A stretch of 63,997 bases of DNA, filler included, from Hyphochytrium catenoides (Eukaryota; Protista; Hyphochytriomycota): the NCBI GenBank assembly GCA_900088475.1. It is 9 parts of 9 records of this genome, joined end to end, with 100 filler letters (N's around TTAATTAATTAA, not from the genome) between each part and the next. Parts side by side here need not be neighbours in the genome. Positions count along the whole stretch, not along the records: positions 1 to 31,334 come from FLMG01002494.1; 8 more parts are not named here. One strand, given 5' to 3'. Position numbers and translations under genes: made by a program. How positions within the stretch are numbered: position 1 is the stretch's first letter; each line of letters begins with the position of its first letter. Positions 1 to 63,997 of the stretch are shown here, one piece after another. The notes under the pieces are model-generated. The model worked only from the letters and a program-made list of their open reading frames with translations. It made no database searches and was not told the DNA's origin.

Positions 1-905
1 CTCTCCCCTTCAATCCCGTTTCTTCCTTGTTTCACTTGTTTCGCCGCCTTCTTCCCTCTCGCTAGCTTGTAATGGTAGCCAAGCTTTTCTTGGGAAGGGA
101 AGAGTTATTGAAGCACCAGCAGCGCAGACGGAGACTGTGTCGACGCTATGAGACTGCATAAAGGGGAAAGCGGGTGATCTGGCGCGTAGTCATCAAACGA
201 TAGCGAAGAGTTGGAGCGCAGAGGGAGAAGGAAGGGGGGTTGGACGAGCGAGGATGTCAGCTTGCCCACAGACAACGGAAGACGAAAGGAGTCGATGGAG
301 AAACGGAGTTAGATCGGAGTCGAGTACTCGTGTACTGCCTTGAGATTCAAGGCACTTACGAAGTAAAAAAGGGATGGAGGTCGAGAGAAGAATGAGAGGC
401 AAAAAAAGAAAGAAGCGAGGATACAGAGAAAGAGGCTGGAAGAGAAAGAGGGAGAAGGAAAGAGAGAGACGAGAGAGAGAGAGAGACAGTGACAGAGGGG
501 GTGCTTTCTAGGGTTAACCGGGGAGGATTGGTGGGCGAAGGTGGGTTAACCCTAAGTTCCTGCGCAAGAGCGAGCGGAGAATGAGAAGGAAAGAGGTGAG
601 CAACAGAGAATACTCAGAAAAGCTGAGACAAGAGAGAGAGAGAGAGAGANNNNNNNNNNNNNNNNNNNNNNNNNNNNNNNNNNNNNNNNNNNNNNNNNNN
701 NNNNNNNNNNNNNNNNNAGAGAGAGACAGAGAGAGAGAGACAGAGAGAGACAGAGAGAGAGAGAAGACAGACAGATCCCTTGGGTGGTTACTTGGTGATG
801 TGAGCCAGTTCCTGTTGAAGGTGCCACGAAGAGGAATGTAACCAACATCCAAAACAGGGGGTAGGGGTTCCTGATATGACCATTGTATTCAGAATATCTA
901 AGTCC

Positions 906-1289
906 TCAGAAGAATCGTGTGCGCGTAAGATGTTGTACTTCAATAAAGTGCGTTGTATCCGCACTAACATTTACCTTTCTTTGGTTATTAGATTCGCGTC
1001 CAGTTTGCAGTCCATCACAATGGACCGTATCACCGGAAGAAAGTACGCACATTAGGTTGTCTGCCTTGTTCCACTTGTACGAGTAAGGAATCAGAGACTC
1101 GCCAGGGTGGGACATCTGACGGCCAAGCCCGCAATGGCCCGTCGTTCCCTCCCAGCTCCTGTCATACAAATGTATAGTAATAGGTCGAGATCGATGTAGG
1201 ATCAGGATTGTGAGCAAAAAGAAGCCAAGCGCCATGAGCCTGACATCTTTCTTCACAATGGATTCTGAAGGCATTTCTGTCCTCATCAT
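906..1289 (-). CDS. Possible small membrane-anchored protein or pseudogene fragment, function unknown
   Basis: 127-aa non-repetitive ORF with an N-terminal hydrophobic stretch (RLMALGFFLLTILILH). An overlapping frame (788-970) may continue it via a frameshift. No family motif recognised. Confidence 0.25.
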   Translation of the reverse strand: MMRTEMPSESIVKKDVRLMALGFFLLTILILHRSRPITIHLYDRSWEGTTGHCGLGRQMSHPGESLIPYSYKWNKADNLMCVLSSGDTVHCDGLQTGRESNNQRKVNVSADTTHFIEVQHLTRTRFF

Positions 1290-1645
1290 CGTCCGCCCCT
1301 CTAGAAGTCTTTGGTCAAAGACTGGGAACTAAAGGGAGATGAATAGCACTCTTGGCTCTTGACTGCGTGCGTCAAGCAGTGTTGGCCGCAGTCTGCATGA
1401 GCAAGAAACACGGCGCCAACAAGACGACGCAGTGCATTGTTGCGTTGTCAAACTGCCTTCTGGTTTGTCAAACCCAAGACGCGGGCCGCAATAGCATAGC
1501 TTTGATGACTTTCTTATCGACAAGCACCACAAGCACCACTACAAAGTAACGCGATCTAACACCCAGAGTAATTTTAACCCGCAAAGTAAACAGAGCATGC
1601 CTCATAGATGTAGTTAATTAGTTGGGGGAAGACTGAGAACTAGCC

Positions 1646-2806
1646 ATGGCTACCTGCCGGTACAAGCTTGGAAAATGCTGCCTTGACGTCAGAGCCGAAG
1701 TCAAGAGACCCAAAAGCTGCACTGAGGCTTGCAAAGAGAGAAAAGACCCGATCACTAATGAGCCTTTAGTCCCGCTCGTCACTGGAGAATACAAAGGTAA
1801 GGGGGGCGGGAGTTACCAGCTATGTGCTGTCTTCATTAAGGGAACCAGAGCCGGATATATGAATGATGAAGCCTTCCCCGGCAAAGGTTGCACGTACGGC
1901 TACGGCAACGTCGCCAACGAGGCCGAGATTTACGACTGCTATTGCATGAGCCAATCCTCATGCACGGAGGGCAGTTCCCCCCCTATACAATTCATTACAA
2001 GGAAGGAGAGCAACAATGGGTCGTACAACTGCCAGGAGTATTGCAAGGATCAGACAGTGGAACCACTCAAAAATGGCAGGGTCCTGGCCCTCAATGATGA
2101 AGCTCAGGTCTGTACTACAGATGAAGGAAACTTGGGTTTCAGACCAGGCACCACCTGGCCCGATTGGCACTCCGGCCACTGCATAGCTGTTGATGCAAGC
2201 AACAGGAGCGAGATACTAACGCAGACCGAGGATTGGAGGTGCCTCTGTACCTTTGAGGAGCCTGAAGAGCAGTCAGAGCCTGTGTCAGCCTTCCCAACAC
2301 AAAACAACAACATCCCCACATCCCCGAAACCTTCAAGCGATGGGCTTTCAACAGGCGCCATTGTTGGGATTGCGATCGGTGCCATAGCCCTACTCGGTAT
2401 GCTAGTTCTGATCTTCCTGATCAAAAGACGTAAGAATTCGACAGAAGGAGAATCTCAGCACCTACAGCGGAAGGATGTATATAGCATGGATCGGAACAGC
2501 GGCGAACTAGGATTGACTCATGGATACATGGAAGTAGCTGAGGTTCAGATTCCGGCTGCCGCCGCGCAACCTATATACACCGCTGAGGCATTGTCAGTCC
2601 ATGAAGCGTCCACTGCACCAAATGCTATTCCAGTTAGCGGAGGAACGAATGTGGTCACAGCTGGCCCTGGTTCGCTGTCCCCTCAACATGATGCCCCTTA
2701 TCCAGGTCCACGCAAGAATAAAAATGTAATGCGAGAGGCGCGAAGGGAAGGACTAGTGGAGAGCGATAGCGATAGTGAAGATAGAGAGGTAGAAAGAGCG
2801 CTCTAA
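1646..2806 (+). CDS. Cys-rich single-pass membrane protein, paralog 1 (two 6-Cys modules, S/P/T stalk, TM, cytoplasmic tail); intronless
   Basis: 386-aa ORF with 16 Cys in the N-terminal ~200 aa. TM GLSTGAIVGIAIGAIALLGMLVLIFLI is followed by KRRK. Aligns end-to-end with the paralog at 3839-5053. Confidence 0.9.
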   Translation: MATCRYKLGKCCLDVRAEVKRPKSCTEACKERKDPITNEPLVPLVTGEYKGKGGGSYQLCAVFIKGTRAGYMNDEAFPGKGCTYGYGNVANEAEIYDCYCMSQSSCTEGSSPPIQFITRKESNNGSYNCQEYCKDQTVEPLKNGRVLALNDEAQVCTTDEGNLGFRPGTTWPDWHSGHCIAVDASNRSEILTQTEDWRCLCTFEEPEEQSEPVSAFPTQNNNIPTSPKPSSDGLSTGAIVGIAIGAIALLGMLVLIFLIKRRKNSTEGESQHLQRKDVYSMDRNSGELGLTHGYMEVAEVQIPAAAAQPIYTAEALSVHEASTAPNAIPVSGGTNVVTAGPGSLSPQHDAPYPGPRKNKNVMREARREGLVESDSDSEDREVERAL

Positions 2807-3838
2807 CTCTGATAAATCTGCGGCGCGGAGCCTTGAGAAGAAGAAGGCCATGAGCCATGAGGTTGGTACGCAGCGGCGCACTCGTGATGGAGTACGTAGC
2901 TAGCTGTACTGCAGTGGCGAGATGACTTCTTCTAGCTACTCCATGGCTAGCCGTCCTTGTTCTCTGCAAGCAGCATGCGCCAATTTCTCTCCTTTGACTT
3001 TCCCGGTCTCCATCCTCTGGCATGGCATATCGTACCTCGACACAGGTCTGCAAACTCCAACGTCGAAACCCGGGGCTGCTGCTGCCACGCTGCCACCAGA
3101 CCTCCGGGAGGCGAACGACCGAGAGTTCGAGACATACACAATCTGCGGATAAGAAGAAGGTCAACCCAAAGATGTGTCATCGAAAAAATCCAAGCTTGCT
3201 CTGGAAAAGACTACGAAGTTATTTCTGTACCTCACCACCAACATTATCAGGAGACCATCAGACTCAATAAATTTTTGGCAAAGTAAAGAATTATGGCTGC
3301 ACTTACGGGACCCAGAAAACGCGACCCTCACTAAACCCTAACAAAACCCTCTTTTATTTTTTATTTTCTATAAAAATAAGCATAGATGCGGTAAAACTGT
3401 ATTGCCCTCAATAATCTCTCTCTGAGTCCGCAGCGTGGGGAGTGAACTAGTAGTCCACAGGAACCGATTAACCACGGTAATAAAGAGATGATGATGGCTA
3501 GCGCCGCTTTGACTATCTGACCGCAGTCACAGAAGGAGGATAGAGAACAAGCGGCGACAAGCATCATAGATTGCGGCCTTTATTAGTAGAGCTTCTTCTC
3601 TAAAGTGGTGCAGACGGCAGCAACATCTGTACCGAGTCCCACCTACCGTACGTCTACAAACACCTTGAACCTGCATCTTTGGTCCCCTATTAGACATAGT
3701 AGACCATCTCTCGATTAGAGCAGCACTGAGACTGGGGCTGGCAAAGCTCACAGGACCTGCATAAGGTCACAACATATATTTGTCGGGTGCCACGAACGAC
3801 AAAGAGAACCCGCAGACTCTAACGGGAGAAAGCGACCA

Positions 3839-5053
3839 ATGTCCTTGTGCCGGTTCAAGACAGACACGTGCTGCGTTCAGGTTGCAACGGAGGTTCGAAA
3901 GCCAAAGAGCTGCGCAGCCGCATGCGGGGAGAAGAGGGATCCAACTACCGGTGAGCCGCTTGTCCCTATCCTTACTGGTGAGTATGAGGGCAAGGGCGGA
4001 GGTAGCTACCAACTCTGCGCTGTGTTTGAAGGAGATGGGATCGAACAGACTACGGGTTTTCGTTCGGGGTTTATGCTCCCTACGCAATATCCTGGAGATG
4101 GCTGCACCTATGGATATGGAAATGCCGCCAAAGAGGCCTCCAAGTACGACTGCTATTGCATGACTTCCGCTTGCACAGTCGATGGAGACAAAGCACCGTT
4201 GCAGTTAATCACTGTGGAGCAGAGCAACAATGGCACCTACGACTGCCACAAGCAATGCGAGAGCCATGCACTAAAGTTGCCAATGCCTGCAAATGGCTCA
4301 GCTTTAGCCCTCAATGACGCAGCTCAGGTATGTGCTACAAATGAAGGAGGATTGGGATTTAGACCGGCCACTACTTGGCCCGAGTTCCATTCCGGTAAAT
4401 GTATTGCGGTCGATGAAGAGAAGAAAGACGAAATTTTGACCCAGACGGAGGACTGGAAGTGTCTTTGTACTTTTGATATCAATAAGCTTCAGAAGACCAT
4501 ACCGCCGCCATCGAATGACTCCGTACCCGTCAATCTTCCTCCGACTGCAAGTCCATCCACCTCTTCGTCGTCAAACGGTGGACTATCCCGGGGTGCCATT
4601 GCCGGCATTATAGTTGGTGCCGTAGTGCTTCTGGGCTTGGTGATCCTCATCCTTGTCGTGCGCAAGAGAAAGCTGAAGAGACAACACGGTTCGACCGAGC
4701 CAGCGGAGAATGTCTCTAGAGGGAGAGCCGAAAAGTTGGACGAGTTGGAAGCAGAGCAAGTTAGCTATTCTAACGCGTTGGATGTTCCTCCAGCTGCGGC
4801 GCAGCCAATCTATTCTGCAGAAGTGATCCATGTCCACGAAGGGCTTGTCTCTCCTACTGGGGCTGTCCCTGTTCCTAGCCATGGGTCGGTAATTACGGCA
4901 TCCAGCCTGTTAGCCAGCGGAGTTAGAGTTTCGGCCTCAAGTAACGATGCGCGCCAACCACCAGAGACGAACAAGAAGGAAGCCATGAGGAGGCACGGAG
5001 TCTTGGAAACCGATAGCGACGACGAAGATCTCAAAGTTGAGACCAGCCTTTAG
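3839..5053 (+). CDS. Cys-rich single-pass membrane protein, paralog 2; intronless
   Basis: 404-aa ORF; all 16 Cys align with paralog 1. TM GLSRGAIAGIIVGAVVLLGLVILILVV is followed by RKRK. C-terminus ETDSDDEDLKVETSL. Confidence 0.9.
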   Translation: MSLCRFKTDTCCVQVATEVRKPKSCAAACGEKRDPTTGEPLVPILTGEYEGKGGGSYQLCAVFEGDGIEQTTGFRSGFMLPTQYPGDGCTYGYGNAAKEASKYDCYCMTSACTVDGDKAPLQLITVEQSNNGTYDCHKQCESHALKLPMPANGSALALNDAAQVCATNEGGLGFRPATTWPEFHSGKCIAVDEEKKDEILTQTEDWKCLCTFDINKLQKTIPPPSNDSVPVNLPPTASPSTSSSSNGGLSRGAIAGIIVGAVVLLGLVILILVVRKRKLKRQHGSTEPAENVSRGRAEKLDELEAEQVSYSNALDVPPAAAQPIYSAEVIHVHEGLVSPTGAVPVPSHGSVITASSLLASGVRVSASSNDARQPPETNKKEAMRRHGVLETDSDDEDLKVETSL

Positions 5054-6437
5054 AGGCGGCCCCTCTATGCCGTCGGCCCTGAACTCCTCATGGCATGTAT
5101 AGCTGGAGATACCTGGCAGATTCGGCAAAGACCTATATACTCATGTACATTTTTAGTAAATAGATACTCAGTACTACCTCTCAAGCTTTGAGCTCAAAAA
5201 AGACCTTTATTGCCTGGTTGCTATACAAGGACGCTACCCTTGTGCGATTGACTAGTGTAAGTCAGTCTCACTTCTTTATCCCCGGTCAGGGTGAGAAGCC
5301 GCTTCCAGCAGTACCGCAAACCATAAAGTTTAGGACTATATATGTATCATGTCGTTCTTCTTCAGCAACTTCTCTTTCCTTTTGGTGATTGTTTTCCTTC
5401 TTATGAGCGCGAACTGCATGGCCGCTATGTCGACTGAGGGTCGGTCTCACGTGGAGGAGGAAATAGATAACTCTAGCTCTTGGAAGGCAGTCTAAGCATG
5501 GCAGTTTGAAGAAGAGCATGCCTGAGCAACAATCTTCCTAGGTCTTGTTGGGCGGGCGGACAAGATAAGCTTTACCCTCCTCAAGGCTCAGAAGCTTCAA
5601 CAGCGTTCTTCACTGCGTTTCTACCTACTCAAGCCAATAGACTGCAGTGATGGCCTCCGCTAATCTCCGATCTTCCACTTCACCGTCCCAGGGCTGCTTC
5701 TGCGGCCAGATACGTCCCTAGAACTACAGCTTTACAGCCTCAACAGGCGCGCAGAGTCATCAGAAGACCCGCCACCAATCTGCCATGAGAGGCAGGCATC
5801 TTCAACATCTTCAACCACCACTCAAAGGAAGGCCCGGGTTATTCGTTACTCGGGACTTATGTATTAGGTAGAATACAGACTTTATTAAAATACCCAAATA
5901 CCTTATCCGGATAAAGGATGGGCTTATCGTTGGAAGTGAGGGGTAAACAACAAATACTGTGAGACAGAGCGTGATGCCGCGAATGCGAGTCAATCAATAC
6001 ATATATTAACCCCTAACGAAGTTGGTAAGACAGAGGTTGATTGCGAGAGATAGGAAGAGTGCCACAAGGTGAAGTGATGTGCGCTCAGCTTCTTCCACAC
6101 TTCTCGTCTGCGATGGAGTCCCCACTTCCAGCGGCACGGCGATGATGTTGGCCAGGCAGGCAGAGGGAGCGCAGCCATCTGCGACGATGTGATAGAGTAA
6201 GATAGGAGGCGCGGAGCGACAGCTGACTTCCGCGGAGCTGTCTGAGTCTCTGCTGCTCTGCGTGGTAAAACTCTCCATGCTTCACTTGCTTGCTTTCGGT
6301 TATATTTAGGGTTGCAGTCTCTTTCTTGGAGAAAGGCCTCAGCGATGTGGTGGGCCAGTTCACACTGAGCGTTAGAAGCTCACTCGACCTGGCTCCCCGG
6401 CGGACCCCTGAACTGGTTATTCTGAGACAGGAAGACC

Positions 6438-9400
6438 ATGGGCAAGCTTGCGTATGTCTCAGTGCCCATGGGAGAAGCCGAGAACCGTTCTTCTACAGCG
6501 CCGACGACTCCGTCTGAGTGCGGGTCAACTGTTCCCGCCTCTGAGCCTTCTCCTTCTTTGCCTGGGGCCACTCTCTCTTCATCGCCCACACCCAAGAAGG
6601 CTGACCCCACCAGCGCAGTGGGTGAGGTTCAGACATACGGAAGCATCGAGGTGCCTCGAGCCGAAAGCAATGACAAAGGACCTTTGAGGTGAGGAAGTGG
6701 CCACCTCTCTGAACGTTGTCTCTTGGCATGACCCATCCTTTCACTCTCCCAAAACTTCTTTGTAATGATCTGTCATCCTGTATCACTTCTGGCCCATCCT
6801 TCAGCCTTTAGATCCGGTAATCCTAACGTTTTTTTCAGAGCTTTGACTATTCACGAAGCGCCTTCTTCTTTGTGCTGAGACATGCTTGGCCCTTGTCAAA
6901 CTCTTCCTTTTTGACCTTTGTCGTCCTACTTCCTCATTGTCTGTGAATGACGCTCTTCGCTCTTACTAGCAGGGAGCGTCGCCGTGCTCTTCTTCTTCTT
7001 ATCTCGGTTCTCGCTGTGCTACTGGTTATTGGAGGACTCCTTCTCCAACACGGTCTTCAAGCTGTCTGGGACCCCGTTGCGATTGAGTTTGGTAGCAAAG
7101 CCGGCCACTTGGAAGAGCTCAGGGAGCCCAACGCTGTCTCCTCAATCAATGGCTTGCTTGAGACCTCGCTGGAGGTAGTGCCAACCTATTACCAGGGTCG
7201 TGTCTCCTACATGACTAGAAGCTACAATGGGACCATCCCAGGACCGACGTTAAGGTGCGCATCTCAGGGTATTTCTCACCCTTGCTAGTCATCTCTCCTG
7301 GCTCTGTCTCTATTTGGCTCTCGGCGTCTCTCTTCTGCTTCCTCACGCTCCTGCAAAGGATTCCTCGGAAGTTTAGGGTTTTGCACCTCCATCAGTTGAA
7401 TCGCTCTTCCTTTGTTCCAGATTCTTCTGCTCTTCATCACAATGCCTTTCCTCAGTCTCATAGGATAAGAACTGTGCTGTCTCTCTCCCTCTCTCTCTTC
7501 TCCTCTTATCTTTCGCGTAGCCTTCTTTCTCCACACCCTAACCCTCCTCCCTGAACCCTCACCTGCCCGCCTTTAGAGTCCGACCAGGAGACACTCTAAA
7601 GATTAAGCTGGTCAATCGGTTAGGACCGAACCTTTCTGGCCCTGAGAGAGAAAGAGATAACTTCTTCCATTCTCCGAATACGACCAACCTTCACGTTCAT
7701 GGCCTGCATGTCTCTCCGTCAGGGAAGGCAGATAACGTCTTTAGAGCATGTGTGCCTGGAGAAGAGATAGAGTATGAGTACGTCCTCCCACTTTCGCATC
7801 CAAGCGGACTCTTTCACTATCATCCGCACTTCCATGGGTCAGCCACTCTGCAGGTAATATGGTATCGTTGTGAGGAGAACCGAGTGATCGAACTGACAAA
7901 TAAAGACGTACACCGGCGAGAAATAGGTTTGATAATATCTGCAAGGACAACGAAATGGGCGGGAGGAAAGGAAGAGAGCGAGAGTGTGTGTGTGAGAGAG
8001 ATAGAGAGAGAAAGGAAGAAGAGTAGGGGGGAGAAACCATGGCAACTGCTAGCGATGAAAAGGAGGGAAGGGCCACACTGGAGTTGACTAGTTTGACCGA
8101 ACGCTTATCAGCTTCGTTATGGCTCTTGCTAATTCTTCAGGTTGGAGGCGGTATGGAAGGCGCCATCATCGTGGAGGACAGAGAAGAGCTTCTCCCTGTC
8201 GCTCTTTCCGCGATGAAGGAGAGGCTTTTAGTCGTACAAATCATCAATGTGGGCGTGGGTACGCTGCGGAACTATCTCAATGTGCATAGAATCTCGCACA
8301 GTACGCTGGATCTCAAAGAGAGACTCCCACCCGAAGAAGAGAAGCAGCAGGGAAAGATAGTTGACGAGAAGGAGACCAGACGAAGAGAAGAGAGGAGGAT
8401 GAACTTTCTCTACTATGCCATAGTGAATGGGCAAGATCAACCCAAGATGACGATGAAGCCGGGAGAGTTCCAACGCCTAAGACTGCTCAATGCTGGGGAC
8501 AACGACATATTAGAGATCTACATTGACGAAACAGAAGTAGGACGGGGTAGAGATTTCGAGTCTTCTCTTTTCTCCTCTCCTCGCGACTTTACCTCCTCCT
8601 GTGAGATGGTAGTCTTAGCTCGTGATGGCGTATATCTACGAGAGCCGCGGAGAAAAGGGATTGTGGTCGTTGCTCCGGGTAGTAGAGCAGACTTCGCTGT
8701 GCGGTGCAATGAGTCCGGCATTTTTTCTCTTTCATCCAAGAGGTTTTCTAGCCTTGACAGCTACATGGGCTTGGGGTCTGACGTTTACAGTGGCAGGCTA
8801 GCGTTTCTCGTTATTGAGGGAGAGAAGAAAGAGATGCAATATCCCTTTTCTCTCCCTCCCACGGGGCTCGACAATCTCACTCATCTAGAGAGAGGGAAAG
8901 TAGACTCTTTCTTTCGCTTCGAGTGGTTCCATGGCGGACATGTAGAGATAGATGGAGCCAACTATACAGCCTATGGCGTCAATGGTGCGTGGGAAAGAAA
9001 GTCAGAGGGAGAGTTGATGTCAAAGTGAAGCATAGGCTGGAGGCGGTTTTGAGTGATAGTTCAGACCACTTGCAGTTAATCTCTCTGTCTGTCTGCAGTC
9101 TCTCTCTCTTGCTCGTTTTTCTGTTCTCTCTCGCTCCATGCTCTTTCTGTTCTGGCCTGTGACTCTCTTTTCCCGGCGGCAGTCATTTTATGCATACACA
9201 CACTGCGACTGACCCAGCTCCTTTCTTGGCTTCTGACTTCCGCTTAGGCGTTGCGTACAATGGAACCCCCATCTATACCAGCAGATTGAACGCTGTAAAT
9301 GAGTGGGACCTGGTAAACTTGAAAAAGGGTGAAGGAGAGCAAGACACCAATCATCCTTGGCACATTCACGTGAATCATGTACAGATAGTGTCAGTTTCTC

Positions 9401-9804
9401 ATGGAGAAGGTGTGGACTATGACGTGGGCGACTGGAGAGACACGATCACCCTTCCTACCCCAGGCAACACCACTGTGCGCTTTGTGAATCGAGACTTTAT
9501 TGGGGAGGTATGTCCTCTTTCTCTCTCTCAGATCGCACCTGTCTTTCAATCCCGTCCAAGGTGGTACATCCTTATACTAATGTCATACAATCTCTCAGCT
9601 TCTACAGCCCTTCTGCCTCATACCACTTCTTATACCTTCTGCATACTCCCGTCATTAATCTCGTGATTCTCATGGGCATGACGTCTTAGTAATAGCCTTT
9701 CACTGAGCATCGAATGATATTCTCATCTTCAGCACCTGGCTCACTGTCACATCGTTGCCCATTGTGACCTCGGCATGAAGGCCAAGATAGCAATTGTGCC
9801 ATGA
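6438..9804 (+). CDS. Three-domain multicopper oxidase (CueO/laccase-like) with N-terminal signal-anchor TM; 6 exons
   Basis: Exons 6438-6688, 6973-7254, 7577-7853, 8141-8984, 9248-9507 and 9733-9804 join in frame via GT-AG introns. Motifs: YNGTIPGPTLRVRPGD, TTNLHVHGLH, FHYHPHFHG, HPWHIHVNH, HCHIVAHCDLGM. Confidence 0.92.
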
Positions 9805-10315
9805 AGCCAGCCACCTACCGGCACTCTGTCTCCCGTTGCTGACTACACCAGGCGCCACCCACCTCCTTTGCCGCTTCTTTTCTCTTTGCTAGCAAGGATC
9901 GTGGGGCCTATCGACAGCTCACCAAACAACCGACTGCTTCTTTCTCTCTCTGCCATCGCCGCCGACCGCTATCTAGAAGATCTAATAATAATAGACGACC
10001 ACTGTCGCCCCTTCGGCCACATTTTTTCAGGGAAAGAGCTATCCGTTCAAAAACTCCAGCATTGCAGGCTGAATAGTAAACGTTAGGGCCAGGGAAGCAC
10101 TATGTGAAAAGGCTAGTAAGTGAGCAGTCAGACTACCCGCCCCGTTATATAGTTAAATGTATATACATAGCTGACTCTGGCTCTGGCAGATTGATTGGGA
10201 AAGGATGAAAATGAAAAGCAGCTTAAGATTGTCACAGAAAGAGAGAGGGAATGTGTGAGAGTGAGACATATCCCGATACGTGTCTCTCTTCTCGGATGTC
10301 TCTCTGTTCCTTCTC

Positions 10316-35675: not shown

Positions 35676-36112
35676 GGAGAGGGAGAGAAAGGGGAGAGAG
35701 GACGGGAGGGTGTGTGTGTGTGGAGAGGACGGAAAAGAGAGAGAGAGGGAGGGAGAGAGAGGGAGTGAACGAAAAGATAAAGAGTGCAAAAGAGAGAGAG
35801 GATGAGGGCGAGAAGGAGCGCGAGAGGGATTAGGAGAGAGCGGGAAGGGTGAAAGAGAGAGGGAAGGCGGAAGGAAGAGAGAGAGAGAGAGAAAGAAAGA
35901 GCAAAAGAGAAAGAGAGAAAAAGAGAGAGAGAAGATGAGAGCAAGAAGGAGCGCGCGAGAGAATGGAGAGAGACAGAAGAAAAACGAAAAGAGAGAGAAA
36001 GAGCTAAGAGATAAACAGAGACGGGACAGAGAGGTAGAAGGAAGGGAGGAATATATGACTATAGAGAGAGAGAGAATGTGAGAGAGAGGAGAGCCTAGAG
36101 ATAAAGAGCGAG

Positions 36113-36144
<32 letters not shown>

Positions 36145-36276
36145 CTCTGTCCTGCTTACCTTGCCCATTTCAAGGTGTTGCAAGGGGATGAGAGCATAGC
36201 CCATCACTGTGCTGGTGCCCAAGCGGCTCTGATCCTGGACATCCACGCGGATTAGATGAGAGTCGAGGCCACTCAC
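35230..36276 (-). CDS. C2-domain protein fragment (two identifiable exons)
   Basis: Exon 36276-36160 encodes LIRVDVQDQSRLGTSTVMGYALIPLQHL; exon 35374-35230 encodes EQWVTLRGGKKGSLRVSVQV. Together they form the C-terminal half of a C2 fold with canonical splice sites. Confidence 0.72.
35561..35628. repeat. 22-bp tandem repeat x3 in intron
   Basis: aagagggagcgaaagtgagaga occurs three times in tandem. Confidence 0.75.
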
Positions 36277-36292
36277 CTGGAGAGAGAGAGAA

Positions 36293-36337
<45 letters not shown>

Positions 36338-36585
36338 AAAAGAGAGAGAGGGAGGAAAAGACAGAGAGAGAAAACAAAGAGAGAGAGAGAGGCGGACGGG
36401 GGGTGAGAGGTAGGAGGGGAGGTAGGAGGAGAAAGAGTGAGAAAAGAAAGAGAAGAAAAAGGACGAGAGAGAGGGTTAGACTCTGCAGACTGATTTGAAG
36501 AGAAAAGAAGAACTAAAACTGTGGCTCGGCTGCAGTGAATTTTCGTCTCTCTTCTCCCTATGGAGGTTGACGCAGAGAATTCAAG

Positions 36586-36641
<56 letters not shown>

Positions 36642-37103
36642 AGGGAGAGGGAGAGGGAAAGACAGAGACCCATACACTACAGTGAAAGAGCAACAGAGAG
36701 AGAAGAAAGATACAAAAGGAGAGCGAAGCACAGATATAAAGTCAAAGAAATAGAGAAGAAGGAAGAGGTAGACAACCGCCGAGGGAGAAGAGAACAGCGA
36801 GGGACACAGAGAGATGAAGGAAGAGAGAGAGAGAGAGAAATTGAGAGAGAGTGGGAGACGGAGCGCGAGAAAGGCAAGACCAGAGAGAAAGAGAGAGATT
36901 GGTACGGAGACATAGACAGATCCTAGAGGGAGATAGATTGATAGATAGAACGAGATCACCCATATAGAGAAAGACACAGAGAGAGAGAGGCAGAGAGAGA
37001 AAGAGCAGGCGAAGAGCGAGAGAGAGAAAGAGAGAGAGAATAAGAAAGGGAGAGAGAGAGAGAGAGAGAGAGTAAAAAGGGAGAGAGAGTAATTGAGGGG
37101 GCG

Positions 37104-37160
<57 letters not shown>

Positions 37161-37321
37161 TTGAGATACGAGCTATTCTCTTATTCTTTATCTTCCCTCA
37201 TCGTTTCTTGCTTGAGCCCCAACCGTGCGCCAACTATTGATGCCTCTCTTCATTTCCTCTTATATCCTTCTCTCCTGTTCCTTTCCGTCTGCCCCTCTAT
37301 TCTCTTATCTTTGCAGCTTAC

Positions 37322-38424
37322 ACTTCCATCTTGGCCTCCGACAACGAGATGTTCTTGATTGCAATCGAGGAAGGTGGTCGGGATCTTCTCTCCCTCATTG
37401 CCGCAGACACGAATGATCTTTGTGGCTGATCTTTGAGGACAGAGCCCATCATTGGTCATCTCTGTGTCCCAAAGTATGGCGTCTCCGTCCACAGTGCCTG
37501 TGACAGCCTTGCGAAGTCCCGCGGAGAAAGGAAGAAATATGAACAAAGAGCGGAGGTATCCTCATCTCTCTCTCTCTCTCTGCCTCTCCCGTCACTCTTC
37601 TCTATTCTGTTTCTAACCCCCTTCCTGTTTCCTCTCCTCCATCTCTTCCTCTTTCTCACACACCTGTGCTGTGTCAGGGATGAAAGCCGTACGAGTGAAT
37701 GAGCCAATTCTCTGCTTAAAGTCCTTCTGTGAGATGGGCGGAGAATAGAAGCTCAGCTTCCCCGTTGTCCAAGCCCAGAATATGACCCGCGCGGCGCCAT
37801 TAGTCACGATCTCTTTCTGGTCTTGGCTGAACCTGACGCACTTCTGAGGGTCATTTAGAGGGATGTTCTGCCTGACTAAAGGCTCTCTGTCTGCTTCCTG
37901 TTGCCGCTTGCCGGCTCCGGAAGCCCACTCCCATACCGCAATTTCCTGTTGGGAGGAGGCGCCCTGGAAGTAGGAAGGAAACGTGGAGAGAGAGATGGAG
38001 AGAGAGAGACAGAGAGAGAGACAGAGAGAGAGACAGAGAGAGAGAGAGACAGAGAGAGAGACAGAGAGAGAGAGAGACAGAGAGAGAGAGAGGAAGGGGG
38101 AAAAGAGAGATAAGAATAGGATCTAAGGAGTGGAGGGTTACTAGCTTCTCCTTAGAGAAAGGATGCCGGTTGAGTGGAGACTGGACATAGGAAGTAGGAG
38201 AGACGGGGCCCGATGGAGCGAGTGATAGGGAAGCCTGGACAGTCTGAGCATAGGGAACAACGGTAAGAAGAGAGAGAGCGCGCAAGATGTGTGTGGAAGG
38301 AATGGGCAAAACAGAGTCATTTAGGGCAATAGGCGGACGAACCAGCAAGAGGGACTGCCTCTTGCGAAGAAAAAGAGACAGCTAAGCAACCTGATTGGCA
38401 CTCAAGGTGACAATGAAAGTGCCG
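37322..38424 (-). CDS. CFAP251: WD40 flagellar protein fragment, CFAP251/WDR66-like (partial)
   Basis: Exons ~38424-38391 (GTFIVTLS), 37964-37664 (QEIAVWEW...QKCVRF...EIVTNGAARVIFW...FYSPPISQKDFKQRIG) and 37507-37322 (AVTGTVDGDAILWD...HLVVGGQDGS). The family assignment is from recalled motifs. Confidence 0.7.
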
Positions 38425-40942
38425 NNNNNNNNNNNNNNNNNNNNNNNNNNNNNNNNNNNNNNNNNNNNTTAATTAATTAANNNNNNNNNNNNNNNNNNNN
38501 NNNNNNNNNNNNNNNNNNNNNNNNGAGAGAGAGAGAGAGAGAGAGAGGATGTTTGGTTCTTTCGCTTCGGGGCCAATGATCGGGGCAGTTTCTCTCATTC
38601 TGTAGGAAATGAAGAAGAGGAGAGATGTAGCTCGCGGCAGGAGGTTTGGAGACGACCAGGGCCAGCAAAGAGTCTCCTCTCATTCACCTCTTTTGCAAGT
38701 CCCGTAAAGTATTGGAGAGAGGAGAGGCAAGAGAGAGGGAAGAGAGAGAGAGAGAGGGAGACAGACAGAGAGAGAGAGAGACACTGCCAGAGAGAGAGAG
38801 AGAGAAAGAAAGAGAGAGAGAGGGAGAGGGAGAGAAAGGAAAATACACAGAGAGAGCTAGAAAGAGAGAGAGTAAGAGTGAGAGAGAAAGAGAGAGAGTA
38901 AGACTGAGAGAGAGAGAGAGAGAGAGAAGAAAGAGAGAGAGAGAGAAGGAAGAAAGATAGAGAAAGAGGAGGACGGCGGTGGCCCTCTCTCCCCGCCGTA
39001 AAGAATGCAGGTCGTCCGTTACACTCCAAAACTTGCGCCTCCTGCCCTCTTTATCCCCCTGCACCCCGGTCGGTTGGCACCACATAAATTCATCCTTCCC
39101 CTTAGATTCTGCCCCGACCGACCAACATAGAGCATTCTGTCTTGCACAAGGGGTTACGTTAACATTATGTTAGGCTTTCAACAGCTCTTCGACTTATCCT
39201 CAAAGTGGAAGGCACTGCTGGGGCTGTTCGGCCTTAGAAGAGAATAAAGCACTACCTGCTGCTGCTTGCCTTCTCTCTCTCTCTCTCGCCCTCTCGCTCT
39301 CTCGCTCTCTCTCTCTCGCTCTCTCGCTCTCTCCTCATCTCTCGCTTTTTCTTTCTCTCTCTTTTCTTTTTCTTCCTGTCTCTCTCTCTCTTTCTTTCTT
39401 ACTTCATCTCTCTCTCTCAATTCCCAACTCTTTCTTTTCTATCTTTTTCTCACTCTCGCTCCTGCGCTCTCTCTCTCTCCCTATCTCCCACACTCCTCGC
39501 TCTCCCACTCTCTCCTTTCTTCTTTTTCTTCCTCTCACTCTCGCTCCTCTCTTCTCTATGTGTCTGTCTCCATCATCACAAGAAAGCGATGCCATACAAC
39601 TGTCTTCTACTCTCTCTCTCTCCCCGATGCGGGAAGAGAGAGACCAGGCCTCACTACTCGTCCAGACGGCCCAAGCGTGCTGCCTGGACCATCAATGAGA
39701 CGCTCTACTCTGAGGCCTGCGCTCTGCTTAACCCTAAGCAAAACCAACCAGAAGCGTGAGGTTAGCCTCACTTCGACATTTATCATGCAGCTCCCTAGGG
39801 GACTCTAAAGGCTGGCGAATGGCCAATGAAGAAGAGAAGAGCAAACCAATGACGAGCACTACTAGTTAGTCGTCATCTTTATAGAAGTCTTGGCCATATG
39901 ATCTACCGTCATAAAGCCTCTGCTTCCCTCCTCTGGCTCGCCAAAAGAGAGAAAGAAGGGGAATCAGCGACACTCTTGACTTCCAAAGGAGTGAAGATGA
40001 CTGGCGGACTGGGGCTCATGGTCCGCCTCCCATTATGGGGCTTCTGCTGGCTGGCTGAGTACTGAGTATGAAGAGAGGACGATAAGAGGAGAGAGAGAGA
40101 GAGAAAGAAAGAAAGAGAGAAGAGAGAAGAGAGAAAGAGAGAGAGGGAGAGAGAGAGCGAGAGAGAAGGGAGGGAGGGAGGCAAGGACAGAGACAGAGAC
40201 ACACCAGAAAGAGTGAGACAGTAAAGTAGGAGAAAGATAAGAGATAAAAGATGGGGGAGGAGAGAAAGAGAGAAAGGGGGAGAAGAGAGAGAAGAAAAAG
40301 GCGTAAATGACGGGAGAGACCGAGAGAAATGACCGGGCGGACTGAACGCTTGCCCACTTATTGGGCCCCGAGGGCTTCCGTCCTGCCGCCACTGAACGGA
40401 CTTAGGGAGAAGATGACAGATGCCAATCTTCAGCCTTCTGGCTGCATCTATTAGAGAGTTGAGATGCTCAGCTGTTGGAAGGGACCAAGAGCACGCTTTC
40501 TCAGGCATCATATAGTGCATCAAGAAATGTATGAACACCCCGATCTTTCTCTCTCTCTCTCTCCTTCATTTTTTATTTCTTTCCCTGTCTCTCCTCTCCC
40601 CTCCCACTACGCTTTCTCTTGGGGTCTTTATCTACGTCGCCACTGTATTGCTGGTCAATCATCAATCTCTGGGCCATAGAGTCTCTGCCTCCATGTTCTC
40701 ATAAGGAGGAAGCGCCACGAGAGAGGGTTGAAAAGAAGGAGCAGTGCAGAAGAGGCAAGAGGAAGAGAGATGACAGAGTCCATAAATATAACCCTTTAGC
40801 CCCGTGGTATCCATTTCAATGCTCCCACATTCTGTCCTGTCTCTCTTCAAGCTCTCGACTCTTTCTCTTACCGTCTCTCTTTCTTGTTTCTAAACTTCAT
40901 TGGCTTATCGTTTTCTCTCCCCTTTCCCTCGTGGGTGCCAGC

Positions 40943-42292
40943 CTACTGCTTTGTCGTGGCGTTTTGACTCTTCTCTCTCTCTTTCTCGTTTTTTCTCTCT
41001 TTCTCTTTCTCTCCTCTTGTCTCTTTCCCTCCTTCTATGAGTCGCACTGGAGACTTGAGCAGCACACAGTTCTCAGGGTATCTCCATCCTCCATAGAGAA
41101 GTCTAACAACCAGAATCAGCGCGGTGAACCCGCGGTTTAGGCAGAAGTCGAGCACAGAAATAGTTAGAGGTCTCGCCATTGTTCCTCCTCCCTCCTCATC
41201 GTAGCATTCTTTCTCTCCATCGCTGGTCGTGCTGTTCGTCGTGCTCTGTGCTGCTCCTCTCTCTCCTCCTTCCGTAAGCGTTGGCCAGCCATCTTCAAAG
41301 CCCACCTCATAGAGACACATCCGAGGAAAGATTTGTAGGTACATAAGGAGCAAGACAGAGAGCTGCGCCAGGAGAATAATACCAAGAGACTGAAGAGAAC
41401 GCTGTCTGTCATACAGAGGAAAGGTGTCAAAGAGAAGAAGCATGGAATAAGTCAGGAACATCGCTGAGACGACAAAGAAAGCGGGGACATCGTGACAGAG
41501 TAGGAAAAATGAAGAGAGAGAGAAGAGGAGAAGCTCCACCACGAGATGCCGGAAGTCAAACGCCTGGAGAACAAGGAGACACATCTTCAGGTTGCTCCGA
41601 GAGAGACGATAGAGAGAGAGAGGGACGATGCTCGTGGCAAAGGCCACGCTGCAGACCAAGCGCTCCGTTATACTCGGTGGATGCCAGAAGGTAAGGCCCA
41701 AAGCCGAGAACAGAGAGAGGAAGAGTCCGAGGATAATTAGGGGCCGGGTCTTCCAATAGAGCCATTCCCAGCGCATCCAAATCTGATGGAATCTTGTGCC
41801 AAAAATAAAATCCATGAGGGAATTGGTGGTCTCTTGGGCGGTGAAGGGAATGTAAGGCCGAAGGGCAACCAATGTCATTATTTTCGGTGCTGGAGAAGAA
41901 GAGAGAGCAGGAGGTGGAGAGGAAGAGGAAGAGAAGGAAGAAGAAGAAGGAGGAGGAAGAAGAGGAGAGAGAGAAGGAGAGAGAAAGGGGGAGGAAGAAG
42001 GAAGAGAGGCGGGAAGAGAGGAAGAAGAGGACGCAGAGGCAGGAGTGAGAGAGGCGCTTGTCTTTCTCTCCCTGTTTCCGCTCCAGCAGAGAACGGCGTT
42101 ATTGCCCTTCTGTTCCTCCGCACAAGATTCGTGAGCCTTTTCTTTCTTCTTTTTACTCTTGTCCTCCTTTCTCGTCTGCCCTGGTCTAGGAGACAGAGTA
42201 GGATGAAGTCTGTGATGTATCTCGAGATTGAGGTCAAAGAGATATTTTTTGACGTGATCATCCAGTGCGCGCTCTGGGTCTCTTAGGAGAGA
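40943..42292 (-). CDS. Uncharacterised polytopic membrane protein (~6-7 TM); 5' part uncertain because of a gap
   Basis: Long non-repetitive ORF with successive hydrophobic helices, including LLVLQAFDF, LLLFDTFP and RLLYGGWRYPENCVLLKSPV. Confidence 0.7.
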   Translation of the reverse strand, partial: SLLRDPERALDDHVKKYLFDLNLEIHHRLHPTLSPRPGQTRKEDKSKKKKEKAHESCAEEQKGNNAVLCWSGNRERKTSASLTPASASSSSSLPASLPSSSPFLSPSLSPLLPPPSSSSFSSSSSPPPALSSSPAPKIMTLVALRPYIPFTAQETTNSLMDFIFGTRFHQIWMRWEWLYWKTRPLIILGLFLSLFSALGLTFWHPPSITERLVCSVAFATSIVPLSLYRLSRSNLKMCLLVLQAFDFRHLVVELLLFSLSSFFLLCHDVPAFFVVSAMFLTYSMLLLFDTFPLYDRQRSLQSLGIILLAQLSVLLLMYLQIFPRMCLYEVGFEDGWPTLTEGGERGAAQSTTNSTTSDGEKECYDEEGGGTMARPLTISVLDFCLNRGFTALILVVRLLYGGWRYPENCVLLKSPVRLIEGGKETRGEKEKERKNEKEREKSQNATTKQ

Positions 42293-43053
42293 NNNNNNNN
42301 NNNNNNNNNNNNNNNNNNNNNNNNNNNNNNNNNNNNNNNNNNNNNNNGAGAGAGAGAGAGAGAGAGAGAGAAAAGCTGGGGGAAAGAGGGGGGATAGAGG
42401 AGATGGAGAAAGATTCAAAGGAGTAGAAGGAGGGGGAGCAAATGGTCTACAGAAGAAAAAAGATGCCCCTAATCTTCTTCTTCGTAGGGGGAAGAGGTAT
42501 GATCCTGAAAAACGTAGAGCGCAAGTGGCGCTCTCGTTCTCCTTCCTCAAGTCAGGGGGAGAGAGAGAGATCACCTAAACGAGGCAAATAATAGTAGTTA
42601 TGTGCACATGACCCTTTCCTCCTCATAGCCGGTCATCCGAGAGAAGAGAGAGAGAGAGAGACTGAAAGAGAAAGAGAGAAAGGGAGAGAGAGGCAGACCG
42701 AGAGACAGACAGAGACATGGATCAGACAGCCGACACTCCAAGCGGGGAAATACCGGAGAGGGGACGCAGCAACATCTATGTCACTTCTGTCAATTTCTCG
42801 CTCTCCCATCCCAGCCCCTGCCGGGCTTTATTCTCTTTATAAATTGATGATGACAACTGAAGGCTCGAACAGCTTTCCCTCTACGTACTTTGCCCTCAAG
42901 GAAACTTGTTCAAGAAGAGCACGTCATAAGAGCTAAGGCCTTAGTGTCAATGCAGGCGCTTTCCTCTCTTCTAGGTTTTTCTTGTTTAACACGTCTGTCA
43001 TGAGGCTTGGCCGTTTCTGTCTCTTATTCCTCTCTCATCTCAGTCTTCTTTTG

Positions 43054-43092
<39 letters not shown>

Positions 43093-43248
43093 GTCTCTCT
43101 CTCTCTCTCTTCTCTCACTTCCTGAGTGAGCTTCCTAGGGTTCCACTCGATGATGCAGCCCAGCCCCCGCAACCTGGCAGGATCCTATATTTAGAATGAA
43201 ATGCCCTAATATTCCTGGATAAATTCATTCTTTATCTATTTGTTTCCG

Positions 43249-43666
43249 ATACACAGTGGCCGTTACTTGTCAATAAGGACAGGAGGAAGGGGAATGTCAT
43301 CACCACGGCAGGAAAGGGGGGTTTGTACGGAAAAAGAGCGCATCTTCTGTTTTGAATACATAGTGGCCGTTACCTGGCATTAAAGACAGCAGGGCTGGGA
43401 GTACCGCTAACGATAAGAGTTATCACCAACCGTGACCGGATTGTGCGGACTCAAGTCACGACAGGAAAGGGGGTTTGTGCGGAGAAAGAGCACATCTTCT
43501 GTTTTGAATACATAGTGGGCCGTTACTTGTCAATAAGGACAGGAAAAGCATGGAACCGCTAACGTTAAGGCTTACTAACAACGTGACCGGATTGCGCGGA
43601 AATCGAGGGAAAAACCATCAACACGGCAAGAAGTGGAGGTTGTGCGGAAATAGAGCGCACTTCTTA
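43249..43666. repeat. Degenerate complex tandem repeat, ~3 units of ~110-160 bp
   Basis: Recurring blocks: atacatagtggccgttac(t/c)tg.cataaggacagg, accgctaacg...gtgaccggattg.gcgga, and cacggcaggaaagggggtttgtgcgga.aaagagcgcatcttctgttttga. Confidence 0.85.
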
Positions 43667-45286
43667 ATGGCTGAGAAGATGTATCGAAGAAAGGAAAAAA
43701 CAAGCCGCAGCGCCATCGTCGCCGCCTCTCTCTCCCAAAAGAAGAAAAGGCGCAAGCGTCAGCAGCAGCAGCAGCAGCGGAGAAGAGAAGAAGAAGAGAT
43801 CCAGGATCTGAAGCGCGTTTTCTGGCTTGAACGCTATGCAGTGCTTATATATATGATGACCTATAAAGAGGAAGATGAAGCTGTGCTGTCAACGGCGCTC
43901 CTCCTTCTGCTGCTGCTGAGGCTTGTCAATAGTAAGAACGCCCAAAGGAAAGCCCTGCTCCTCCTCTCCTGATCTTACTACGCTTCAATGGCTAGAAAAG
44001 GAAGACTTAGCATCATCGCAACAGGTCTTCCTCAAGAAGAGATGATAATATTGAGCACTACTAATAATGTTAGTAGGCGGAGATCAAAGCCCACATCGTC
44101 GGGAGGATGTGGCGGCATTGAGAACTGTTGACAGAATGACAGACAACAGAAGAAGAAGATTCATGATGAGGCGCTAACTTTTTTCATCGTCGCGGCATCA
44201 AGAGTAGAAGCAGCGCCGCCAGAGCAGATATAAACCGCTTTCCACTCAGCAAAAGCTATCTACCAGGAGGATAGACGATGCAGGGGAGAGAGAAGAGATC
44301 AACAAGAAGCAAGGCAGACGGCCATGCATCGGCTCGGCCAGCCTGCAGCTCTTCTACGTTGGGCAGCGCTGTGGGCTGAAGATCTTATCGAGTTACCTTG
44401 CTTCTTTCTCTCTCCTTTATTGATAAATATGATGAGTTCCGGCTGCGATGATGGCGGGAGATGGTGAAGAGAAAGGTGTAAGAAAGGATATCAGTACGTA
44501 AGAAATCTAACGGGAGAATTTGATAGTAGTGGGCCGATGAAGAAAGAAGAGAGAGAGAGAGAGAGAAAAACAGAGAGACAGACAGGCAGAGAAAAGGGCA
44601 GAGAGAGAGACAGAGAGAGAGAGAGAGTCAAAAAGGGAGAGACAGACAGCGAGACAGAAGATGAAGAGAAGGAGCAAATATCAAAAGAGGACAAGGGAGA
44701 GAGGGAGGAGTAAGAGGTAGACGAAGGACACAGAAACAAAAAATCCAAAACATTTTGACATAGAGGGGAGAGAGAGAACGGAGTTGTTCGGAGAGAGAGA
44801 GAAAGAGAGAGAGACAGCGGCGGACAGAGACAGAGAGAGGGAGAGAGAGAGAGGGAGGAAGAGAGAGAGAGAGAGNNNNNNNNNNNNNNNNNNNNNNNNN
44901 NNNNNNNNNNNNNNNNNNGAGAGAGAGAGAGAGAGTGATAGAGGGGATGAGAAGAGGGCAATAATGGAGAGAGGGAAAGAGAAAGAATGTCACTGGGGTT
45001 TTGACACGAGAAGAAATGATCCTCATTTCCTGTTCCTGCTCATTATGCTTTATAATAAACCAAGGGATGGAAAACGATGAGGCAGCTGCTCTTTCCTTTC
45101 TCTCTCTCGTCCCCTTTCTCTGCCAGCTATTGGTGCTTTGCATTTCCTCCGCTTTATTCTCCTTCTCTCTCTCTCTCTCTCTCTCTNNNNNNNNNNNNNN
45201 NNNNNNNNNNNNNNNNNNNNNNNNNNNNNNTTAATTAATTAANNNNNNNNNNNNNNNNNNNNNNNNNNNNNNNNNNNNNNNNNNNN

Positions 45287-46563
45287 GATGTGGAGTCCAC
45301 CCAATGAATAGCCTGCTTGGCTATGGTCTGTGCAGTCTCTATGAAGACAATAATGCATTCAAAAATGAGGAGGAAAGCCGTTGACAGGCCCGCGCCGTGG
45401 GATAGATAGAGACAGAGAGAGACCCAGAAGAGATTGGAGAGAAAGATCAGCACCAGTAGACCAAAGATCTTCAAGCTCCCTCGTGCCGGAGCCATGACGT
45501 TGGAGGATAACTGGGAAAGAAGAAAGCGTAAGTAGGAAGAAACGACGCGAGATAGAAGAGAGACGCCCATCGGTAATCAAAGAGTCATTGCGTAGAAGTG
45601 AACTATAGCTGGGGCCAAAACAGAGGGAAATGCATGGAGAGAAAAAAGGAAGACGGCGATATGCAAACGAGGGAGAGCGCAAAGGCAACAGCTAGAGCCA
45701 AAGGGAGAGGAGTGCATCAAGGTAACTTTTATCGCTGGGCTACTTACATATTCAAAGCGGTCCCTAGCAAGTAGGCCAATCACTTTATGGAACCCTACGA
45801 TGCCGAACCAGCTGGACCAGAGAAGAAACTCATAGACGTCTGGCTCTAGAATAATGGTCACGAACACGAGCTTGAAGAGGACGTAGCTCGCCAGGCGCTC
45901 CTGGAAGTTCTAGAGACCGAGAAAGTGGATGAGCAATAGGACATGAGGTTGGAACTCAAATGGATAGAGGCTTAAGAGACTCCAGAGAAAGATGACGGTA
46001 AGAAGAATAAGTAGAGTCTATATATTTGAGGAAGAAGAGGAAAATAGGGCTGAGACTAATGAGAGAAAAGCAAGGAGCAATGCGCTGCAGTGAGAGTCCA
46101 AAATGGTAACGCTGCACCACTAAGTATCGGCCACAAACGGAAATACGATGATCAAGGGAGAACGTGGCGACTTCAGCTACAAACCTTAAGCTCATTAGCC
46201 CTGAGATTCCCGAAGAATACCTTCACAATGGCTGCATATATCAGATACAGGGACACGAAGATCACCTGGGCCATGATCTGGCAGCGAAAGCAGATCGAAG
46301 CATTAGAGATGTGCAAGTAAGACCAAAAAATCTACGAGACTAAGCGAACAACAAGAGAGCGCTAATGCCATAAGGTCATTCCACGAGGATGTACGGCTTA
46401 CCAGGAGCCCAAGCCTTGAAGACAACAAGGTGGTCAGCAGACCCTCCTCTTCAATCTCTTCCGGAGCCTGTCGGTAGATCATCCCGAGCAGAAACGCTAT
46501 AACAAGCAAGCTGGCGGATGGATAGACCCATGTGCGGTCGTTGATTGACAGAGTCACCGGCAT
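45287..46563 (-). CDS. ERAD E3 ubiquitin ligase, gp78/AMFR-HRD1 family, N-terminal TM region (RING lost beyond scaffold end)
   Basis: Four exons splice to give KVFFGNLRANELK-NFQERLASYVLFKLVFV...LLWSSWFGIVGFHKVIGLLARDRFEY-L...LLIFECIIVFIETAQT. Confidence 0.82.
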
Positions 46564-47760
46564 CTTTTCGTTGCACGGACGCCTTTGCCCTACTAACAAG
46601 ACTTCACACCAGAACCTTTATTGCATTCCCGTGGGCTTGAGCACCTACTTAGATGCAGCTCAAGTAGTCACACAGCAACGCCAATTTGATGGCCTCCAGG
46701 CCAGAGGTTGGGTCATTGCTGAGGTTGCCGAGTTCTCCTTATCAATTACTCGTACGGAAAATGGGCACCACAGGCTAAGTTCTCAACGGACGCGACGAAG
46801 CTGGCTCAAACACGGTCCTCCTGTCTTTCCGACGTCTCAAGATTATGGATGTTACGGCTATCTGCCAGCTTTCTTCCTATCTCAAGTTGTCGCGACAGAG
46901 AGGACAAGGTGATGCTGACGCGCGGGAGAGGAGAGAACGGCATTCTGTTCTGCCTTCCCCTCTCTCTTTCTCCTCCTCTCTCTCTTCGTTGACTCTTTCT
47001 AATAGCTTTGCTAGATGACTCTCACTCTGTCTCTTCCTCGTCCTCTCTCTCATACTCTGTCTTTTCGGTAGGACTATTTCTACGTCCACTTTGTCTCTCT
47101 TAGCTCGTTTATTCCTAGACTCTTACTCACTGGCAAGTTTGTCTCTTGCTTCACTCTGTCTTCCTTCCTTTCCCATAATAGTTGCTAACGCTAAGTCAGG
47201 GAATTGTTAGTTCTTGATGGAATTAGTTCTAGAGAATTGCGATCTGTTTATGTCTTCTAAAGCCTTTATGTATGGAGCTCTTGTTGTCCAAGTACTGTCC
47301 ATGGAAAGGCCCTCTAGTCACTGGTACTTGTACTTGCTTTCAAGCAGAACACATCCATGTGCGTTGTTGTTGTTCGAACTGCTGTACTGGACGGTAGGAG
47401 TGTTGCTTCTGATGACGATTGGGGTGTGGGCGCGGGGCGGTTGGAGCGCGCGAGTCAGAAGCGCCATCATCGGTAGGTATTGCGGTGCAGCGTCTTTATG
47501 CAAGGCTGGCAGAGCTCTGATGAAGCTTCTCCTGTCATCGGCTCCTCTGCTGCGCGGTTGAGGGCTCGCAATATCAAGCTTAGGAGCTTAGCGTTAGGGG
47601 AAACAAGACGTGGTCACTGAAAGCAGGTCACCCGGGTGCAAGTTTGGTCGAGCCTGCCTCTTTGTAGCAATTACGGTGACGGCCTGCCCGAAGAGTGGGC
47701 ACTGAGTAGCTGTATTTCTCTCTAGTGCAGGCAGCCAAAAGCTGCCCTTTCAGAGCACAC

Positions 47761-50234
47761 ATGGAGGCAACCGATTTGCTAAACTCTCCAGAATCGGACA
47801 ATGAGGGTCTCGCAAAAAGCTCTCATCGCGACTTTTATGATGCGCTGGGCAGTCTCCCGCGGCAAGATGGTCTTACTGATGACCCAGAGGCAGAGCCAGC
47901 AATGTCCACGGACTTTGTCAAGCACATCAATCAAGGAATTGTAGGCCAGTTGAGTCCGTTTATGACCCCCTTTGGAGAAAAGAGGATGCTCTACGCAGAT
48001 TGGACGGCCAGTGGAAAGTCCCTGTCATACATTGAGGACTATGTTCGGCAAAATGTCCTTCCCTTCTACGGCAACACACATACGACAACATCCATTACCG
48101 GCCTTCAGAGTACTTGCTTCCGATTGGAAGCCCGTCAGATTATCGCCCAGTCCGTCAATGCTAAAATCACAGGCAGGGCAGCTGAAGATGTGGTTCTGTT
48201 CACCGGGCCAGGTACAACGACTGCAGTCAACCGTCTAGTGGACGTTCTGGGGCTGAGGCGGCCGAAGGACGCCAACAAGAAGAAGAGGCCGGTTGTATTC
48301 ATCGGACCCCACGAACACCATTCTAACATGCTGCCCTGGAGAGAGAGTGCCGCAGACGTAGTCACCATAAAGGAAGATACCTCCGGTATGTCCAGAGCAT
48401 AGACTGAGGCTTTAGAGCATGTTCTGTCTTTTTCATATTGTCACGTTATGGCTCTTTCTAGTCTGGAGATTGATCCTGGCACCGCCATTTGAGTCTTTAC
48501 GCGAAGCGTCTATTTGTTTACTACGTGCTCGTCTGTATGTTCCATAGCTTAGGTTCTGCCAAGTTCTCTGTGATGTCAGTCTACCATCCCACCCATTCCG
48601 TACTCACTATCTCAATTGTACCACGTTGGAACTCTCTCTCTCCCCTGAATTTAGGAGGAGTTGACCTTGAGCACCTCAAAGCACAGCTATCAAAGTATAC
48701 AGAGCGTCCGCTCAAGATTGGTGCCTTCGCTGCTGCCTCCAACATCACTGGCATCATCGCTCCCGTAGACGCCATCACAGAACTCCTTCACCGCCATGGA
48801 GCTCTCTCTTTCTGGGACTATGCGACTGCTGCGCCTTACCTCCCTATAGATATGAACCCAGTCAATGTCCCGGCAGAAAGTCGTCCATTTGTGTACAAGG
48901 ATGCCATTTACTTCTCGTGCCACAAGTTCTTAGGAGGCCCCGGTTCGCCTGGCATCCTTGTGGTGAAGAAGAGGCTGCTTGGTAACGAAGTACCTACCTT
49001 GCCTGGGGGAGGTACAGTCTTCTATGTGACCAAGAGTGACCACCGCTACCTTTCTAACAGAGAGGAAAGAGAAGAAGGAGGAACCCCGGACATCGTAGGA
49101 AGCATCAGGGCCGGGCTAGTCCTTCAGCTGAAGGACAAGGTTGGGGAGAAAAGGATTACTGCCCTCGAAAGAATGCGGACAACAAAAGTTATGGACTCTC
49201 TACGACGGAATCCCCGCATTGTTTTTCTGGGCAGCCATGAGAAGGAACGGCTCCCGATCTTCACATTCCTGATTCGCTGTAACGGTCGATTCTTGCACTA
49301 TAACTTCGTCTGTGCCCTATTGAATGATCTGTACGGCATCCAGACTCGTGGCGGTTGTCAATGTGCCGGTCCATACGGCCAGCGGCTACTGGGCATTGAC
49401 AGGGCTTCAAACTTAGAGTTCGAATCATTACTCCTGGACAAACTAGAGTTAGTGAGACCAGGTTTCACTAGGCTTTCGTTTCCTTACTTCCTTGCAGAAG
49501 AAGAGGTGGACTTTATTCTTGCAGCGATTGAGCAAGTGGCAGAGTACGGATGGCGCCTGTTGCCTCATTACAGGTTCAACTACAAGACTGGAGAATGGAA
49601 GCACCACAGCCGCCTTACACGCTTCCCCGAGAGGAAGTGGCTCTCTAAGTTCGATTATGAGTTCTCTTCTGGCGATGTTAGAATGGACGAGAAGGAGAAT
49701 GTGCAAGGAAACCATCTGCGAGCCGCGTATTTTGAGGAGACTCTTAGGGAAGCGTTAGAGGTCATGAAATCGTCTAAGGGAGCAGAGGGAGCCAGACAAG
49801 TGAATGATCAGTCGCGATTGCTAAGTGATGAGGTTGCGGGGCTGAGATGGTTCGTTCTTCCCTCGGAGGCCACCGAAGCACTGACTGCTGAGAAGAGAGG
49901 GGACGCCTCAAAGATGGAGTTCTTTACCTCTCTTACTCGTCTTTCTGAAGTGTTCTGCATACGACCCCATGAAGGTCTACAGGAAGAGGACGAGATGGAA
50001 GAGGAAAGGGAAGAAGATCAGCAAGAGATGGATGGCTCTAATGACTATCAAAAGCAGACTGACAAGGAGGAAGTCAGCTCTGAAGACGGCTCTCCCCCAA
50101 TCTTCGTGTGCCCGTTACGGCCTAAGGCAAGGGCCCCAACAACAAGGGCAGAGAGCACGAAGTATCCTCTCCGAACGGTTGATGAGCAAAGCCTTCACGC
50201 AAAGCGAGAGACTGAGCAACTGCAGAAGACGCTT
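47761..50234 (+). CDS. PLP-dependent aminotransferase class V / cysteine desulfurase-like protein with C-terminal extension (3' truncated)
   Basis: Exons 47761-48385 and 48655-50234+. Motifs: YADWTASG, YGNTH, EHHSNMLPW, ASNITG, WDYATAAPY, SCHKF (PLP Lys), EEGGTP, RGGCQCAGPYG. Confidence 0.92.
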
Positions 50235-50817
50235 NNNNNNNNNNNNNNNNNNNNNNNNNNNNNNNNNNNNNNNNNNNNTTAATTAATTAANNNNNNNNNN
50301 NNNNNNNNNNNNNNNNNNNNNNNNNNNNNNNNNNATACAACGAGCCGCTCCAGAGAGATATTATAGCTCAAGTGCTTCATGTATGTCCTGTCACTATCTC
50401 TCTCTCTCCCTCTCCGTGTCTCTCCCTCTCCATCTCCGTCTCTCCCTCTCTTTCTCTTACTCTCTCTGTCCCTATTGCTCCATTCTCATATCGTAAGCTT
50501 CTTCCAACTGCCCTGTTTCTATCTCATTTCTCTTCATTTCTTATGTTTTTGCTTTCTCTTCGTTGCCTTTTTCTCTTCCCTAGGGCTCTTTCACTTGTCT
50601 GTCTCTATCTCTCTCTTCCTCCATTCTACTCTCTCTCTCTCTGATATCGCCCCCTCTTTCTGTTCCCGTCTCCTTCGTGAGCTCCTCAATGTTTATTGCT
50701 GCCAACCCCTTGTTCAAGCTTCTTTTTCTTCTTCTTCTCGAAGGTCTTTTCTCTCCAATGGGGAGGCTGACTCTTCTTTATAATCCATGCAGCCTGAGCG
50801 CAATATCTCTCTCGAGC

Positions 50818-51180
50818 AGAAGACAAAGGAACACCAGGAGAAGCTTCAGAGGCAGAAAGAAGCAAGGTGACCGCCTTCTGTCTAAGGCTTGCCCCCGTCA
50901 GTCTCTCGCTGTTACTCTGTCTTCTTCTCTTTTCCTTTTCTCCTTTGTCCTCACAAGGCATTATCATGTCCTGTCCCTTTTTAGAGTGGCAGAAGAAAAA
51001 GCACAAGCTCTTGCTAAGGAACTCTCTTCCTCGATGAGCTTCTTGGGAAGACAGTTGGCTCTCGATGGTGAGCATTGGAGAAGGCGCTGGGTTGTCTGCA
51101 TTCTCTTTCGCTCTCTCTCGCTCTCCTCTCGTCGGTCTTCTTCTCTCTCTGGGTTTCTATCTGTGTACTCCTGCTTTGGG

Positions 51181-51215
<35 letters not shown>

Positions 51216-52205
51216 TCGCCATTCTTCTTTCTCTCTCTCTCTCTCTCCCTTCGCCATTCTTCTTTCTCCGTTAGGGCCCTTCTGACTTTCTCACTCCTTT
51301 ACATAGATGTTAGATTGAAGAAGAATGAAGAGAGGCTGCAGATCGCAGAGCTTGCCATGATGAATAGAGAAAGAGAGATCCAGTCCAAAGTGCAGAGGAT
51401 GGAGGAGCTGGAAGAGAGCAAGAGAGAGAAGCAGGCGAAGGCGAAAGAGCTAAGAGACCATCTTAGACAGGCAAATATAGAAAAAAGAGAGAGAGAGAAG
51501 AGACTGAGAGAGGAGCTGCTGCGGCTGAACGGCGGATCTTTCCTTTTACCCTCTCATACAAGCTTTATGTTTCCCTCCAAGAAAGAAGTCATCAGTCACA
51601 TTCCTCCTGACTCTTCGGCAGCAGATAGAAAGAGGTAGCCAAAGAGTCTCCTCTTTCTCTCTCCCGTGTCTGGCTCTAGCAGCTGAAAGGATTCTCTTTC
51701 TCTCTGTCTATCGTATATTTTCTCTCGGTCTGTCTGTCTCTAATTCTGCCCCACTCAGTTGCGCTTCTTCCTCTCGATCTCTTCTTCTCTTTTACTTTCT
51801 CTTGCTTTCTCTCTGATCCTCTCTCTCACGCTCTATCTTACGTATCCCTTCTCCTCAAAGCTTATTCACCGCCGGTGAAATGTCTAGTTTTCTATGTTCT
51901 TCCACGTTCTCTCTCTTTTGTCCATCTTTCTCTCTCTTTCTTTCCTTCTCTAGAGGTTTATCTCCTGGCTCTCGCTTCAGAGTCTTTCTTGAGGGGCGTC
52001 TTCCTTACTCTCCTGGCCTATCTCTCACAGTCTATTAGATCTTGCTAAAGAGGCTCAGATCCGTCGCCTTGAGCAGCAGATTCGACAAATCGCAGAAGAG
52101 AAGAGAGAGAAAGTTCTCACTCGTCCCAAGGTAGCGGGACTGTCACAGCAAATGATAGCGTTAGAAGAGCTGAACAGAGGAGCGACCTTGAAGAGAGAGA
52201 CAGAG
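50818..52205 (+). CDS. Coiled-coil protein, partial, multi-exon, function unknown
   Basis: Exons ~50818-50866, 50985-51067, 51308-51634 and 52031-52205 give E/K/R/Q-rich helical sequence (e.g. REREIQSKVQRMEELEESKREKQAKAKEL) bounded by AG/GT sites. Confidence 0.55.
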
Positions 52206-53791
52206 GTAGGATTCCTTACTACTCCCTACCTCTCTCGTATACTTCTCTCTTCCACCTCCTTAGCCGCCCTCGCTTCCTCGACCGATGCGGCATTGGTCCT
52301 CCTCGTGCTCTCTTTTCTCTTTTTGAGCCGTCTATCTCTGAGTCTCTCTTTAGCATCAGCTGTATTTTCTTCACTCGGCCCTTTCTCTCCGACTGTTCCC
52401 CGTCATCCTCTCCGGTTACTCCTCTTCTCTCTCTCTCTCTGCATATTTTGGGACCGTTTTCTAGCAGTCTTATGAGAAAATTCTTGGCGCAGGGAGATTT
52501 CCAGATGAGACAGATAGAAGACGACCAGCATCCTTCCCAGTCCGCTCTTACTAGGAGAGAGAGAGGAATCAAAGTAAGAACTGAATTCTTGTTGTCAGCC
52601 TCTCTTCTCATTAAGGCTTTCCCTTATATCACAGAGCAACGTGTGTCTCTCTCCTCCTCTTCTCTTTCTGTACCTTAATCTCTCTCTCTAGTGACGTCTG
52701 TGTGTCCCAACTCTGTTCTCAGCGGCTACTCTTACTGTTTCCCTTTACCTTAGGCTGGAGATAGAGGCGCAAGGACTGTGGCCAAGATATCTATGAGCCG
52801 CAAACTGAACAGCGGATCTGCGATGGTAAGCAAGAAGGATGAGAAGCTACTATAAAACGTTAAGCAGGGAGAAAGGAGACCGAGAAGGAAGAGAGAATTA
52901 AGTGAAGCCGATGCAGGAGAGGGACAGCTTGGGAAGACGAGGGAGGAGAGAGAAAGAGAACGATAGAGAGAGCAGAAGTAGATGAAGATAAGAGAGAGCC
53001 CGAAGAAGAAAGAAGACAATGAGAAAAAAATCAGGAAAAGCAAGAATTGTGGAAAGAGAGAGAAAGACCCTGAGGAAGCGAGATAGATAGAGGGATAAAG
53101 ATGAGAGCATATGTACGAGAAGATGTCTCGTCTTTCTTATACGAACCTTGACCTCGTCAAAGAAGAAAGAGGTCATTCCGGTTAAGAAGCTTAACTCAAG
53201 GCCAAAACTTTCCATAGAGGTACACAGCTACGAGTCTTTCCACATGTCTTCTTTCTCCACTTGTCTCCATTTCTTCTCTTCCCAGGGCTCACTCTCTCTC
53301 CCTCTCTTCCTCCTCCTTCAGTTGCAGACTAGTAGAGAGGAAACCGAGTTGAATCCTGAGCCCTGGTGAAAAAGAAAGACACCCAACAGGCCCGTCGGGC
53401 TAAAGATCACGAAGCCAAGACTTCTACAAAGAAGCAAGATAGATCAGCACATCAATGCTAGTAGAGGAGAGAGGACATAAACTTTGGCGGAATAGATAGC
53501 TAAGGTCGTAATTTGCTCCAGAACACATACAATATCAAGAGTCTGAGACGACGAAGAACGCCCGTGGCCAATTCCATGGTTGAGACCGGCACATCACTGG
53601 TGCCTAACTAGTGGCAGCCACAGACAGTGAGAGAAAGAGAGAGAGAAATGGGGGGAGAGAGAGGTGTGTCTAGGGCGATAACTGCGCCTGTCGACGCAGT
53701 AGCATTGCTGGTTCAGCATCTTTTTGATATTTCGTGTTACGTTATTATTATGTTTTGCTTCTTCTTCTCCTCCTAACAGCTTCTCTTTAGC

Positions 53792-53833
<42 letters not shown>

Positions 53834-53834
53834 C

Positions 53835-55462
53835 CTATCCCTTCGTGGCCCTGGTAATCCTCCGCATTAGCGACACACAGGAGGAACGGTAGCCGGAGCC
53901 AAAGATATTGTAGTGGTTTAGAGAGTGGTGGAGCTCATACAGCAGCTGACGATCCTCGAAGCCTAAAGACAGGGAATAGCTCAGTCCTCTTGATGATTTC
54001 TCTTTCTTCCAGTATTAAGGCACTCCCATATAGAAACCCTTATACCGTCTGTCCCTGTCCCTTCTTTCTTTGAGGAAACATTGAAGTAGGTCACAGAGCA
54101 GAAGAGACAAGCGGCAAGGTTTGAGAGACAGCGGGAAGAAAAGGATGCCTTCCCTGTCTCCGTTCTATAGAAACCTACCGTTTTCCTTAGGTATTATCTC
54201 ATGGTAGCTGCTCATCGCCTCTCGGTCCAGACCTCCAAACATCCGCCCAATGCCAAACTCAGCCTCACTATGGCCATAGTAACAGGCAGGATCAAACAGC
54301 ACGGGCCTGCTTTCCCCATTGTTTGTCTCATAGCCAATGTTTCCTCCCCATAAATCTCCATGAAGGAGAGACGGACGAATGTCTTCAAGGATTAGCATTC
54401 GGAAGAGAAGAGGAAACTCTTTCTTCACTCTTGCTCCAAGCTCCTGAATTTCTTGATCATTCGGGTACGATTTAGCTAGTGAGTCTAGCTGAGGGCCCTG
54501 CAAGTGAAGAGGAAAGACCTAAGCTCCGGTAGGAAGCGCGGAAGCAACTAAAACTAATAGTGTGACGACAGAAAGATGTACCCTAACCCTAACCCTTAAG
54601 CAGGTTGTTGAACGTAGGGTGAGCAGCAAGGTCCAGAGAAAGGCACTTGCCAGCCTGAAGTCCCGCCAGAACTCAATCCAATTGAGCTGTTGTCCCTCTG
54701 GGTTGTTCAGCTGCGGATGAGCCCCACAGCAGCCGTCCATAGAGAAGCCGAAGGTCTTCATATCGTTAGGGGCAGCGTGCATCTGGGCCAGGCCTAAGAA
54801 GATGAACGATCACAGTTAATGGTTCTCAGGGCACTCTTTATTTCCCTAGTTTCCCCGCTTTTATTCATTCCTCCTCTCTCACTGCAGGGCTGAGTCTGTG
54901 AAATTTGCCTTTCTCCTCATTCTTACCGACGTCCTTCGTTACCCTTGGCCACTCCAAGTTACACAGTCCACTTACCCTCTCCTAGAAGATGTGAGGCCCC
55001 GCGACGGCCAAATTTTATATAGTCCTAAGACCAGAAAGGCCAGTAAAAGGTGATCAGCATTTCTTAGCTTTTCTTCTCATTAGCTTCACCGCAGCCAGAG
55101 TGTTTGGCAGCCGACGGTTTGGCTTTTGGCTTCTTCTCTCTTTCTTCTCTCATTCTCTCACACCGACATTCACACTAGGTGCATCGCTTCTTGATGATCC
55201 GCAGGTCACACACTGATGAGGGTCTTATGTTTATCGATTCTCTCAGCTCTTCATCGATCCTCAAGCCAGCAGCTTACTTTGCTTTCCTACAGCTACCCCG
55301 TCTCGTTGCGTCATCCATTCACTCTCCTCTTCTACTCATTTAGCTCTCTCTGCTATCCCTCAAGCCTTTTCCATCTTCATCTGTGTTTACCATGACAATG
55401 TAGCTCTCCCCTCCAGCACTTTTGCCCACCAGCCAGGGCTTTGGGATCCTTAACGTGGGCGC
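53835..55462 (-). CDS. Fructosamine/ketosamine-3-kinase family protein (5' truncated); 5 visible exons
   Basis: Motifs: LRIPKP, YIVMDYI, LAQMH, FGF...CCGAHPQLN, WIEFWRDFRLGPQL, PSLLHGDLWGGN, LFDPACYYGHSEAEFG, RQLLYELHHSLNHYNIFGSGY. Confidence 0.92.
54581..54597 (-). repeat. Short interstitial telomere-like (TTAGGG)n in intron
   Basis: ccctaaccctaaccct; similar short remnants occur near 3331-3350. Confidence 0.4.
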
Positions 55463-55635
55463 NNNNNNNNNNNNNNNNNNNNNNNNNNNNNNNNNNNNNN
55501 NNNNNNTTAATTAATTAANNNNNNNNNNNNNNNNNNNNNNNNNNNNNNNNNNNNNNNNNNNNGAAAGGGTGCCACAAGCAAGAATGACAAGCTGAGTGAC
55601 GATTGCCACTAATGATATGCAACGGATTGGCGCAC

Positions 55636-55881
55636 CTGCTGCTTGGAGCAGTTCTTAATGCCTGGAGAGCGGTCGCCCCACTCTATGAGGTCGGCCCTGC
55701 CGATGATTAGGCCCTGAGGTTCTTCAGAGGTAACGGAGATGGTGACAGGTTGTCCTCCAGGTGTGGGTTCCCCTGTAAAGAGCCAGACAGTTCTCCCGTC
55801 GCTACTGAGCTTCCGCCCCCCAGGTTTACGTTTCTTTGCCCAGTCCGACCGAGACTCAGACGAGGTGGAAGACGCTCCCAT
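55636..55881 (-). CDS. First exon of a gene with an FHA-like (PNKP/aprataxin-type) N-terminal domain; remainder beyond scaffold end
   Basis: ATG at 55881; LIIGRADL...IKNCSKQQ is followed by a GT donor and resembles the FHA GR...SxxH/Q pattern. Confidence 0.45.
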
Positions 55882-57088
55882 GGTCCACAGGTCCACCGTT
55901 TCCTATCCTTCAAGTTGTCTCACACGCTTTTCGTGGAGGAAACTGACATTAACAGCATCAGAATATAAAGAAGCGGTCCAGCACTTGCTCTTCCGCAAGT
56001 GGTAAGCCTGACGATGCTTTCTAAAAACAGGGACAGAGCTTCATTCAGTGCCTTGGCGCTGAGTTACCTCCATCGATAGCAAACTCGCCTTGCTGGGGTT
56101 ACGGACTGTATGGCAGCCAGTTAGCGCGGCTGTAGTCCTCTGCACCGCCTTCCTTTTTCTTTCTGAAGCTCTCGCTCCTACTGATTCTGATTCATCTCCT
56201 CAGACAGTGATGCACGCTCCTCGCCTTGCAAGTCGAGCAGCCAGGCTGTATGACAGAGGAGACAAACGAGCAGAAGCGGCCGCTGTTGACTTAGAGAGTG
56301 CCCATCGCCTGACCGCGGCATCGTGTTCTCTTCTTTCTTCCCGCGCCGGAGCCGAAGGAGCGATCGGCGCGCCGGAGAAGTGCGAACACGACGACAGTTT
56401 CTCTGATTCTTCTTTCTGTCGGTTAGCGGCACCACCTCTCTGGCCTCCCCCAGGACATTGCCTTGCTACCCTCTGAAGATACTTGCTCAATAAGTATTCA
56501 TACTTAGACTGGTACCTATCAGCATAGAGACATACAGCTCTTTCGTATTCATTAGACCTACTGTACAAGTGGCGTAAAAGGGCACAACTTTCTCTTACTT
56601 GGTACCTGCTCTTCCGCTACTTGTACAACCGTCACTAGCTGTCACGAACAGATACTACAACAACAAACAGGCCATTTTTGTCTACAATGCGGATTCCACC
56701 TGTCCTGCAGCTCTTGAGCAATTCTTAGAGGGAATACGACAAACCTCTCTCTCTCTCTCTGTCTCTCTCTCTCTGTCTCTCTCTCTCTCCTCTCCTCTCT
56801 CTCTCGCTGTCCTCTCTCACTCTCTCTCTCTGTCTCTCTCTCTGTCTCTCTCTCTGTCTCTCTCTCTGTCTCTCTCTCTGTCTCTCTCTCTNNNNNNNNN
56901 NNNNNNNNNNNNNNNNNNNNNNNNNNNNNNNNNNNTTAATTAATTAANNNNNNNNNNNNNNNNNNNNNNNNNNNNNNNNNNNNNNNNNNNNAGAAAAGGC
57001 AACAAGTAGAGAGAAAGGAAGCGAGAGAGACAGAAGGATAACAGAAACTAAAGTGATAAAAAGAAAGGACATGCAAAGAGAGAGAGAG

Positions 57089-57119
<31 letters not shown>

Positions 57120-57239
57120 ATGGATTGATAGGCGCGAAGGTAAGCGAGAGAGAGGGAGAGCGAGCGAGCGAGAGAGAGAAAGCAGAGAAGCTGCTACTAC
57201 GATGTAGAGAGATAAGCAAGGGGAGAGAGGCCGTCAAAC

Positions 57240-57446
57240 CTCCGAGGACTTCTCTGCGGCCCGGACAATCTCTCTCCTCAGCTTGCTCAGCTTCTCCATC
57301 GCTTCTTCCTTGGAAATCTCTATCACTTCCTGTCGCCAGGAGGAGGGCCGCCGGGACCCTTTGTGCTTAACCAGCAGGTGATAGACCTGCAGACGCATTT
57401 GGCCAAGAGAAAGGAAAGACGACGTGAAAAGCAGAGGGAAGAGAGT

Positions 57447-57482
<36 letters not shown>

Positions 57483-57931
57483 ATGAAAGAGAGAACGAAA
57501 AATGAACAAGGATATGAAGGAGAAAGAAGGTGAGAGTAGGTTAACCAGAAAGGAGAGAGAGAGAAAGAGGAGAGACAGATTGAGCGCTCAGAGAGAAGAG
57601 AGAGAGAAAAAGAGAGTAGATCAAGGAGAGAGAGTAAAGGCAAAGACAAAGAGGGAAAGAACCTGGAGAGAGAAGAAGAGAGTGAAAGGAGGGAGATCGG
57701 GCTAACGGCCAGAAGGAAATGACAAGCAAGGGAAAGTGCGAGCTAATGCCAAAGGAAGAGACGGAGAGGACTACACAGTAGAGTGACGACAAAGGGCTCA
57801 AGAGAGAGAGAAAGAGAGAAGGAGTGATAGTGCAAATAAACAATCAGCGAAGAGACTGAAAGCACAAGTCAGATACTAGCATACCATAGAGAAAAAGAGC
57901 CAGAACATGAGAGAGAGAGAGAAAGAGAGAG

Positions 57932-57973
<42 letters not shown>

Positions 57974-58410
57974 GAAGAGAGAGAGGGAAGAGAGAGAGAG
58001 ATGCTGTCACCTGAACAGTTTCCTCGCTTGAAGGAGGTTTGCGGCGCTTCTCAGCCTTTTCCTCTGCAAGGAACAAGCCTTAGAATATAAGCGAGAGGGA
58101 GGGAGAGAGAGACATCGAGAGAGTGCGAGAGAAAGGTGAGGGGAGAGAGGAGGAGAAATAGCGAGAGAGAGAAGGAAGGAGGGAGAGAACAGAGCGCGCG
58201 CGAGAGAGAGAGAAAGAGCAGAGGGAGACGAGTGAACTCGAGCCCTGGTTCACTTCATGATAAGCGCGGACCTGCAGAGGAGTTCTTGCGCTTTGCTGTG
58301 GGCGCTTCCCATTGTTTCTCTCCTGTCTTTCTATTGAGATAATAACAGTGTCCCGGCCGGCTGCGGCTCTCTACTTTCTTCCACTCAGAAGGAAGACTCT
58401 CGTCAGCCAT
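57240..58410 (-). CDS. PIN1: Pin1/Ess1 peptidyl-prolyl isomerase (WW + parvulin), 3' truncated at scaffold end
   Basis: Exon 58410-58272 encodes MADESLPSEWKKVESRSRPGHCYYLNRKTGEKQWEAP (WW domain). Exon ~58062-58010 is a linker. Exon 57386-57240 encodes VYHLLVKHKGSRRPSSWRQ...SKEEA. Confidence 0.9.
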
Positions 58411-58439
58411 TTCTCTCCGCTGTAACTCTTTCCTTCTCT

Positions 58440-58478
<39 letters not shown>

Positions 58479-58752
58479 GCTCTATTGGCAGTGCTGAGAA
58501 GGGAGAAGGTGAGCTGTCCTCGCGTGGCAGAGGATGATAAATCGGAGGCGGAGAGAGGGAGGGAAGAGCCAGCCAGCCCGCAGAATTGGGACTCTGAGCA
58601 CGCTGGAAGGGAAGAGGGAAGAGCGTGACGAGAAGAAAAGAAACGTACAGTAGTTGCGATCAGGACAGAGGAAAGGAGAATGCTTCCGAACGGAGACGAT
58701 GCGTGAGAAAGGGCAAGAACAGAGAATTGAGTGAGATGTGATGAAAAAGAGA

Positions 58753-58784
<32 letters not shown>

Positions 58785-58845
58785 CAGAGAGAGAGTGAGT
58801 GAGAGCGAGCGAGAGAGAGAGAGAGCGAGGAGAGAGAGAGAGAGA

Positions 58846-58885
<40 letters not shown>

Positions 58886-59551
58886 AGAGAGAGTCCTCGG
58901 CTCAAACGGCCAAAAAGCAGGAGATTCGCTCCAGTCCCCGTCCATAGCCGTTACCGAACAGTACCGATTACAACCGTTATACCTGGGATGTACCGAAAAA
59001 GACTTCCAAAAGCCGAAGAGAAGAAGAAATCTGGCTAATTACGCTTAGTCAGCTACAACGAAAATATGGGAACCCGAATCTACCCGCTCAGTGTCTCTCA
59101 TTGAAAGCCTCGTTCTCTCTGATGAAAAGCAACATGGGACGGCTTCGATGCCAAGGAGACAAGTTCTTGCCCTTTCAACCCCCGGTCCGCAGGAGGGTGT
59201 GGGTCTGTTGATGATGGGCCAGCTTGGAGCACTGGGGATCCCAAGGCAACCTTTATTACTCCGGAGTACTATATATAAAAAGAAAGGATAGGTGCCAAAA
59301 GGGAGACGGTGGCGGGCGAGCCTCCGGCTTAGTAGAAGCAATTGTTGCTGCTCCCGTAGCAGCTTCAGTTTATTTATTGGACAACACCCTAACCTGGGAG
59401 ATGGTGAGGCGGCCACCGTGCCCATGGAAGCTGCTGGGCTGTAAAAAGACCGAAGGACCAAGAAAGAATTTACACTAGCCAGAGGGCCTGCTCTTTTGCG
59501 TCATTGTTTGCCTCAGAGTTTCTAAGTAGAAGGATTTTATCTTGGCTTACA

Positions 59552-60288
59552 TCAAGCCGTCCTTTTGATGATATGCAGACCACTGTCCGTCTTGATAATC
59601 TCGCTCAATCCGCCTACAGGAAGCGCGAACGTGGCCTCCTCAAAGGGCTTTTGCATCTCACCACGCCCAAAGAAGCCTAGATCTCCACCCCTTTCACCGC
59701 TGCGAATCATAAATGGAGGCAAATTAATAGGGGAGGAGTCATTAGAAAGCGCATAGAATAGGACTAGTATAGTACGTACGGTCTCTACAAAGGGATGTCT
59801 TAACTACGAGCCCAGAGAATGCGAGAATGAGGCAATTGGGGAGTGGCAGAAAGATAGGGCGAGCGGAAGAAAAGAGCGTAGAGCTACAGCTTCCGAGGAA
59901 TCTCATTACCTGCCGCAGTCTGAGTACTGCTTAGCCAGAGCTTCGAATCTTGATGGATCCTGCACCACTTGCTGGCGAATGCCTGAGGGTGAGCAAGAGC
60001 AGGAGATTAGATCAGTACCAAAACCGGGAACAAGACCAGGAACCCAGCAGGAGCTTTAACTTTCAACCTTCAAGAGTAATGCGCGCTTCCTCTTCGCTGC
60101 GGGTGATGTTCGGTGAGAGTCTGGAGGCTAAAGGATGGAAAAATAAAGCGGAATGGCGGCGTCAGTCCTGCTAGGAGTGAAATCTGAGGAGAGAGACTCC
60201 GGGAACTGTCTTGCCGTTCCTTACCAGGCCGCCTAGAGTTCCGATGCTTCACTAAGATGTGAGAAGCGCATACTTTGCCTGTGCTCAT
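59552..60288 (-). CDS. WW-less Pin1-type parvulin PPIase (~114 aa), complete; 4 exons
   Basis: The spliced product reads [36 protein letters not shown]...[61 protein letters not shown]. Confidence 0.92.
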
Positions 60289-60936
60289 AGTTCCCGTCGA
60301 GCTGTCTTATCACGGATACTCTCACTAAAGCCTTGCTTCGCTGTTTTCTTTGTAGCGTGCCTCACAGGAGGTCGCCAAGGCAACAACAGGATTGAGTTCG
60401 AATAAAGGATAAGCCCCCTCAAACCTAGAGTTCTCCCTTCCAAATAGCTCTATTGACGGCTGGTCAAGTGCACTTTTAGATCTGGGTCTCTCTACAGCAA
60501 GCACCCTTTCTGATGCAGGTGTTACGGAAGCTCCAAATGAAAGACGGCGGGCGAGTCTTCTGACGACATCTGCAGATCTGAACTCCATTATTATTTTGAG
60601 AAGTGCACTCAGATCCTTTGGATCGTTCTGGCTGAAAATAGCCGTTAACAGGTGTCTACACAAGCACTACTGCTTTATTATTTTCGGCAATTAAGTCATT
60701 TCTCTCATAAATACGGAGACGGACTTATTGAATATCTGTACGGTAGGAACGATAGATAGAATGAGATAATTCTTGGTGCAAATCGAGACTTGTTATTGTG
60801 ATTGGACTCTTTTTGCGCGATAAGTTCGGGCATCCTCAAAACGCCTCGAAGATTTCAGTCTGCAGATCACCAGACAGAGCACGAAAGATCTTCCCTTCTT
60901 CTTCTTGGCAGCAGCAGCAGCGCCAGCTAGGACATC

Positions 60937-61207
60937 AATGTTAACATTAAATCTCCTGCCACCACAAGACTAAGAATTTGGCGTGGTACACCTCGACCAT
61001 TTTTTGCAACAACCACCACAGAACCTCAGATGTGTGGTGCATGTAAAATATACGGCACACCATCCACCACAGCATACATGCCACTTTGAGCTGTGGTGGA
61101 CCGATTACCTGACTGTAACGGACACCACAGGTCAATGGAGGGCGATCCTCTGGTGTGGTGTCTTCGCCCACCGTAGCCCTCATCCACCACCACATGCCGC
61201 CGTGATG
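60937..61207. repeat. Array of alternating inverted heptamers CACCACA/TGTGGTG (4-5 dyads, ~55-bp period) preceded by a 12-bp palindrome
   Basis: CACCACA at 60960, 61014, 61065, 61123 and 61187. TGTGGTG at 61033, 61092 and 61154, degenerate at 60982 and 61201. Palindrome aatgttaacatt at 60937-60948. Confidence 0.8.
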
Positions 61208-61899
61208 CCGCGCGCGGACCGATGATGAAATCCGATCAAGCTCACAATTCAAATTTCAAAAAGAGAGATTGTGCACGGATCTATTGATCGAGATCTTCTT
61301 ACGCAGATCCTATACAGAGATTGACCGCAGACAACTCTCCGTCGCGGATGTCCCAGCNNNNNNNNNNNNNNNNNNNNNNNNNNNNNNNNNNNNNNNNNNN
61401 NTTAATTAATTAANNNNNNNNNNNNNNNNNNNNNNNNNNNNNNNNNNNNNNNNNNNNATCACTCCTTTTGCGGGGCATATCTCTGATGTTGGCACCTTCT
61501 TCTCTTACTGTACAGTACAGTACTGTATTTAAAAAGGCATCACCCTTGACTCTTTCTCTCTACTACCTTCTTTACCATACATACATGATGACGGTGGTGC
61601 TTGCAGGTTGTTCCAGAGAGTTTGCTAAGAATAACAAGAGGATAACCTTCGTTGTTTGTTAATTAGCCTGGTCGCCTAGAACAACAGAAGCCTCCTGCCC
61701 TCCTCCTTCTGTGATGAGGAGCTTGGTGTCAAGCTTAAGACTCCATCTGTGCCGCTCATTTGCCGCTGTTACTGCAGGGAAGAAGAAGGAGAGTAATCAT
61801 CATAGTGGGGCCATTGTAGGATGATGTCACCAATTCAGTAGGAGGAGGTAAAGGAGGGAGGAGGAATAGAGGAGGTCTCATGCTGAGTTCACGCAGCAG

Positions 61900-63650
61900 A
61901 AAGTGTATGTATCTGTTACCTTAGATAAGAAAGAACAGAAGTAAGATGACCACAAGTAAGAAGTATTGCTGTTCATCACCCATGTCGTCCTGTCCTTACT
62001 TCATCCAATGTGACGAGAACAACAGGCGCATAAATCAAGGTAAACAAGCTTTGTTATCTCAGGTAGGAACTAGTAAAAACCTTCTTCTCCTTGTATTATT
62101 AGAGCTTGACCTCATTACGGAAGTACTACATGCTATTCCTACCGACAGCCAGCAGTAGCCATTCATAAAGAAAACATACTAGAAGGAGTAGTACAAGTAG
62201 AATTTGAAGGAGGAAAAGATAGAAACGCATATCATTATAGAGAATTGGTAAAAATAAGGAGCTGCACATGAGCCACGGCTTAGGCGCCCGTTGTCTTGTT
62301 CCACATATAATAAGATGCCATGCTTCTTTTTGACATAAGGTGCCGCCTGCTTGTCTCCTGACATGGTGCTCCCATCTACATTAAACTATTGTTTTATTCG
62401 TCTGCGTTAGCTGGCCCGAAGAAAGATGAAGGAAGAACAGATACATTGTCACTCCTCCTGCCACAAGCAGCAGCAGGAACGGCACCACACTAGTGTAAAG
62501 AAAAAGGAAAAAAGGACACGGAAGAAGAAGCTGGAGGAGAGCTCGTCGTGCCTTCTCCTAGATCAGCGGTAACAAGGTAAAGAATGCTACTAGATCAACA
62601 GCCATCGTTGGGTCTATTTATTGCTGCTTCAAACATAATAATCCTTCGAAAAATGAATGCGTACTTACCATGCAAGGATAATAAAGCTCTACGAAGAAGA
62701 ATAAGCTGGAAAATGGTTGGCGTCCTATCATCAGAAGATGCTGAAGCCGCCCGCAGCTGAAGGTGGTATTATTACTCCTATCTACTGCTACGACGCGTCG
62801 ATGATATAAAATAATTGAGGAGAAGGTCGTTTGAAGTACATTAGATTATAGGTAACGGGAGTCCTAGACATTATCATACCCTAGTAATAGGCTCAAACGA
62901 CAGCAGGAAAACGGAGAAGAGCGATAAGTGGTGGAGAGAAGAGAGATCAGATACGGGACGGCGCACCACAGAGAGCCTAGCTTAGGACATGATGATCCAA
63001 CCCCAGCACCACTGCCTCGCTTTAAGCAGGGATAGTGGCAGGCAACAAGGGGCAGGGCTCCCCAAGGGGGCGGTGTCAATGTAGCCTCACTGGAGGCCTC
63101 CTCCCCACCCATACAACCATCAATAAAAAAAAAATAATTGAGGAAGTTGGTCATCGTTTTTCTCCTCTATTACATATGATTCAGGGACTTCCTCCTCCTT
63201 GTACTCAGCGGCTGACGTCTTTCCCCGGGCATTATACTCTGGCTCTAATGCACCAGCAGCAGCTCCGCAAGTATCCTTAGAAAAAGCGGAGGCTCCCATC
63301 ACCCAGATTTGAAGGCTGAGGAGGTCTACTACGATTACTCTTGCTGGCTGGCTAGGTGAAGAAGAACTAAGATCTTAATGATGATCTTTTTGATCAGAGA
63401 CACTTCATCTCTACTAGTAGATAGACCTGGAACTTTTGAGCTGTTGGTTCCCTAGTGGTGCTGCTAATGATAATTATGTTATTACTAACAAGCGCGACAA
63501 CCTCGTCGTTCCTATTAGTAGTGATTAGCGCCAATTTGCCCTCCTGGCAACGGGAGAGGCCATCCGCGATGTGATTGATGCGAGAGGGAGATGGACAACC
63601 TCCCAGCAGCCTAGCAGCAGCAGCAGCAGCCATTGCATTCAATGGAAAGG
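61900..63650 (-). pseudogene. Decayed coding-like sequence, possibly ankyrin-repeat relics
   Basis: Stop-interrupted fragments EGKLALITTNRNDEVVALV, GASAFSKDTCG, NARGKTSAAEYKEEEV and GALPLVAC loosely fit the ankyrin consensus. Confidence 0.25.
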
Positions 63651-63997
63651 GGAAGCGACCTGCTGCTGTGGTTCAAGCAGCAGGAGAAGACATCATGATG
63701 GCTCGTAGTATTGATGAAGATAACAACAAAGCAGACTGCCTCAATCACACTCACTCTCCACGAGCCGCTAACGACCTTCTAGCTCCCCAGTCCACTTTGT
63801 GTCAAGTGGGAAGTGTGGCACATCTACAAGTACAATCAACAAAGAGTCAAGGACGCTTCCTCTCGTCAGCTTACAGATTGTGCCAGATGCAGCTCTACTA
63901 CTATGTAAGGGCACCTCCTCACGACTTCCGCAGCGGTCATCGTGTTCAGACTCTCCAGGCATATCTCTCGCCACAAAACCTAGTGAGCCTTCGCCGT
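63578..63997 (+). CDS. Open frame running off the window end (MREGDGQPPSSLAAAAAA...), unknown
   Basis: 140 codons without a stop from ATG 63578 to the window end; no recognisable motif. Confidence 0.25.
   Translation, partial: MREGDGQPPSSLAAAAAAIAFNGKGKRPAAVVQAAGEDIMMARSIDEDNNKADCLNHTHSPRAANDLLAPQSTLCQVGSVAHLQVQSTKSQGRFLSSAYRLCQMQLYYYVRAPPHDFRSGHRVQTLQAYLSPQNLVSLRR

Follow-up and report, generated by a model that had tools for sequence, protein, structure and literature searches.

The two open reading frames

The window, the whole stretch of Hyphochytrium catenoides DNA analyzed here (63,997 nucleotides, assembly GCA_900088475.1), contains two open reading frames, p1 and p2, placed in tandem on the same strand. 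p1 (positions 1646–2806, + strand) encodes 386 aa plus a stop codon and p2 (positions 3839–5053, + strand) encodes 404 aa plus a stop codon. Both are complete and intronless, and a spacer of 1,032 bp (positions 2807–3838) separates them. The two frames were identified from the open reading frame listing, from their similarity to each other (45% aa identity, BLASTP E-value = 9e-114) and from a pN far below pS. This agrees with the pair of intronless tandem paralogs described in an earlier, sequence-only reading of the locus. The similarity between p1 and p2 starts from Met1 onward, and in p1 an in-frame stop precedes the ATG by 4 codons.

Synonymous sites between p1 and p2 are saturated (pS ~0.8). 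The comparison of ectodomain and tail that the sequence-only reading had proposed as dN/dS was carried out as pN/pS, and gives a pN of 0.25 for the ectodomain vs. 0.43 for the tail. Saturated synonymous sites together with the lower pN point to an old duplication with purifying selection on both copies, although a conservation analysis of n = 2 sequences is shallow. Comparison of the two coding regions thus shows p1 and p2 to be real, conserved genes that represent old tandem duplicates kept by purifying selection. That they are chance open frames, non-functional ORFs or decaying duplicates would fit with the lack of homologues elsewhere, but both frames of ~390 aa are intact, pN (0.25–0.43) is well below a pS of ~0.80, and 16 Cys residues and two tail motifs are kept past synonymous saturation. 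We consider such an origin exceedingly improbable.

The Cys-rich N-terminal region

Each protein contains 16 Cys residues, all found within residues 4–201 of p1 and 4–210 of p2. Fifteen of the 16 are in identical columns of the p1/p2 alignment and the remaining one is shifted by one column, which bears out the earlier claim that all 16 are common to both. They are distributed as two six-Cys modules plus four extra Cys over the N-terminal ~205 aa. p1 begins with a basic leader, aa positions 1–24 (1646–1717, + strand), which carries C4, C11 and C12 and by hydropathy has no hydrophobic signal peptide. Module 1 of p1, aa positions 25–100 (1718–1945, + strand), displays the pattern C25xxxC29...C60...C82...C98xC100. 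It is followed by an inter-module linker, aa positions 101–128 (1946–2029, + strand), which contains C106 and, in the p1/p2 alignment, a conserved NNG(S/T) sequon at N124. Module 2 of p1, aa positions 129–201 (2030–2248, + strand), displays C129xxxC133...C156...GFRPG...C179...C199xC201. The p2 modules, assigned likewise from Cys positions and the alignment, are situated at aa positions 25–107 (3911–4159, + strand) and 136–210 (4244–4468, + strand).

The gaps between successive Cys residues are 4/31/22/16/2 in module 1 and 4/23/23/20/2 in module 2 of p1, and 4/31/29/16/2 and 4/25/23/20/2 in the respective modules of p2. In 200,000 Monte Carlo trials with 12 Cys placed at random, the duplicated pattern came up 0 and 3 times, by criteria that were chosen post hoc. 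In a MAFFT alignment the four modules fall into the register proposed in the sequence-only reading and have in common EPL, Q(V/L)C, GxRxG and CxC. Sequence similarity from module to module is marginal (hhalign E-value = 0.028; P = 0.005–0.3 from shuffles of local alignments). Thus the duplication of a six-Cys module, as first proposed, is upheld by Cys spacing and register, but only weakly by similarity of sequence. The N-terminal region of p1 and p2 consists of two internally duplicated modules of ~75–80 aa with the arrangement CxxxC...C...C...CxC, as supported by the Cys spacing. Both CxxxC and CxC are present in every module, and in low-confidence AlphaFold2 models CxxxC is helical, with a strand situated at CxC or close to it.

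Stalk, transmembrane helix and tail

A stalk rich in Ser, Thr and Pro follows the Cys-rich region, at aa positions 202–236 of p1 (2249–2353, + strand; 46% S+T+P) and 211–251 of p2 (4469–4591, + strand; 49% S+T+P). Next is the only hydrophobic segment of each protein, a predicted transmembrane helix with a GxxxGxxxG glycine zipper. In p1 it spans aa positions 237–259 (2354–2422, + strand), has a Kyte-Doolittle maximum of 2.9 and reads GAIVGIAIGAIALLG..., followed by KRRK. In p2 it spans aa positions 252–274 (4592–4660, + strand) and reads GAIAGIIVGAVVLLG..., followed by RKRKLKR. The stalk, the glycine-containing helix and the basic stop-transfer sequence had all been described from the sequence and are present in both proteins. 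The charge on the C-terminal flank of the helix is +4 to +6 vs. 0 to +1 on the N-terminal flank. The positive-inside flanks and the stalk fit the architecture of a type I single-pass surface receptor or adhesin.

The tail is acidic and ~128 aa long. Two stretches of it are conserved between p1 and p2, namely the Tyr motif AAAQPIY(T/S)AE and an acidic cluster of Ser, Asp and Glu near the C-terminus. In the p1 tail, aa positions 260–386 (2423–2803, + strand), these are at aa position 305 and, as ESDSDSED, at 372; in the p2 tail, aa positions 275–404 (4661–5050, + strand), they are at 319, as AAAQPIYSAE, and at 390, as ETDSDDED. p2 is the sole match to the p1 tail genome-wide.

Signal peptide and orientation

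The cleavable N-terminal signal peptide expected of a type I architecture is found in neither protein; the best 10-residue Kyte-Doolittle score in the first ~35 residues is 0.6–1.1. The sequence-only reading makes no mention of this. A search of the upstream flanks for a signal-peptide exon (hydropathy of peptides from upstream ATGs, protein and DNA comparison of the 5′ flanks, and enumeration of donor/acceptor frames) gave no frame-compatible candidate for p2 and only weak candidates for p1. Neither protein nor DNA comparison of the 5′ flanks revealed a conserved exon of this type shared by p1 and p2, and the spacer between the genes contains no conserved or frame-compatible one.

Two further proteins encoded in this genome, likewise Cys-rich and single-pass, show similarity to p1 and p2 in the transmembrane segment. 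One is at G000:C806 (L003, 1048–2238, – strand) and the other at G000:C2155 (L004, 577–2373, – strand); the latter has a regular signal peptide. They share with p1 and p2 a GLSTGA(I/L)VGI glycine-zipper helix, an S/T stalk, a basic stop-transfer sequence and an acidic C-terminus. Their ectodomains are unrelated to those of p1 and p2, and their tails differ in having a zinc ribbon and in ending in EEVGL.

The Cys-rich region of p1 and p2 is probably outside or luminal, because of the positive-inside rule and because a related transmembrane and juxtamembrane sequence is found in L004, a protein with an ordinary signal peptide. The opposite orientation would place the Cys-rich region in the cytosol, as a metal-binding or palmitoylated domain (C4, C11, C12), and leave the C-terminal 128 aa on the outside. 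The lack of both a signal peptide and a good exon candidate, the basic N-terminus, and the motifs CC, CxC and CxxxC, which also occur in metal-binding proteins, are consistent with this orientation. It conflicts with the charge difference across the helix, with the position of the S/T/P stalk on the N-terminal side, with the retention of the NNG(S/T) sequon in the N-terminal region, and with the related transmembrane segment in a protein whose Cys-rich ectodomain follows a signal peptide. In addition, the acidic cluster of the tail is a typical feature of cytosolic sorting signals, His residues are few and CxxC pairs are absent. A cytosolic Cys-rich region is considered unlikely. With the Cys-rich region outside, the membrane could be crossed by type III insertion, the transmembrane helix serving as a reverse signal-anchor, or an additional 5′ exon may have escaped detection. 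The translocation of an N-terminal domain of 235 aa in the absence of a signal peptide is unusual.

Searches for related sequences

A word-based protein search with p1 gave no relatives. Among 1.84 billion representative proteins, a profile HMM gave only a spurious, repeat-inflated hit to an Ig-repeat protein. Pfam showed no family for the ectodomain, either with whole proteins or with modules, and NCBIfam gave only low-complexity and transmembrane noise, with nothing for the ectodomain. PDB sequence searches with four profiles produced no significant match, a protein atlas search was blank, and scans of metagenome and viral contigs showed no p1/p2 relatives. The ectodomain and the tail are each present in two copies only in the 61-Mb genome, namely p1 and p2. 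The survey of taxonomic spread and copy number suggested in the sequence-only reading thus yields two genome copies and no relatives in the databases searched, and the statement that no named family is known is borne out. The database searches confirm p1 and p2 as orphans, and the Cys-rich domain, by the same searches, is new and unclassified. As no other hyphochytrid has been sequenced, orphans are to be expected in H. catenoides.

Comparison with DM9 repeats

The modules had been proposed to be DM9-like. Oyster CGL1 and natterin-like proteins are lectins built of DM9/DUF3421 repeats. If the proposal holds, each module would be a diverged, disulfide-reinforced DM9 repeat, and the pair a membrane-tethered DM9-type domain binding mannose or other glycans. 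Similarities are of a general type: units of ~70–80 aa (DM9, PF11901) that act in pairs, as there are two modules here, and a loosely collinear series G..(Y)x(L/V)C ... G(x)(R/H)PG ... C ... (Y/W)x(V/C)(L/Y). HMM and hhalign alignments adopt the proposed register, collinear over ~64 columns in module 1 and ~50 in module 2. Two conserved Cys of bacterial DM9 repeats align with the third and fourth Cys of the modules, and the bacterial G-x-H-P-G motif resembles GFRPG.

Scores do not bear this out. Pfam DM9 (gathering score 26.2 bits) gives no match at E ≤ 10 to whole proteins, ectodomains or isolated modules, and a six-frame scan with Pfam DM9 finds no canonical DM9 gene in the genome. Profiles were also built from repeats in bacterial genomes and database proteins. 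An 11-repeat bacterial profile gives 6.7, 6.0, 3.2 and −0.4 bits for the four modules, with empirical P values of 0.002 and 0.015 for modules 1 and 2 of p1, respectively; under a deeper, 34-repeat profile the scores fell rather than rose, to 2.2, 3.3, 1.8 and −0.5 bits (P = 0.025–0.23). By hhalign, module 1 reaches a probability of 5% and module 2 one of 0.6%. The 34 aligned repeats conserve CR(A), G(V)HPGK, CN(I)GWGG(K)E and Y(E/Q)VL. At these sites the p1/p2 modules have CAV/CTT, RAGY/RSGF/RPGT/RPAT, GCTYGYGN/HCIAVD and YDCYC/WRCLC; the hallmark Arg of CR, Lys of HPGK and GWGG are missing and YEVL is not conserved. The CxxxC segment and the terminal CxC are additions with no DM9 counterpart, and DM9 proteins are soluble or secreted, whereas p1 and p2 are anchored by a transmembrane helix. 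No DM9 protein appeared in the PDB profile searches. AlphaFold2 confidence (pLDDT 35.3 for the ectodomain from a 2-sequence alignment, 38.0 for a single module from a 4-module alignment) is too low for fold comparison, and Foldseek with the poor ectodomain model (pLDDT 35) gave only noise, with TM ~0.1.

An unrelated domain, Crystall_4 of StcE, matches the modules as weakly or better, so that the DM9 resemblance lies within noise. The modules follow the DM9 register at chance-level scores (no Pfam match, 2–7 bits) and lack the hallmark residues. The link to DM9 lectins is not supported, being no stronger than chance as judged from profile scores, and we regard it as improbable. Of the glycan receptor originally envisaged, the tethered, Cys-rich, two-module region is supported and the DM9 assignment is not.

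The Crystall_4 match

The best PDB match of the four-module profile is the Crystall_4 domain of StcE (E-value = 0.06–0.2, insignificant at database scale). This C-terminal domain of StcE/TagA is presumably the mucin-binding X409 module. The match was followed through pO157 tagA/stcE, Pfam, 37 loci, HMM and hhalign. BLASTP of the p1 ectodomain with the StcE C-terminus gives an E-value of 1e-5, a single-comparison statistic computed after the best match had been picked, and module 2 and StcE share the block G.R.G...PDW..G...VD.....L..DW. With a 34-sequence Crystall_4 alignment, hhalign gives probabilities of 16–31% for module 2 and the four-module profile (P = 5e-4 to 1.7e-3). These values, together with ~90 aa, presumably beta-rich units on both sides, would be in line with modules that are diverged, glycan-binding Greek-key domains of the beta/gamma-crystallin type, akin to Crystall_4 of the StcE/TagA M66 mucinases. 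Module 1 is not part of the match (hhalign probability 1%, P = 0.048, in a different register), and the 34-sequence family HMM scores 3.6 bits for p1 and −2.3 bits for p2. Crystall_4 (PF17945) is absent from the Pfam scan of proteins and modules and from the six-frame genome scan, and a tblastn search of plasmids with module 2 fails to bring up stcE. Crystall_4 domains are bacterial and secreted, differ in Cys pattern, and show insignificant similarity at the family level. The kinship was judged to be at the level of chance and is very unlikely, more so than that with DM9.

Similarities to other membrane proteins

The fungal cell-wall integrity sensors Wsc1-3 and Mid2 have a Cys-rich head, a Ser/Thr-rich stalk, one transmembrane helix and a cytoplasmic tail. 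p1 and p2 have a similar overall plan, and the hosts are alike in being walled osmotrophs. In contrast to these sensors, p1 and p2 have a stalk of only 35–41 aa, no signal peptide, and two six-Cys modules in place of the single 8-Cys WSC domain; neither WSC (PF01822) nor Mid2 gave a Pfam match at E ≤ 10. The ectodomains of plant PDLP and CRK proteins (tandem DUF26, Gnk2-like) also combine two six-Cys modules with a transmembrane segment and a tail, by analogy only. DUF26 modules, and putatively those of p1 and p2, are alpha/beta units of ~80–100 aa with three disulfides each; the DUF26 motif is C-x8-C-x2-C, and Gnk2 binds mannose. The Cys motif differs from that of p1 and p2, the lineages are unrelated, and DUF26 (PF01657) gave no Pfam match.

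Interpretation

p1 and p2 are somewhat probably an old tandem pair of lineage-restricted, single-pass membrane proteins, similar to surface receptors or adhesins, with an unclassified disulfide-rich domain. About 8 disulfides would hold the Cys-rich region together, and in each module the CxxxC helix may be stapled to the CxC strand. The region might bind an extracellular ligand or a cell-wall component. The glycine zipper would allow homo- or hetero-dimerization, and the tail motifs may govern phosphorylation-dependent sorting or signaling. A role in recognition of prey, host or pathogen, as offered in the sequence-only reading, is pure speculation. H. catenoides is a free-living saprotroph (PMC5795050).

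A more far-reaching proposal is that p1 and p2 found a new disulfide-stapled extracellular domain, either a far-diverged DM9-like lectin or a new fold, with display of the ~235 aa N-terminal domain through a type III reverse signal-anchor in a deep-branching stramenopile. We hold this to be doubtful as a whole. If the absence of a signal peptide is real, p1 and p2 would be unusual in that a long ectodomain is inserted by means of the transmembrane helix alone. The preferred interpretation, surface receptor- or adhesin-like proteins, would mean that the only sequenced hyphochytrid carries a lineage-specific surface family with an unclassified, duplicated six-Cys domain, and could offer a handle on substrate sensing or attachment by pseudofungi. 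Protists that have been little sampled commonly have orphan Cys-rich membrane proteins, and p1 and p2 point to no specific ligand or pathway, thus the general significance is modest.

Base composition and the neighboring gene

The GC3 of p1 and p2 is about 0.53–0.54 vs. 0.60 for the neighboring AAAP transporter gene. A viral or horizontal origin was considered and dropped, as the GC3 is near that of the AAAP gene and no viral contig matches. The AAAP transporter itself shows 50–62% identity, alike for all oomycete groups.

Gene pair and selective constraint

Two tandem open reading frames are found on the + strand, p1 at positions 1646–2806 (386 aa) and p2 at positions 3839–5053 (404 aa). Their end-to-end alignment shows 45% identity (E-value = 9e-114), rising to 58–60% over the first ~205 residues and falling to about 40% in the tail. 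Each protein carries 16 Cys at corresponding positions, all N-terminal of residue 201 in p1 and 210 in p2. BLASTP, the alignment and the Cys positions thus bear out the sequence-only reading of a tandem pair of paralogs that share every Cys. By Nei-Gojobori counts the synonymous differences are saturated (pS ~0.80) and pN is far lower (Cys-rich region 0.25, tail 0.43). Therefore p1 and p2 are old duplicates kept under purifying selection, which acts on both copies and is strongest in the N-terminal region.

Conservation begins exactly at Met1, and the flanks of p1 and p2 show no similarity at the DNA or protein level. Codons 4–7 (TGCCGGT[A/T]CAAG; positions 1655–1666 and 3848–3859) have 11 of 12 bases the same despite synonymous saturation elsewhere, which could be chance or constraint near the start codon. 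At 3320–3345 the spacer between the genes includes an A/T-rich stretch and a single AAACCCTAA motif that resembles telomeric sequence.

Protein anatomy

Both peptide chains start with a basic leader that contains C4, C11 and C12 (aa 1–24), followed by module 1 (CxxxC...C...C...CxC; p1 aa 25–100, p2 aa 25–107), a linker with one Cys and a conserved NNG(S/T) sequon (p1 aa 101–128, p2 aa 108–135) and module 2 (p1 aa 129–201, p2 aa 136–210). The S/T/P stalk has 35 aa in p1 (46% S+T+P) and 41 aa in p2 (49%). A transmembrane (TM) helix with GxxxGxxxG (p1 aa 237–259, p2 aa 252–274) leads to a basic stop-transfer sequence, KRRK in p1 and RKRKLKR in p2, and to a tail of 127 or 130 aa, respectively. The tail shows two conserved islands, AAAQPIY(T/S)AE and a terminal acidic cluster, E(S/T)DSD(S/D)ED.

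The Cys spacing is the best support for an internal duplication of the module. The Cys gaps in p1 are 4/31/22/16/2 in module 1 and 4/23/23/20/2 in module 2, and random Cys placement matched such a duplicated pattern 0 and 3 times per 200,000 trials, with criteria set after the pattern had been seen. MAFFT places the four modules in one register, with EPL, Q(V/L)C, GxRxG and CxC in common. The duplicated 6-Cys module first read from the sequence thus stands on spacing and register, but ordinary similarity between the modules is weak (hhalign E-value = 0.028; shuffle P = 0.005–0.3).

Database searches

In Pfam and NCBIfam no family spans the Cys-rich region; the matches amount to noise from TM and low-complexity sequence. 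A word-index protein search yields no match, and searches of PDB sequences, a protein atlas, metagenome contigs and viral contigs yield no relatives. Among 1.84 billion representative proteins searched with a profile HMM, no credible relative appears; the one match, a 1,426-aa Ig-repeat protein, is regarded as spurious, the score being summed over six weak repeats. These blank searches agree with the earlier statement that no named family has this architecture. The published H. catenoides assembly consists of 4,758 scaffolds plus the mitochondrial genome, and its genes average 3.64 introns (PMC5795050). Both the ectodomain and the tail are found only at the p1 and p2 loci in the genome (61 Mb, 4,759 contigs). 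To our knowledge H. catenoides, a free-living saprotrophic pseudofungus, is the sole sequenced member of its class, so the orphan status of p1 and p2, although confirmed, is expected for the lineage and much less surprising than in a well-sampled one.

Comparison with DM9 and Crystall_4

The spacing of the modules had been likened to the DM9 lectin repeat. Pfam DM9 (PF11901) gives no match at E ≤ 10 to the whole proteins or the isolated modules, and a scan of the genome found nothing. DM9 repeats from the 5 of 401 Pseudomonadota genomes with PF11901 and from 12 further DM9 proteins in the protein database were aligned in two sets, one with 11 members and one with 34. The 11-repeat HMM scores 6.7 bits for p1 module 1 (empirical P from shuffles = 0.002), 6.0 for p2 module 1 (0.0045), 3.2 for p1 module 2 (0.015) and −0.4 for p2 module 2 (0.29). 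The 34-repeat HMM, in the same order, gives 2.2 (0.06), 3.3 (0.025), 1.8 (0.04) and −0.5 bits (0.23); the better profile thus lowered the scores rather than raising them. In hhalign against the 34-repeat alignment, module 1 reaches a probability of 5% and module 2 one of 0.6%.

The alignments land in the register proposed by the sequence-only reading, two Cys of the bacterial repeats align with the third and fourth Cys of the modules, and a G-x-H-P-G motif resembles GFRPG of the modules; thus the resemblance is real as a pattern. However, the most conserved DM9 residues (Arg of CR, Lys of HPGK, and GWGG) are absent from the modules, and interpretation as a DM9 lectin is not supported by the sequence tests. 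A two-repeat DM9 protein (P0130) is annotated from a stramenopile, the brown alga Discosporangium mesarthrocarpum. P0130 shares 40% identity with a DM9 protein of alphaproteobacterial type and may be a bacterial contaminant or transfer.

An unbiased scan of the PDB, run with the profile of all four modules, serves as a control for chance similarity; its best match is the C-terminal domain of StcE, a mucinase of E. coli (E-value = 0.06–0.2). This domain, Pfam Crystall_4 (PF17945), has a beta/gamma-crystallin-type fold. Pairwise BLASTP against it gives an E-value of 1e-5 for a single comparison, hhalign against 34 family members a probability of 16–31%, and the family HMM only 3.6 bits. Crystall_4 and DM9, although mutually exclusive folds, thus score equally weakly, and both are treated as noise-level leads.

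AlphaFold2 pLDDT is 35.3 for the ectodomain and 38.0 for a single module, low values that are unsurprising for alignments this shallow (two to four sequences), and Foldseek on the ectodomain model gives TM ~0.1. Both low-confidence models show a short helix on CxxxC, then about four strands. In the single-module model the last strand extends as far as the leading Cys of CxC; in the whole-ectodomain model, of the two modules only module 1 has its CxC within a strand. One might speculate from these models that the modules pin a CxxxC helix to a CxC strand, an arrangement that is classically called a cysteine-stabilised alpha/beta staple.

Signal peptide and orientation

By hydropathy the N-termini are basic and non-hydrophobic (p1 MATCRYKLGKCC..., p2 MSLCRFKTDTCC...). 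The p1 ATG has a strong CCATGG context and an in-frame stop four codons upstream. The 5′ flanks of p1 and p2 have no coding similarity in common, and enumeration of upstream exons (ATG...GT / AG-compatible, with frame check) gives only weak candidates for p1 and no hydrophobic candidate for p2. A 127-aa open reading frame at 906–1289 (− strand), divergent to p1, has no Pfam match and carries a hydrophobic signal-anchor at its N-terminus; its start is only ~355 bp from that of p1, which restricts the space for an upstream p1 exon.

The charge flanking the TM helix is +4 to +6 on the C-side and 0 to +1 on the N-side, and the N-side bears the stalk and the conserved N-glycosylation sequon. L004, a Cys-rich single-pass protein at another locus of the genome (G000:C2155, positions 577–2373, − strand), combines a normal signal peptide with a TM helix, GLSTGALVGI..., that closely resembles those of p1 and p2. 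Judged from flank charges, stalk and sequon, and this precedent, N-out is the most likely orientation. The proposed receptor-like form with an ectodomain fits the single TM helix, N-side stalk and positive C-flank, but not an N-terminus lacking a signal peptide. Either the TM helix would act as a reverse signal-anchor, which would be unusual for a 235-aa N-domain, or a 5′ exon went undetected. Among the loose ends of p1 and p2, the lack of a signal peptide is of greatest interest.

Proposed role

By a slight preference, we take p1 and p2 to be lineage-specific single-pass proteins at the surface or endomembrane, in which the internally duplicated, presumably disulfide-rich N-terminal domain would bind a component of the wall or an external ligand. 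O-glycans probably decorate the short stalk, the proteins might dimerise through the glycine-zipper TM helix, and the tail Tyr motif and casein-kinase-type acidic cluster may serve in sorting or signalling. The anatomy and the selective constraint are established by the data, while the orientation, the disulfides, ligand binding, dimerisation and the role of the tail are inferred by analogy with similar architectures, namely the Wsc/Mid2 sensors of fungi, the PDLP/CRK ectodomains of plants and acidic clusters of the furin type. The pair would thus be a familiar kind of protein in a new form, of modest significance.

Neighbouring genes and other loci

The contig is eukaryotic, with (GA)n microsatellites and intron-containing neighbour genes. 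An assembly gap (N run) at 650–716 lies inside a (GA)n microsatellite, and spurious SLSLSL open reading frames arise from the long (GA)n/(CT)n tracts that run through the window (e.g. 17466–18963). A multi-exon multicopper oxidase gene (6947–9666, + strand; Cu-oxidase_2 E-value = 1e-10) has an N-terminal signal-anchor exon. The intronless AAAP amino-acid transporter (10316–11794, − strand) shares 50–62% identity alike with Pythium, Phytophthora, Saprolegnia, Aphanomyces and Albugo transporters, which places the organism beside the oomycetes and not inside any one group. A RING-H2 finger protein gene (19688–20929, − strand) and a multi-exon ABCB-type full ABC transporter (23180–27577, + strand), with two TMD-NBD halves over at least 4 ORF blocks, are also found.

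L004 and L003 (G000:C806, positions 1048–2238, − strand), also a Cys-rich single-pass protein, form a second lineage-specific Cys-rich set with a GLSTGA(I/L)VGI glycine-zipper TM helix. The L003 open reading frame has no signal peptide. Their cytoplasmic tails carry a zinc ribbon, then EEVGL at the end; the ribbon matches Pfam Zn_ribbon just under the curated cut-off in L003 and is read from the sequence as a CxxC...CxxC pair in L004. Two short single-pass open reading frames at other loci, L005 (1312–1728, − strand) and L006 (1453–2028, − strand), have TM helices of the LSTGAIVGI or ALGTGALIGI type. Cys-rich sequence runs on in a separate open reading frame just upstream of L006, and the L006 gene is therefore probably multi-exon.
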